From assembly GCF_021028995.1 (NCBI RefSeq), contig NZ_JAJJZG010000002.1, forward strand, positions 290,468-330,467: a stretch of DNA of 40,000 bases. Direction: 5' to 3'. The notes beneath the pieces are model-generated. The model searched no databases, had not been told where the DNA came from, and worked only from the letters and a program-made list of their open reading frames with translations. Below, piece by piece: positions 1-40,000 of this stretch; position 1 is the stretch's first letter, and the number at the start of each line of letters is the position of its first letter. The DNA comes from Halobacterium sp. KA-4 (GTDB lineage: Archaea > Halobacteriota > Halobacteria > Halobacteriales > Halobacteriaceae). The translations under genes and the position numbers were made by a program.

Positions 1-11
1 TGACTCCGCGC

Positions 12-248
12 TCATCGTTCCGTCCGGCGGACGTAGTGCGTGTAGACGTCACCGTCCTCAGTCTGGTCGAGGAGTTCGACGCCGCTGGTACCGTCGGCCC
101 ACCCGGCGAGGTCGCTGACACTCCCGGGGTCGGTCGCGCGCACTTCGAGGACGTCGCCGACCGCGAGGTCGTCGGTCGCCTGCTTGGTCTTGACCACTGG
201 CATCGGACAGCTCAGTCCGGTCGCGTCGAGGGTCTCGTCTGCATCCAT
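12..248 (-). CDS. tusA: TusA/SirA-family sulfur carrier protein (78 aa)
   Basis: Uses the internal ATG at 246-248 of ORF 12..587. MDADETLDATGLSCPMPVVKTK carries the CPxP active-site motif of TusA-like proteins and the composition is acidic. The longer ORF extension runs into AT-rich non-coding DNA. Confidence 0.85.
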   Translation of the reverse strand: MDADETLDATGLSCPMPVVKTKQATDDLAVGDVLEVRATDPGSVSDLAGWADGTSGVELLDQTEDGDVYTHYVRRTER

Positions 249-449
249 GATTGTGCTCGGCCTGCAATACCGACTGGTCAGGGAAAAACTCGTCGGTAGA
301 AATCCAGTAGTGAAGCAATAAGACAATATCAAAACAGCCACAGAAGGTGCAAAAGCGTATTTCTGAAGTTCTGTTGGGGCATAGTATTGTATCATATACA
401 CTCGTCTACGCGAAGGTTTATTCGTGAGCGTCCGGTAGCCACGGCCGAG
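249..449. promoter_or_regulatory. AT-rich divergent control region between tusA and the rhodanese-MBL gene
   Basis: A 201-nt gap that is much more AT-rich than its surroundings. TTTATT at 417-422 lies 28 nt before the ATG at 450. GCAATA/TATTG-type words occur at 261-272, 315-320, 323-329 and 384-390. Confidence 0.55.
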
Positions 450-1625
450 ATGAAACCCGAAGACTTCCCGGCGACCGACGCGAGCCCCGACAGCGTCGCG
501 CCGAGCGAACTGAAGTTCCGCATCGACGCCGACGAGGACGTCTTCGTCCTCGACGTGCGTGCGGCCAGCAACTACGAGGAGTGGCACATCGACAGCGGCG
601 TCGAGTCGCTGAACGTCCCGTACTTCGAATTCCTCGACGGACTCCCCGAAGACAGCCTTGCAGCACTGCCCGACGACCGCACGGTCACGGTGGTCTGTGC
701 GAAGGGCGCGTCGAGCGACTTCGTCGCGGGTCGCCTGCTCGACGCGGGCTACGACGCCGAACAGCTCGCCGACGGCATGCGCGGCTGGGCGCGCGTCTAC
801 GAGTCCCGCGAAGTCGAGACGAACGGCGACGCGACTGTCGTGCAGTACCGCCGGCCGTCCAGCGGCTGTCTCGCGTACCTCGTCGCCTCGAACGGTGAGG
901 GCGCAGTCGTCGACCCGCTACGCGCGTTCACCGACGCGTACGTCGAAGACGCTCGCGAGCGCGGCATCAGCATCAAGTACGCCGTCGACACGCACGTTCA
1001 CGCCGACCACGTCTCGGGCATCCGGGAACTCGCCGCAGCGACCGGCGCGACGGCAGTCCTTCCCGAACCGGCCGCCGCGCGCGGTGTCGACTACGAGGCG
1101 CCGTTCGAGACTGTCGCGGACGGCGACGAACTGACGGTCGGCGACGCGACCATCGAGGCCGTCCACACGCCCGGCCACACGACCGGGATGACGGCGTACC
1201 GCGTCGACGACGTCCTGTTCACGGGCGACGGCCTGTTCACCGAGAGCGTCGCGCGCCCCGACCTCGAAGACCCGGAGGCCGCCCGCGAGGCCGCGGAGAC
1301 GCTGTACGACACGCTCCACGAGCGCGTGCTCGCGCACGACGACGAGACGCTCGTCGCGCCCGCCCACTACGGCGACGGCGCGGTGCGGCGCGAGGGCGAC
1401 ACGTACACCGCGCAACTCGGCGAAATCATCGACCGTGTGGACGCGCTCTCGCTGGACCGCGAGGCGTTCGTCGAATTCGTCACCACCGACATGCCGCCGC
1501 GACCCGCGAACCACGAGGACATCGTCGCGACGAACCTCGGCGAGCGCGCGCCCGACGACGACGTGGCGTTCACGCTCGAACTCGGGCCGAACAACTGCGC
1601 GGCCAGCGGGGAGGCGGCCGAGTAG
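450..1625 (+). CDS. Rhodanese domain fused to a metallo-beta-lactamase-fold (persulfide-dioxygenase-like) domain
   Basis: Starts at the ATG at 450 (MKPEDF...). The N-terminal rhodanese has the active-site loop VVCAKGASS. The MBL metal motif HVHADHVSG (HxHxDH) follows. Its stop is directly adjacent to the next start (TAG-ATG at 1623-1628). Confidence 0.85.
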   Translation: MKPEDFPATDASPDSVAPSELKFRIDADEDVFVLDVRAASNYEEWHIDSGVESLNVPYFEFLDGLPEDSLAALPDDRTVTVVCAKGASSDFVAGRLLDAGYDAEQLADGMRGWARVYESREVETNGDATVVQYRRPSSGCLAYLVASNGEGAVVDPLRAFTDAYVEDARERGISIKYAVDTHVHADHVSGIRELAAATGATAVLPEPAAARGVDYEAPFETVADGDELTVGDATIEAVHTPGHTTGMTAYRVDDVLFTGDGLFTESVARPDLEDPEAAREAAETLYDTLHERVLAHDDETLVAPAHYGDGAVRREGDTYTAQLGEIIDRVDALSLDREAFVEFVTTDMPPRPANHEDIVATNLGERAPDDDVAFTLELGPNNCAASGEAAE

Positions 1626-2111
1626 ATGGCGGGCGCACTCGTTGCCGTCGACCTGTTCCCGCGCGGCATCGCGCAGTATCTCGCTGGCGGCCTGCTCGTC
1701 GGATTGGGGGCCGCCATCATCTACTTCGGTACCGGCATCATCGCGGGCGCGAGCACGTTCCTCGAATCCACGCTGTCGTACGTCTCCGACGTCTCGCGGT
1801 TCAACCGCGGGAAGTACGTGCGCTCGCGGGACTGGCGCGTCGTGTTCACCGTCGGCATCGTCGCCGGCGCCGCCGTCTACACGCTCGTCTCCGGGAGCGG
1901 CGCGTGGACGACTGACGTCCAGTGGTGGCGGCTGCTCGGCGGCGGCGTGCTCGTCGGCGTCGGCACCCGCGTCGGGAAGGGGTGCACGTCGGGCCACGGC
2001 GTCTGCGGCGTCGGGTCGCTGTCCAACGCCTCGCTCGTGAACGTCGTGACGTTCCTCGGCGTCGCCATCGGGACGGCGCAACTGGTGCAGGCTGTGGGGG
2101 TGTCGCCGTGA
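1626..2111 (+). CDS. YeeE/YedE-family sulfur-compound transport membrane protein (part 1)
   Basis: Hydrophobic 161-aa protein with the conserved GCTSGHGVCG cysteine motif typical of the YeeE/YedE sulfur transport domain. Confidence 0.8.
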   Translation: MAGALVAVDLFPRGIAQYLAGGLLVGLGAAIIYFGTGIIAGASTFLESTLSYVSDVSRFNRGKYVRSRDWRVVFTVGIVAGAAVYTLVSGSGAWTTDVQWWRLLGGGVLVGVGTRVGKGCTSGHGVCGVGSLSNASLVNVVTFLGVAIGTAQLVQAVGVSP

Positions 2112-2560
2112 GCCGCGAGGATGAAGTGACCGACGGGAGCGAACGCAGTCCGTGGGTGCTGGCCGTCGTGCTGCTGGGCGGGCTCGTGTTCGGGTTCGGG
2201 CTGGCGCTCAGTGAGATGGCGAAACCCGAAGTCGTCCTGGACTTCCTCCAGTTGGAGGACCTCGGGCTCGTCTTCGTGATGGGCGGCGCGGCCATCGTCT
2301 CCGGGCTGTCCTTTTTCGTCGCGACGCGGTACCTCGACCGCGCACCGGTGACGGGAACGAGGTACTCGCGTCGGCTGAAGGACCTCGACCGGAACGTCGT
2401 CGGCGGCGGCGCGGTGTTCGGGGTCGGCTGGGGAATCTCGGGCATCTGCCCGGGCGCGGCGTACGCCAGCCTCGGCATCGGCAACCTCCCGATTCTGTGG
2501 GGCGTCGCGGGGATGGTCCTCGGGGCGTACACACAGGGGTACTGGCGGAGCCGCGACTGA
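2108..2560 (+). CDS. YeeE/YedE-family sulfur-compound transport membrane protein (part 2)
   Basis: GTG at 2108 overlaps the upstream stop (GTGA). The membrane protein contains GWGISGICPGAAYASLG, the second half-domain motif of YeeE/YedE. In frame with ORF 1922..2560. Confidence 0.75.
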   Translation: MSREDEVTDGSERSPWVLAVVLLGGLVFGFGLALSEMAKPEVVLDFLQLEDLGLVFVMGGAAIVSGLSFFVATRYLDRAPVTGTRYSRRLKDLDRNVVGGGAVFGVGWGISGICPGAAYASLGIGNLPILWGVAGMVLGAYTQGYWRSRD

Positions 2561-2591
2561 CGGTATTGCAGGGTCGCTACAAACCTTTTTA
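2561..2591 (+). promoter_or_regulatory. Promoter of the wHTH regulator: CGGTATTGCAGG motif plus TTTTTA TATA-like box
   Basis: TTTTTA at 2586-2591 lies 28 nt before the ATG at 2619, the spacing expected for a leaderless transcript. The 12-mer at 2561-2572 is the exact reverse complement of 261-272. Confidence 0.5.
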
Positions 2592-2618
2592 CGGCTCAGC
2601 GGCGTACTTCCCGCCGAG

Positions 2619-3050
2619 ATGCCAGATTCGATGCGCGACTACCTCCAGCGGGACATGGAGTGCGAGGGGCTCCTCGAATGTTTCCACGGGCTCCGCGACC
2701 TCGACCGGCGCGTGTTCGGGCTGCTCGTCGAGACGGGCGAGCCGCTGACCGTCGACGAAGTCAGCGACCGCATCGACCGCGAGCGCTCGACGGCCTACCG
2801 GTCGGTCCAGCGGCTGATGGACGCCGACCTCGTCGAGAAGCACCAGGTGAACTACGACCACGGCGGCTACTACCACGTCTACGAGCCCGCCGACCCCGAC
2901 GAGATCGCCGACGAGATGCAGCGCATGCTCAACGACTGGTACGCGAAGATGGGCCAGCTCATCGGCGAGTTCCGCGAGGAGTACGAGCACGTCGACGCGG
3001 CCGACACGGACGCCGACCCCGAGACCGCAGCACCGCCCGCCGACCAGTAA
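2619..3050 (+). CDS. Winged-helix (TrmB/ArsR-like) transcriptional regulator
   Basis: 143 aa. LTVDEVSDRIDRERSTAYRSVQRLMDADLV looks like an HTH recognition segment, and the C-terminal tail is acidic. Confidence 0.7.
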   Translation: MPDSMRDYLQRDMECEGLLECFHGLRDLDRRVFGLLVETGEPLTVDEVSDRIDRERSTAYRSVQRLMDADLVEKHQVNYDHGGYYHVYEPADPDEIADEMQRMLNDWYAKMGQLIGEFREEYEHVDAADTDADPETAAPPADQ

Positions 3051-3064
3051 CGCGGCCGTCGCTG

Positions 3065-4285
3065 TCAGTGCGCGTGCGCCCCCTCGGCTTCTTCGTCGGC
3101 GCTCGTGCCGTACATCAGGTAGAGCTGCGCGAGCAACACCAGCGTGAACGCCGCGTTCAGGTAGCGCGTGTAGCCGGACGGTGCGGTGCCGCCGACTTCA
3201 CCCGGTTGCGGGACGAGTTCGAGCCCGTGCCACGCGTAGTGAATGACGATGCCGGAGACGACGGCCGTCACGAAGATGCCGACGAACAGCACCGCCGCCA
3301 TCCGCAGCCCGTAGTACCGCCGGTAGGCGTCGGTGATGGTCGGGACGATAAGGTCCGCGAAGATGAACGACATGACGCCGCCGAACGCGATGCCGTTGCT
3401 CCAGAGGATGACCGCGAACGGGACGTTCCCCACCGAGCAGACGAACGTCACGACGCCGACCGTGACGCCGATTATCGCGCTCGCGGCGACCCACGTGAAC
3501 GACCCCTGCGCGCCGACGTCGAACAGCGTCGTCCACCACGCGCGCGGCACGAACGCGCCGATGAGCCCCGCGACGAGGAACCCGGCGACGATGTCCGTCC
3601 ACAGCATCTTCCACTCGCCGACCGCGTTCTTCGCGGCGAGCCGCCAGCCCTGCCGGGTCGCGAGACTGGGCTGGCGCTCACCGGCCTCCCGTTCGTCGCG
3701 ATACGTGCGCTTGCAGGACTCCGAGCAGAAGTACTCGGTCCCCGAGTCGGCCTCCAGCGTGACGACGTCGTCGCTGGTCGGGTCGACGTCCATCCCACAG
3801 ACCGGGTCGCGGACGCCCTCCGTCGACTGGACGTGGTCGCGGGCGGCCGCGAACCACTCCTCGGGCACGACGTACTGGAAGACGGCGGCGAGCAGCACGA
3901 TGAGCAACAGGCCGGCGGCGTAGTCCGCGAGCACGAACTCCCAGCCGAGCAGAATCCACATCACGAGCCCGAGCTCGATGACGAGGTTCGTGGACGCGAA
4001 CTGGAACGCCGCCAGACTCGCTATCGGCGACGCGCCCTTCTTGAAGAGGCTCTTCGTCGTCGCGACCGCGCCGAACGAACACGACGACGACGCCGCGCCG
4101 AACAGCGTGCCGAGGCCGAGCTCGCGTAGGCCAGACCCGCCGAGCACCCGGGACATCCGCTCCTCGCTGACGAACGTCTCGACGGCACCCGCGATGGTGA
4201 ACCCGAGCACGAGCGCCCACCACGTCTCCCAGAACATCTCCCCGCCGAGCCGGAGTCCCTCCGCGAGCGTGTCGACGACGCTCAT
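3065..4285 (-). CDS. Multi-pass permease (UPF0718/ArsP-like) with an internal YHS/TRASH metal-binding domain
   Basis: 406-aa polytopic membrane protein. The central soluble insert DPVCGMDVDPTSDDVVTLEADSGTEYFCSESCKRTY matches the YHS/TRASH cysteine pattern. Confidence 0.8.
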   Translation of the reverse strand: MSVVDTLAEGLRLGGEMFWETWWALVLGFTIAGAVETFVSEERMSRVLGGSGLRELGLGTLFGAASSSCSFGAVATTKSLFKKGASPIASLAAFQFASTNLVIELGLVMWILLGWEFVLADYAAGLLLIVLLAAVFQYVVPEEWFAAARDHVQSTEGVRDPVCGMDVDPTSDDVVTLEADSGTEYFCSESCKRTYRDEREAGERQPSLATRQGWRLAAKNAVGEWKMLWTDIVAGFLVAGLIGAFVPRAWWTTLFDVGAQGSFTWVAASAIIGVTVGVVTFVCSVGNVPFAVILWSNGIAFGGVMSFIFADLIVPTITDAYRRYYGLRMAAVLFVGIFVTAVVSGIVIHYAWHGLELVPQPGEVGGTAPSGYTRYLNAAFTLVLLAQLYLMYGTSADEEAEGAHAH

Positions 4286-4405
4286 GTACGAGGGTACGGA
4301 CGCCTCGCTTAGTGGCGTTGTGGTTGGATTCGTTCGGCTATCTGCGGGTGAAAGTTTGGAACGTGAAGCGAACGCGCCGCTACGAAGTCGAGTGTCGAAG
4401 TAGAA

Positions 4406-4478
4406 TAGTCCATCCTGGATTCGAACCAGGGTCGAAGCCCCCAGAAGGCTTCAGGATTGGCCACTACCCCAATGGACT
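4406..4478 (-). tRNA. tRNA-Gln (anticodon CTG)
   Basis: The reverse complement folds as a cloverleaf: acceptor AGTCCAT/ATGGACT, T arm CCTGG-TTCGAAT-CCAGG, anticodon arm AAGCC-TTCTGGG-GGCTT (T33, anticodon CTG), discriminator A. No CCA is encoded and there is no intron. Confidence 0.85.
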
Positions 4479-4629
4479 GCTCGCACACGATAGAAGGCGA
4501 CTGTGGCTTATGAGTGTTGCGAACCCCGACGACGGAGACGCGCCGAGCAGCCGTGACGCCGCGTCGCGCCGACACCGCGAACGTGTGTAGTTCGACGCCT
4601 ATTTGCCGCCCGAGAATGCACGTTCTCGT

Positions 4630-5214
4630 ATGTACGTCGGACGGTTCGTCGTCGTCGGTCCGGACGTGGCAGCGTATCGAGTGTCCTCGCGGTCGTTCCC
4701 GAACCGCCAGGTGGTCGAGCGCGAGGATGCGCTGACGGTCGCGCCCACGCCGGACGCGCCGGAGACGGACAACCCCTACGTGTCGTACAACTGCTACCGG
4801 ACGGCAGCGGGCCACGCGGTCGTCGGGAACGGCAGCCACGTCGACCCGATTACGGAGAAACTCGGCCTGGGCTACCCGGCGCGGGACGCGCTCGCGGCGT
4901 CGCTGCTCGCGCTCGACTACGAGAAAGACGACTACGACACACCCCGCATCGCGGGCGTGCTGACGCCCGACCGCGACGCGTTCCTTGGGACCGTGCGGAA
5001 GGACGCGCTGCTCGTGGAGGCCGTCGACGAGCCGACGCTCGTCGCGACCTACGAGAAGGACAGCCCGGAGCCAATCGGTTTCGAGGCCGACACCGCCAGC
5101 GAAGTGGCTGCGGAGGCGTACAGCGCGGCGTTCGAGCACGCGGTCTGTGCGGTCGGCGTCGTGCGCGACGGCGACGGCTACGCGACGGCAATCGAGAACG
5201 GGCCCGAGAACTAA
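4630..5214 (+). CDS. purO: Archaeal IMP cyclohydrolase
   Basis: Internal ATG at 4630 ([10 protein letters not shown]..., the typical PurO N-terminus). TATTTG at 4600-4605 lies 25 nt upstream. Confidence 0.85.
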
Positions 5215-5239
5215 GGGCGACCGGCACCGACCGGCAGCC

Positions 5240-5899
5240 ATGAAGGTCGGCGTCGTCTCCGATATCCACTCGAATCTGGTCGCGCTGGAGGCAGTGTTCG
5301 ACGACCTGCCGGCCGTGGACGCGCTCGTCTGCGCCGGCGACGTCGTCGGCTACAACCCGTGGCCCGCGGAGTGCGTGGACGCGCTCCGCGAGCGCGACGT
5401 CCCGACGGTGATGGGAAACCACGACCGGATGGTGGCGACCGACCGGAACTTCGGCGGGAACGGGATGGCACAGGCGGGCGTGAGACACGCCAAGCGGGAG
5501 TTGAACGACGTCCAGCGCGGCTGGGTCGAACGACTCCCCCGCGAGCGGACGCTGTTCGACGGGCGCGTGAAGGTCGTCCACGACCATCCCGAGGTACAGG
5601 ACCGCTACACGTACCCGGAGGCGTTCGGTCCGCACCTGCTCGGCGACGAGGACGTCCTGATTCTCGGGCACACGCACGTCCAGCACCACGAGGTCTACGA
5701 CGAGGGCGTCGTGCTGAACCCGGGGAGCGTCGGCCAGCCGCGGGACCGCGACCCGCGTGCGGCGTACGCGGTGCTGGACGTCGAGGAAGCGACGGTCGAA
5801 GAACACCGCGTCGAATACGACGTCGACCGCGTCGCAGAGGCAGTGCGGGACGCGGGGTTGCCGGACGCGACCGCCGAGCGACTCGCGGACGGTCGGTGA
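5240..5899 (+). CDS. Metallophosphoesterase (YfcE/MJ0936-like)
   Basis: ATG at 5240 in frame with ORF 4985..5899. Calcineurin-like motifs present: VVSDIHSN, GDVVGY, GNHD, GHTH. Confidence 0.8.
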   Translation: MKVGVVSDIHSNLVALEAVFDDLPAVDALVCAGDVVGYNPWPAECVDALRERDVPTVMGNHDRMVATDRNFGGNGMAQAGVRHAKRELNDVQRGWVERLPRERTLFDGRVKVVHDHPEVQDRYTYPEAFGPHLLGDEDVLILGHTHVQHHEVYDEGVVLNPGSVGQPRDRDPRAAYAVLDVEEATVEEHRVEYDVDRVAEAVRDAGLPDATAERLADGR

Positions 5900-7084
5900 T
5901 TAGGAACTGAAGTGGTCCTGGACGATGTCCAGGGTCTTCTCGCGGTCGTCCCAGTCGACGAAGACGGCCACGGAGGTGGCGCTGGAGATGATGTCGATGA
6001 CGTTGATGCCGGCCTCCGCGATGGGGTCGACGATGCGCCGGAGGACGCCCGGCTGGTTCGGAAGTTCGCCGCCCAGCACGCGAATGACCGCAACCTCGTC
6101 GCGGACGGTGACCGAGGAGAGTTCGCCGACCTCGATGACCTCGCTGTGGAGGACGTTCTCGGCGCGCTCGGCGACGCCCTCGTCGACGTAGAACGTCATC
6201 GAGTCCATGCCGGAGGCGACCGCGTCGACGTTGATGTCGCTGTCGTGGAGCGCGGTCGACAGCGTCGACATGATGCCGGGGCGGTTGCGGATGGCGCGCC
6301 CGGCGACGGTGAGACACGCCAGCGGCGTGTCCCGCATGTCGATCATGTTCTCGAACTGGCCCTCGATTTTCGTGCCACCCGAGAGCAGGTCGCCGTGCTG
6401 GTAGTGAATGACGCGGACGTCGAGGTCGTCGTCCTTGAACGAGAGGGCGGAGGGGGCGACCACCTCGGCACCGCGGAAGGAGAGGTTGCGGAGTTCGTCG
6501 ACGGTGATTTCGCCGACGTTGCGCGCGCCCTCGACGACGTGGGGGTCGCCGGTCATGACGCCCTCGACGTCGGTGACGATGACGACCTCGTCGGCGTTGG
6601 CGTACCGGCCGAGCATCACGGCAGTGGTGTCGCTGCCGCCGCGCCCGAGCGTCGTCACGTTGCCCTCGTGGTCCTCGGCGAGGAAGCCCGTGATGACGGG
6701 GACGACCTCGTCGAGGTCCTCGGCGAGCGCTTCGACGCGTTTCTTCGTCTCCTCGACGTCGACTTCGCCGCGGTCGTTGGCGACGACCGGCCAGTCGGGG
6801 TGGCCGGGTTCGAGGAAGACGGCGTCGACGCCGCGGGCGGTCAGCGCCGCCTTCAGCATCCGCACCGACGTGCGTTCGCCCATCGAGACGATTTCCGCGC
6901 GGTCGGCATCGTCGGCGTCGAACGTGATGTCGTCGAGGAGTTCGTCGGTCGTGTTCCCCATCGCCGACGCGACGACCGCCAGTTCGTGGCCGGCGGCGAC
7001 CGCGTCTGCGATGGAGTCGGCGGCCCGCTCGATGCGGTCGCCGCTCCCGAGACTAGTGCCGCCGAACTTCGCGACTACGCGCAT
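5900..7084 (-). CDS. lysC: Aspartate kinase
   Basis: Internal ATG at 7084 (MRVVAKFGGTSLG, the KFGGTS kinase signature). Amino-acid kinase fold followed by C-terminal ACT-like repeats. The upstream ORF extension is Ser/Pro-rich and non-acidic. Confidence 0.85.
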   Translation of the reverse strand: MRVVAKFGGTSLGSGDRIERAADSIADAVAAGHELAVVASAMGNTTDELLDDITFDADDADRAEIVSMGERTSVRMLKAALTARGVDAVFLEPGHPDWPVVANDRGEVDVEETKKRVEALAEDLDEVVPVITGFLAEDHEGNVTTLGRGGSDTTAVMLGRYANADEVVIVTDVEGVMTGDPHVVEGARNVGEITVDELRNLSFRGAEVVAPSALSFKDDDLDVRVIHYQHGDLLSGGTKIEGQFENMIDMRDTPLACLTVAGRAIRNRPGIMSTLSTALHDSDINVDAVASGMDSMTFYVDEGVAERAENVLHSEVIEVGELSSVTVRDEVAVIRVLGGELPNQPGVLRRIVDPIAEAGINVIDIISSATSVAVFVDWDDREKTLDIVQDHFSS

Positions 7085-7220
7085 CGCTTCCCACCGGTCA
7101 TCGGAGCCGTGCTCATAGCCGGGTCGTAGGGACGCGGGCGGTGATAACTGCTTGCATGCACGAAACGGTTGCCGTTCTCGCGGCCGCGGCGTTAAGTTGG
7201 TCGCTCGCGTACTTGAGGGT

Positions 7221-7598
7221 ATGAACGTTCGTGACGCGACGGCCGAGGACGCGGCCGCGCTGGACGCGCTCGCCGACGACGACCTCGACGCCGCGCGCCT
7301 CGTCAGGGACCGCACGGTACGCGTCGCGGAGAACGACGACGGGCTCGCGGGGTTCGTCGCGTTCGACGCGTGGCGCGGCGCCGTCCACGTCACGCGACTG
7401 GCGGGCGACCCGGAGACGCTCGGCGAACTGCTGGACGGCCCCCGCGACTTCGCGGCCCACGAGGGGCTCGCGGTGGAGGCCGTGCTGGTCGAGGGTGACG
7501 AACTCGGCGACATCCTGTTGAACGAGGGCTTCGAGGACGCCGGGGCGGGACCGCGCTTCGACGGCGAGCAGACGCGGCGGTACCGGTACGTGCCCTAG
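7221..7598 (+). CDS. Small GNAT-like N-acetyltransferase (putative)
   Basis: ATG at 7221 (MNVRDATAEDAAAL...). Acidic 125-aa protein with a GNAT-like beta-strand/helix pattern. The call rests on weak similarity only. Confidence 0.5.
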   Translation: MNVRDATAEDAAALDALADDDLDAARLVRDRTVRVAENDDGLAGFVAFDAWRGAVHVTRLAGDPETLGELLDGPRDFAAHEGLAVEAVLVEGDELGDILLNEGFEDAGAGPRFDGEQTRRYRYVP

Positions 7599-8443
7599 AG
7601 GTCCGCGCGCTCGAAAACGTAGTAGCCGAGCGCGGGGACGACGACGAGCCACGCGAACATCGTCGCGAGCGCGGCCCACTTCGAGAGGTAGATGGGGGGA
7701 TTCTGCGGGAACAGCTGGGCAACGAGCGTGGACTGCCCGGGGAGGAACTGGAAGACGGCGTTCGTGAACGCCGAGGACGGCGGGACGCGGTTCAACAGGA
7801 GGTACCAGTCCGGAACCGAGCCGGCGCTCATGGGCCCGAAGGTGCCGTTCAGGAGGTAGTAGACACCGCTGACGACGGCGCCCCACGCGACCTCGAAGAC
7901 GACGAAGAACGCTGCGGCGACGATGGTGGCGCGCCCGGAGTCCTGTGTGGTCGCGGAGAGCCCGACGCCGATGGCGGTGTACAGCACCGCGAGCAGCACC
8001 GTGAGCGCCGAGAAGCCGAGGAACGCCAGCGCGTCGAAGCTGTCGTAGAGCGCGACCGTGACGACGGCCGCCACGACGAGCCCGACGACGACGGAGACGC
8101 CGAGGACTGCGCCACGACCGACGACTTTCCCGACGATGGCGTCGCGGCGGGTGTGGGGCAGCGACAGCAGGAACTTCGCGCTCCCGGACTCGACTTCGCC
8201 CGCGATGGCCTTGTGGGACATCACGAGCGCGGTCAGCGGGATGAGCAGCGTCACCGGGCTGAGCAGGAAGAAAATGAGGCCGATCGTCTCCAACTCCCCG
8301 CCGCCCTGCCCGCCGCTCTGGAGGAGCGTGTAGACGTACGCGACGCCGGCCATGAACAGCACGAACAGCGCGGTGAGCGCCCACAGCGCCTTCGAGCGCG
8401 CGGCGTCGTGGAAGTCCTTGCGCGCGATTGCCGGCCAGCTCAT
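7595..8443 (-). CDS. ABC-2 type transporter permease
   Basis: 282-aa six-TM-like protein. Its ATG overlaps the ATPase stop (ATGA at 8440-8443). Its N-terminus MSWPAIARKDF is paralogous to 9436..10218. Confidence 0.75.
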   Translation of the reverse strand: MSWPAIARKDFHDAARSKALWALTALFVLFMAGVAYVYTLLQSGGQGGGELETIGLIFFLLSPVTLLIPLTALVMSHKAIAGEVESGSAKFLLSLPHTRRDAIVGKVVGRGAVLGVSVVVGLVVAAVVTVALYDSFDALAFLGFSALTVLLAVLYTAIGVGLSATTQDSGRATIVAAAFFVVFEVAWGAVVSGVYYLLNGTFGPMSAGSVPDWYLLLNRVPPSSAFTNAVFQFLPGQSTLVAQLFPQNPPIYLSKWAALATMFAWLVVVPALGYYVFERADL

Positions 8444-9363
8444 GCCGACACCTCCTCGTCGCGGTCGTTCGTGTACGCCGCGAACACGTCGTCCAGCGAC
8501 GCTTCCCGGGTGGCGAAGTCGACGACCTCCCCGCCAGCGGCTTCGATGGCGTCGAGGATGTCGGTCTTGGACGCGTCGTCGGCGCTCACGGTGAGCACGT
8601 CGCGGTCGGTGTCCACGCTCGTGACGCCGGGGACGTCCTCGACGGCTTCGACGATGTCGGGTGTGAGTGCTTTGACGGTGACCGTCAGCGTCGCGCCCGT
8701 GCCGGCAGCCTCGCGGAGCCCGCGGATGGTGTCCTGGGCGACGAGTTCGCCTTGCTGGAGGATGCCGACGCGGTCACAGACGGCTTCGACCTGTTCGAGG
8801 ATGTGACTGGAGAAGAAGATGGTCGCGCCCCGAGCGGCCTCCTCGGTGATGATTTCGCGCATCTCGCGGGCGCCGTTCGGGTCCAGCCCCGTCGAAGGCT
8901 CGTCCAGAATGAGGAGGTCGGGGTCGCCGACGAGGGCGATAGCGAGCGCGAGCCGCTGCTGCATCCCCTTCGAGAAGCCGCCAGCCTTCCGGTCGGCGGC
9001 TTCCGGGATGCCGACGCGCTCCAGCAGGGCTTCGACGTCGTCGTCGGCGTCCTTCGACTCGATGGCGAATTCGAGGTGCTGGCGGGCGGTGAGGCGTTCG
9101 TAGACGTGGAACCCCTCGGGGAGGACGCCGATGCGCTGGCGGATGGCCAGCGACTCGTCGTGGGCGTCGTGACCGAGCACGGTCGCGGTGCCCGAGGTCG
9201 GGCGCACGAAATCCAGGAGGATGTCGATGGTGGTCGACTTCCCGGCGCCGTTCGGCCCGAGGAAGCCGTATATCTCCCCGGACTGGACCTGGAGGTCGAG
9301 GTCGTGGAGGGCGGTGACGTCACCGTATCGCTTGGTGACGCCAGCGAGTTCGATTGCTGCCAT
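8440..9363 (-). CDS. ABC transporter ATP-binding protein
   Basis: Walker A GPNGAGKSTT, signature-like FSKGMQQRLALA, Walker B LLILDEPSTGLD. Confidence 0.9.
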   Translation of the reverse strand: MAAIELAGVTKRYGDVTALHDLDLQVQSGEIYGFLGPNGAGKSTTIDILLDFVRPTSGTATVLGHDAHDESLAIRQRIGVLPEGFHVYERLTARQHLEFAIESKDADDDVEALLERVGIPEAADRKAGGFSKGMQQRLALAIALVGDPDLLILDEPSTGLDPNGAREMREIITEEAARGATIFFSSHILEQVEAVCDRVGILQQGELVAQDTIRGLREAAGTGATLTVTVKALTPDIVEAVEDVPGVTSVDTDRDVLTVSADDASKTDILDAIEAAGGEVVDFATREASLDDVFAAYTNDRDEEVSA

Positions 9364-9435
9364 GCGGTGGAAGTCTCGCCGACCGCCTAAATCGATTGGG
9401 GTGGTTTGCAGCGCGAGCGACCGCGCGCCGGCGTC

Positions 9436-10218
9436 TCAGAGTTCGATGCGGGCGAATCGGCGCGACGCGAGCGCGAACCCGACCAACGTCCAGGCCAGTA
9501 GCACGGCGACGCCGACGCCGTCGGGGACGGAGCCGGTCGTCGCGACCGGGTCGATGCCGACGACGGTGAGCGCGTTCACGTACGCGTACAGCGGGCTGGC
9601 GACGACGAGCGAGTCCGTGAGACCGAGACGCACCTGCACGCCGAACTGGCCGGCGAGGACGACCCGCACGAGGCTCAGCGCAATCGGCCAGAACAGCGCG
9701 AGCGCGAAGAAGCCGAAGGTGGTCGCGGCGGCGAGCGTCGTGGACGTCGAGCGTGCGGTGAACGCGAGCGTCGCGGCGACGAACGCGGCGGCCAGCAGCG
9801 CGGCGAGCGCGAGCACGGCGAGCACCCGGAGCGCCGGCACCGGCGCGCCGCGGAGCGCGTAGACGACGGTGGCGACGACGATTGCAGCGACGACGGCGAC
9901 GAGCGTCGTCGTGAGGCGGGCAGCGCCCGCGCCAGCGAGGAACGTCGAGCGCGAGTGTGGCAGCGAGAGCGTGAGTCGGACGCGACCGCTGGCGACGGCG
10001 CTCGGCACAGCTTCGTGGGTGAGCGTGCCGGCGGCCAGCGGCACGGCAAACATGAACAGGAGCGCGAGTGCGGTCGGGAGCGGGGTGACGCCGGCGCCGT
10101 TCGTGGCACCGTACGCGAGGACGGCCGCCAGCAGCGCGAAGAAGCCGCCGAACACCGCCAGCGAGTTGTCGGCGTGGAGGGCGCGGAGGTCGCGGCGCGC
10201 GACGACCGGCCACGTCAC
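9436..10218 (-). CDS. ABC-2-like membrane protein (second permease paralog)
   Basis: GTG start at 10218. Hydrophobic 260 aa. The N-terminus MTWPVVARRDL resembles that of 7595..8443. It lies 72 nt upstream of the ATPase gene on the same strand. Confidence 0.65.
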   Translation of the reverse strand: MTWPVVARRDLRALHADNSLAVFGGFFALLAAVLAYGATNGAGVTPLPTALALLFMFAVPLAAGTLTHEAVPSAVASGRVRLTLSLPHSRSTFLAGAGAARLTTTLVAVVAAIVVATVVYALRGAPVPALRVLAVLALAALLAAAFVAATLAFTARSTSTTLAAATTFGFFALALFWPIALSLVRVVLAGQFGVQVRLGLTDSLVVASPLYAYVNALTVVGIDPVATTGSVPDGVGVAVLLAWTLVGFALASRRFARIEL

Positions 10219-10305
10219 GCTACCACCACGGGGAGGGCTGACTGCATGGTCGGGCCGTCGCAGTGCGGCGGGAAGTGTCTTGCTCCCGACCGCAGCCGCT
10301 GCGAA

Positions 10306-10560
10306 CTACACGCGGTCGTCGGGGTCGTGGGAGTCCCGCATCCGGCTGGCTTCCTGGCCGTAGCGCTCGCGGTCCTCGGGGTCCTCGACGGGTTCGAGGT
10401 CGTCGACGTCGGCGTCGACGGCGGCGGTGGGGTCGCCGGCGTTCAGCGAGCGCTGCTTGCGGAGCACGCGGTCACCCTCTGGCGTCGCGTAGACGAGGTT
10501 GAGCAGCCCCTTGTCGGTGTACTCCCGGAAGACCAGCCAGACGCGCTCGGTTTCGGGCAT
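10306..10560 (-). CDS. Small acidic hypothetical protein (84 aa)
   Basis: Acidic composition consistent with a real haloarchaeal protein. Divergent from uvrC. No recognisable motif. Confidence 0.55.
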   Translation of the reverse strand: MPETERVWLVFREYTDKGLLNLVYATPEGDRVLRKQRSLNAGDPTAAVDADVDDLEPVEDPEDRERYGQEASRMRDSHDPDDRV

Positions 10561-10645
10561 AGGTGCGGGTTCGGCGGCATTCGGTTCAAGCCTGGCGGTT
10601 CGGCGACCGCGCAGTTGAAAGTCGCCGCGGCCGTACCTCGAAGCG

Positions 10646-12376
10646 ATGGACGCGGACGCGGTTCGGGAGCGCGCGAGCGACCTGCCGACGGAGCCCGGCG
10701 TCTACCAGTTCCTCGACGGCGACACCGTCCTCTACGTCGGGAAGGCGGTGGACATCCGGGACCGCGTGCGGTCGTACGCAGACCCGCGCAGCGAGCGCAT
10801 CGCGCGGATGGTCGAGCGCGCGGACGCCATCGACTTCGCGGTGACGGACACGGAGACGCAGGCGCTGCTGCTGGAAGCGAACCTCGTGAAGCGCCACCAG
10901 CCGCGGTACAACGTCCGCCTCAAAGACGACAAGTCCTACCCGCTCGTGCAATTCACGGACCACGCCGTCCCACGCATCGAGGTGACCCGCGACCCCGACG
11001 AGGGCGCGGCGGCGTACGGCCCGTACACGGACAAGGGCGACGTCGAGATTGTGGTGAAGGCGATTCGGGAGGTGTACGGGCTCCGCGGCTGCTCGGACCA
11101 CAAGTACCGGAACCGCGAGCGCCCCTGCCTCGACTACGAGATGGGGCTGTGTTCGGCGCCCTGCACGGGCGAAATCGGCGAGGCCGACTACGCGGCTGAC
11201 GTGGAGTCCGCCCGCAGATTCTTCGAGGGGGAGACGGGTGCGCTCGCGGACCCCCTCGAACGCGCGATGGAGCAGGCCGCGCAAGCGCAGAACTTCGAGC
11301 GCGCGGCGCACCTCCGAGACCGCCTGGACGCCGTCGAAGCGTTCCACGGCGGCGCGGGCGCGGCGGTCGCGGGCGGCGACGACGCGGCGACGACGGACGT
11401 GCTCGGCGTCGCTGTGGAGGGCGAGGATGCGACGGTCGCGCGCCTGCACGCCGAACGCGGGCAGCTCGTGGAGCGTGACCAGCACCACTTGGATGCACCA
11501 GAGAACGAGAGTCCGGCGGACGTGCTGGCGGCGTTCCTCGTGCAGTTCTACGCGGAACGCGACCTCCCGGACCGCCTGCTGTTGCCCGAGCGCCACGGCG
11601 ACGACGACGTGGCGGCGTGGCTCGACGAGGCGGGCGTCGAGGTCCGGGTGCCGGGCGCGGGCCGCGAGGCGACGCTCGTCGACCTGGCGCTGAAGAACGC
11701 CCACCGGCGCTCCGGCGAGCGGGACGAACTCGGCGCGCTCGCGGACGCGCTCGGCATCGACCGGCCGACCCGCATCGAGGGCTTCGACGTGAGCCACGCG
11801 CAGGGGAAGGCCGTGGTCGGCAGCGACGTCTGTTTCGTGGACGGGAGCGCCGAGAAGTCCGACTACCGCCGGAAGAAACTCGACGAGGAGAACGACGACT
11901 ACGCGAACATGTACCGGCTGCTCCGCTGGCGCGCCGACCGCGCGGTCGAAGAACGAGACGACCGCCCAGCCCCCGACCTGCTCCTCATCGATGGCGGCGA
12001 GGGGCAACTGGACGCGGCGCGCGAAGCGCTCGCGGACGCGGGCTGGGACGTGCCCGCGGTCGCGCTGGCGAAGGACGAGGAGGTCGTCATCACGGAGCGC
12101 CGGACGTACGACTGGGCCGACGGCGCACCCCAACTGCACGTCCTCCAGCGCGTGCGCGACGAAGCCCACCGGTTCGCGGTCGCCTACCATCAGACGATCC
12201 GGGACGACGTGGAGACGACACTCGACAACGTCGATGGCGTCGGCCCGGAACTCCGCAAGCGCCTGCTACGGCGGTTCGGGAGCGTCAAGGGCGTGCGCGA
12301 AGCCTCCGTCGAGGACTTGCGGGACGTGGAGGGCGTGGGCGAGGCAACTGCAGAAACTATCACGAGTCGACTCTGA
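10646..12376 (+). CDS. uvrC: Excinuclease ABC subunit C
   Basis: GIY-YIG N-terminus ([25 protein letters not shown]), UVR domain, C-terminal endonuclease and HhH region. Confidence 0.95.
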
Positions 12377-12403
12377 GAGGGGAATCAGGGCGACGTCCGG
12401 CCG

Positions 12404-14470
12404 CTACCACTCGCCGGGTTCAGGCGCGACACCCGCGTCCTCGCCCTCGTCGCCCCCGGCGAGGTCGTACTCCTCGCGAACTTCGCGGATGCGGTCGCGG
12501 ATGTCCGCCGCGAGCTCGAATTCGAGGTTGCTGGCGGCCGCTTCCATGCGTTCTTCGAGGTCCTCGACGAGGATGGCGGCTTCCTGCTCGTCGCTCGGGC
12601 CGTCGCCGGCGACGTCGGACGTGTCGGTCTCCGCGCCGGGGAGATTCATGTCGCCGACCTCCTTGTCGATGGTCGTCGGCGTCGTGCCGTGCTCCTCGTT
12701 GAACTGGCGCTGGATGCGGCGGCGGCGCTGAGTCTCCTCGATGGCGTCCCGCATCGCGTCCGTGCGCTCGTCGGCATACAGCACGACCTCGCCGTTGACG
12801 TTCCGGGCGGCACGTCCCATCGTCTGGACGAGACTCGTCTCCGAACGCAGGAACCCCTCCTGGTCCGCGTCCAGAATCGCGACCAGCGAGACCTCCGGGA
12901 TGTCCAGGCCTTCGCGCAGGAGGTTGATACCGACGAGCACGTCGTACTCGCCGAGCCGGAGCCCGCGCACGAGCTCGTGGCGCTCGAGCGTGTCCGTCTC
13001 GTCGTGCATGTACTCAACGGCGACGCCCGCTTCTTCGAGGTACTCCGTGAGGTCCTCGGCCATGCGCTTGGTGAGCGTCGTCACGAGCACGCGCTCGTCG
13101 TTGGCGACGCGGTCGTCGATACGGTCCATCAGGTCCTCGACCTGGCCCGTGGCGTCGGCGATGTCGATTTCGGGGTCGACGAGGTGCGTCGGGCGAACAA
13201 TCTGCTCGACGACCTGGTCGGAGCGCTCGCGTTCGTAGTCGCCCGGCGTCGCGGAGACGTACAGCGTCTGGTCGGTCTTCTCCTCGAACTCCTCGAACGT
13301 CAGCGGGCGGTTGTCGTACGCCGTCGGGAGCCGGAAGCCGTTCTCTACCAAACTATCTTTCCGGGACTTGTCGCCCGCGTACTGGCCCTTGATTTGGGGG
13401 ACCGTGCGGTGGGACTCGTCGATGACGGTGAGGAAGTCGTCGGGGAAGTAGTCCAGGAGTGTGTATGGCGCGTCCCCGGGCTCGCGGTCCGAGAGGTACA
13501 CCGAGTAGTTCTCGATGCCCGAACAGTAGCCCGCCTCCGCCATCATCTCGAGGTCGAACGTGGTGCGCTCCTCGATACGCTGGGCGGCCACCATGTCGCC
13601 GTTGCGCTCGAAGTGCCGGACGCGCTCGTGCATGTCCGTCCGAATCTTCTCGATGGCTTCCTCCATCTCGTCCTCGGGGACCGAGTAGTGCTCCGCGGGG
13701 TGGAACAGGACCGCGGGCTCCTCGCTCTCGACGGTTCCCTCGAGGGGGTCGAGTTTCGCCATTCGGTCGACCTCCTCGCCCCAGAACTCCACGCGCACGG
13801 GGTAGCGACCGTACATCGGGAACACCTCGACGGTGTCCCCGCGGACGCGGAACGTGCCCTGCGTGAAGTCCACGTCGTTGCGCTCGTAGTTCAGGTCCAC
13901 GAGCCGCCCCAGCAGTTCGTCGCGCTCGATTTCCTGGCCGACTTCGAGGCGGAGGCTCATCTCCTCGTAGTTGCCCGGGTCACCCAGTCCGTAAATCGCG
14001 GAGACCGACGCCACGACGATGACATCGTCCCGGGTCAACAGCGAGCGCGTCGCAGAGTGACGCAGCCGGTCGATTTCATCGTTGATGGAGGCGTCCTTCT
14101 CGATGTACTTGTCCGTCTGCTCGACGTACGCCTCCGGCTGGTAGTAGTTGTAGTACGAGACGAAGTACTCGACGGCGTTGTCCGGGAAGAGGTTCCGCAG
14201 TTCCTCGTAGAGTTGGGCCGCGAGCGTCTTGTTGTGTGCGATGACCAGCGTCGGCTGCTGGAGCTCCTCGACCACCCACGAGACGGTGTTGGTCTTCCCG
14301 GAGCCCGTCACCCCGAGCAGCGTCTGTGCGTCGGCACCGTTCTCGAACCCCTCGACCAGCTGCTCGATGGCGTCGGACTGGTCGCCCGCGGGGTCGAACG
14401 GCGCGTCCACGCGGAACGGCACGTCGGCCTCCGGCCGGTCCGGCTGGAGGGGACCGCTGGCGTCGCTCAT
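12404..14470 (-). CDS. uvrB: Excinuclease ABC subunit B
   Basis: Helicase motif I GVTGSGKT, a DESH box, and the C-terminal UVR motif ([11 protein letters not shown]). Confidence 0.95.
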
Positions 14471-14604
14471 TATCTGATAGTAGGCGCGAGGACACTTCAG
14501 GGGCTCGCCACCGGCGGCGTGGGCGACCGCAGGGGGACCACGTTATCGCGAGCGGCGTGCGACCCGACAACAGACACTTGCCGGCGCCGGACGAACCGTC
14601 GACG

Positions 14605-15795
14605 ATGCCCTCCAGACGCGACGTGTTGAAGACCGGCGCGCTCGGTGCAGCAGGCCTGCTCGCTGGCGGCGCGGCGCGATACGGTGCGTGGTCGCCGGCG
14701 CCGCTGGACCCGCCCGAGGGGACGTGGCTACAGCCGCGGTACGACGATGGCAACACCGGCCACAATCCGGACGCGTCCCCACCAACTGGGGACCCAAGTC
14801 TCGCGTGGACCTACGACGTTGCCGGGGCCGTGAACGCGCTCGCCTCGGGCGTCGGCCACCTGTACGTCGGCACCGACCACGCCGTCTACGCGTTCGCGGA
14901 CGGCGACCAGCATCCGCGCTGGGACCGGGCCGCGAGCGGGTACCGAATCGCCGTCGGCCCGGACGTGGTCGTCGCGGTCGGCCGCGGGATGGTCGCCGCA
15001 TTCGCGGCGTCGAACGGCGCGCTGCGGTGGCGGCACGACGTCGAGAGCCGGGTCTACGGCGTGCTCGTCGACCAGCGGACGGCGTACGTCGGCGTCGACG
15101 ACCGGCTCGACGCGTACGCACTCGACTCCGGCCGTCGCCGATGGCGCGTGGAAACCGGCGCCGACACCTTCCCCGCGCTCGACGGGCGCCACCTGCTCGC
15201 CGGTGCGTCGAACCTCGCTGCGTACGAGCCACGAGGCGCGCTCCGGGGCGTCCTCGTGGACGCGCCGACACGCGCCTGGACGTCTCGCGACGTGTTCGGC
15301 CCGACGAGGCCGGTCGTCACCGGTAACCGCATCGTCGCGGGAGAGACCACCTGCTTCCAGACGGAGACCTGTGGCGTGAACGTGGTTTTGCCGGACGGCA
15401 CCCGCGAGCACTATGTCGAACTCGGGAACAGCGCGGGTAGCATTGCCAGCGACGGTGACCGCGCGTACGTCGTCTCCATCCAGTACGGGGACTCCGAGAA
15501 CGGCTACAACGTTCCGGACTCCTCAACGCTACACGGCATCGACGTCGACACCGCCGAGGAACGCTGGTCGTTCCAGCGACCCGGCTGGTTCTGTCCGCCG
15601 GTCGTCGCGAACGATACCGTCTACGTCGGCGAGGCTGGGAACGAACACGGCGACGGGAACGTGTACGCACTCGACGCGGAGACAGGCGAGACGCGCTGGA
15701 CGTACGGCGAACCCAACGGCGTGACCGTCCTCGCTGCGGTGCGGGATGCCCTCCTCGTCGGCACGGACGACGGCGGGGTCCTCGAACTCCAGTAG
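14605..15795 (+). CDS. Tat-signal PQQ-like beta-propeller repeat protein
   Basis: ATG at 14605. The twin-arginine signal MPSRRDVLKTGALGAAGLLAGG is followed by repeated W/Y-rich propeller blades (e.g. ...WRHD..., ...RWRVE..., ...RWSFQ..., ...RWTYG...). Confidence 0.75.
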   Translation: MPSRRDVLKTGALGAAGLLAGGAARYGAWSPAPLDPPEGTWLQPRYDDGNTGHNPDASPPTGDPSLAWTYDVAGAVNALASGVGHLYVGTDHAVYAFADGDQHPRWDRAASGYRIAVGPDVVVAVGRGMVAAFAASNGALRWRHDVESRVYGVLVDQRTAYVGVDDRLDAYALDSGRRRWRVETGADTFPALDGRHLLAGASNLAAYEPRGALRGVLVDAPTRAWTSRDVFGPTRPVVTGNRIVAGETTCFQTETCGVNVVLPDGTREHYVELGNSAGSIASDGDRAYVVSIQYGDSENGYNVPDSSTLHGIDVDTAEERWSFQRPGWFCPPVVANDTVYVGEAGNEHGDGNVYALDAETGETRWTYGEPNGVTVLAAVRDALLVGTDDGGVLELQ

Positions 15796-15837
15796 TCGGC
15801 CCCAACGCTTTCGCCGCGACCGGGCGAAGCCGCGAGC

Positions 15838-16137
15838 ATGAGCGACGACACCGGCAACGGCGAGCAACTGCTGTCCGCCGTGGAGTGCCTTCGAGACGCC
15901 GAGGAACTCGTCGAGGGTGGCGACATCGAGGATCAGTTGTACGCGGAGGCCGAGACGCTCGAAGAACTCGCGGCGCGGGACCGTGCGCCCGACCAGCGCC
16001 GGCTCTCGGGCCACCGCCACACGCTCCGGGAGTTCCACGGGCGCGTCGACGAAGACGCCCGCGACCTCGTCGCGAGCGCGCTCGACCACGTCGTCAGCGT
16101 CGAGGACGCCGTCGGCGAAGGGTCGGGACCCTGGTAG
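15838..16137 (+). CDS. Small acidic helical protein, tandem paralog 1
   Basis: 99 aa and acidic. Aligns with the next gene (QLYAEAETLEELAARDRAPDQRRL vs RLYDQSDALAELATADDGPDHGRL). Confidence 0.6.
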   Translation: MSDDTGNGEQLLSAVECLRDAEELVEGGDIEDQLYAEAETLEELAARDRAPDQRRLSGHRHTLREFHGRVDEDARDLVASALDHVVSVEDAVGEGSGPW

Positions 16138-16179
16138 CCACACCGCACCTATTTCCCGGACCCGGACGATATTCGACGC

Positions 16180-16455
16180 ATGGTACGCGAAGACCTGCGC
16201 GCGGCGAGCGACCACCTCCGAGCCGCCTCCGTCGCCGCCGACGACCCCGACCACGAGCAGCGCCTCTACGACCAGTCCGACGCGCTCGCGGAACTCGCGA
16301 CCGCCGACGACGGCCCCGACCACGGCCGCCTCGCCCGCATCACGCACGCGCTCGACGACCTCGCGGACGCGGTCGAAGACGAGGAAGCACGCGAGAGCAT
16401 CGCCGACGCCAAAGCCAGCGTCGAAGCCTATCGCGAGACCGTCGAGGGCGTCTAA
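16180..16455 (+). CDS. Small acidic helical protein, tandem paralog 2
   Basis: 91 aa and acidic, a paralog of 15838..16137. The stop TAA at 16453-16455 sits in the loop of GCGTC-TAA-GACGC. Confidence 0.6.
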   Translation: MVREDLRAASDHLRAASVAADDPDHEQRLYDQSDALAELATADDGPDHGRLARITHALDDLADAVEDEEARESIADAKASVEAYRETVEGV

Positions 16456-16648
16456 GACGCACTTTTGCTGTGAGAAGGCGCCGGAGGCGCCCTCTCTAGC
16501 AAGAACTTGCGGAAAAAGCACTCCTCGCTCCTGCCGCGCCCTGCGGGCGCGTTAGTCGGTCGTCGGCCTCGTGGCTTCGCCGCGAGTGAACCGCTCGCGC
16601 ATTCCGAGGCGCTATGCACCTCGCGGCGCTCGCGGATGCTCGTCAGCC
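16456..16648 (+). repeat. Stop-adjacent T-tract/hairpin intergenic repeat, copy A
   Basis: Core 16456-16526: CACTTTTGC, a long hairpin with apex GGCGCC-GGA-GGCGCC (16477-16491), then GCAAGAACTTGCGGAAAAAGCACTCCTC. The tail has further hairpins (GCGCCC-TGC-GGGCGC at 16536-16550) and blocks shared with copies B, D and E. Confidence 0.85.
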
Positions 16649-16704
16649 GTTATTTGACTCGGTTAGCCAGTAGATTTTCCGTGGTTCGCGGTGAATCCGG
16701 GTGT

Positions 16705-17106
16705 ATGGCACGAGGCAGCCCGTTCGACGAGTTGGAGCGACTGCTGGACAAGATGAACGACGCACGCGAGCGCGCTGGCGGCGGGCTCGCGGTCGACGTC
16801 GAGGATGAGGACGACCAGTTCGTTGTGACCGCTGACCTTCCGGGATTCGACAAGGAGGACATCGACGTGGAGGTCCACGACCGGACGCTCCGTCTCGAAG
16901 CCCGCCACGAGGAGGAGACCGAGGAGGAGGGCGAGGACAACTACGTTCGCCGGGAACGCAGCAAGCGCTCGCTCTCGCGGAGCGTCACACTCCCCGAGGA
17001 AGTCGACGAGGCGGGCGCGTCCGCATCCTTCGAGAACGGCGTGCTGACCGTGACGCTCCCGAAGGTCCATACAAGCGAGGAGTCGACGAGCGTCGACATC
17101 GAGTAG
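16705..17106 (+). CDS. hsp20: Hsp20/alpha-crystallin small heat-shock protein
   Basis: ATG at 16705. Alpha-crystallin domain (FVVTADLPGFDKEDIDVEV...FENGVLTVTLPK). TAGATTTT at 16671-16678 ends 27 nt before the ATG. Confidence 0.9.
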   Translation: MARGSPFDELERLLDKMNDARERAGGGLAVDVEDEDDQFVVTADLPGFDKEDIDVEVHDRTLRLEARHEEETEEEGEDNYVRRERSKRSLSRSVTLPEEVDEAGASASFENGVLTVTLPKVHTSEESTSVDIE

Positions 17107-17379
17107 CGTCGCGGGCGTCAACGAGTCCTTTTCAGAGGCCGCCCGTGATGCGGTCGGCAACACGTGTGACGGTGTGCTCGGCGTCGCCGCGGACCGGCGG
17201 CGAGCGCGTCACGGCGGTGTACGTGCCCGGCACCGGTGAACTCGCCCACGACCTCGCGAGAGACACCCGGGCGTCAAAGACGTTCTGCGTGGGCCGACAC
17301 CGGCAATCGAGTCCGGGAAGCGACAGGCCCCAGAGTCACGATGGGAGGGCTTTTGGCCCGGCAGAGTGTCACACCGGAT

Positions 17380-20229
17380 ATGACCTACGAGCCACGGGAA
17401 GTCGAGCGGAAGTGGCAGGACCGCTGGGAGGACGGCGGCCGCTACCACGCCGACCCCGACCCCGACGAGGACGCGACGTTCGTGACGGTCCCGTACCCGT
17501 ACCCCTCCGGCGGGATGCACATCGGGCACGCTCGCACGTACACGGTGCCAGACGTCTACGCCCGCTACCGACGCCTCCAGGGTGACAACGTCCTGTTCCC
17601 CATCGCGTGGCACGTGACCGGTACGCCCATCGTGGGTGCCGTCAACCGCCTCCAGAAGCGCGAGGAAGAGCAGATGTCGGTGCTGCGGGACACCTACGAC
17701 GTCCCCGAGTCCGAACTCGAACAGTTGGAGACGCCGATGGGGTTCGCGCGCTACTTCATCGAGAACCACTACAAGCAGAACATGAAGTCCCTCGGCCTCA
17801 GCATCGACTGGCGGAGGGAATTCACGACCAACGACGAGCGCTACTCGAAGTTCGTCACGTGGCAGTACGAGACGCTGCGCGACCACGGGCGCCTGGAGAA
17901 GGGCCTCCACCCCGTGAAGTACTGCACCGACGAGGAGAACCCCGTCACCACCCACGACCTGCTCGAGGGTGAGGAGGCGGAGTTCCAGGAGTACACGCTC
18001 GTCAAATTCCGGAAAGGCGACACGGTCGTGCCGATGGCGACGCTGCGCCCGGAGACCGTGCGTGGCGTGACGAACGCGTACATCGACCCGGACGCGAACT
18101 ACGTGGAGGCGAACGTGGACGGCGAGACGTGGCTCCTCAGCGACGAGGCCGCGGAGAAACTCGTCCTCCAGCAGCGCGACGTCGAGATTCTCGACCGGTT
18201 CACGGGCGAGGCGCTGGTCGGCGAGCGCGTCACCAACCCCGTCACGGGCGAGGACGTGCTCGTGCTGCCCGCGAGCTTCGTGGACGCGGACAACGCCACG
18301 GGAATCGTGATGTCCGTGCCGGCGCACTCGCCGGACGACTGGATGGCCCTGCAGGAGGCCAAGGCCGACGACGAGCGGATGCGCGAGTACGGCATCGACC
18401 CCGCTGAGGTCGACGAAATCCAGCCGAAGGCCATCATCGACGTCGACGCCTACGACGACCCGTTCCCGGCGCGGGCGGCCGTCGAAGAGCACGGCATCGA
18501 GTCCAGTGACGACCCCGCGCTCGAAGAGGCCACGCAGGAGGTGTACAACCGCGAATTCCACGCAGGCGAACTGAAGGACATGTACGACGAGTACGCGGGC
18601 GCCGTCGTCGAGGACGTCCGCGACGAGCTGGCCGAGCACTTCCGCTCGACCGGCGAGTTCGACTCGATGTACGAGTTCTCCGAGGAGGTCGTCTGTCGCT
18701 GCGGCGGCGACGTCGAAGTCGCCAAGCAGGACACGTGGTTCCTGACGTACAGCGACGGTGACTGGAAGGAACTCGCTCACGACGCGATTAGCGACCTGGA
18801 CGCGCGCCCGGACAGCGCGGGCGACCAGCTCGACCACACGGTCGACTGGCTCAACGAGTGGCCGTGCATCCGGAACTTCGGGCTCGGCACGAACCTGCCG
18901 TGGGACGACGACTTCGTCATCGAGCCGCTGTCGGACTCGACGGTGTACATGTCCTACTACACCATCGCCCACCGGCTCCAGGACGTACCGCCGGAGGAGA
19001 TGGACCGCGAGTTCTTCGACACGCTGTTCTACGGCGAGGACGCCGTCGACGACCCCGACGAGACTGCCCTGGACCTGCGTGAGGAGTGGGACTACTGGTA
19101 CCCCGTCGACCAGCGCGTCTCCGGCAACGACCTCATCTCGAACCACCTGACGTTCTACCTCTTCCACCACACCGACCTCTTCGAGGAGGCGAAGTGGCCG
19201 GAGGGAATCACCGTGATGGGGATGGTGTTGCTGGAGGGCGACGCGATGTCCTCCTCGAAGGGGCACGTCGTGCTCCCCACCGAAGCCATCGAGGAGTACG
19301 GCGCGGACACCGTCCGCTTCGTGCTGTTGAACTCCGCGGAGCCGTGGCAGGACGTCGACTGGCGCGACGACGAAGTCGGCACCACGAAAGACCAGCTCGC
19401 GCGCTTCTACGAGCGCGCGCAGGACGTCATCGAGAACGCGGAGGGCGTCGGCGACCGCGAGGACGTCGAGCTGAAGCGCATCGACCGCTGGCTGCTGTCG
19501 AAGCTCCAGTCGACGATTCGTGACGCGACCGGCGCGATGGACGAGTTCCAGACGCGCGCCGCCAGCCAGGAGGCGTTCTACCACTTCGAGGAGCACCTGA
19601 CGTGGTACCGCAAGCGCACGGACCTCGACCGCGACGGCGCGCGGTGGACGCTCCGAGAAGTGCTGCGGACGCGACTCCGCCTGCTCGCGCCCATCGTGCC
19701 GTTCCTCTCGAACGAACTCCACGAGCAGCTCACGGGCGAGCCCGTCGGCCAGGACGACTGGCCGGAGGCCGACCCCGAATTGGAGTCCGAGCGCGTGGAG
19801 GTCGAAGAACAGCTCGTGGAGTCGCTGACCGACGACGTGCGCGAGGTCATCGACGTGACCGACACCGACCCCGACCAGATTACCGTGTTCACGCCCGCGC
19901 CGTGGAAGCAGACCGTCTACGAGACGGTTCGAGAGACCGGCACTGATATCGGCGCGGTGATGGGGAAAGTGATGCAACACGAGAGCCTGCGCGAGAAGGG
20001 CGACGCGGTCAACGACCTCGTGCAGGACCTCGTCGCGGACGTCCGCGAGCGCTCCGCCGAGGAACTGACGGCGCTCGACGAGGTCGACGAGCAGGACGTC
20101 TACGAGAACGCGGCGGGCTTCCTCGCGCGCCAGTTCGACGCCGACGTCGACGTCGTCCCCGAGACGGAAACTGACGCCGAGCGCGCCTCACGCGCGGTGC
20201 CGTTCCGTCCCGCCATCGAACTCGAGTAG
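17380..20229 (+). CDS. leuS: Leucyl-tRNA synthetase (archaeal type)
   Basis: ATG at 17380 (MTYEPREVERKWQ). HIGH-type motif GGMHIGHARTY and KMSKS-type motif MSSSKGH. The upstream in-frame residues are basic and look non-coding. Confidence 0.95.
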   Translation: MTYEPREVERKWQDRWEDGGRYHADPDPDEDATFVTVPYPYPSGGMHIGHARTYTVPDVYARYRRLQGDNVLFPIAWHVTGTPIVGAVNRLQKREEEQMSVLRDTYDVPESELEQLETPMGFARYFIENHYKQNMKSLGLSIDWRREFTTNDERYSKFVTWQYETLRDHGRLEKGLHPVKYCTDEENPVTTHDLLEGEEAEFQEYTLVKFRKGDTVVPMATLRPETVRGVTNAYIDPDANYVEANVDGETWLLSDEAAEKLVLQQRDVEILDRFTGEALVGERVTNPVTGEDVLVLPASFVDADNATGIVMSVPAHSPDDWMALQEAKADDERMREYGIDPAEVDEIQPKAIIDVDAYDDPFPARAAVEEHGIESSDDPALEEATQEVYNREFHAGELKDMYDEYAGAVVEDVRDELAEHFRSTGEFDSMYEFSEEVVCRCGGDVEVAKQDTWFLTYSDGDWKELAHDAISDLDARPDSAGDQLDHTVDWLNEWPCIRNFGLGTNLPWDDDFVIEPLSDSTVYMSYYTIAHRLQDVPPEEMDREFFDTLFYGEDAVDDPDETALDLREEWDYWYPVDQRVSGNDLISNHLTFYLFHHTDLFEEAKWPEGITVMGMVLLEGDAMSSSKGHVVLPTEAIEEYGADTVRFVLLNSAEPWQDVDWRDDEVGTTKDQLARFYERAQDVIENAEGVGDREDVELKRIDRWLLSKLQSTIRDATGAMDEFQTRAASQEAFYHFEEHLTWYRKRTDLDRDGARWTLREVLRTRLRLLAPIVPFLSNELHEQLTGEPVGQDDWPEADPELESERVEVEEQLVESLTDDVREVIDVTDTDPDQITVFTPAPWKQTVYETVRETGTDIGAVMGKVMQHESLREKGDAVNDLVQDLVADVRERSAEELTALDEVDEQDVYENAAGFLARQFDADVDVVPETETDAERASRAVPFRPAIELE

Positions 20230-20244
20230 CGAGCCTGTCGGCCA

Positions 20245-20262
20245 GACTGCTTTTTCCGCGGC
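20245..20262 (+). terminator. Oligo-T terminator candidate downstream of leuS
   Basis: GACTGCTTTTTCCGCGG begins 16 nt after the leuS stop. The T5 run is at 20251-20255. TGCTTTTTCCGC matches the antisense strand of repeat copy A. Confidence 0.5.
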
Positions 20263-20279
20263 GCGTCGAACCGCGACAC

Positions 20280-20468
20280 ATGAGCGACCAGAACGACGAA
20301 GCGCCGCGGAGCGTCCGGCGACATGCGGAGGTGCGGCGGAATCCCGAGATGACCAGCGTCGGCTACGCGATGCTGCTCGGCCTACTCGTGTTGCTGATGC
20401 CGCTACTGCCGTTCCTCGTCATCATTTGGGTCATCGCGCGGCTCACGGACTACGCTGCGGGACGCTGA
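20280..20468 (+). CDS. Small membrane protein (62 aa, putative)
   Basis: Charged N-terminus followed by one long hydrophobic segment (VGYAMLLGLLVLLMPLLPFLVIIWVIA). No motif recognised. Confidence 0.5.
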   Translation: MSDQNDEAPRSVRRHAEVRRNPEMTSVGYAMLLGLLVLLMPLLPFLVIIWVIARLTDYAAGR

Positions 20469-20469
20469 A

Positions 20470-20627
20470 CAGCCGCGGACGAGCATTCGTGGCCTCGTGC
20501 CGCGATTCATCGCGCGAACGTAGTGAGCGCGGGCCGACGACTGACCATCGGGAGGGAGGAGTGCTTTCTCCGCAAGGTTTTGGAAGTGAGGCGCGCGGAG
20601 CGCGCCGAGCGCAGCAAAAAGTGCGTC
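20470..20627 (-). repeat. Stop-adjacent T-tract/hairpin intergenic repeat, copy B
   Basis: Read on the minus strand from the TAA at 20628-20630: GACGCACTTTTTGC, hairpin apex at 20590-20606 (GGCGCGC-GGA-GCGCGCC on plus), then CCTTGCGGAGAAAGCACTCCTCC. The tail carries CAGTCGTCGGCC, GATGAATCGCGG and GAATGCTCG. Confidence 0.85.
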
Positions 20628-21614
20628 TTAGACGCCGAGCATGTCGAAGCCGTAGCCGTTGTCGTGTTCTTCGGCGTGTTCGTAGGCGACGTGGGCGGCG
20701 GCGACGTCCTGGATGGCGAGACCCGTGGAGTCGAAGACGGTGATGCCGTCATCGGCGGTGCGGCCGTCCTTGAGGCCGGTGACGAGTTCGCCGACTTCGC
20801 CGTAGATGTCGTCGTCGCCGAGCACACCAGTATTGTAGGGGACGTTGATTTCGCCGGAGTGGGTGGTCTGGTCGTGGTCGTCGATGACGAGTTTGCTGTC
20901 GAGGAGGAGGTCGTCGGCGAGTTCGTGTTTGCCCTCGGCGTCCGCGCCCATGGCGTTGATGTGGGTGTGGTCGCCGACGTCCTCGCGGGAGACGATGGGG
21001 TCTTCGACGGGAGTGACCGTCGAGAGGACGTCGCAGTGGCCGGCGTCGCTGATGGAGCCTTCACGGACGTCGAAGCGGTCCTGGAAGTGCTCGACGAACG
21101 CGCGAACGGCGTCCTCGTTGACGTCGCTGACGACGACTTCCTCGATGTCGCGGACGGTGGCGATGGCTTCCAGTTGCGTGTATGACTGGACGCCAGCGCC
21201 GACGACGCCGAAGGACGTGGCGTCCTCGATGGCGAGGTAGTCGGTGGCGACGGCTGCGGCGGCGCCCGTGCGCTGCATCGTGAGTTCGGTGCCGTCCATG
21301 ATGGCGAGCGGGTAGGCGTTCTCGGGGTCCGAGTACACCATCGTCCCCATGACGGTCGGGAGGTCGTAGTGCGTGGGGTTGTCGGGGTGGACGTTCACCC
21401 ACTTGATGCCGGCGGCGTCCCAGTCGCCGGCGTCGAGGTACGCGGGCATCGACCGGAAGTCGCCGTTGTACTCGGGGAGGTCGATGTAGGACTTCGAGGG
21501 CATCTGGGCGTCGCCCTTCTGGTAGGCCGCGAACGCGTCCTCGACGGCCGGAATCAGGTCCGCCATCTGGACGTTCTCGCTGACGTCTTCCTTGTTGAGC
21601 AGCAGCGTCTCCAT
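20628..21614 (-). CDS. Ornithine cyclodeaminase/mu-crystallin family enzyme (archaeal alanine dehydrogenase-like)
   Basis: 328 aa. The family-typical N-terminus (LLNKEDV...IPAVEDAF) and a Rossmann segment (FGVVGAGVQS) are present. Confidence 0.85.
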   Translation of the reverse strand: METLLLNKEDVSENVQMADLIPAVEDAFAAYQKGDAQMPSKSYIDLPEYNGDFRSMPAYLDAGDWDAAGIKWVNVHPDNPTHYDLPTVMGTMVYSDPENAYPLAIMDGTELTMQRTGAAAAVATDYLAIEDATSFGVVGAGVQSYTQLEAIATVRDIEEVVVSDVNEDAVRAFVEHFQDRFDVREGSISDAGHCDVLSTVTPVEDPIVSREDVGDHTHINAMGADAEGKHELADDLLLDSKLVIDDHDQTTHSGEINVPYNTGVLGDDDIYGEVGELVTGLKDGRTADDGITVFDSTGLAIQDVAAAHVAYEHAEEHDNGYGFDMLGV

Positions 21615-21699
21615 GCCGCAAAAATTGCAGGCACCGCACTTAGAACCTCCCTTGTGTCGACAGCGGCCGCTATCCGGTAATTTCGAAAGAAGGTCGCGA

Positions 21700-21876
21700 G
21701 TCGGTGAGCGAGCGGTGCAGCGCGGCGGAACGGGAGTATCCGGCGACCGGAGGTCGCCGGTTCACAGCGCGCGAAGCGCGCTGGCGCCGAACCCACCGAA
21801 AGTGGGCGACGGGGCTTTTTCCCAAGTTTTTGCGAACGAGGACGGCGAAGCCGTCCGAGTGTAGCAAAAAGTGGGT
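21700..21876 (-). repeat. Stop-adjacent T-tract/hairpin intergenic repeat, copy C (divergent)
   Basis: Core 21811-21876, read from the thermosome TAA: CCCACTTTTTGC, apex hairpin at 21840-21856 (GGACGGC-GAA-GCCGTCC on plus), then GCAAAAACTTGGGAAAAAGCCCC. Three perfect hairpins follow at 21792-21806, 21765-21783 and 21740-21760. Confidence 0.7.
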
Positions 21877-23556
21877 TTACATCATCCCGCCCATGCCGCC
21901 GCCCATACCGCCGCCCATGCCGCCGGGGCCGCCGGCGGGCGGGCCTTCGTCGCCGCCTTCGTCGCCGCCGACCTGACCGCCAGCGAGGTCGCCCGCGGCG
22001 ATGACGTCGTCGATGCGGAGAATCATCGTCGCCGCTTCGGTGGCGGATTCGATGGCCTGGGTCTTCACGCGGAGCGGCTCGACGACACCTTCGGCGTCCA
22101 TGTCGATGACTTCGCCGGTGTAGGCGTCGAGGCCGGCCGCGGAGTTGCCGGCGTCGTGCTGGCTGCGGAGGTCCACGAGGGAGTCGATGGGGTCGTGGCC
22201 CGCGTTCTCGGCGAGGGTGCGCGGGATGACTTCGAGGGCGTCCGCGAACGCTTCGACGGCGAGCTGTTCGCGCCCACCGACGGAGTCAGCGAACTGGCGG
22301 AGCTGCATCGCGAGCTCGGTTTCGGGGGCGCCGCCACCGGGCAGCACCTTGCCGTCCTCGAGCGTGACGCGAACGACGCCGAGCGAGTCGTCGATGGCGC
22401 GCTCGACTTCGTCGACGACGTGCGCGGTGCCGCCGCGGAGGATGAGCGTGACGGACTTCGCCTCTTCGACGTCCTCGACGAAGATGCGTTCGTCGCCGCC
22501 GATGTCCTTCTGGGCGACGCTGCCGGCTTCACCGAGGTCGTCGGCTTCGATGTCCGTGACGTTCGAGACGGGCGTCGCGCCGGTGGCGCGGGACAGACGG
22601 GTGAAGTCGTCGGATTTCACGCGGCGGACGGCGAGGATGCCTTCCTCCGCGAGATAGTGCTGGGCCATGTCGTCGATGCCGCCGTCCACGAAGACGACGT
22701 TGGTACCGGCGGCCGCGAGCGCGTCGACCATCTCCTTGAGCTGCTCCTCTTCCTGGTCGAGGAACTGCTGGAGCTGGTCGGGGTCGGTGACGTTGACCTC
22801 GGTGTCGATTTCGGTCTCCTTGACTTCGAGGCCGTCGTCGACGAGCGCGATGTTGGCGTCCTCGACGCCGAAGGGCATGTTCTCGTTGACGCGCTCCTTG
22901 TCCACGATGACGCCCTCGATGAGTTCGGAGTTCTCGATGGCGCCGCCGGTGACCTTCTCGACTTTGATGTTGTCCGTGTCGACGCTGCCGTCGTCGGCGA
23001 CCGACTGGACGGCGCGCACGACGAGACCCGAGAGGACGTCCTTGGCGTTCTCCGCGCCTTTACCGGTCATCGAGGTCGCGGCGAGCTTCTCGAGCTCCTC
23101 GGTGTCGTCCGGGGAGATGTCGACGGCCTTCTCCTCGAGGAACGTGCGAGCCTGCTCGGCGGCCTGTCGGTAACCCTGCGCGAGCGTGGTCGCGTGGATG
23201 TCCTGTTCGAGGAGGTCCTCGGCCTCGGAGAGGAGTTCGCCGGAGACGACGACGGCGGAGGTGGTGCCGTCGCCGACCTCGGTCTCCTGCGTCTCGGCGA
23301 CCTCGACGATCATGTTGGCCGCCGGGTGCTCGATGTCCATCTCCTTGAGGATGGTGACGCCGTCGTTCGTGACGACGACTTCACCCGTGGAGTCCACGAG
23401 CATCTTGTCCATCCCTTTGGGGCCGAGTGTGGTACGTACGGCCTCGGAGACGGCTTTCCCGGCGGTGATGTTCATCGACTGTGCGTCCTCTCCGGAGGTG
23501 CGCTGGCTATCCTCCGAAAGTACGATAAGCGGCTGATTACCCATCTGCTGCGCCAT
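21877..23556 (-). CDS. ths: Thermosome (group II chaperonin) subunit
   Basis: ATG at 23556 ([22 protein letters not shown]). Contains [13 protein letters not shown] and GDGTTS motifs and a C-terminal GGM repeat tail. Confidence 0.95.
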
Positions 23557-23582
23557 AGTCACTGTTTGATTGAATGCGATTC

Positions 23583-23594
23583 TATTTAAATATT
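23583..23594 (-). promoter_or_regulatory. Thermosome TATA box
   Basis: ATATTTAAATAG (minus-strand reading) ends 26 nt before the ATG. It sits in an AT-rich stretch at about 23560-23690, which is unusual for this window. Confidence 0.6.
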
Positions 23595-23769
23595 GTGCGA
23601 AAGGGAGTAACACACCCTGGGAGACGCGCTGAGACGGCAGTCAACGCCAAATTCGAAAATTCACGACGGGGTATTTATGCTTAAATCGGGTTTTCTCGTC
23701 GGGAGACGGCGCTCGCGCTCGGCGAGCACAGAGAACGAGAAGGTAGCAGAAAATCCTGAGTGTGTCGCC

Positions 23770-24321
23770 TCAGCCGGAGAACTCGTGGTACTCCATGCCC
23801 TGCTGTTTGAGCTCCTCGGCGCGCTTGCGCTCAAGGAACGAGTAGACGGAGCCGTGGGGTGCCCCGTCGAGCAGCATCTCGGCGGCCGACCGGGCGACGT
23901 CGACCTCGTTGGGCTGGCCGATGACGCCGAACGTCGACCCGTAGATGACGACGTTCGCGCCGGTGAGTTCCTCCATCAGTTCGCGCGTGCGGCCGTTCTC
24001 GCCGATGAGTCGGCCCTTCTTGCGGCGGAGGTCGTTGTCGTTGCGGGCGGCGCGTTCGATGTCGACGGTCTCGAACATCCGCATGTCGTCGTCCAGCAGG
24101 CTGAGCGCGGCGTCCGGGTCGAACCCGCGGCCGATTGCGCGGACGATTTCGGGCGCCTGCATCCCGCGAACGGGGTCGCCGGTCCGCTCGATGGCGACCG
24201 ACCCGTCCTCGGAGTCGACGTCGAGGCGAACCTCGGCGGCCTGCTCGATGCGGCGCAGCGTCTCACCTCCCTCGCCGATGAGCGCGCCGATGCGGTCCTG
24301 CGGAATCTTCACGTGTTTCAT
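23770..24321 (-). CDS. KH-domain RNA-binding protein (archaeal Dim2/Pno1-like)
   Basis: Two KH modules (IGALIGEGGETLRRIE and KGRLIGENGRTRELMEE). CTTTTAC (minus-strand reading) at 24348-24354 lies 27 nt upstream of the ATG. Confidence 0.85.
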   Translation of the reverse strand: MKHVKIPQDRIGALIGEGGETLRRIEQAAEVRLDVDSEDGSVAIERTGDPVRGMQAPEIVRAIGRGFDPDAALSLLDDDMRMFETVDIERAARNDNDLRRKKGRLIGENGRTRELMEELTGANVVIYGSTFGVIGQPNEVDVARSAAEMLLDGAPHGSVYSFLERKRAEELKQQGMEYHEFSG

Positions 24322-24379
24322 GATACACCAGAATACTGGACGGGCGCGTAAAAGCCTTCTCTCCCGTCGTGTGACCGGT

Positions 24380-25189
24380 TCACGCCCGCTCCGGCGTGCT
24401 GACGGCCAGCGACTCGTCGACGACGAGGTCGAGTTCGTCGCCGTCGAGTTCGACGGTCACGTGGGCGGTGTCGTTCTCGTACGTCGCGTCGTGGAGCCAG
24501 TCGACCTCCCAGATGGGGACGGTCCGCACGTCGAGGCCGTGCTCGAAGTAGAACGCGACGACTGCCGCGTGGTCGAGCGCGACGGCGGCCGCGGTCCCGC
24601 GGAATGTGCCGCCGCACCGCTCGCACTTGAAGACCGCTCGCGGCCCGTGGTCGGGGTCGTGTTTGAGGCGGCCGGCGACCGGGCCGCTGCACTGCGTGCA
24701 GAAGCCCGCTCTGACCTCCCGCAGCATCGTCCGGAAGTAGCCGTCAAGGGCGGTCGCGAGGTCGTCCTCGCGGTCGTCCACGAACGCTGGCGGAACGCCG
24801 CCCGACAGCAGCGCCACGTCACAGTCAGTGCAGTCGACGCGCCCGCGTTCGTCCTCGTAGCTCGCTTCGAGGGCCCCGCCGCAGCTCGTACACGTGCCCT
24901 CGACTGGCACCGGTCCGACGGACGCCTCCTCCGTGAACACGCCCGAGTACAGCGCGCCGACGAGCCGGCTTCCCGCGAACCGGAGGTCGTAGCCGTCGTC
25001 GGTCTGCTCGACGAACCGGCCGCGGAGCTTCCCGAGGTGGTAGTTGAACCGCCCGGAGTCCCGGACGTCGACGCGCTCGCGGAGCTCGGAGAACGACAGC
25101 GGGTCGTCGGCCTCCCACAGCGCACGGAGGATGCGAATGCGGAGTTCGTCCGCGACCGCGCCGAACGCGGCCTCTGCGTCGCCGCTCAT
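24380..25189 (-). CDS. Winged-HTH (ArsR-like) protein with two Cys4 zinc-ribbon-like motifs
   Basis: ATG at 25189. The N-terminal wHTH is DELRIRILRALWEADDPLSFSELRERV...NYHLGKL. Cysteine pairs follow: CTSCGG...CTDCD and CTQCSG...CERCGG. Confidence 0.7.
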   Translation of the reverse strand: MSGDAEAAFGAVADELRIRILRALWEADDPLSFSELRERVDVRDSGRFNYHLGKLRGRFVEQTDDGYDLRFAGSRLVGALYSGVFTEEASVGPVPVEGTCTSCGGALEASYEDERGRVDCTDCDVALLSGGVPPAFVDDREDDLATALDGYFRTMLREVRAGFCTQCSGPVAGRLKHDPDHGPRAVFKCERCGGTFRGTAAAVALDHAAVVAFYFEHGLDVRTVPIWEVDWLHDATYENDTAHVTVELDGDELDLVVDESLAVSTPERA

Positions 25190-25238
25190 GTAGGGACGAC
25201 GACACCGAACCGGCTTCAGCGTTGTGCCGGTGTGGGAA

Positions 25239-26375
25239 CTACTCGCGCTGGAAGCCGACCGCGGCTCGCGCACGGTCGCGTTCGTCCTGAGTGAGCCGGT
25301 AGGCAGCGAGTTCCTCGCGCACGTCACCGAGCGCGGCCCGGCGGCGCTGGTGCCCCTCCAGGAAGTCGACGATGCGGTCGGCGGCGAATTCCTTCAGTTC
25401 GCCAGAGAGCAGGTCGCCGTTCCGGTAGTCCCGCTCGATGCGCGCGACTTCGCGGTCGTCGCGCTCGAAGAACGCCGCGATGTACTGGAACGGGACGTCG
25501 ACCTCGGGGTCGCCGCCGTGCTCACGGTGCTCCTCGACGCTCGCGCAGCCGCCCGTGTAGGCGTTCTCGCGGACTTTCCGTCGGACTGTCTCGCCGTCGT
25601 CCGTGAGCCGAATCGCGACGCCCTCGGAACTACTCATCTTTCCGGGGCCACCAAGCGACGGTAGGAACTGCAGCAGCAGCGCGCCCGGCTTGTTCGCGGG
25701 GTAGCGCGCTTTCGCGGCGACGTCCCGGCTCACGCGGACGTGCGGATCCTGGTCGACGGCGATGGGGACGAGCGTCTCGTGCGCACCGTGAACGAGCTGC
25801 GGGAGCAGCAGGTGCGCGGTCTGCACGGCCGGGTAGAACCCCTGCCCGACGTTCTCGGGGGTCCCGTAGACGGCTTCGAGCGTCGAATGCGTGATATCCC
25901 GACCGAACGCCGTCGCCAGCGGGTAGACCACGTCGGCGTCCTCCGTGTCGACGACGATTCTGGTCAACACGGGGTCGAGGCCGACCGCGAGCAGGTCCCG
26001 GAGGTTGGATTCCAGATAGTCGGTGGTCTCCGCGGCGGTCTGGTCCTTGAACCAGTACTTCTCGTCGTCGGAGACGGGCACGTAGACGCGCGCGCCGAAT
26101 TCGTCCTGGAGGCGTTTGGCGAAGTAGAACACCATCGCGTGCCCGAGGTGCATCGGCCCGGACGGCCCGATGCCCGTGACGATTGACTGGTCGTCCGAAT
26201 CGAGGAAGGCGTCCACGTCGCGGCCTGCGTAGAACGAGCCGCGGCGCACGAGCGGGTGGTCGGGGAAGCGGCGGCGTTGGTCGTCGGTCAGTGCGTCCGC
26301 GCCGAACTGGGCGAGCAGTTTCTCGTAGTCGAGATCGCCCGCGACGCTGTACGGTGTGACGGAGTCGGCTGGCAT
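25239..26375 (-). CDS. trpS: Tryptophanyl-tRNA synthetase (archaeal/eukaryotic type)
   Basis: ATG at 26375. TGIGPSGPMHLGHAMVFYFAKRLQDEFGARVYVPVSDDEKYWFKD closely parallels the eukaryotic-type TrpRS core. The motif KMSSS is present. Confidence 0.9.
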   Translation of the reverse strand: MPADSVTPYSVAGDLDYEKLLAQFGADALTDDQRRRFPDHPLVRRGSFYAGRDVDAFLDSDDQSIVTGIGPSGPMHLGHAMVFYFAKRLQDEFGARVYVPVSDDEKYWFKDQTAAETTDYLESNLRDLLAVGLDPVLTRIVVDTEDADVVYPLATAFGRDITHSTLEAVYGTPENVGQGFYPAVQTAHLLLPQLVHGAHETLVPIAVDQDPHVRVSRDVAAKARYPANKPGALLLQFLPSLGGPGKMSSSEGVAIRLTDDGETVRRKVRENAYTGGCASVEEHREHGGDPEVDVPFQYIAAFFERDDREVARIERDYRNGDLLSGELKEFAADRIVDFLEGHQRRRAALGDVREELAAYRLTQDERDRARAAVGFQRE

Positions 26376-26485
26376 GCTGTGTAGTGGGTGTGGCAGGTGC
26401 TCGGCGAAGCGATGCGCGAGAGAAGCGAGGGAGCCACGCGCCCGACCCGACCGGGTGACGCCCGTCAGGCCGCGGCGGCGAGACT

Positions 26486-26528
26486 GTCCGCTCCCGGAGC
26501 ACGCCAGCGCCAGCCAGTGGGAGCGGAC
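26486..26528 (-). other. Perfect 10-bp inverted repeat (hairpin) in the RIO-trpS spacer
   Basis: GTCCGCTCCC (26486-26495) pairs with GGGAGCGGAC (26519-26528), leaving a 23-nt loop that contains GCCAGC-GCCAGC. An A5 run on plus at 26558-26562 gives T5 on the coding strand just after the RIO stop. Confidence 0.6.
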
Positions 26529-26575
26529 TGCATACGCGGCGGTAGTCGAAGACCAGTAAAAATGATTGCGGTCGG

Positions 26576-27460
26576 TTACTCGTCGGGGCGTTTGGTCTCC
26601 TCGTCCGACCGCGGCGACGCGTTCTCGACGACGTAGTCGTACAGCGACTCGGGGTCGACATCCGCGCCCTGCCGCGCGAAGAAATTCGCGATATTCCGGC
26701 AGTCCCGCTGCAGGAACTCGTCGTGTTTGTTGTGGTGGATGGTGACCGCCTGCCCGACGTCGATGACGACGAGTTCGCCGTCGTACACCACGAGGTTGTA
26801 CTCCGAGAGGTCGCCGTGCACGAGGCCCGCGTCGTACAGCCGGCGGATGTACTCGCGGACGACCTCGTAGGCCGTCTCGGGGTTGTCGACGTCGACGTCG
26901 TTCAGCGTCGGCGCGGCGTCGCCCTCCTGCCCGATGAGTTCCATCACGAGCACGTTTCGCTGGACCGCGATGGGTTCGGGGACGCGTACGCCGGCCTCGC
27001 GGGCGCGCTGGAGGTTCGCGAACTCCTTGCGCGTCCACGACAACACGACGGCCTTCTTGTCGCCGCGAATCCCCTCGAAGCGCGGGTCGCCCTCGAGGTA
27101 GCCCCGCATCTGCTTGAAATTCGACGCGTTGATGCGGTAGACTTTGACCGCGACGTCGCCGCCATCGTGGTCGAGCGCCTCGTAGACGTTGGCCTCCTTC
27201 CCGGTCGAAATCGGGCCGCCGAACGCGCCCACGTAGCCGTCCTCGACGAGCTTGTAGATGGCCGCGTACGTCGCGTCGTCGAACGCGCCGTCGTCGAGCT
27301 TGAACCGCTCGTTGTCCTTCAGGCGCTTCCGGAACTCCGCGAACTCCCGGTCCTGTCTGCGCGCGATACGGTCCGCCTCCGTGTCCGAGACGTCGATTTC
27401 CTCGAACTCGTCGCCGGACGCTCCCTCGGTGTCCTCGGCGAGACCGAACCCGTCGGTCAC
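26576..27460 (-). CDS. rio1: RIO-type serine/threonine protein kinase
   Basis: RIO kinase core (STGKEANVY...VHGDLSEYN...IDVGQAV). Start taken as the GTG at 27460 (VTDGFGL...), 10 nt after the aIF1A stop. An in-frame GTG at 27493 is an alternative that overlaps aIF1A. Confidence 0.8.
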   Translation of the reverse strand: MTDGFGLAEDTEGASGDEFEEIDVSDTEADRIARRQDREFAEFRKRLKDNERFKLDDGAFDDATYAAIYKLVEDGYVGAFGGPISTGKEANVYEALDHDGGDVAVKVYRINASNFKQMRGYLEGDPRFEGIRGDKKAVVLSWTRKEFANLQRAREAGVRVPEPIAVQRNVLVMELIGQEGDAAPTLNDVDVDNPETAYEVVREYIRRLYDAGLVHGDLSEYNLVVYDGELVVIDVGQAVTIHHNKHDEFLQRDCRNIANFFARQGADVDPESLYDYVVENASPRSDEETKRPDE

Positions 27461-27470
27461 CGCCGACCCA

Positions 27471-27758
27471 TTATTTGATGTGTCCTTCTTCACGTAGTTG
27501 GTCCGCCTCCGATTTCTCGTATCGCCACACGACGTCGGCCTTCTCGTCCTGCCAATCCCACGGCTCGACGAGCACGACGTCGCCTTCCCGAATCCAGATG
27601 CGCTTCTGCATCCGGCCGGGGATGCGGGCGGTCCGCTCCTCCCCGTCCGCGCAACGAACCCGGACGCGGTTCGCGCCGAGCATGTCTGTGACTTCCGCGA
27701 ACACCTCGTCGTCCTCGGGCATCCGAAGGTTCGTGCGTCCACCTTCGTCGTCGCTCAT
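27471..27758 (-). CDS. eif1a: Translation initiation factor aIF1A
   Basis: Internal ATG at 27758 ([23 protein letters not shown]...). S1-like OB fold ([28 protein letters not shown]). Confidence 0.9.
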
Positions 27759-27781
27759 GGGCGCGAATAGGACAGCGAGCG

Positions 27782-27789
27782 GTTTAAAC
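27782..27789 (-). promoter_or_regulatory. aIF1A TATA-like box (GTTTAAAC)
   Basis: A palindromic AT-rich octamer inside GGTTTAAACC, 24-31 nt upstream of the ATG at 27758. Confidence 0.5.
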
Positions 27790-27864
27790 CCTGTACAATT
27801 CGGGGTGTACACAACCCCACGCGGGACCAGTACGCTTACCCTCGTGGTGGCGCTCGTCCCGCAC

Positions 27865-28041
27865 ATGCTCGACAAACTCGGCCTCTCCGGGCTGTTCGGC
27901 GTCCTGCTGATTCTCGCCGGCATCGGCGTCGTCGCGTGGAACGCCCCCATCGTCGCCGCTGGTCTCGTCCTCGTCCTGCTCGGCCTCGCACTCGTCGTGC
28001 GTCGCGCCGCCAAGTCCGTCATGGGGATGTTCGGGTTCTAG
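27865..28041 (+). CDS. Small two-TM membrane protein (58 aa, putative)
   Basis: ATG at 27865 ([25 protein letters not shown]...). Hydrophobic. The stop TAG lies at the centre of the 14-nt palindrome GGGTTCTAGAACCC. Confidence 0.5.
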
Positions 28042-28245
28042 AACCCACTTTTTGCCAGGGAGAACGTCAGAGGCGCCCTCCCTGGCAAGAACTTGCGGCA
28101 AAACACTCCTCGCCCCCGTCGTCTGCAGGCGACCTGTGAGTCGCCCACAGGCCCGAGGGGCGGCTCCGTCGTCCCTCTCTGGTCGCTCGATGAATCGCGG
28201 TGCTCGGGTCTGTCAGACTGCTCGCACCGCGAATGCTCGCAACGG
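28042..28245 (+). repeat. Stop-adjacent T-tract/hairpin intergenic repeat, copy D
   Basis: Core 28042-28111: AACCCACTTTTTGC, stem TTGCCAGGGAG/CTCCCTGGCAA, then GCAAGAACTTGCGGCAAAACACTCCTC. The tail carries GATGAATCGCGG and GAATGCTCG (28231-28239). Confidence 0.85.
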
Positions 28246-28331
28246 CGGTTGGATGGCAGAACGAGAGAAGTCGCTGTTTTCGCGGGACGACAGAGAGGCA
28301 GAGAAGTGAAAGTATCGGTGAGCAGCGAGCG

Positions 28332-28757
28332 TTACTCGTCGTCTTCGGTGGTCGTCTCGTCGACGTCGGCTTCACCCTCGTAGATTTTCGCGCCGTCCTG
28401 CACGACCTTCTCGGAGAGCACCGCGCACTTCACGCGCATCGGCGTCACTTCGACACCGAGCATGTCGAGGACGTCGTCGGTGTCGAGGTCTTTCACTTCG
28501 TCGAGGGTCATCCCCGGGAGCTTCTGCGTGAGCATGCTCGCGGAGGCCTGACTGATGGCGCAGCCGTCGCCGCGGAACGCCACGCGCTCGATCGTCTCCC
28601 CGTCGTCTTCGAGCTTCACGTCGAACTCCAGTTCGTCGCCACACGAGGGGTTGTAGCCGTCGTGGGAGAACGTCGCGTCGCCGAGCTCGCCGTGGTTCCG
28701 GGGGTTGCGGTAGTGGTCGAGAATCTGCTGCCGGTACATGTCCGAGCCCATACTCAT
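28332..28757 (-). CDS. iscU: IscU/SufU-like Fe-S cluster scaffold protein
   Basis: ATG at 28757 (MSMGSDMYRQQILDHYRNPRN). Conserved cysteines occur in NPSCGD, GDGCAIS and VKCAVL. Confidence 0.85.
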   Translation of the reverse strand: MSMGSDMYRQQILDHYRNPRNHGELGDATFSHDGYNPSCGDELEFDVKLEDDGETIERVAFRGDGCAISQASASMLTQKLPGMTLDEVKDLDTDDVLDMLGVEVTPMRVKCAVLSEKVVQDGAKIYEGEADVDETTTEDDE

Positions 28758-28776
28758 ATTGAGCGTTCGTAGGGCA

Positions 28777-28804
28777 GAACGCCGTAAAAACGTTCCGCGG
28801 AACG
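28777..28804 (-). promoter_or_regulatory. iscU promoter: TATA box nested in GAACG/CGTTC inverted repeats
   Basis: Plus strand reads GAACG-ccgtaaaaa-CGTTC-CG-CGGAACG. GTTTTTAC on the minus strand lies 26-27 nt from the ATG. CGTTCCGCGGAACG at 28791-28804 is a perfect 14-nt palindrome. Confidence 0.55.
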
Positions 28805-28821
28805 ACACACCAGAGAGAGTT

Positions 28822-29084
28822 AGCATCCGCGAGTGAGCGGTCCGAAGGACCCGAAACTGAGGAGACCTCCGGTCTGCTTGCCCCTCGTGAGTGAAACGAA
28901 CGAGGACGAAGGGGTTCACCGCGAGCCGGAGGCTCGCTGGCCGACGACTGAGGGGCGCGAGGCACTACGCGCCTCGGAATGCGCGAACGGCGTCGCCGTG
29001 AGCGCGAAGCGGACCGAAGGAGGAGTGCTTTCTCCGCAAGTTTTTGCAAGTGAGGCGCGCCGAACGCAGCAAAAAGTGCGTGCG
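28822..29084 (-). repeat. Stop-adjacent T-tract/hairpin intergenic repeat, copy E
   Basis: Core 29020-29084, read from the sufS TAG: CGCACGCACTTTTTGC, GGCGCGCC (one hairpin arm missing relative to copy B), then GCAAAAACTTGCGGAGAAAGCACTCCTCC. The tail carries CGCGCATTCCGAGGCGC, CAGTCGTCGGCC, GCGAGCC-TCC-GGCTCGC and GCGGATGCT. Confidence 0.85.
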
Positions 29085-30329
29085 CTAGTTGAAAATCTCC
29101 CGCGCGGCGTCCAGCGAGTCGACGAGCGCGTCGACTTCTTCTTTCGTGTTGTAGAGGTAGAACGAGGCGCGCACGGACGCAGCGATGTCGAGTTTCTGGT
29201 GGAGCGGCTGCGTGCAGTGGTCGCCGGCACGGATGGCGACGCCGTGGTCGTTCAGAATCGAGGCGAGGTCGTGGGCGTGGATGCCGTCGACGTTGAACGC
29301 GACGACGGCGCCACGGTCGTCCGCGGGGGGGCCGTAGATTTCCACGTCGTCGAATTCGTCGAGGCGCTCGTAAGCGTACTCGGTGATGCGTTCCTCGTGG
29401 GCCTGGATGGCTTCCATGCCGACGTCGTCAAGGTAGTCGGCGGCTTCCGCGAGCGCGATGCCCTGCGCGATGAGCGGCGTGCCGGCCTCGTACTTCCACG
29501 GCAGGTCGTTCCACGTGGTGTCCTCGAAGGAGACGCGCCGAATCATGTCGCCGCCGTAGAGGAACGGCTCCATGTCCTCCAGAATCTCCTGCTTGCCATA
29601 GAGCCCGCCGATGCCGGTCGGCCCCGCCATCTTGTGCCCGGAAAAGACGTAGAAGTCGACGTCGAGTTCCTTCACGTCGACGGGGCGGTTCGGGACGGAT
29701 TGCGCGCCGTCACCGAGGATGAGCGCGTCCTGCTCGTGGGCGAGGTCCGCGAGTTCGCGCATCGGGTTGACGGTGCCGAGGACGTTCGAGGCGTGCACCA
29801 CGGAGACCATCTCAACGTCCTCGTCGATGAGTTCCGCGGCGTGGTCCATGTCGAGGTAGCCGTTCTCGTCGACGCGGATGTAGCGGACTTCGGCGCCAAC
29901 CTTCTTCGCGATTTCGCGCCACGTCACGAACGACGAGTGGTGCTCCATCTCGGAGAGCACGACCGCGTCGCCCTCCGAGAGCTCGTTGAGCCCCCACGCG
30001 TACGCCACGAGGTTGATGGACTCGGTGGTGTTCTTCGTGAAAATCATCTCCTCGCGGCCGTCCGCGCCGACGAAGTCGGCGAGGCGGTCGTGGGCCTCCT
30101 CGTACGCGATGGAGGCTTCCTGACTGAGCTGGTGGATGCCGCGGTGGACGTTCGCGTTGTACCCGCGGTAGTAGTCCGAGAAGACGTCGACGACCTGCTC
30201 GGGCGTCTGCGTCGTCGCCGCGTTGTCGAGGTAGACGAGCCGCTGGCCGTCGCTGACCTCCCGGTCGAGGATGGGGAAGTCGGCCCGGATGGCGTCGACG
30301 TCGAGGGGGTCCTGCTCGGTGGCTTCCAT
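29085..30329 (-). CDS. sufS: Cysteine desulfurase (SufS/class V aminotransferase)
   Basis: PLP-lysine motif FSGHKMAGPTG and catalytic-cysteine loop RAGDHCTQP. 414 aa. Confidence 0.9.
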   Translation of the reverse strand: MEATEQDPLDVDAIRADFPILDREVSDGQRLVYLDNAATTQTPEQVVDVFSDYYRGYNANVHRGIHQLSQEASIAYEEAHDRLADFVGADGREEMIFTKNTTESINLVAYAWGLNELSEGDAVVLSEMEHHSSFVTWREIAKKVGAEVRYIRVDENGYLDMDHAAELIDEDVEMVSVVHASNVLGTVNPMRELADLAHEQDALILGDGAQSVPNRPVDVKELDVDFYVFSGHKMAGPTGIGGLYGKQEILEDMEPFLYGGDMIRRVSFEDTTWNDLPWKYEAGTPLIAQGIALAEAADYLDDVGMEAIQAHEERITEYAYERLDEFDDVEIYGPPADDRGAVVAFNVDGIHAHDLASILNDHGVAIRAGDHCTQPLHQKLDIAASVRASFYLYNTKEEVDALVDSLDAAREIFN

Positions 30330-30411
30330 TACAGTCGGATAAGAGGCGCGGACACTATTGTTCTTCGGTGCCGGGATCGCTGCCGGTATCGCTGACGCCC
30401 GAAAACAGGGA

Positions 30412-30702
30412 TTAGAGACGCATGAACTGCGCGTGCACGGTGCCGTCGAGGTCGAGCACGTTCGCTTCCTCGACGTGGCCCTCCTCGATGGCGAGGTCGA
30501 CGACGTCGACGCCGACGAGGTTCGCGACGTTCGCGCGGGCCAGCGATTCGCGGACGGCGTCCGGGTCGACGGTTTCGCCGCCGTAGAACTCCTCGTTCAC
30601 GGTGAACTCCGTGTCACCGTTGGCGAACGTCTCCCCGAGGACGTCCGGGTCGCATGCGGTGACGAGGAGGCCGCGGTCTGTCTGTCGCTCGCTGAGTATC
30701 AT
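30412..30702 (-). CDS. DUF424-like small protein
   Basis: ATG at 30702 overlaps the TGA of the upstream TPR gene by 1 nt. MILSERQTDRGLLVTACDPDVLGETF resembles the archaeal DUF424 family as I remember it. Confidence 0.65.
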   Translation of the reverse strand: MILSERQTDRGLLVTACDPDVLGETFANGDTEFTVNEEFYGGETVDPDAVRESLARANVANLVGVDVVDLAIEEGHVEEANVLDLDGTVHAQFMRL

Positions 30703-31463
30703 CACTCGCGCTCGACGAGGTCCCGCTCTTGGGCCTCCCGGATGTCTTCGGCTTGCTCGGCGACCTTCTGGGCTTCCTCGTCACGACCGAGCGCTTCGAG
30801 GGCGCGCTGCTTCTCCTCGTAGACGTCGGCCTGCTGGAAGCCCAGCCGGACGGCGTTGTTCAGCGCGTCGAGGGCCTGCTCGTGGCGGCTGCGCTCGTTC
30901 TCGATGAAGCCGAGGTTGTACCACGCCTGCGGGAGGCGGTCGTTCTTCCGGACGGCCTCCTCGGCGTGCTCGTAGGCTTGTTCGTCCTCGCTGAACTCCC
31001 AGAGCGCGTACGCGAGGTTCGTGTGGGCTTCCGCCTCGAAGTCGCCGTCCTCGGCGACGAAGATTGCTTCGCGGTGGGCGCCGACGGCCTCGTCCCACTC
31101 TTCCATCTGGCCGTGCGCGATGCCCTTGTTCACCCACGCCTCCTGCTCGATGTCCTCGTCGTCGGTGAAGCGTGCGGCGCGCTCGAAGGCGTCGGCGGCC
31201 TGCTCGTGGCGGTTGATGCCGAGGTAGCTGAGGCCGACGTCGATGAGTTCGTCGGCGTCGACGTCGTCGTTCTGGACGACGCGCTCGTCCAGGGAGTCGC
31301 TGACGACGCGGCTGTCGACGGGGTCGACGCTGGACGGGTCGTCGACGGAGAGCTCCGGCGGGTCGAGGTCGAACCCATCGTAGGGCTCGTCGAAGCCCTG
31401 CCCCTCGGAGAACTCGTGGTCGTCGGGTGCCTCGGGCGGCTCGGGCTCCTCTCGGTCAGTCAT
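30702..31463 (-). CDS. Acidic TPR-repeat protein
   Basis: Internal ATG at 31463 (MTDREEPEPPE...). Repeated A/W/Y-x-N-L/K-G TPR-like helices (WVNKGIAH, HTNLAYAL, WYNLGFIE). Confidence 0.75.
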   Translation of the reverse strand: MTDREEPEPPEAPDDHEFSEGQGFDEPYDGFDLDPPELSVDDPSSVDPVDSRVVSDSLDERVVQNDDVDADELIDVGLSYLGINRHEQAADAFERAARFTDDEDIEQEAWVNKGIAHGQMEEWDEAVGAHREAIFVAEDGDFEAEAHTNLAYALWEFSEDEQAYEHAEEAVRKNDRLPQAWYNLGFIENERSRHEQALDALNNAVRLGFQQADVYEEKQRALEALGRDEEAQKVAEQAEDIREAQERDLVERE

Positions 31464-31488
31464 ACACGCGTCTAGCGCGGCCGGGAGG

Positions 31489-31492
31489 TTAA
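31489..31492. promoter_or_regulatory. Shared TTAA core midway between divergent start codons
   Basis: GGTTAAGGG is the only AT-containing patch in the 54-nt gap 31464-31517. The TTAA centre (31490.5) equals the gap midpoint, about 26-28 nt from both ATGs. Confidence 0.45.
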
Positions 31493-31517
31493 GGGCAACG
31501 CACCGAGAACGGCCGGT

Positions 31518-32075
31518 ATGCGGCTGTTCGTCAGTGTCGACCTCCCCGACCGGCTCGCCGACGACGTAGCGGACCTGCAAGCCGAATTCGCCGACGCCGA
31601 GGGCCTGGACTTCGTGGACCCCAGCCAGACCCACGTGACGATGAAGTTCCTCGGCGAGGTTGAGGACGCCCGCGAGGACGAACTCGCGGATGCCCTGGGG
31701 CGCGCGGTCGACGAGAGCGGCGTCGAGCCGTTCGACGCGGAACTCGGCGGGCTCGGCGTGTTCCCGAGTCTCGACTATATCTCCGTGGTGTGGCTCGGCG
31801 TCGGCGACGGCAGCGCCGAACTCGCGCGGTTGCACGAGGCCATTGAGATGGAGTTCGTCGAGGAGCACGGCTTCGAGGCCGAGGAACACGACTTCACGCC
31901 CCACGTCACGCTCGCGCGGATGAAACACGCCGGCGGGAAGGAACTCGTCCAGGACCTCGTGCGCGACCGCCACCCCGAAGTCGGGACGATGCGCGTCTCC
32001 GAGGTCCGGCTCACGGAGAGCGTGCTCACCCACGAGGGCCCCGAGTACGAGACTGTCCACGCCGTCGACCTCTAG
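31518..32075 (+). CDS. thpR: RNA 2',3'-cyclic phosphodiesterase / 2'-5' RNA ligase family (2H phosphoesterase)
   Basis: Two HxT motifs are present: THVTMKF and PHVTLAR. Confidence 0.85.
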
Positions 32076-32140
32076 CGGCGGCGCTGACGCGGCTTCAGAA
32101 GAACAAGGTTTTAACGACGGCGGTGGTAGCGACGACCACT

Positions 32141-32293
32141 ATGGGCAAGAAATCGAAGGCGCAGAAGAAGCGACTGGCGAAACTCGAACGCCAGAACAGC
32201 CGCGTGCCCGCGTGGGTCATGATGAAGACGAATCGGGACGTCCAGCGTAACCCGAAGCGCCGCAACTGGCGGCGTAACGACACCGACGAATAA
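32141..32293 (+). CDS. rpl39e: 50S ribosomal protein L39e
   Basis: Not in the ORF track (50 aa). Hand translation gives [56 protein letters not shown] at 32109-32114 lies 27 nt upstream. The stop overlaps the next ATG (TAATG). Confidence 0.9.
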
Positions 32294-32571
32294 TGTCCGC
32301 CAGCGACTTCGAGGAGCGCATCGTCACCGTCCCACTGCGCGACGTGACGAAGGTGCCCCAACACGAGCAGGCCGGACAGGCGATGACCATCATCCGCGAA
32401 CACCTCGCGAAGCACTTCGCGGTCGAGGAGGACGAGGTCCGTCTGGACCCCTCCATCAACGAGGCCGTCTGGTCGGAAGGCCAGAAGAACCCGCCGCGGA
32501 AGGTCCGCGTGCACGCCGCGCGCTTCGTCGAGGACGGCGAGACCGTCGTCGAAGCCGAATACGAAGAGTAA
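32293..32571 (+). CDS. rpl31e: 50S ribosomal protein L31e
   Basis: [18 protein letters not shown]...PRKVRV is the characteristic L31e sequence. Position in the conserved operon supports the call. Confidence 0.9.
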
Positions 32572-32575
32572 GAAC

Positions 32576-33241
32576 TTGTTACGCGCTGCCTTCCTCGGGT
32601 CCCCGTACGTCGGCGTCTTCGCCCGCGCGACCAACGACTGCGTCGTCGTCCGGCCGGACATCTCCGAGGAACTGACCGACGAACTCGCCGAGGAACTCGG
32701 CGTCCCCGCCGTTCCGACGAACGTCGGCGGCTCGTCGACGGTCGGCTCGCTAGTCGCGGGCAACTCCAACGGCCTGCTCGCGAGCAGCCGAATCCGGCAG
32801 CGCGAACGCGACCGCATCGAGGACGCCGCCGACGTCTCCGTCGGCGAACTCCCCGGACGCGTGAACGCCGCCGGCAACGTCGTCGTGGCGAACGACACGG
32901 GCGCGTACGTCCACTCGGAACTCTCGCGGGAGGCCGTTCAGGCTGTCGAGGACGCCCTCGACGTGCCCGTTACCCGTGGCCGACTCGCAGGCGTGAACAC
33001 GGTCGGCACCGCCGCCGTCGCGACGAACGACGGCGTGCTCTGCCACCCGAAGTCCACGGACGAGGAGCTCGACGCGATCGAGGACGCCCTCGGCGTCCCC
33101 GCGGACATCGGGACCGTGAATTACGGCGCGCCGCTGGTCGGCTCCGGGCTCGTCGCCAACGACAACGGCTACGTCGTCGGCGAGGACACTACCGGCCCCG
33201 AACTCGGGCGCATCGACGACGCGCTCGGCTTCATCGACTGA
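32576..33241 (+). CDS. eif6: Translation initiation factor aIF6
   Basis: [20 protein letters not shown] plus pentein repeats. The only available start is TTG at 32576. Confidence 0.9.
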
Positions 33242-33378
33242 CGATCCTCTCGACTTCGTTTTCCCCGGTTCTCTATCTCCGTCACGAGCGCTGTCGCCTG
33301 CGAGGGCGGGCGTCTCACACGCCGTCGCCGAGTTCCCGAGTAGGAAGATACTTCCCGCTCGCTCCCCGAATTTTGGGT

Positions 33379-33837
33379 ATGAGTCTTGGAGGCGGCGGCG
33401 GTCAACAGCAGCTTCAGCAGCTTTCACAGGAAATTCAGGCCCTCGAAGAGGAGAAAGAGGAGCTCGAAGAAGAAGTCGAGGCCCTCGAAGAGGAGAAAAT
33501 CGAGGTCGACGAGGCGCAGGAAGCGCTCGACGTCCTCGAAACCGGTTCGACCGTGCAGGTCCCGCTCGGCGGCGACGCGTACGTTCGCGCCGAAGTGCAG
33601 GACATGGACGAGGTCGTCGTCAGCCTTGGCGGCGGTTACGCGGCAGAGCAGGACGCCGACGACGCGGCCGACGTGCTCGACGAGAAGCGCGAAGCGCTTG
33701 ACGAGCGCATCGAGGACGTTCGCTCCGAAATCGCCGAAGTCGAGGAGGAGCAGTCCGCCCTCGAACAGCAGGCACAGCAGGCCCAGCAGCAGATGATGCA
33801 GCAGCAGATGCAGGCCCAGCAGCAGGACGGCGAATAA
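33379..33837 (+). CDS. pfdA: Prefoldin alpha subunit
   Basis: ATG at 33379. Coiled coil, then beta hairpins (VQVPLGGDAYVRAEV...VVVSLGGGYAAEQ), then coiled coil. Has a Q/M-rich tail. Confidence 0.85.
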   Translation: MSLGGGGGQQQLQQLSQEIQALEEEKEELEEEVEALEEEKIEVDEAQEALDVLETGSTVQVPLGGDAYVRAEVQDMDEVVVSLGGGYAAEQDADDAADVLDEKREALDERIEDVRSEIAEVEEEQSALEQQAQQAQQQMMQQQMQAQQQDGE

Positions 33838-33841
33838 GGGC

Positions 33842-34933
33842 ATGTTCGACGGGCTGAAGGACAAACTCTCGAACTTCCGCGAGGACGCCGAGGAGGTCGC
33901 GGAGGAGAACGCAGAAGAACTCGACAGCGACGAGGCCGCCGGAGCCGAATCCGAGGCGGACGTCGCGGAGGCCGACGCAGAGGCCGCCGACGTCGAGGGC
34001 GAAGCAGCCGAACCCGAGGCGGAAGCCGAGGAGTCCGAGAGTTCTAGCGGCGGGTTCGTGAGCAAGGCGTCGTCGCTGGCGCGCGGGCGCGTCGTCATCG
34101 ACGAGGAGGACCTCGACGGCCCGCTGCGCGAACTCGAACTCGCGTTGCTGGAGAGCGACGTGGAGATGAGCGTCGCCGAGGAGATTCTCGACCAGATTCG
34201 CGCGGACCTCGTCGGCGAGGAGCGCAAGTTCACGGAGAGCACCGGCGCGCTCGTGGAGGACGCGCTCCGCGACGCGCTGCTGTCGGTCATCGACGTGAAC
34301 GGCTTCGACTTCGAGGAAGCCATCGCCGACGCGGAGAAGCCGGTGACGGTCGTGTTCACGGGCGTCAACGGCGTCGGGAAGACGACGACTATCGCGAAGC
34401 TCGCGCGACGACTCGAAGACCAGGGGTACTCGGTCGTGCTGGCGAACGGCGACACGTACCGCGCCGGCGCGAACGAACAGTTGCAGGAGCACGCCGACAA
34501 CCTCGGCGTGAAGCTCATCAGCCACGAGCAGGGCGGCGACCCGACCGCGGTCGTGTACGACGCCGTCGAGTACGCCGAGGCCAACGACGTCGACGTCGTG
34601 CTCGGCGACACGGCCGGCCGACTGCACACATCAAGCGGGCTGATGGACCAGCTCGCGAAACTCGACCGCGTCGTCGACCCCGACTACACGGTGTTCGTCG
34701 ACGAGGCAGTCGCGGGCCAGGACGCCGTCAACCGCGCTCGCGAATTCGACGACGCCGCGAGCATCGACGGCACGATTCTGACGATGGCCGACGCGGACAG
34801 CCAGGGCGGCGCCGCCATCTCGGTGTCGCACGTGACGGGGAAGCCGATTCTGTTCCTCGGCACCGGGCAGGGGTACGACGACCTCCAGAAGTTCGACCCG
34901 GAGGCGCTCGTCGACGACCTGCTCGCGGACTGA
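33842..34933 (+). CDS. ftsY: Signal recognition particle receptor FtsY
   Basis: Acidic N-terminal region followed by an NG domain with GVNGVGKTTTIAKLA, DTAGR and a TMAD element. Confidence 0.9.
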   Translation: MFDGLKDKLSNFREDAEEVAEENAEELDSDEAAGAESEADVAEADAEAADVEGEAAEPEAEAEESESSSGGFVSKASSLARGRVVIDEEDLDGPLRELELALLESDVEMSVAEEILDQIRADLVGEERKFTESTGALVEDALRDALLSVIDVNGFDFEEAIADAEKPVTVVFTGVNGVGKTTTIAKLARRLEDQGYSVVLANGDTYRAGANEQLQEHADNLGVKLISHEQGGDPTAVVYDAVEYAEANDVDVVLGDTAGRLHTSSGLMDQLAKLDRVVDPDYTVFVDEAVAGQDAVNRAREFDDAASIDGTILTMADADSQGGAAISVSHVTGKPILFLGTGQGYDDLQKFDPEALVDDLLAD

Positions 34934-34975
34934 CCCGCCAGCAGCCATTTCCGGACGCCACCCGCAGCCGCGGGT

Positions 34976-36619
34976 ATGCGACATCTCCCCGGACCGCTGC
35001 TGGTCGTGAACCTCGACGACCGGGAGGCGTGGACCGAAGACGTCAGCGACGTCACCGAGCAGTACGTCGGCGGTCGCGGCGTCGCGACGCGGCTCGCGCA
35101 CGAGCGCATCCCGTTCGACGCAGACCCGCTCGGCCCCGAGAATCGACTGTTCTTCGCAGTAGGTCCGCTCCAGACGACGACCACGAGCTTCGCCGGCCGT
35201 ACGAACCTGACGGGCGTTAGCCCGCTCACTGGTGGCTTGCTCTCCTCGAACGCGGGCGGTTATCTCTCCCGAAACCTCGCGAGTACCGGCTACGCCGCGG
35301 TCGAACTCCGTGGTGCGAGTGACGACCTCGTCGCCGTCCACGTCACCGACGATGGCGTCGAGTTCGAGGACGTGCCTGAACTCGCCGACGCACTCGTGCC
35401 CGCGGTCTCGCGACGCATGGCCGAGGCCCACGACCTCGACGCGGCGCACCTCGCGACCGTCGGCCCGGCGGGCGAGCACGGCGTGCGCTTCGCGTCCGTG
35501 ATGACCTACGACCACCGCGCGTTCGGCCGCGGCGGCCTCGGTGCCGTCCTCGGCGCGAAGGGCGTGAAGTGCGTGTCTTTCGACGGCGACAGCGAACCCA
35601 CGCTCGATGTCCCCGAGGGCGCGCTGTCGGCCATCGACGAGGCGGCCGCGACCAGCGACGACCCCAAGCGCACGCAGGGCACGCCGAGCACGGTCAACCT
35701 CCTCAACGACGAGTACTCGCTGCCGACGCGGTACTTCAGTGAGCAGTCCTTTGAGGGCGCGGACGAACTGAACGGCGACGCGGTCGAGGCGAAGAAGTAC
35801 GAGAAGGCGACGTGTTCGGACTGCGTGTTCGCGTGCAAGCTCCCGACCCGCGACGAGGAGACGGGAATCGAGACGGAGGGCCCGGAGTACGAGGCGACGT
35901 TCTCGCTGGGCGCGAACGTCGGCGTCGGCGACCTCGTCGACGTGATGCAGTCCAACGACCTGTGTGACGCGCTCGGCCTGGACGTCATCTCCTGCGGGGA
36001 CGCTATCGCGGCGTACCTTGCCAGCGAGGACGCGTTCGGGGACGCCGACCACGTCCACGACCTCGTCACGAAAATCGCGTACCGCGAGGGCGTCGGTGAC
36101 GTGCTCGCGGAGGGCGTGAGCGCGGCGGCCGACGAATTCGGCGTCCGCGACTGGACGGTCAAGAACCTCGGGTTCCCCGGCCACGACGGCCGCGTTCTCC
36201 ACGGCCAGGGGCTCTCGTACGCGGTCGCGAATCGCGGCGCCGACCACCTCTACGCGTCCGTGCTCTCCGACGAGTACGGCGACGTCCCCGAGGACACGCT
36301 CGACGGGAAACCCGAACTAGTCGTCCAGCGCGAGAACGAGCGCGCGCTCGAGGACGCCGCCATCGCGTGTACGTTCTCCGGCGGCAACGTCACCGACGAG
36401 CAGTACGAGGCGCTGCTCGACGCCTCGATGGAGGAATTACGGAACGTGGGCGCTCGCATCGTCACCCTAGAGCGCCACTTCAACAACGAGCGCGGCTTCG
36501 ACCGCGGCGACGACCGCCTCCCGTTCGACCTGCCGGGGCTGGCGGCCGCCATCGACGAGTACTACGAGCGCCGCGGCTGGAACGACGACGGCACGGTCCC
36601 GGAACAAGTCGTCCCCTAA
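34976..36619 (+). CDS. aor: Aldehyde:ferredoxin oxidoreductase (AOR) family protein
   Basis: AOR N-terminal domain (YVGGRGVATRL...GPENRLFFAVGPL). Cys cluster CSDCVFAC. 547 aa. Confidence 0.85.
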   Translation: MRHLPGPLLVVNLDDREAWTEDVSDVTEQYVGGRGVATRLAHERIPFDADPLGPENRLFFAVGPLQTTTTSFAGRTNLTGVSPLTGGLLSSNAGGYLSRNLASTGYAAVELRGASDDLVAVHVTDDGVEFEDVPELADALVPAVSRRMAEAHDLDAAHLATVGPAGEHGVRFASVMTYDHRAFGRGGLGAVLGAKGVKCVSFDGDSEPTLDVPEGALSAIDEAAATSDDPKRTQGTPSTVNLLNDEYSLPTRYFSEQSFEGADELNGDAVEAKKYEKATCSDCVFACKLPTRDEETGIETEGPEYEATFSLGANVGVGDLVDVMQSNDLCDALGLDVISCGDAIAAYLASEDAFGDADHVHDLVTKIAYREGVGDVLAEGVSAAADEFGVRDWTVKNLGFPGHDGRVLHGQGLSYAVANRGADHLYASVLSDEYGDVPEDTLDGKPELVVQRENERALEDAAIACTFSGGNVTDEQYEALLDASMEELRNVGARIVTLERHFNNERGFDRGDDRLPFDLPGLAAAIDEYYERRGWNDDGTVPEQVVP

Positions 36620-37044
36620 ATCGGCGCTTCGGGGTCTGGCGTCTCCGCGTCCACGAGGACGAGGTCGAGACGCTCGTCGTCGCGGTCGTACGCGCGCACG
36701 TCTTCGATGTCCCACGGCGGCACCGCCACCAGCACGGTCGCGTGGAGGTCGTCGGTAACCGAAACTGTCGGGTCGCCGTCCGGATGGGAGACGAACCGCC
36801 CCGCCGTCTGGCCGGTCGGCGCCGCGAGGTCCATCCCGAAGACGCCGGACAGCGAACTGCCCGCGTCCGGGAAGTAGAACTCCGAGAGCACGCGCGTCTC
36901 CGGGTCCAGCCCGATCTGTCCGTCCGTCGGCTGGAGGTCGCCCGCGCGCGTCGCGGCGAGCCGCACCGAGATGCTGTCCGGGTCGGCGTCCGCCGCGAGT
37001 TCACAGAGCACGGAGACGAGCGCTCTCGTAGCGTACGTAGGCAC
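36616..37044 (-). CDS. Hypothetical acidic protein with a degenerate JAMM/MPN-like motif
   Basis: 142 aa. GRFVSHPDGDPTVSVTDD fits H-x7-S-x2-D, but Val replaces the first His of the usual HxH. Overlaps the AOR gene end by 4 nt (convergent). Confidence 0.55.
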   Translation of the reverse strand: MPTYATRALVSVLCELAADADPDSISVRLAATRAGDLQPTDGQIGLDPETRVLSEFYFPDAGSSLSGVFGMDLAAPTGQTAGRFVSHPDGDPTVSVTDDLHATVLVAVPPWDIEDVRAYDRDDERLDLVLVDAETPDPEAPI

Positions 37045-37288
37045 GACCCGACGTAGGGCGGGCGTGCGGTTGAACGTACCGACTGTGTGGCTCGCGTGCT
37101 ACGTCGCTCGCCGACGCTGGTCGCTTCGGCGGAGAGCACCACGCTGCTCGCGGGTCACTCCGTTCCCCGCTCGCCATCTGGTGGCGCGCGACTCACGGCT
37201 CGCTATCTCTCACCGTTCGTCTTAACGTGGCGCGCCACGCTTTCCAGAAAAAGGCTCTTACGGGCCCACCACCTATCGGACAGTAATA

Positions 37289-38677
37289 ATGGTACTCGAC
37301 GACCTCGGGAGTTCCCTGCGGGGGACACTCGACAAGCTCCGTGGGAAGTCCCGCATCTCCGAGGAGGACGTCGACGAAATCGTCAAGGAGATTCAGCGCT
37401 CGCTGCTCCAAGCCGACGTCGACGTGAGCCTCGTGATGGAGCTGTCCGACTCCATCGAAGAACGCGCCCTCGAGGAGGAGCCGCCGGGCGGCACGTCCGC
37501 CCGCGACCACGTCCTCCGCATCGTCTACGAGGAACTCGTCGACCTCGTCGGCGACTCCACCGAGATTCCGCTCGAAAACCAGACCATCCTGCTGGCCGGC
37601 CTGCAGGGGTCGGGGAAGACCACGACCGCGGCGAAGATGGCGTGGTGGTTCTCGAAGAAGGGGCTGCGCCCCGCAATCATCCAGACGGACACGTTCCGTC
37701 CGGGCGCGTACGACCAGGCCAAGCAGATGGCCGAGCGCGCGGAGGTCGCGTTCTACGGCGACCCCGACGGGGACGACCCCGTGAAAATCGCACGGGACGG
37801 CCTCGACGCCACCGAGGACGCCGACGTCCACATCGTGGACACGGCGGGTCGCCACGCGCTCGAAGACGACCTCATCAGCGAAATCGAGGACATCGAGTCG
37901 ACGGTCGAACCCGACCGCAGCCTGCTCGTGCTCGACGCCGCAATCGGCCAGGGCGCGAAAGACCAGGCCCGGGAGTTCGACGACTCCATCGGCATCGACG
38001 GCGTCGCCATCACGAAACTCGACGGGACGGCGAAAGGTGGCGGTGCGCTGACAGCCGTCGACGAGACGGGGTCGACCATCGCGTTCCTCGGGAGCGGGGA
38101 GACCGTCCAGGACATCGAGCGCTTCGAGCCGGACAGTTTCATCTCGCGGCTGCTCGGGATGGGCGACCTCAAGCAGCTCACCGAGCGCGTCGAGCGCGCG
38201 ATGGAGGAGACGGGGCTCAAGGAGGACGACGACTGGGACCCCGAGGACCTGATGAAAGGGGAGTTCACCCTCAAGGACATGCGCAAGCAGATGGAGGCCA
38301 TGGACAACATGGGCCCCCTCGACCAGGTGATGGACATGATTCCGGGGATGGGCGGCGGCATGATGGACCAGCTCCCGGACGACGCGATGGACGTCACCCA
38401 GGAGCGCATGCGGAACTTCAGCGTCATCATGGACTCGATGACCGAGGACGAGCTGGAGAACCCCCGCTCCATCGGCGCCTCGCAGGTCCGCCGCATCGCG
38501 AAGGGGTCCGGGCAGAGCGAGGAGACCATCCGCGAACTGCTCGACCAGCACAAGATGATGGCCCAGACGATGAAGCAGTTCCAGGGGATGGGCGACGGCG
38601 ACATGCAGCGCATGATGAAGCAGATGCAGCAGGGCGGCGGTGGCGGTGGAGGCGGCGGCTTCGGCGGCATGTTCTGA
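37289..38677 (+). CDS. srp54: Signal recognition particle protein SRP54
   Basis: NG domain ([21 protein letters not shown]) followed by a Met-rich M domain and a Gly-rich tail. Confidence 0.95.
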
Positions 38678-38725
38678 GGCTGCCGACCAGTACTGTTTTG
38701 CCGTGGGGCGCGTACCTCGGCGTGA

Positions 38726-39652
38726 ATGCCGGCACGACAACAGTCCCCACATCACGCCCGCGTCCGGCGAGTGACGCGCGTGCCGGTCGACGAGGTGCCC
38801 GACGGGTACCCGTTCGACGTGGACGCCAGCCACGCGCTCGAACTCGTCGTCGAGCGCGAGGGCGAGTCCGAGGACGCCCCCGAGATCGTTCGCGTCTTCG
38901 AGGCGTGGCCGAGCGGCGGCCACACCGGCAGTCGGCTGGCGCGCGTGCTGGACGCGGTCGGCGAGCCGGCCGGCAATCCGGGCGCGCTCGATGGGGAACG
39001 CGTCGCCCTCGAGTCGCGGGACGGCGCGTACCGCGTGGACGTCGAGAGAACACAGGCACTCCGCGAGCGGACGGTGCCCACGAGCGAGCGCACGCATTCG
39101 CTGGCGGAGGTCGCCATCGTCGCCGGCGCGCTCGCTGGCTTGCTTGGCTTCTTCCTCGCGTGGACGACGTACCGGTGGGCAGCGACGCCACTTGTGACGC
39201 TCGCAATCGTCGTGCTCGCGCTCTCGCTGGGCTACGACGCGTGGCGAACGCACGACACGACGTGGTCGCCGCGCCCACTCCCGTGGGCCGCTGGGGGCGT
39301 CGTCCCCATCTTGAACGTCGCCGTCGCCGCGGCGTACCTCGCGCGGAAGGCAGTCGCGCTCAACACGCCCGACGACGCCGCGGAGGTCTGGTGCGACCTC
39401 CTCGCGGGGACGGTCGTCGCGTTCGCGGTGGGGCTCGCGCTCGCGGCGTTCGACCTCACGTTCCCCGTCGGCGCGACTATCTTCGTGCACGCGTGGGCGC
39501 TCGCTCCGGTCGGCGTCTACCTCGACGCGCGCTCGGACCGCCACGGCTCCGACCAGCCCAAGCGGACGCTGTGGCTCGCCGGCGCGGCCGTGTTCGGCGG
39601 CGCGGGCGCGCTCGTCTACCTCCTGCGGACGGACGGCGTCGACCTACAGTAA
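38726..39652 (+). CDS. Hypothetical membrane protein with an N-terminal soluble domain
   Basis: 308 aa. About 110 acidic N-terminal residues are followed by several hydrophobic segments. No motif recognised. Confidence 0.55.
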   Translation: MPARQQSPHHARVRRVTRVPVDEVPDGYPFDVDASHALELVVEREGESEDAPEIVRVFEAWPSGGHTGSRLARVLDAVGEPAGNPGALDGERVALESRDGAYRVDVERTQALRERTVPTSERTHSLAEVAIVAGALAGLLGFFLAWTTYRWAATPLVTLAIVVLALSLGYDAWRTHDTTWSPRPLPWAAGGVVPILNVAVAAAYLARKAVALNTPDDAAEVWCDLLAGTVVAFAVGLALAAFDLTFPVGATIFVHAWALAPVGVYLDARSDRHGSDQPKRTLWLAGAAVFGGAGALVYLLRTDGVDLQ

Positions 39653-40000
39653 CTCCAGAATCCGCTCGCGGTCCCGGAAGTCCTCGGGGAGGCTCTCGGC
39701 GTCGAACCAGCGGACATCCTCGATTTCGGGTTCGCCCGAGGAGACGCGCACGAGCGGCGCGGCCCGGCTACCGCCGACGCGCCGTCCCGTGAACACGACC
39801 AGCGGCACGTGGACTCGCTCGGGGCCGCCGTAGTCGATGGCGAAGTCCCGCGCGTACAGCACGCCCGTCACCTCGGCCTCGATGTTCGTCTCCTCGCGGG
39901 TCTCCCGGACCGCGGTCTCGGCGAGCGACTCGCCGGGGTCCTGCGCGCCGCCCGGGTTCGTCCAGCCGTCCCGGTAGCCCTGCCTGACGCCGAGTACGCG
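39644..40000 (-). CDS. NUDIX hydrolase (5' end outside the window)
   Basis: The reading frame is open to the window edge. Nudix box GGAQDPGESLAETAVRETREETNI (Gx5Ex7REUxEExGU pattern). Overlaps the previous gene end by 9 nt (convergent). Confidence 0.8.
   Translation of the reverse strand, partial: RVLGVRQGYRDGWTNPGGAQDPGESLAETAVRETREETNIEAEVTGVLYARDFAIDYGGPERVHVPLVVFTGRRVGGSRAAPLVRVSSGEPEIEDVRWFDAESLPEDFRDRERILELL

Follow-up and report, generated by a model that had tools for sequence, protein, structure and literature searches.

A composite palindromic repeat family behind stop codons of haloarchaeal genes, a candidate mobile hairpin DNA

In bacteria, many REP/BIME repeats lie within about 15 nt of stop codons, where they stabilize or terminate the upstream mRNA. 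Haloarchaea harbor palindrome-associated transposable elements (PATEs), which derive from IS200/IS605-type ends (Dyall-Smith et al. 2011, PMC3119063), and the targets of haloarchaeal IS605-type elements include TCTAA, TCTAC, and TTAG (PMC3119063). Hairpins and T-stretches are known haloarchaeal termination signals; in H. volcanii, T-stretches constitute the intergenic termination motif, and a T5C stretch terminated 95% of transcripts (PMC7237163).

We analyzed a repeat that occurs five times in the window, by which we mean the whole 40-kb stretch of Halobacterium DNA under study. The five copies are members of a large family of composite palindromic repeats that is specific to haloarchaea and whose closest published counterpart is the haloarchaeal PATE (PMC3119063). 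The nearest named relative of the source organism is H. noricense.

Five copies in the window and the anatomy of the element

All five copies (A to E) are oriented with the gene that they follow and lie 0-6 nt past its TAA or TAG stop, and each of these genes is supported by Pfam and shares the strand of its copy. A search of the 40 kb with the family HMM returned exactly five matches, which are copies A to E (E-values 1e-35 to 1e-21). Shared strings far exceed their expectation in shuffled sequence: the conserved 21-mer CTTGCGGNNAAAGCACTCCTC occurs 3 times in the window (0.00 expected), CACTTTTTGC with at most one mismatch 5 times (0.38 expected), and GCAARAACTTG 5 times (0.28 expected). The copies, and the parts of copy A, are located as follows.

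Copy A, full element: 16456-16642, plus strand; directly past the TAA (16453-16455) of a DUF7553 gene (16180-16455)
Copy A, first hairpin (hp1): 16457-16512, plus strand; ACGCAC-TTTT-GC...GCAAGAA-CTTGCGG, with the T-run at 16463-16466 paired with the A-rich run
Copy A, linker m2, AAAGCACTCCTC: 16515-16526, plus strand; reads GAGGAGTGCTTT(TT) on the opposite strand
Copy A, linker m3, GTCGTCGGCC: 16559-16568, plus strand; followed by hp3
Copy A, linker m4, GTGAACCG: 16586-16593, plus strand; hp4 is closed by pairing of the m4 C with the m5 G
Copy A, optional nested hairpin module (CGCGCATTCCGAGGCGC...) in hp4: 16596-16630, plus strand; also present in copy E, within its hp2 region
Copy A, 3′ terminal motif m5, GGATGCTCG: 16634-16642, plus strand; end of family conservation
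Copy B: 20480-20627, minus strand; past the TAA (20628-20630) of an ornithine cyclodeaminase (OCD)/alanine dehydrogenase family gene (20628-21614)
Copy C: 21733-21876, minus strand; past the TAA (21877-21879) of the thermosome gene (21877-23613)
Copy D: 28042-28239, plus strand; past the TAG (28039-28041) of a small DUF7470 gene (58 aa, about 27865-28041)
Copy E: 28820-29084, minus strand; past the TAG (29085-29087) of a NifS-like class-V aminotransferase gene (29085-30329), upstream of nifU

Copy B occupies the gap up to a convergent DUF7535 gene at 20280-20468.

Comparison of the window copies with eleven further Halobacterium copies from public genomes revealed a single architecture of 144-265 nt, in which four hairpins are joined by conserved linkers. 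From the stop codon, the order is 0-4 nt, hp1, N3-4, m2, hp2, m3, hp3, m4, hp4, and m5, where m2 is AAAGCACUCCUC, m3 is UCGUCGGCC (also given as (CA)GUCGUCGGCC), m4 is GUGAAY, and m5 is GRAUGCUCG. The 3′ boundary is sharp, with conservation ending within three bases past m5 (GRAYGCTNG). Hairpin hp1 carries a T4-5:A4-5 pairing near its foot: five outer pairs, including a conserved C·C mismatch and an A-T pair, lead inward to this T:A segment, which is followed by G-C and C-G pairs, a conserved 3x3 internal loop (GCU/CUC), and a variable GC-rich stem with an interior of 12 to 188 nt.

Variation is superimposed on this plan. Optional hairpin modules are nested inside the element hairpins, as exemplified by the module that copy A carries in hp4 and copy E in its hp2 region. 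Copy E combines a shortened hp1 with additional nested hairpins, and copy C represents a variant sub-lineage with linkers m2′ (AAAGCCCCGTCG) and m3′ (TTCGGCGCC). A second tail type in the family reads ...GCCTGCCCTCCCCCGAGTC-hairpin-CTCCCGGCCAC.

These results refine the initial annotation of this stretch, which had been made from the letters of the window. It had placed the five copies correctly, each string that it quoted as shared was located where described, and its observation that copies begin just past a stop in gene orientation applies to 5/5 copies, at 0-6 nt. Its account of a T-tract, a long covarying hairpin, conserved linkers, and T-runs on both strands is accurate, as is its statement that ORFs, terminal inverted repeats, target duplications, and CRISPR-like spacing are absent. 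Its estimate of a ~70-nt unit was too short, the unit spanning 144-265 nt and ending sharply at G(G/A)AT(G/A)CT on its 3′ side. Copy C, reported there as lacking a tail, has a full one in the variant motifs AAAGCCCCGUCG, UUCGGCGCC, and GGAUACU, and what were taken for shuffled blocks are the conserved linkers that join the four hairpins in a set order, together with optional nested hairpin modules.

Several other interpretations of the anatomy were rejected. Coding potential is incompatible with hairpin lengths that differ by non-multiples of 3 and with a frame that shifts between linkers among copies. A hammerhead or other ribozyme core, or a K-turn, suggested by the GAUGAA/GUGAA and GUC motifs, misfits in motif order and sequence and has no Rfam match. 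In copies A, B, and D, a small hairpin ahead of the T-run has the stop codon in its loop, but this is no family trait, with shuffled gene ends giving equal complementarity. A long-range interaction between AAAGCACUCC and either GGAUGCU or GGAGUGAA clashes with the closing pair of hp4.

Stop-codon context, spread, and history of the copies

A coding-like ORF precedes 63 of the 93 assessable unique copies, and in 59 of these 63 the T-run comes 4-9 nt past the stop codon, which thus abuts the hairpin foot; about one-third of copies have no detectable ORF upstream. Stop-codon usage next to the element is highly skewed (TAA 30, TAG 20, TGA 2) relative to genes without it (TGA 348, TAG 242, TAA 156; Fisher p=3e-11). 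The base before the stop is also biased, being C at 69% of element-adjacent stops versus 29% of background TAA/TAG stops (p=3e-8), and at 83% versus 38% when TAA alone is considered; this preference could partly reflect the kinds of genes involved.

The stop-codon bias and the pre-stop C together give a flank that reads (A/T)C-TA(A/G), for example TCTAA. This context is strongly biased, is separated from the hairpin foot by 0-4 variable nt, and is lacking in about one-third of copies. The 5′ flank of the element consists of the gene's own last codons. The flanks of 58 copies contained no repeated flank indicative of target duplication, and a TAA/TAG target-site duplication at the 3′ end was likewise not seen. 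Downstream neighbors are same-strand in 22 cases and convergent in 21, which speaks against any preference for convergent gene pairs.

Among 98 copies, the T-run measures 4 nt in 71, 5 nt in 21, and 3 nt in 6 (4-5 nt in 92/98), and this T4-5(G/A)C run sits 4-9 nt past the stop codon. Two T-runs also lie on the other strand, one complementary to the A-run and one to AAAA(A)GCAC. Given T-runs on both strands and the published H. volcanii data, a role as a two-way oligo-T terminator or insulator is plausible for the element, which we regard as a candidate on the basis of its sequence.

The family extends well beyond the window, in line with the expectation of the initial annotation that further copies might exist. 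In addition to the eleven Halobacterium loci in genomes, a motif scan detected at least 120 loci in hypersaline metagenomes, and a sister flavor resides on plasmids of the Natrialbaceae genera Natrinema, Haloterrigena, Natronorubrum, Halomontanus, and Natronococcus, where one copy lies between the gyrB stop codon and gyrA. Matching plasmid records amount to a handful, Natrialbaceae in every case, and 2.9 million viral contigs yielded 0 matches. Because extra copies occur about once per 85 kb in the metagenome loci, the five copies in 40 kb constitute a dense patch.

The copies group by genome, not by locus. All Halobacterium copies, at >15 different loci, carry CGCAC-T5 ... A5-CTTGCGG, and the Natrialbaceae flavor reads CCGAAC-TTTT...AAAA-CTTCGATG-AAAAGCACTCCTCC at many loci. 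No described family that would account for the element was found, an outcome on which the initial annotation had made its assessment depend: Rfam gave no gathering-score match in the window or 8 loci and nothing relevant at E<=1 in 4 loci, and the literature searched on REP/MITE/PATE repeats, haloarchaeal structured RNAs, and H. noricense contained no description of it.

Orthologous sites differ in occupancy, the kind of polymorphism for which the initial annotation had proposed to look. Several Halobacterium genomes carry a copy at the sites 3′ of the thermosome, OCD, and DUF7470 genes. In outgroups, H. yunchengense lacks the element at all three sites, H. litoreum lacks it at the thermosome and OCD sites and has it at the DUF7470 site, and the sampled loci of Haloferax, Salarchaeum, and Haladaptatus contained no copy. 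Where the thermosome site is empty, the gene mostly ends in TGA. No strain-level empty/filled pair among the compared genomes gave the exact insertion boundaries.

The copies also bear signs of mosaicism. At the OCD site of two close relatives (L160 and L161), hp1 is identical and the tails differ; conversely, the loci L006 and L021 of a single genome are identical over an 80-nt center and differ in hp1 and hp4. Gene order breaks exactly at element-bearing gene ends in nearly every genome compared. The grouping by genome, the mixing of hp1 with different tails, the shared center, and the gene-order breaks argue for copy gain and frequent inter-copy recombination. The diversity of copies within one genome, which are not near-identical, means that there is no sign of a recent burst.

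The copy 3′ of the thermosome gene forms a vertically inherited sub-lineage whose helices are kept through compensatory change. Its m2′/m3′ helix covaries (GCGCCG/CGGCGC versus GCCCCG/CGGGGC), which indicates that structure is also maintained in place.

Pairing constraint, proposed mobility, and competing explanations

To prevent an aligner from favoring pairing, the alignments used for covariation took the conserved linkers as anchors. In hp3 and hp4, 88.6% of cells are paired, compared with 64.0% in shuffles and 29-47% in slid controls, and both sides change in 11/12 pairs. The covariation score of these hairpins is 0.595 (0.180 in shuffles, with 0/500 shuffles as high), and that of the hp1 foot, for which copies were chosen partly by pairing, is 0.287 (0.089 in shuffles, again 0/500 as high). 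At the closing pair of hp4, GUGAA(C/U)...(G/A)AUGCU, 39 sequences have C-G and 10 have U-A. The complementary arms that the initial annotation had noted thus hold up at family level, with scores above every shuffle for hp3/hp4 and for the hp1 foot.

Several features bear on which molecule folds. Transcribed functional RNA normally tolerates G·U. The anchored stems comprise 734 Watson-Crick pairs, 8 G·T, and 9 A·C, and wobble is no commoner than the A·C mismatch on either strand. Loops are mostly 3 nt long, and UUCG or GNRA tetraloops are absent from the element loops. Gene-strand triloops are TNC in 103 cases versus GNA in 23 (p=3e-13), and the strand opposite the gene therefore presents C(GNA)G loops such as GCGAAGC, which are the most stable known mini-hairpins of DNA. 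Folding predictions with either RNA or DNA parameters favor the opposite strand as well, for tails in 51-53 of 58 copies and for hp1 in 70-81 of ~93 copies. The rarity of wobble, the triloop strand bias, and the better opposite-strand folding suggest that the constraint is read as DNA and not as RNA. The evidence points to a constraint acting on folded single-stranded DNA, or on both strands jointly with one favored.

We place at about 50% the probability that the element is mobile DNA of a palindromic, non-autonomous, and site-specific kind, landing behind TAA or TAG, where it would be kept as a harmless supplier of terminators. The evidence leans toward mobility through the WC|TAR context, the empty orthologous sites, the genus flavors, the mosaic modules, the Watson-Crick-only stems, and the one-strand GNA bias. 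In the mechanism that we infer, a putative enzyme would move the element as folded single-stranded DNA and integrate it in one orientation immediately 3′ of an (A/T)C-TA(A/G) site, which in these GC-rich genomes is mostly a TAA or TAG stop codon. The inserted element would set a T4-5 run 4-9 nt past the stop and two T-runs on the other strand, and may thereby end transcription from both sides and insulate neighboring genes. Copies would be tolerated and kept because of this proposed two-way termination and insulation, and recombination between them would swap modules and break gene order. Against mobility, the hairpin sequences of the element vary far more than known transposon ends read by single-stranded DNA enzymes, and no transposase or recombinase partner was identified among the loci examined.

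A rather unlikely alternative to mobile DNA is a non-mobile host cis-acting RNA module of 3′ UTRs, acting as a terminator, as 3′-end-protecting hairpins, or as a processing or protein-binding platform, with its RNA structure under selection and its spread due to duplication and recombination only. It fits the position right behind stops, the oligo-T runs, and the established use of hairpins and T-stretches as haloarchaeal termination signals. Copies are kept at orthologous thermosome, PCNA, nifS, and gyrB sites with compensatory stem changes, including the covarying variant linkers m2′/m3′, a pattern that, judged from these alignments, also fits locus-level selection for a host function. Yet the parity of wobble and A·C mismatches, the prevalence of triloops, and the missing UUCG/GNRA tetraloops are not what such an RNA would predict, and termination at the first T-run would leave most of the element untranscribed from the upstream gene. 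Nor does a host module explain TGA avoidance and the pre-stop C, flavors that are specific to genera and not to loci, or empty outgroup sites, and no Rfam family matches. Independent small-RNA genes, read gene-wise or toward the gene and ending at GGAGGAGUGCUUUU, are very improbable. The defined length and sharp ends would suit them, as would U-runs that come after the structured part on the opposite strand, and their CUCCUCC/GGAGGAG linkers might pair with Shine-Dalgarno or anti-Shine-Dalgarno sequences. However, neither side carries a conserved promoter-like motif at a fixed distance, wobble is not tolerated, placement is tied to the upstream stop instead of to an own transcription unit, and downstream neighbors are about evenly split between the two orientations.

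Descent from IS200/IS605 in the strict sense, as a PATE composed of fused left and right tnpA/tnpB transposon ends moved in trans by TnpA through peel-and-paste, is improbable. The absence of terminal inverted repeats and of target duplication agrees with it, the (A/T)CTA(A/G) flank resembles published haloarchaeal IS605-type targets, and the small palindromic modules nested in the element parallel those described for PATEs. The ends themselves bear some likeness: a real IS has AAAAAGCA...GCC-hairpin-GGGTGAA on the left, compared with AAAAGCAC...GGCC-hp3-GAGTGAA in the element, and hairpin-GGATGTCAA (hairpin-GGATG) on the right, compared with hp4-GGATGCTCG. But a genuine IS (L163, with tnpA and tnpB) has the same hairpin, TCGGGGCTTGACCCCGA, at its left and right ends, 85-95% conserved across genera, whereas hp1, hp3, and hp4 of the element differ from each other and between copies. 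The family HMM misses the ends of L163, the one IS type compared (best E>2, elsewhere in the locus), and hp1 stands between the presumed target and the left-end-like part, unlike in known left ends. A motif screen of 1.2 Mb of element-bearing loci detected no TnpB-like ORF, and no tnpA/tnpB partner was seen. With hairpins that all differ, no HMM match, and no TnpB-like ORF, membership in IS200/IS605 is not supported; a similar working mode is possible. Among the candidates that the initial annotation had offered with none preferred, the mobile hairpin element is thus favored, its assignment to IS200/IS605 (PATE) is unsupported, and the sRNA/3′-UTR module is weakened by the lack of wobble tolerance.

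Carrying the mobile-DNA reading further is tentative. The family may possibly represent a previously undescribed class of mobile DNA in Halobacteria, which would consist of hairpins only, target stop codons, be moved as a folded single strand by a putative enzyme, be domesticated as a 3′-end cassette (terminator/insulator) of housekeeping genes, and drive genome rearrangement. If so, some of the seemingly plain intergenic DNA behind haloarchaeal core genes (thermosome, PCNA, gyrB, nifS) would be a single repeat family with a defined grammar, and an archaeal counterpart to bacterial REP/BIME or attC-like folded-DNA elements. This would imply an undescribed enzyme that reads hairpin DNA beside TAA/TAG, explain the gene-order breaks at element-bearing gene ends in Halobacterium, and provide natural portable two-way terminators for haloarchaeal genetics. 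For annotation, a covariance model would mask element regions and prevent their miscalling as small RNAs or small ORFs.

Comparison with known systems

Like PATEs, the element is short, non-coding, and dispersed in haloarchaeal genomes with heterogeneous copies; it has hairpins near its ends without terminal inverted repeats or target duplication, a bias toward a TA-containing 4-5 nt sequence at its 5′ flank, and nested small palindromic repeats. It differs from them in that its two end hairpins are unlike each other and not conserved between copies, in an extra long T:A-footed hairpin at the 5′ end, and in strict placement behind stop codons; similarity to tnpA/tnpB elements is not detectable in comparison with one genuine IS (L163).

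The likeness to archaeal oligo-T intrinsic terminators (PMC7237163) consists of T4-5 followed by G/A-C a few bases past the stop, with T-runs also on the other strand. Such a terminator, however, needs the T-run alone and not the 150-260 nt of hairpins and linkers that the element contains, and it leaves the stop-codon and upstream-base bias unexplained.

With REP/BIME, the element shares extragenic imperfect palindromes with covarying stems, present in many copies at gene 3′ ends and inside operons, as well as a composite, mosaic build and a role as sites of recombination. It is distinguished by its archaeal host, a far greater length, four ordered hairpins, and the absence of a GTAG-type head.

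Integron attC sites of the VCR type also follow an ORF stop in the orientation of the ORF and form an imperfect palindrome with a variable covarying center and conserved feet; they are recognized in single-stranded, folded form, and asymmetries determine which strand is used. In contrast to attC, the element lacks RYYYAAC/GTTRRRY core sites, its feet being CGACC-TTTT...AAAA-GGTCG or similar, and the genes upstream are dispersed housekeeping genes (thermosome, gyrB, PCNA, nifS) instead of cassette arrays, with no integrase context seen. REP/BIME and attC are functional analogues of the element, although it lacks the defining motifs of both.

Gene order around the thermosome block

Comparison of the window with L031, L032, L033, L034, L160 and L161 (L-numbers denote comparison loci from genomes or metagenomes, with coordinates given within each locus) revealed that the block DUF7470–eIF-1A–RIO1–KH protein–thermosome–OCD (ornithine cyclodeaminase family; window:27865-21614) is unbroken across them. 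Its outside neighbours, at both ends, are different in almost every Halobacterium genome. Because the genes past both ends vary while the block itself remains intact, its breakpoints coincide with sites of the element, the four-hairpin repeat located directly behind stop codons.

Sequences flanking the element

An insert of ~55 nt lies between two direct copies of 9 bp (ATGATGTAA) at L032:9677-9745, positioned exactly at the thermosome stop codon and immediately before the element's 5′ end. Its appearance is that of a very small, independent insertion accompanied by a target duplication. At L023:6085-6125, an extra CACTTTTTAC motif directly follows the stop codon, 15 nt 5′ of the element's own CACTTTTTGC, and may be a leftover of an older copy.

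On the 3′ side, a conserved sequence of ~120 nt (GCTGCGTAGGTTCAAGTAnGAGnnCGGGACCAA...GTCCGGCCGAGGCGGGAGCG) starts 5-40 nt beyond the element's end at loci whose upstream genes differ. An Rfam search returned no match for it in L016, L024, L034, L044 and L062, and it could be an additional module, an unknown RNA or a promoter. In one metagenome lineage, another repeat (...CTACTAGTAGAAACTCGCCCGGTAGTGTTCCGGGCGTACA...) occupies both flanks of the element, and no ORF lies directly upstream; this combination suggests arrays or a composite repeat. Near nifU, a hairpin with TTTTTAC, kept at the same position in L088, L117 and L132, is probably a terminator or the nifU TATA region.

Flanking features
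L016, L024, L034, L044, L046, L062, L080, L110: ~120-nt conserved downstream sequence
L054, L068, L071, L099, L103, L104, L123: element flanked on both sides by the CTACTAGTAGAAACTCGCCCGGTAGTGTTCCGGGCGTACA-containing repeat
window:28791-28804, - strand: hairpin CGTTCCGCGGAACG, then TTTTTAC, between copy E (behind the NifS-like gene) and nifU

Modules nested within the element

Inserted modules were observed inside copies. Optional double-hairpin modules (for example, TCTGCTCACGG...GGTCCCGCTC and TCTTCAAAAGAGCGC...GATCCCGCTCAG) occupy the 3′ arm of hp1, the long 5′ hairpin, or the junction between A-run and outer stem, and extend hp1 up to 188 nt. Separately, a ~58-nt mini-element of two hairpins is nested at places that vary between copies.

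Nested modules
L031:11055-11175 and L032 (both OCD copies), L072: double-hairpin modules in hp1
L059, L082, L083, L085, L094, L097: the same, in copies of the Natrialbaceae-type sister flavour
L161 ~11090-11150: mini-element, within the OCD copy
L032 (OCD copy), L015 and L061 (5′ parts of the copies): mini-element, further hosts

The mini-element carries inverted ends, TTCGAAAG...CTTTCG-TGAT(G/C)A-CGAAAG...CTTTCGAA, and resembles the small mobile repeats of Haloquadratum, which are reported to target palindrome-associated transposable elements (PATEs).
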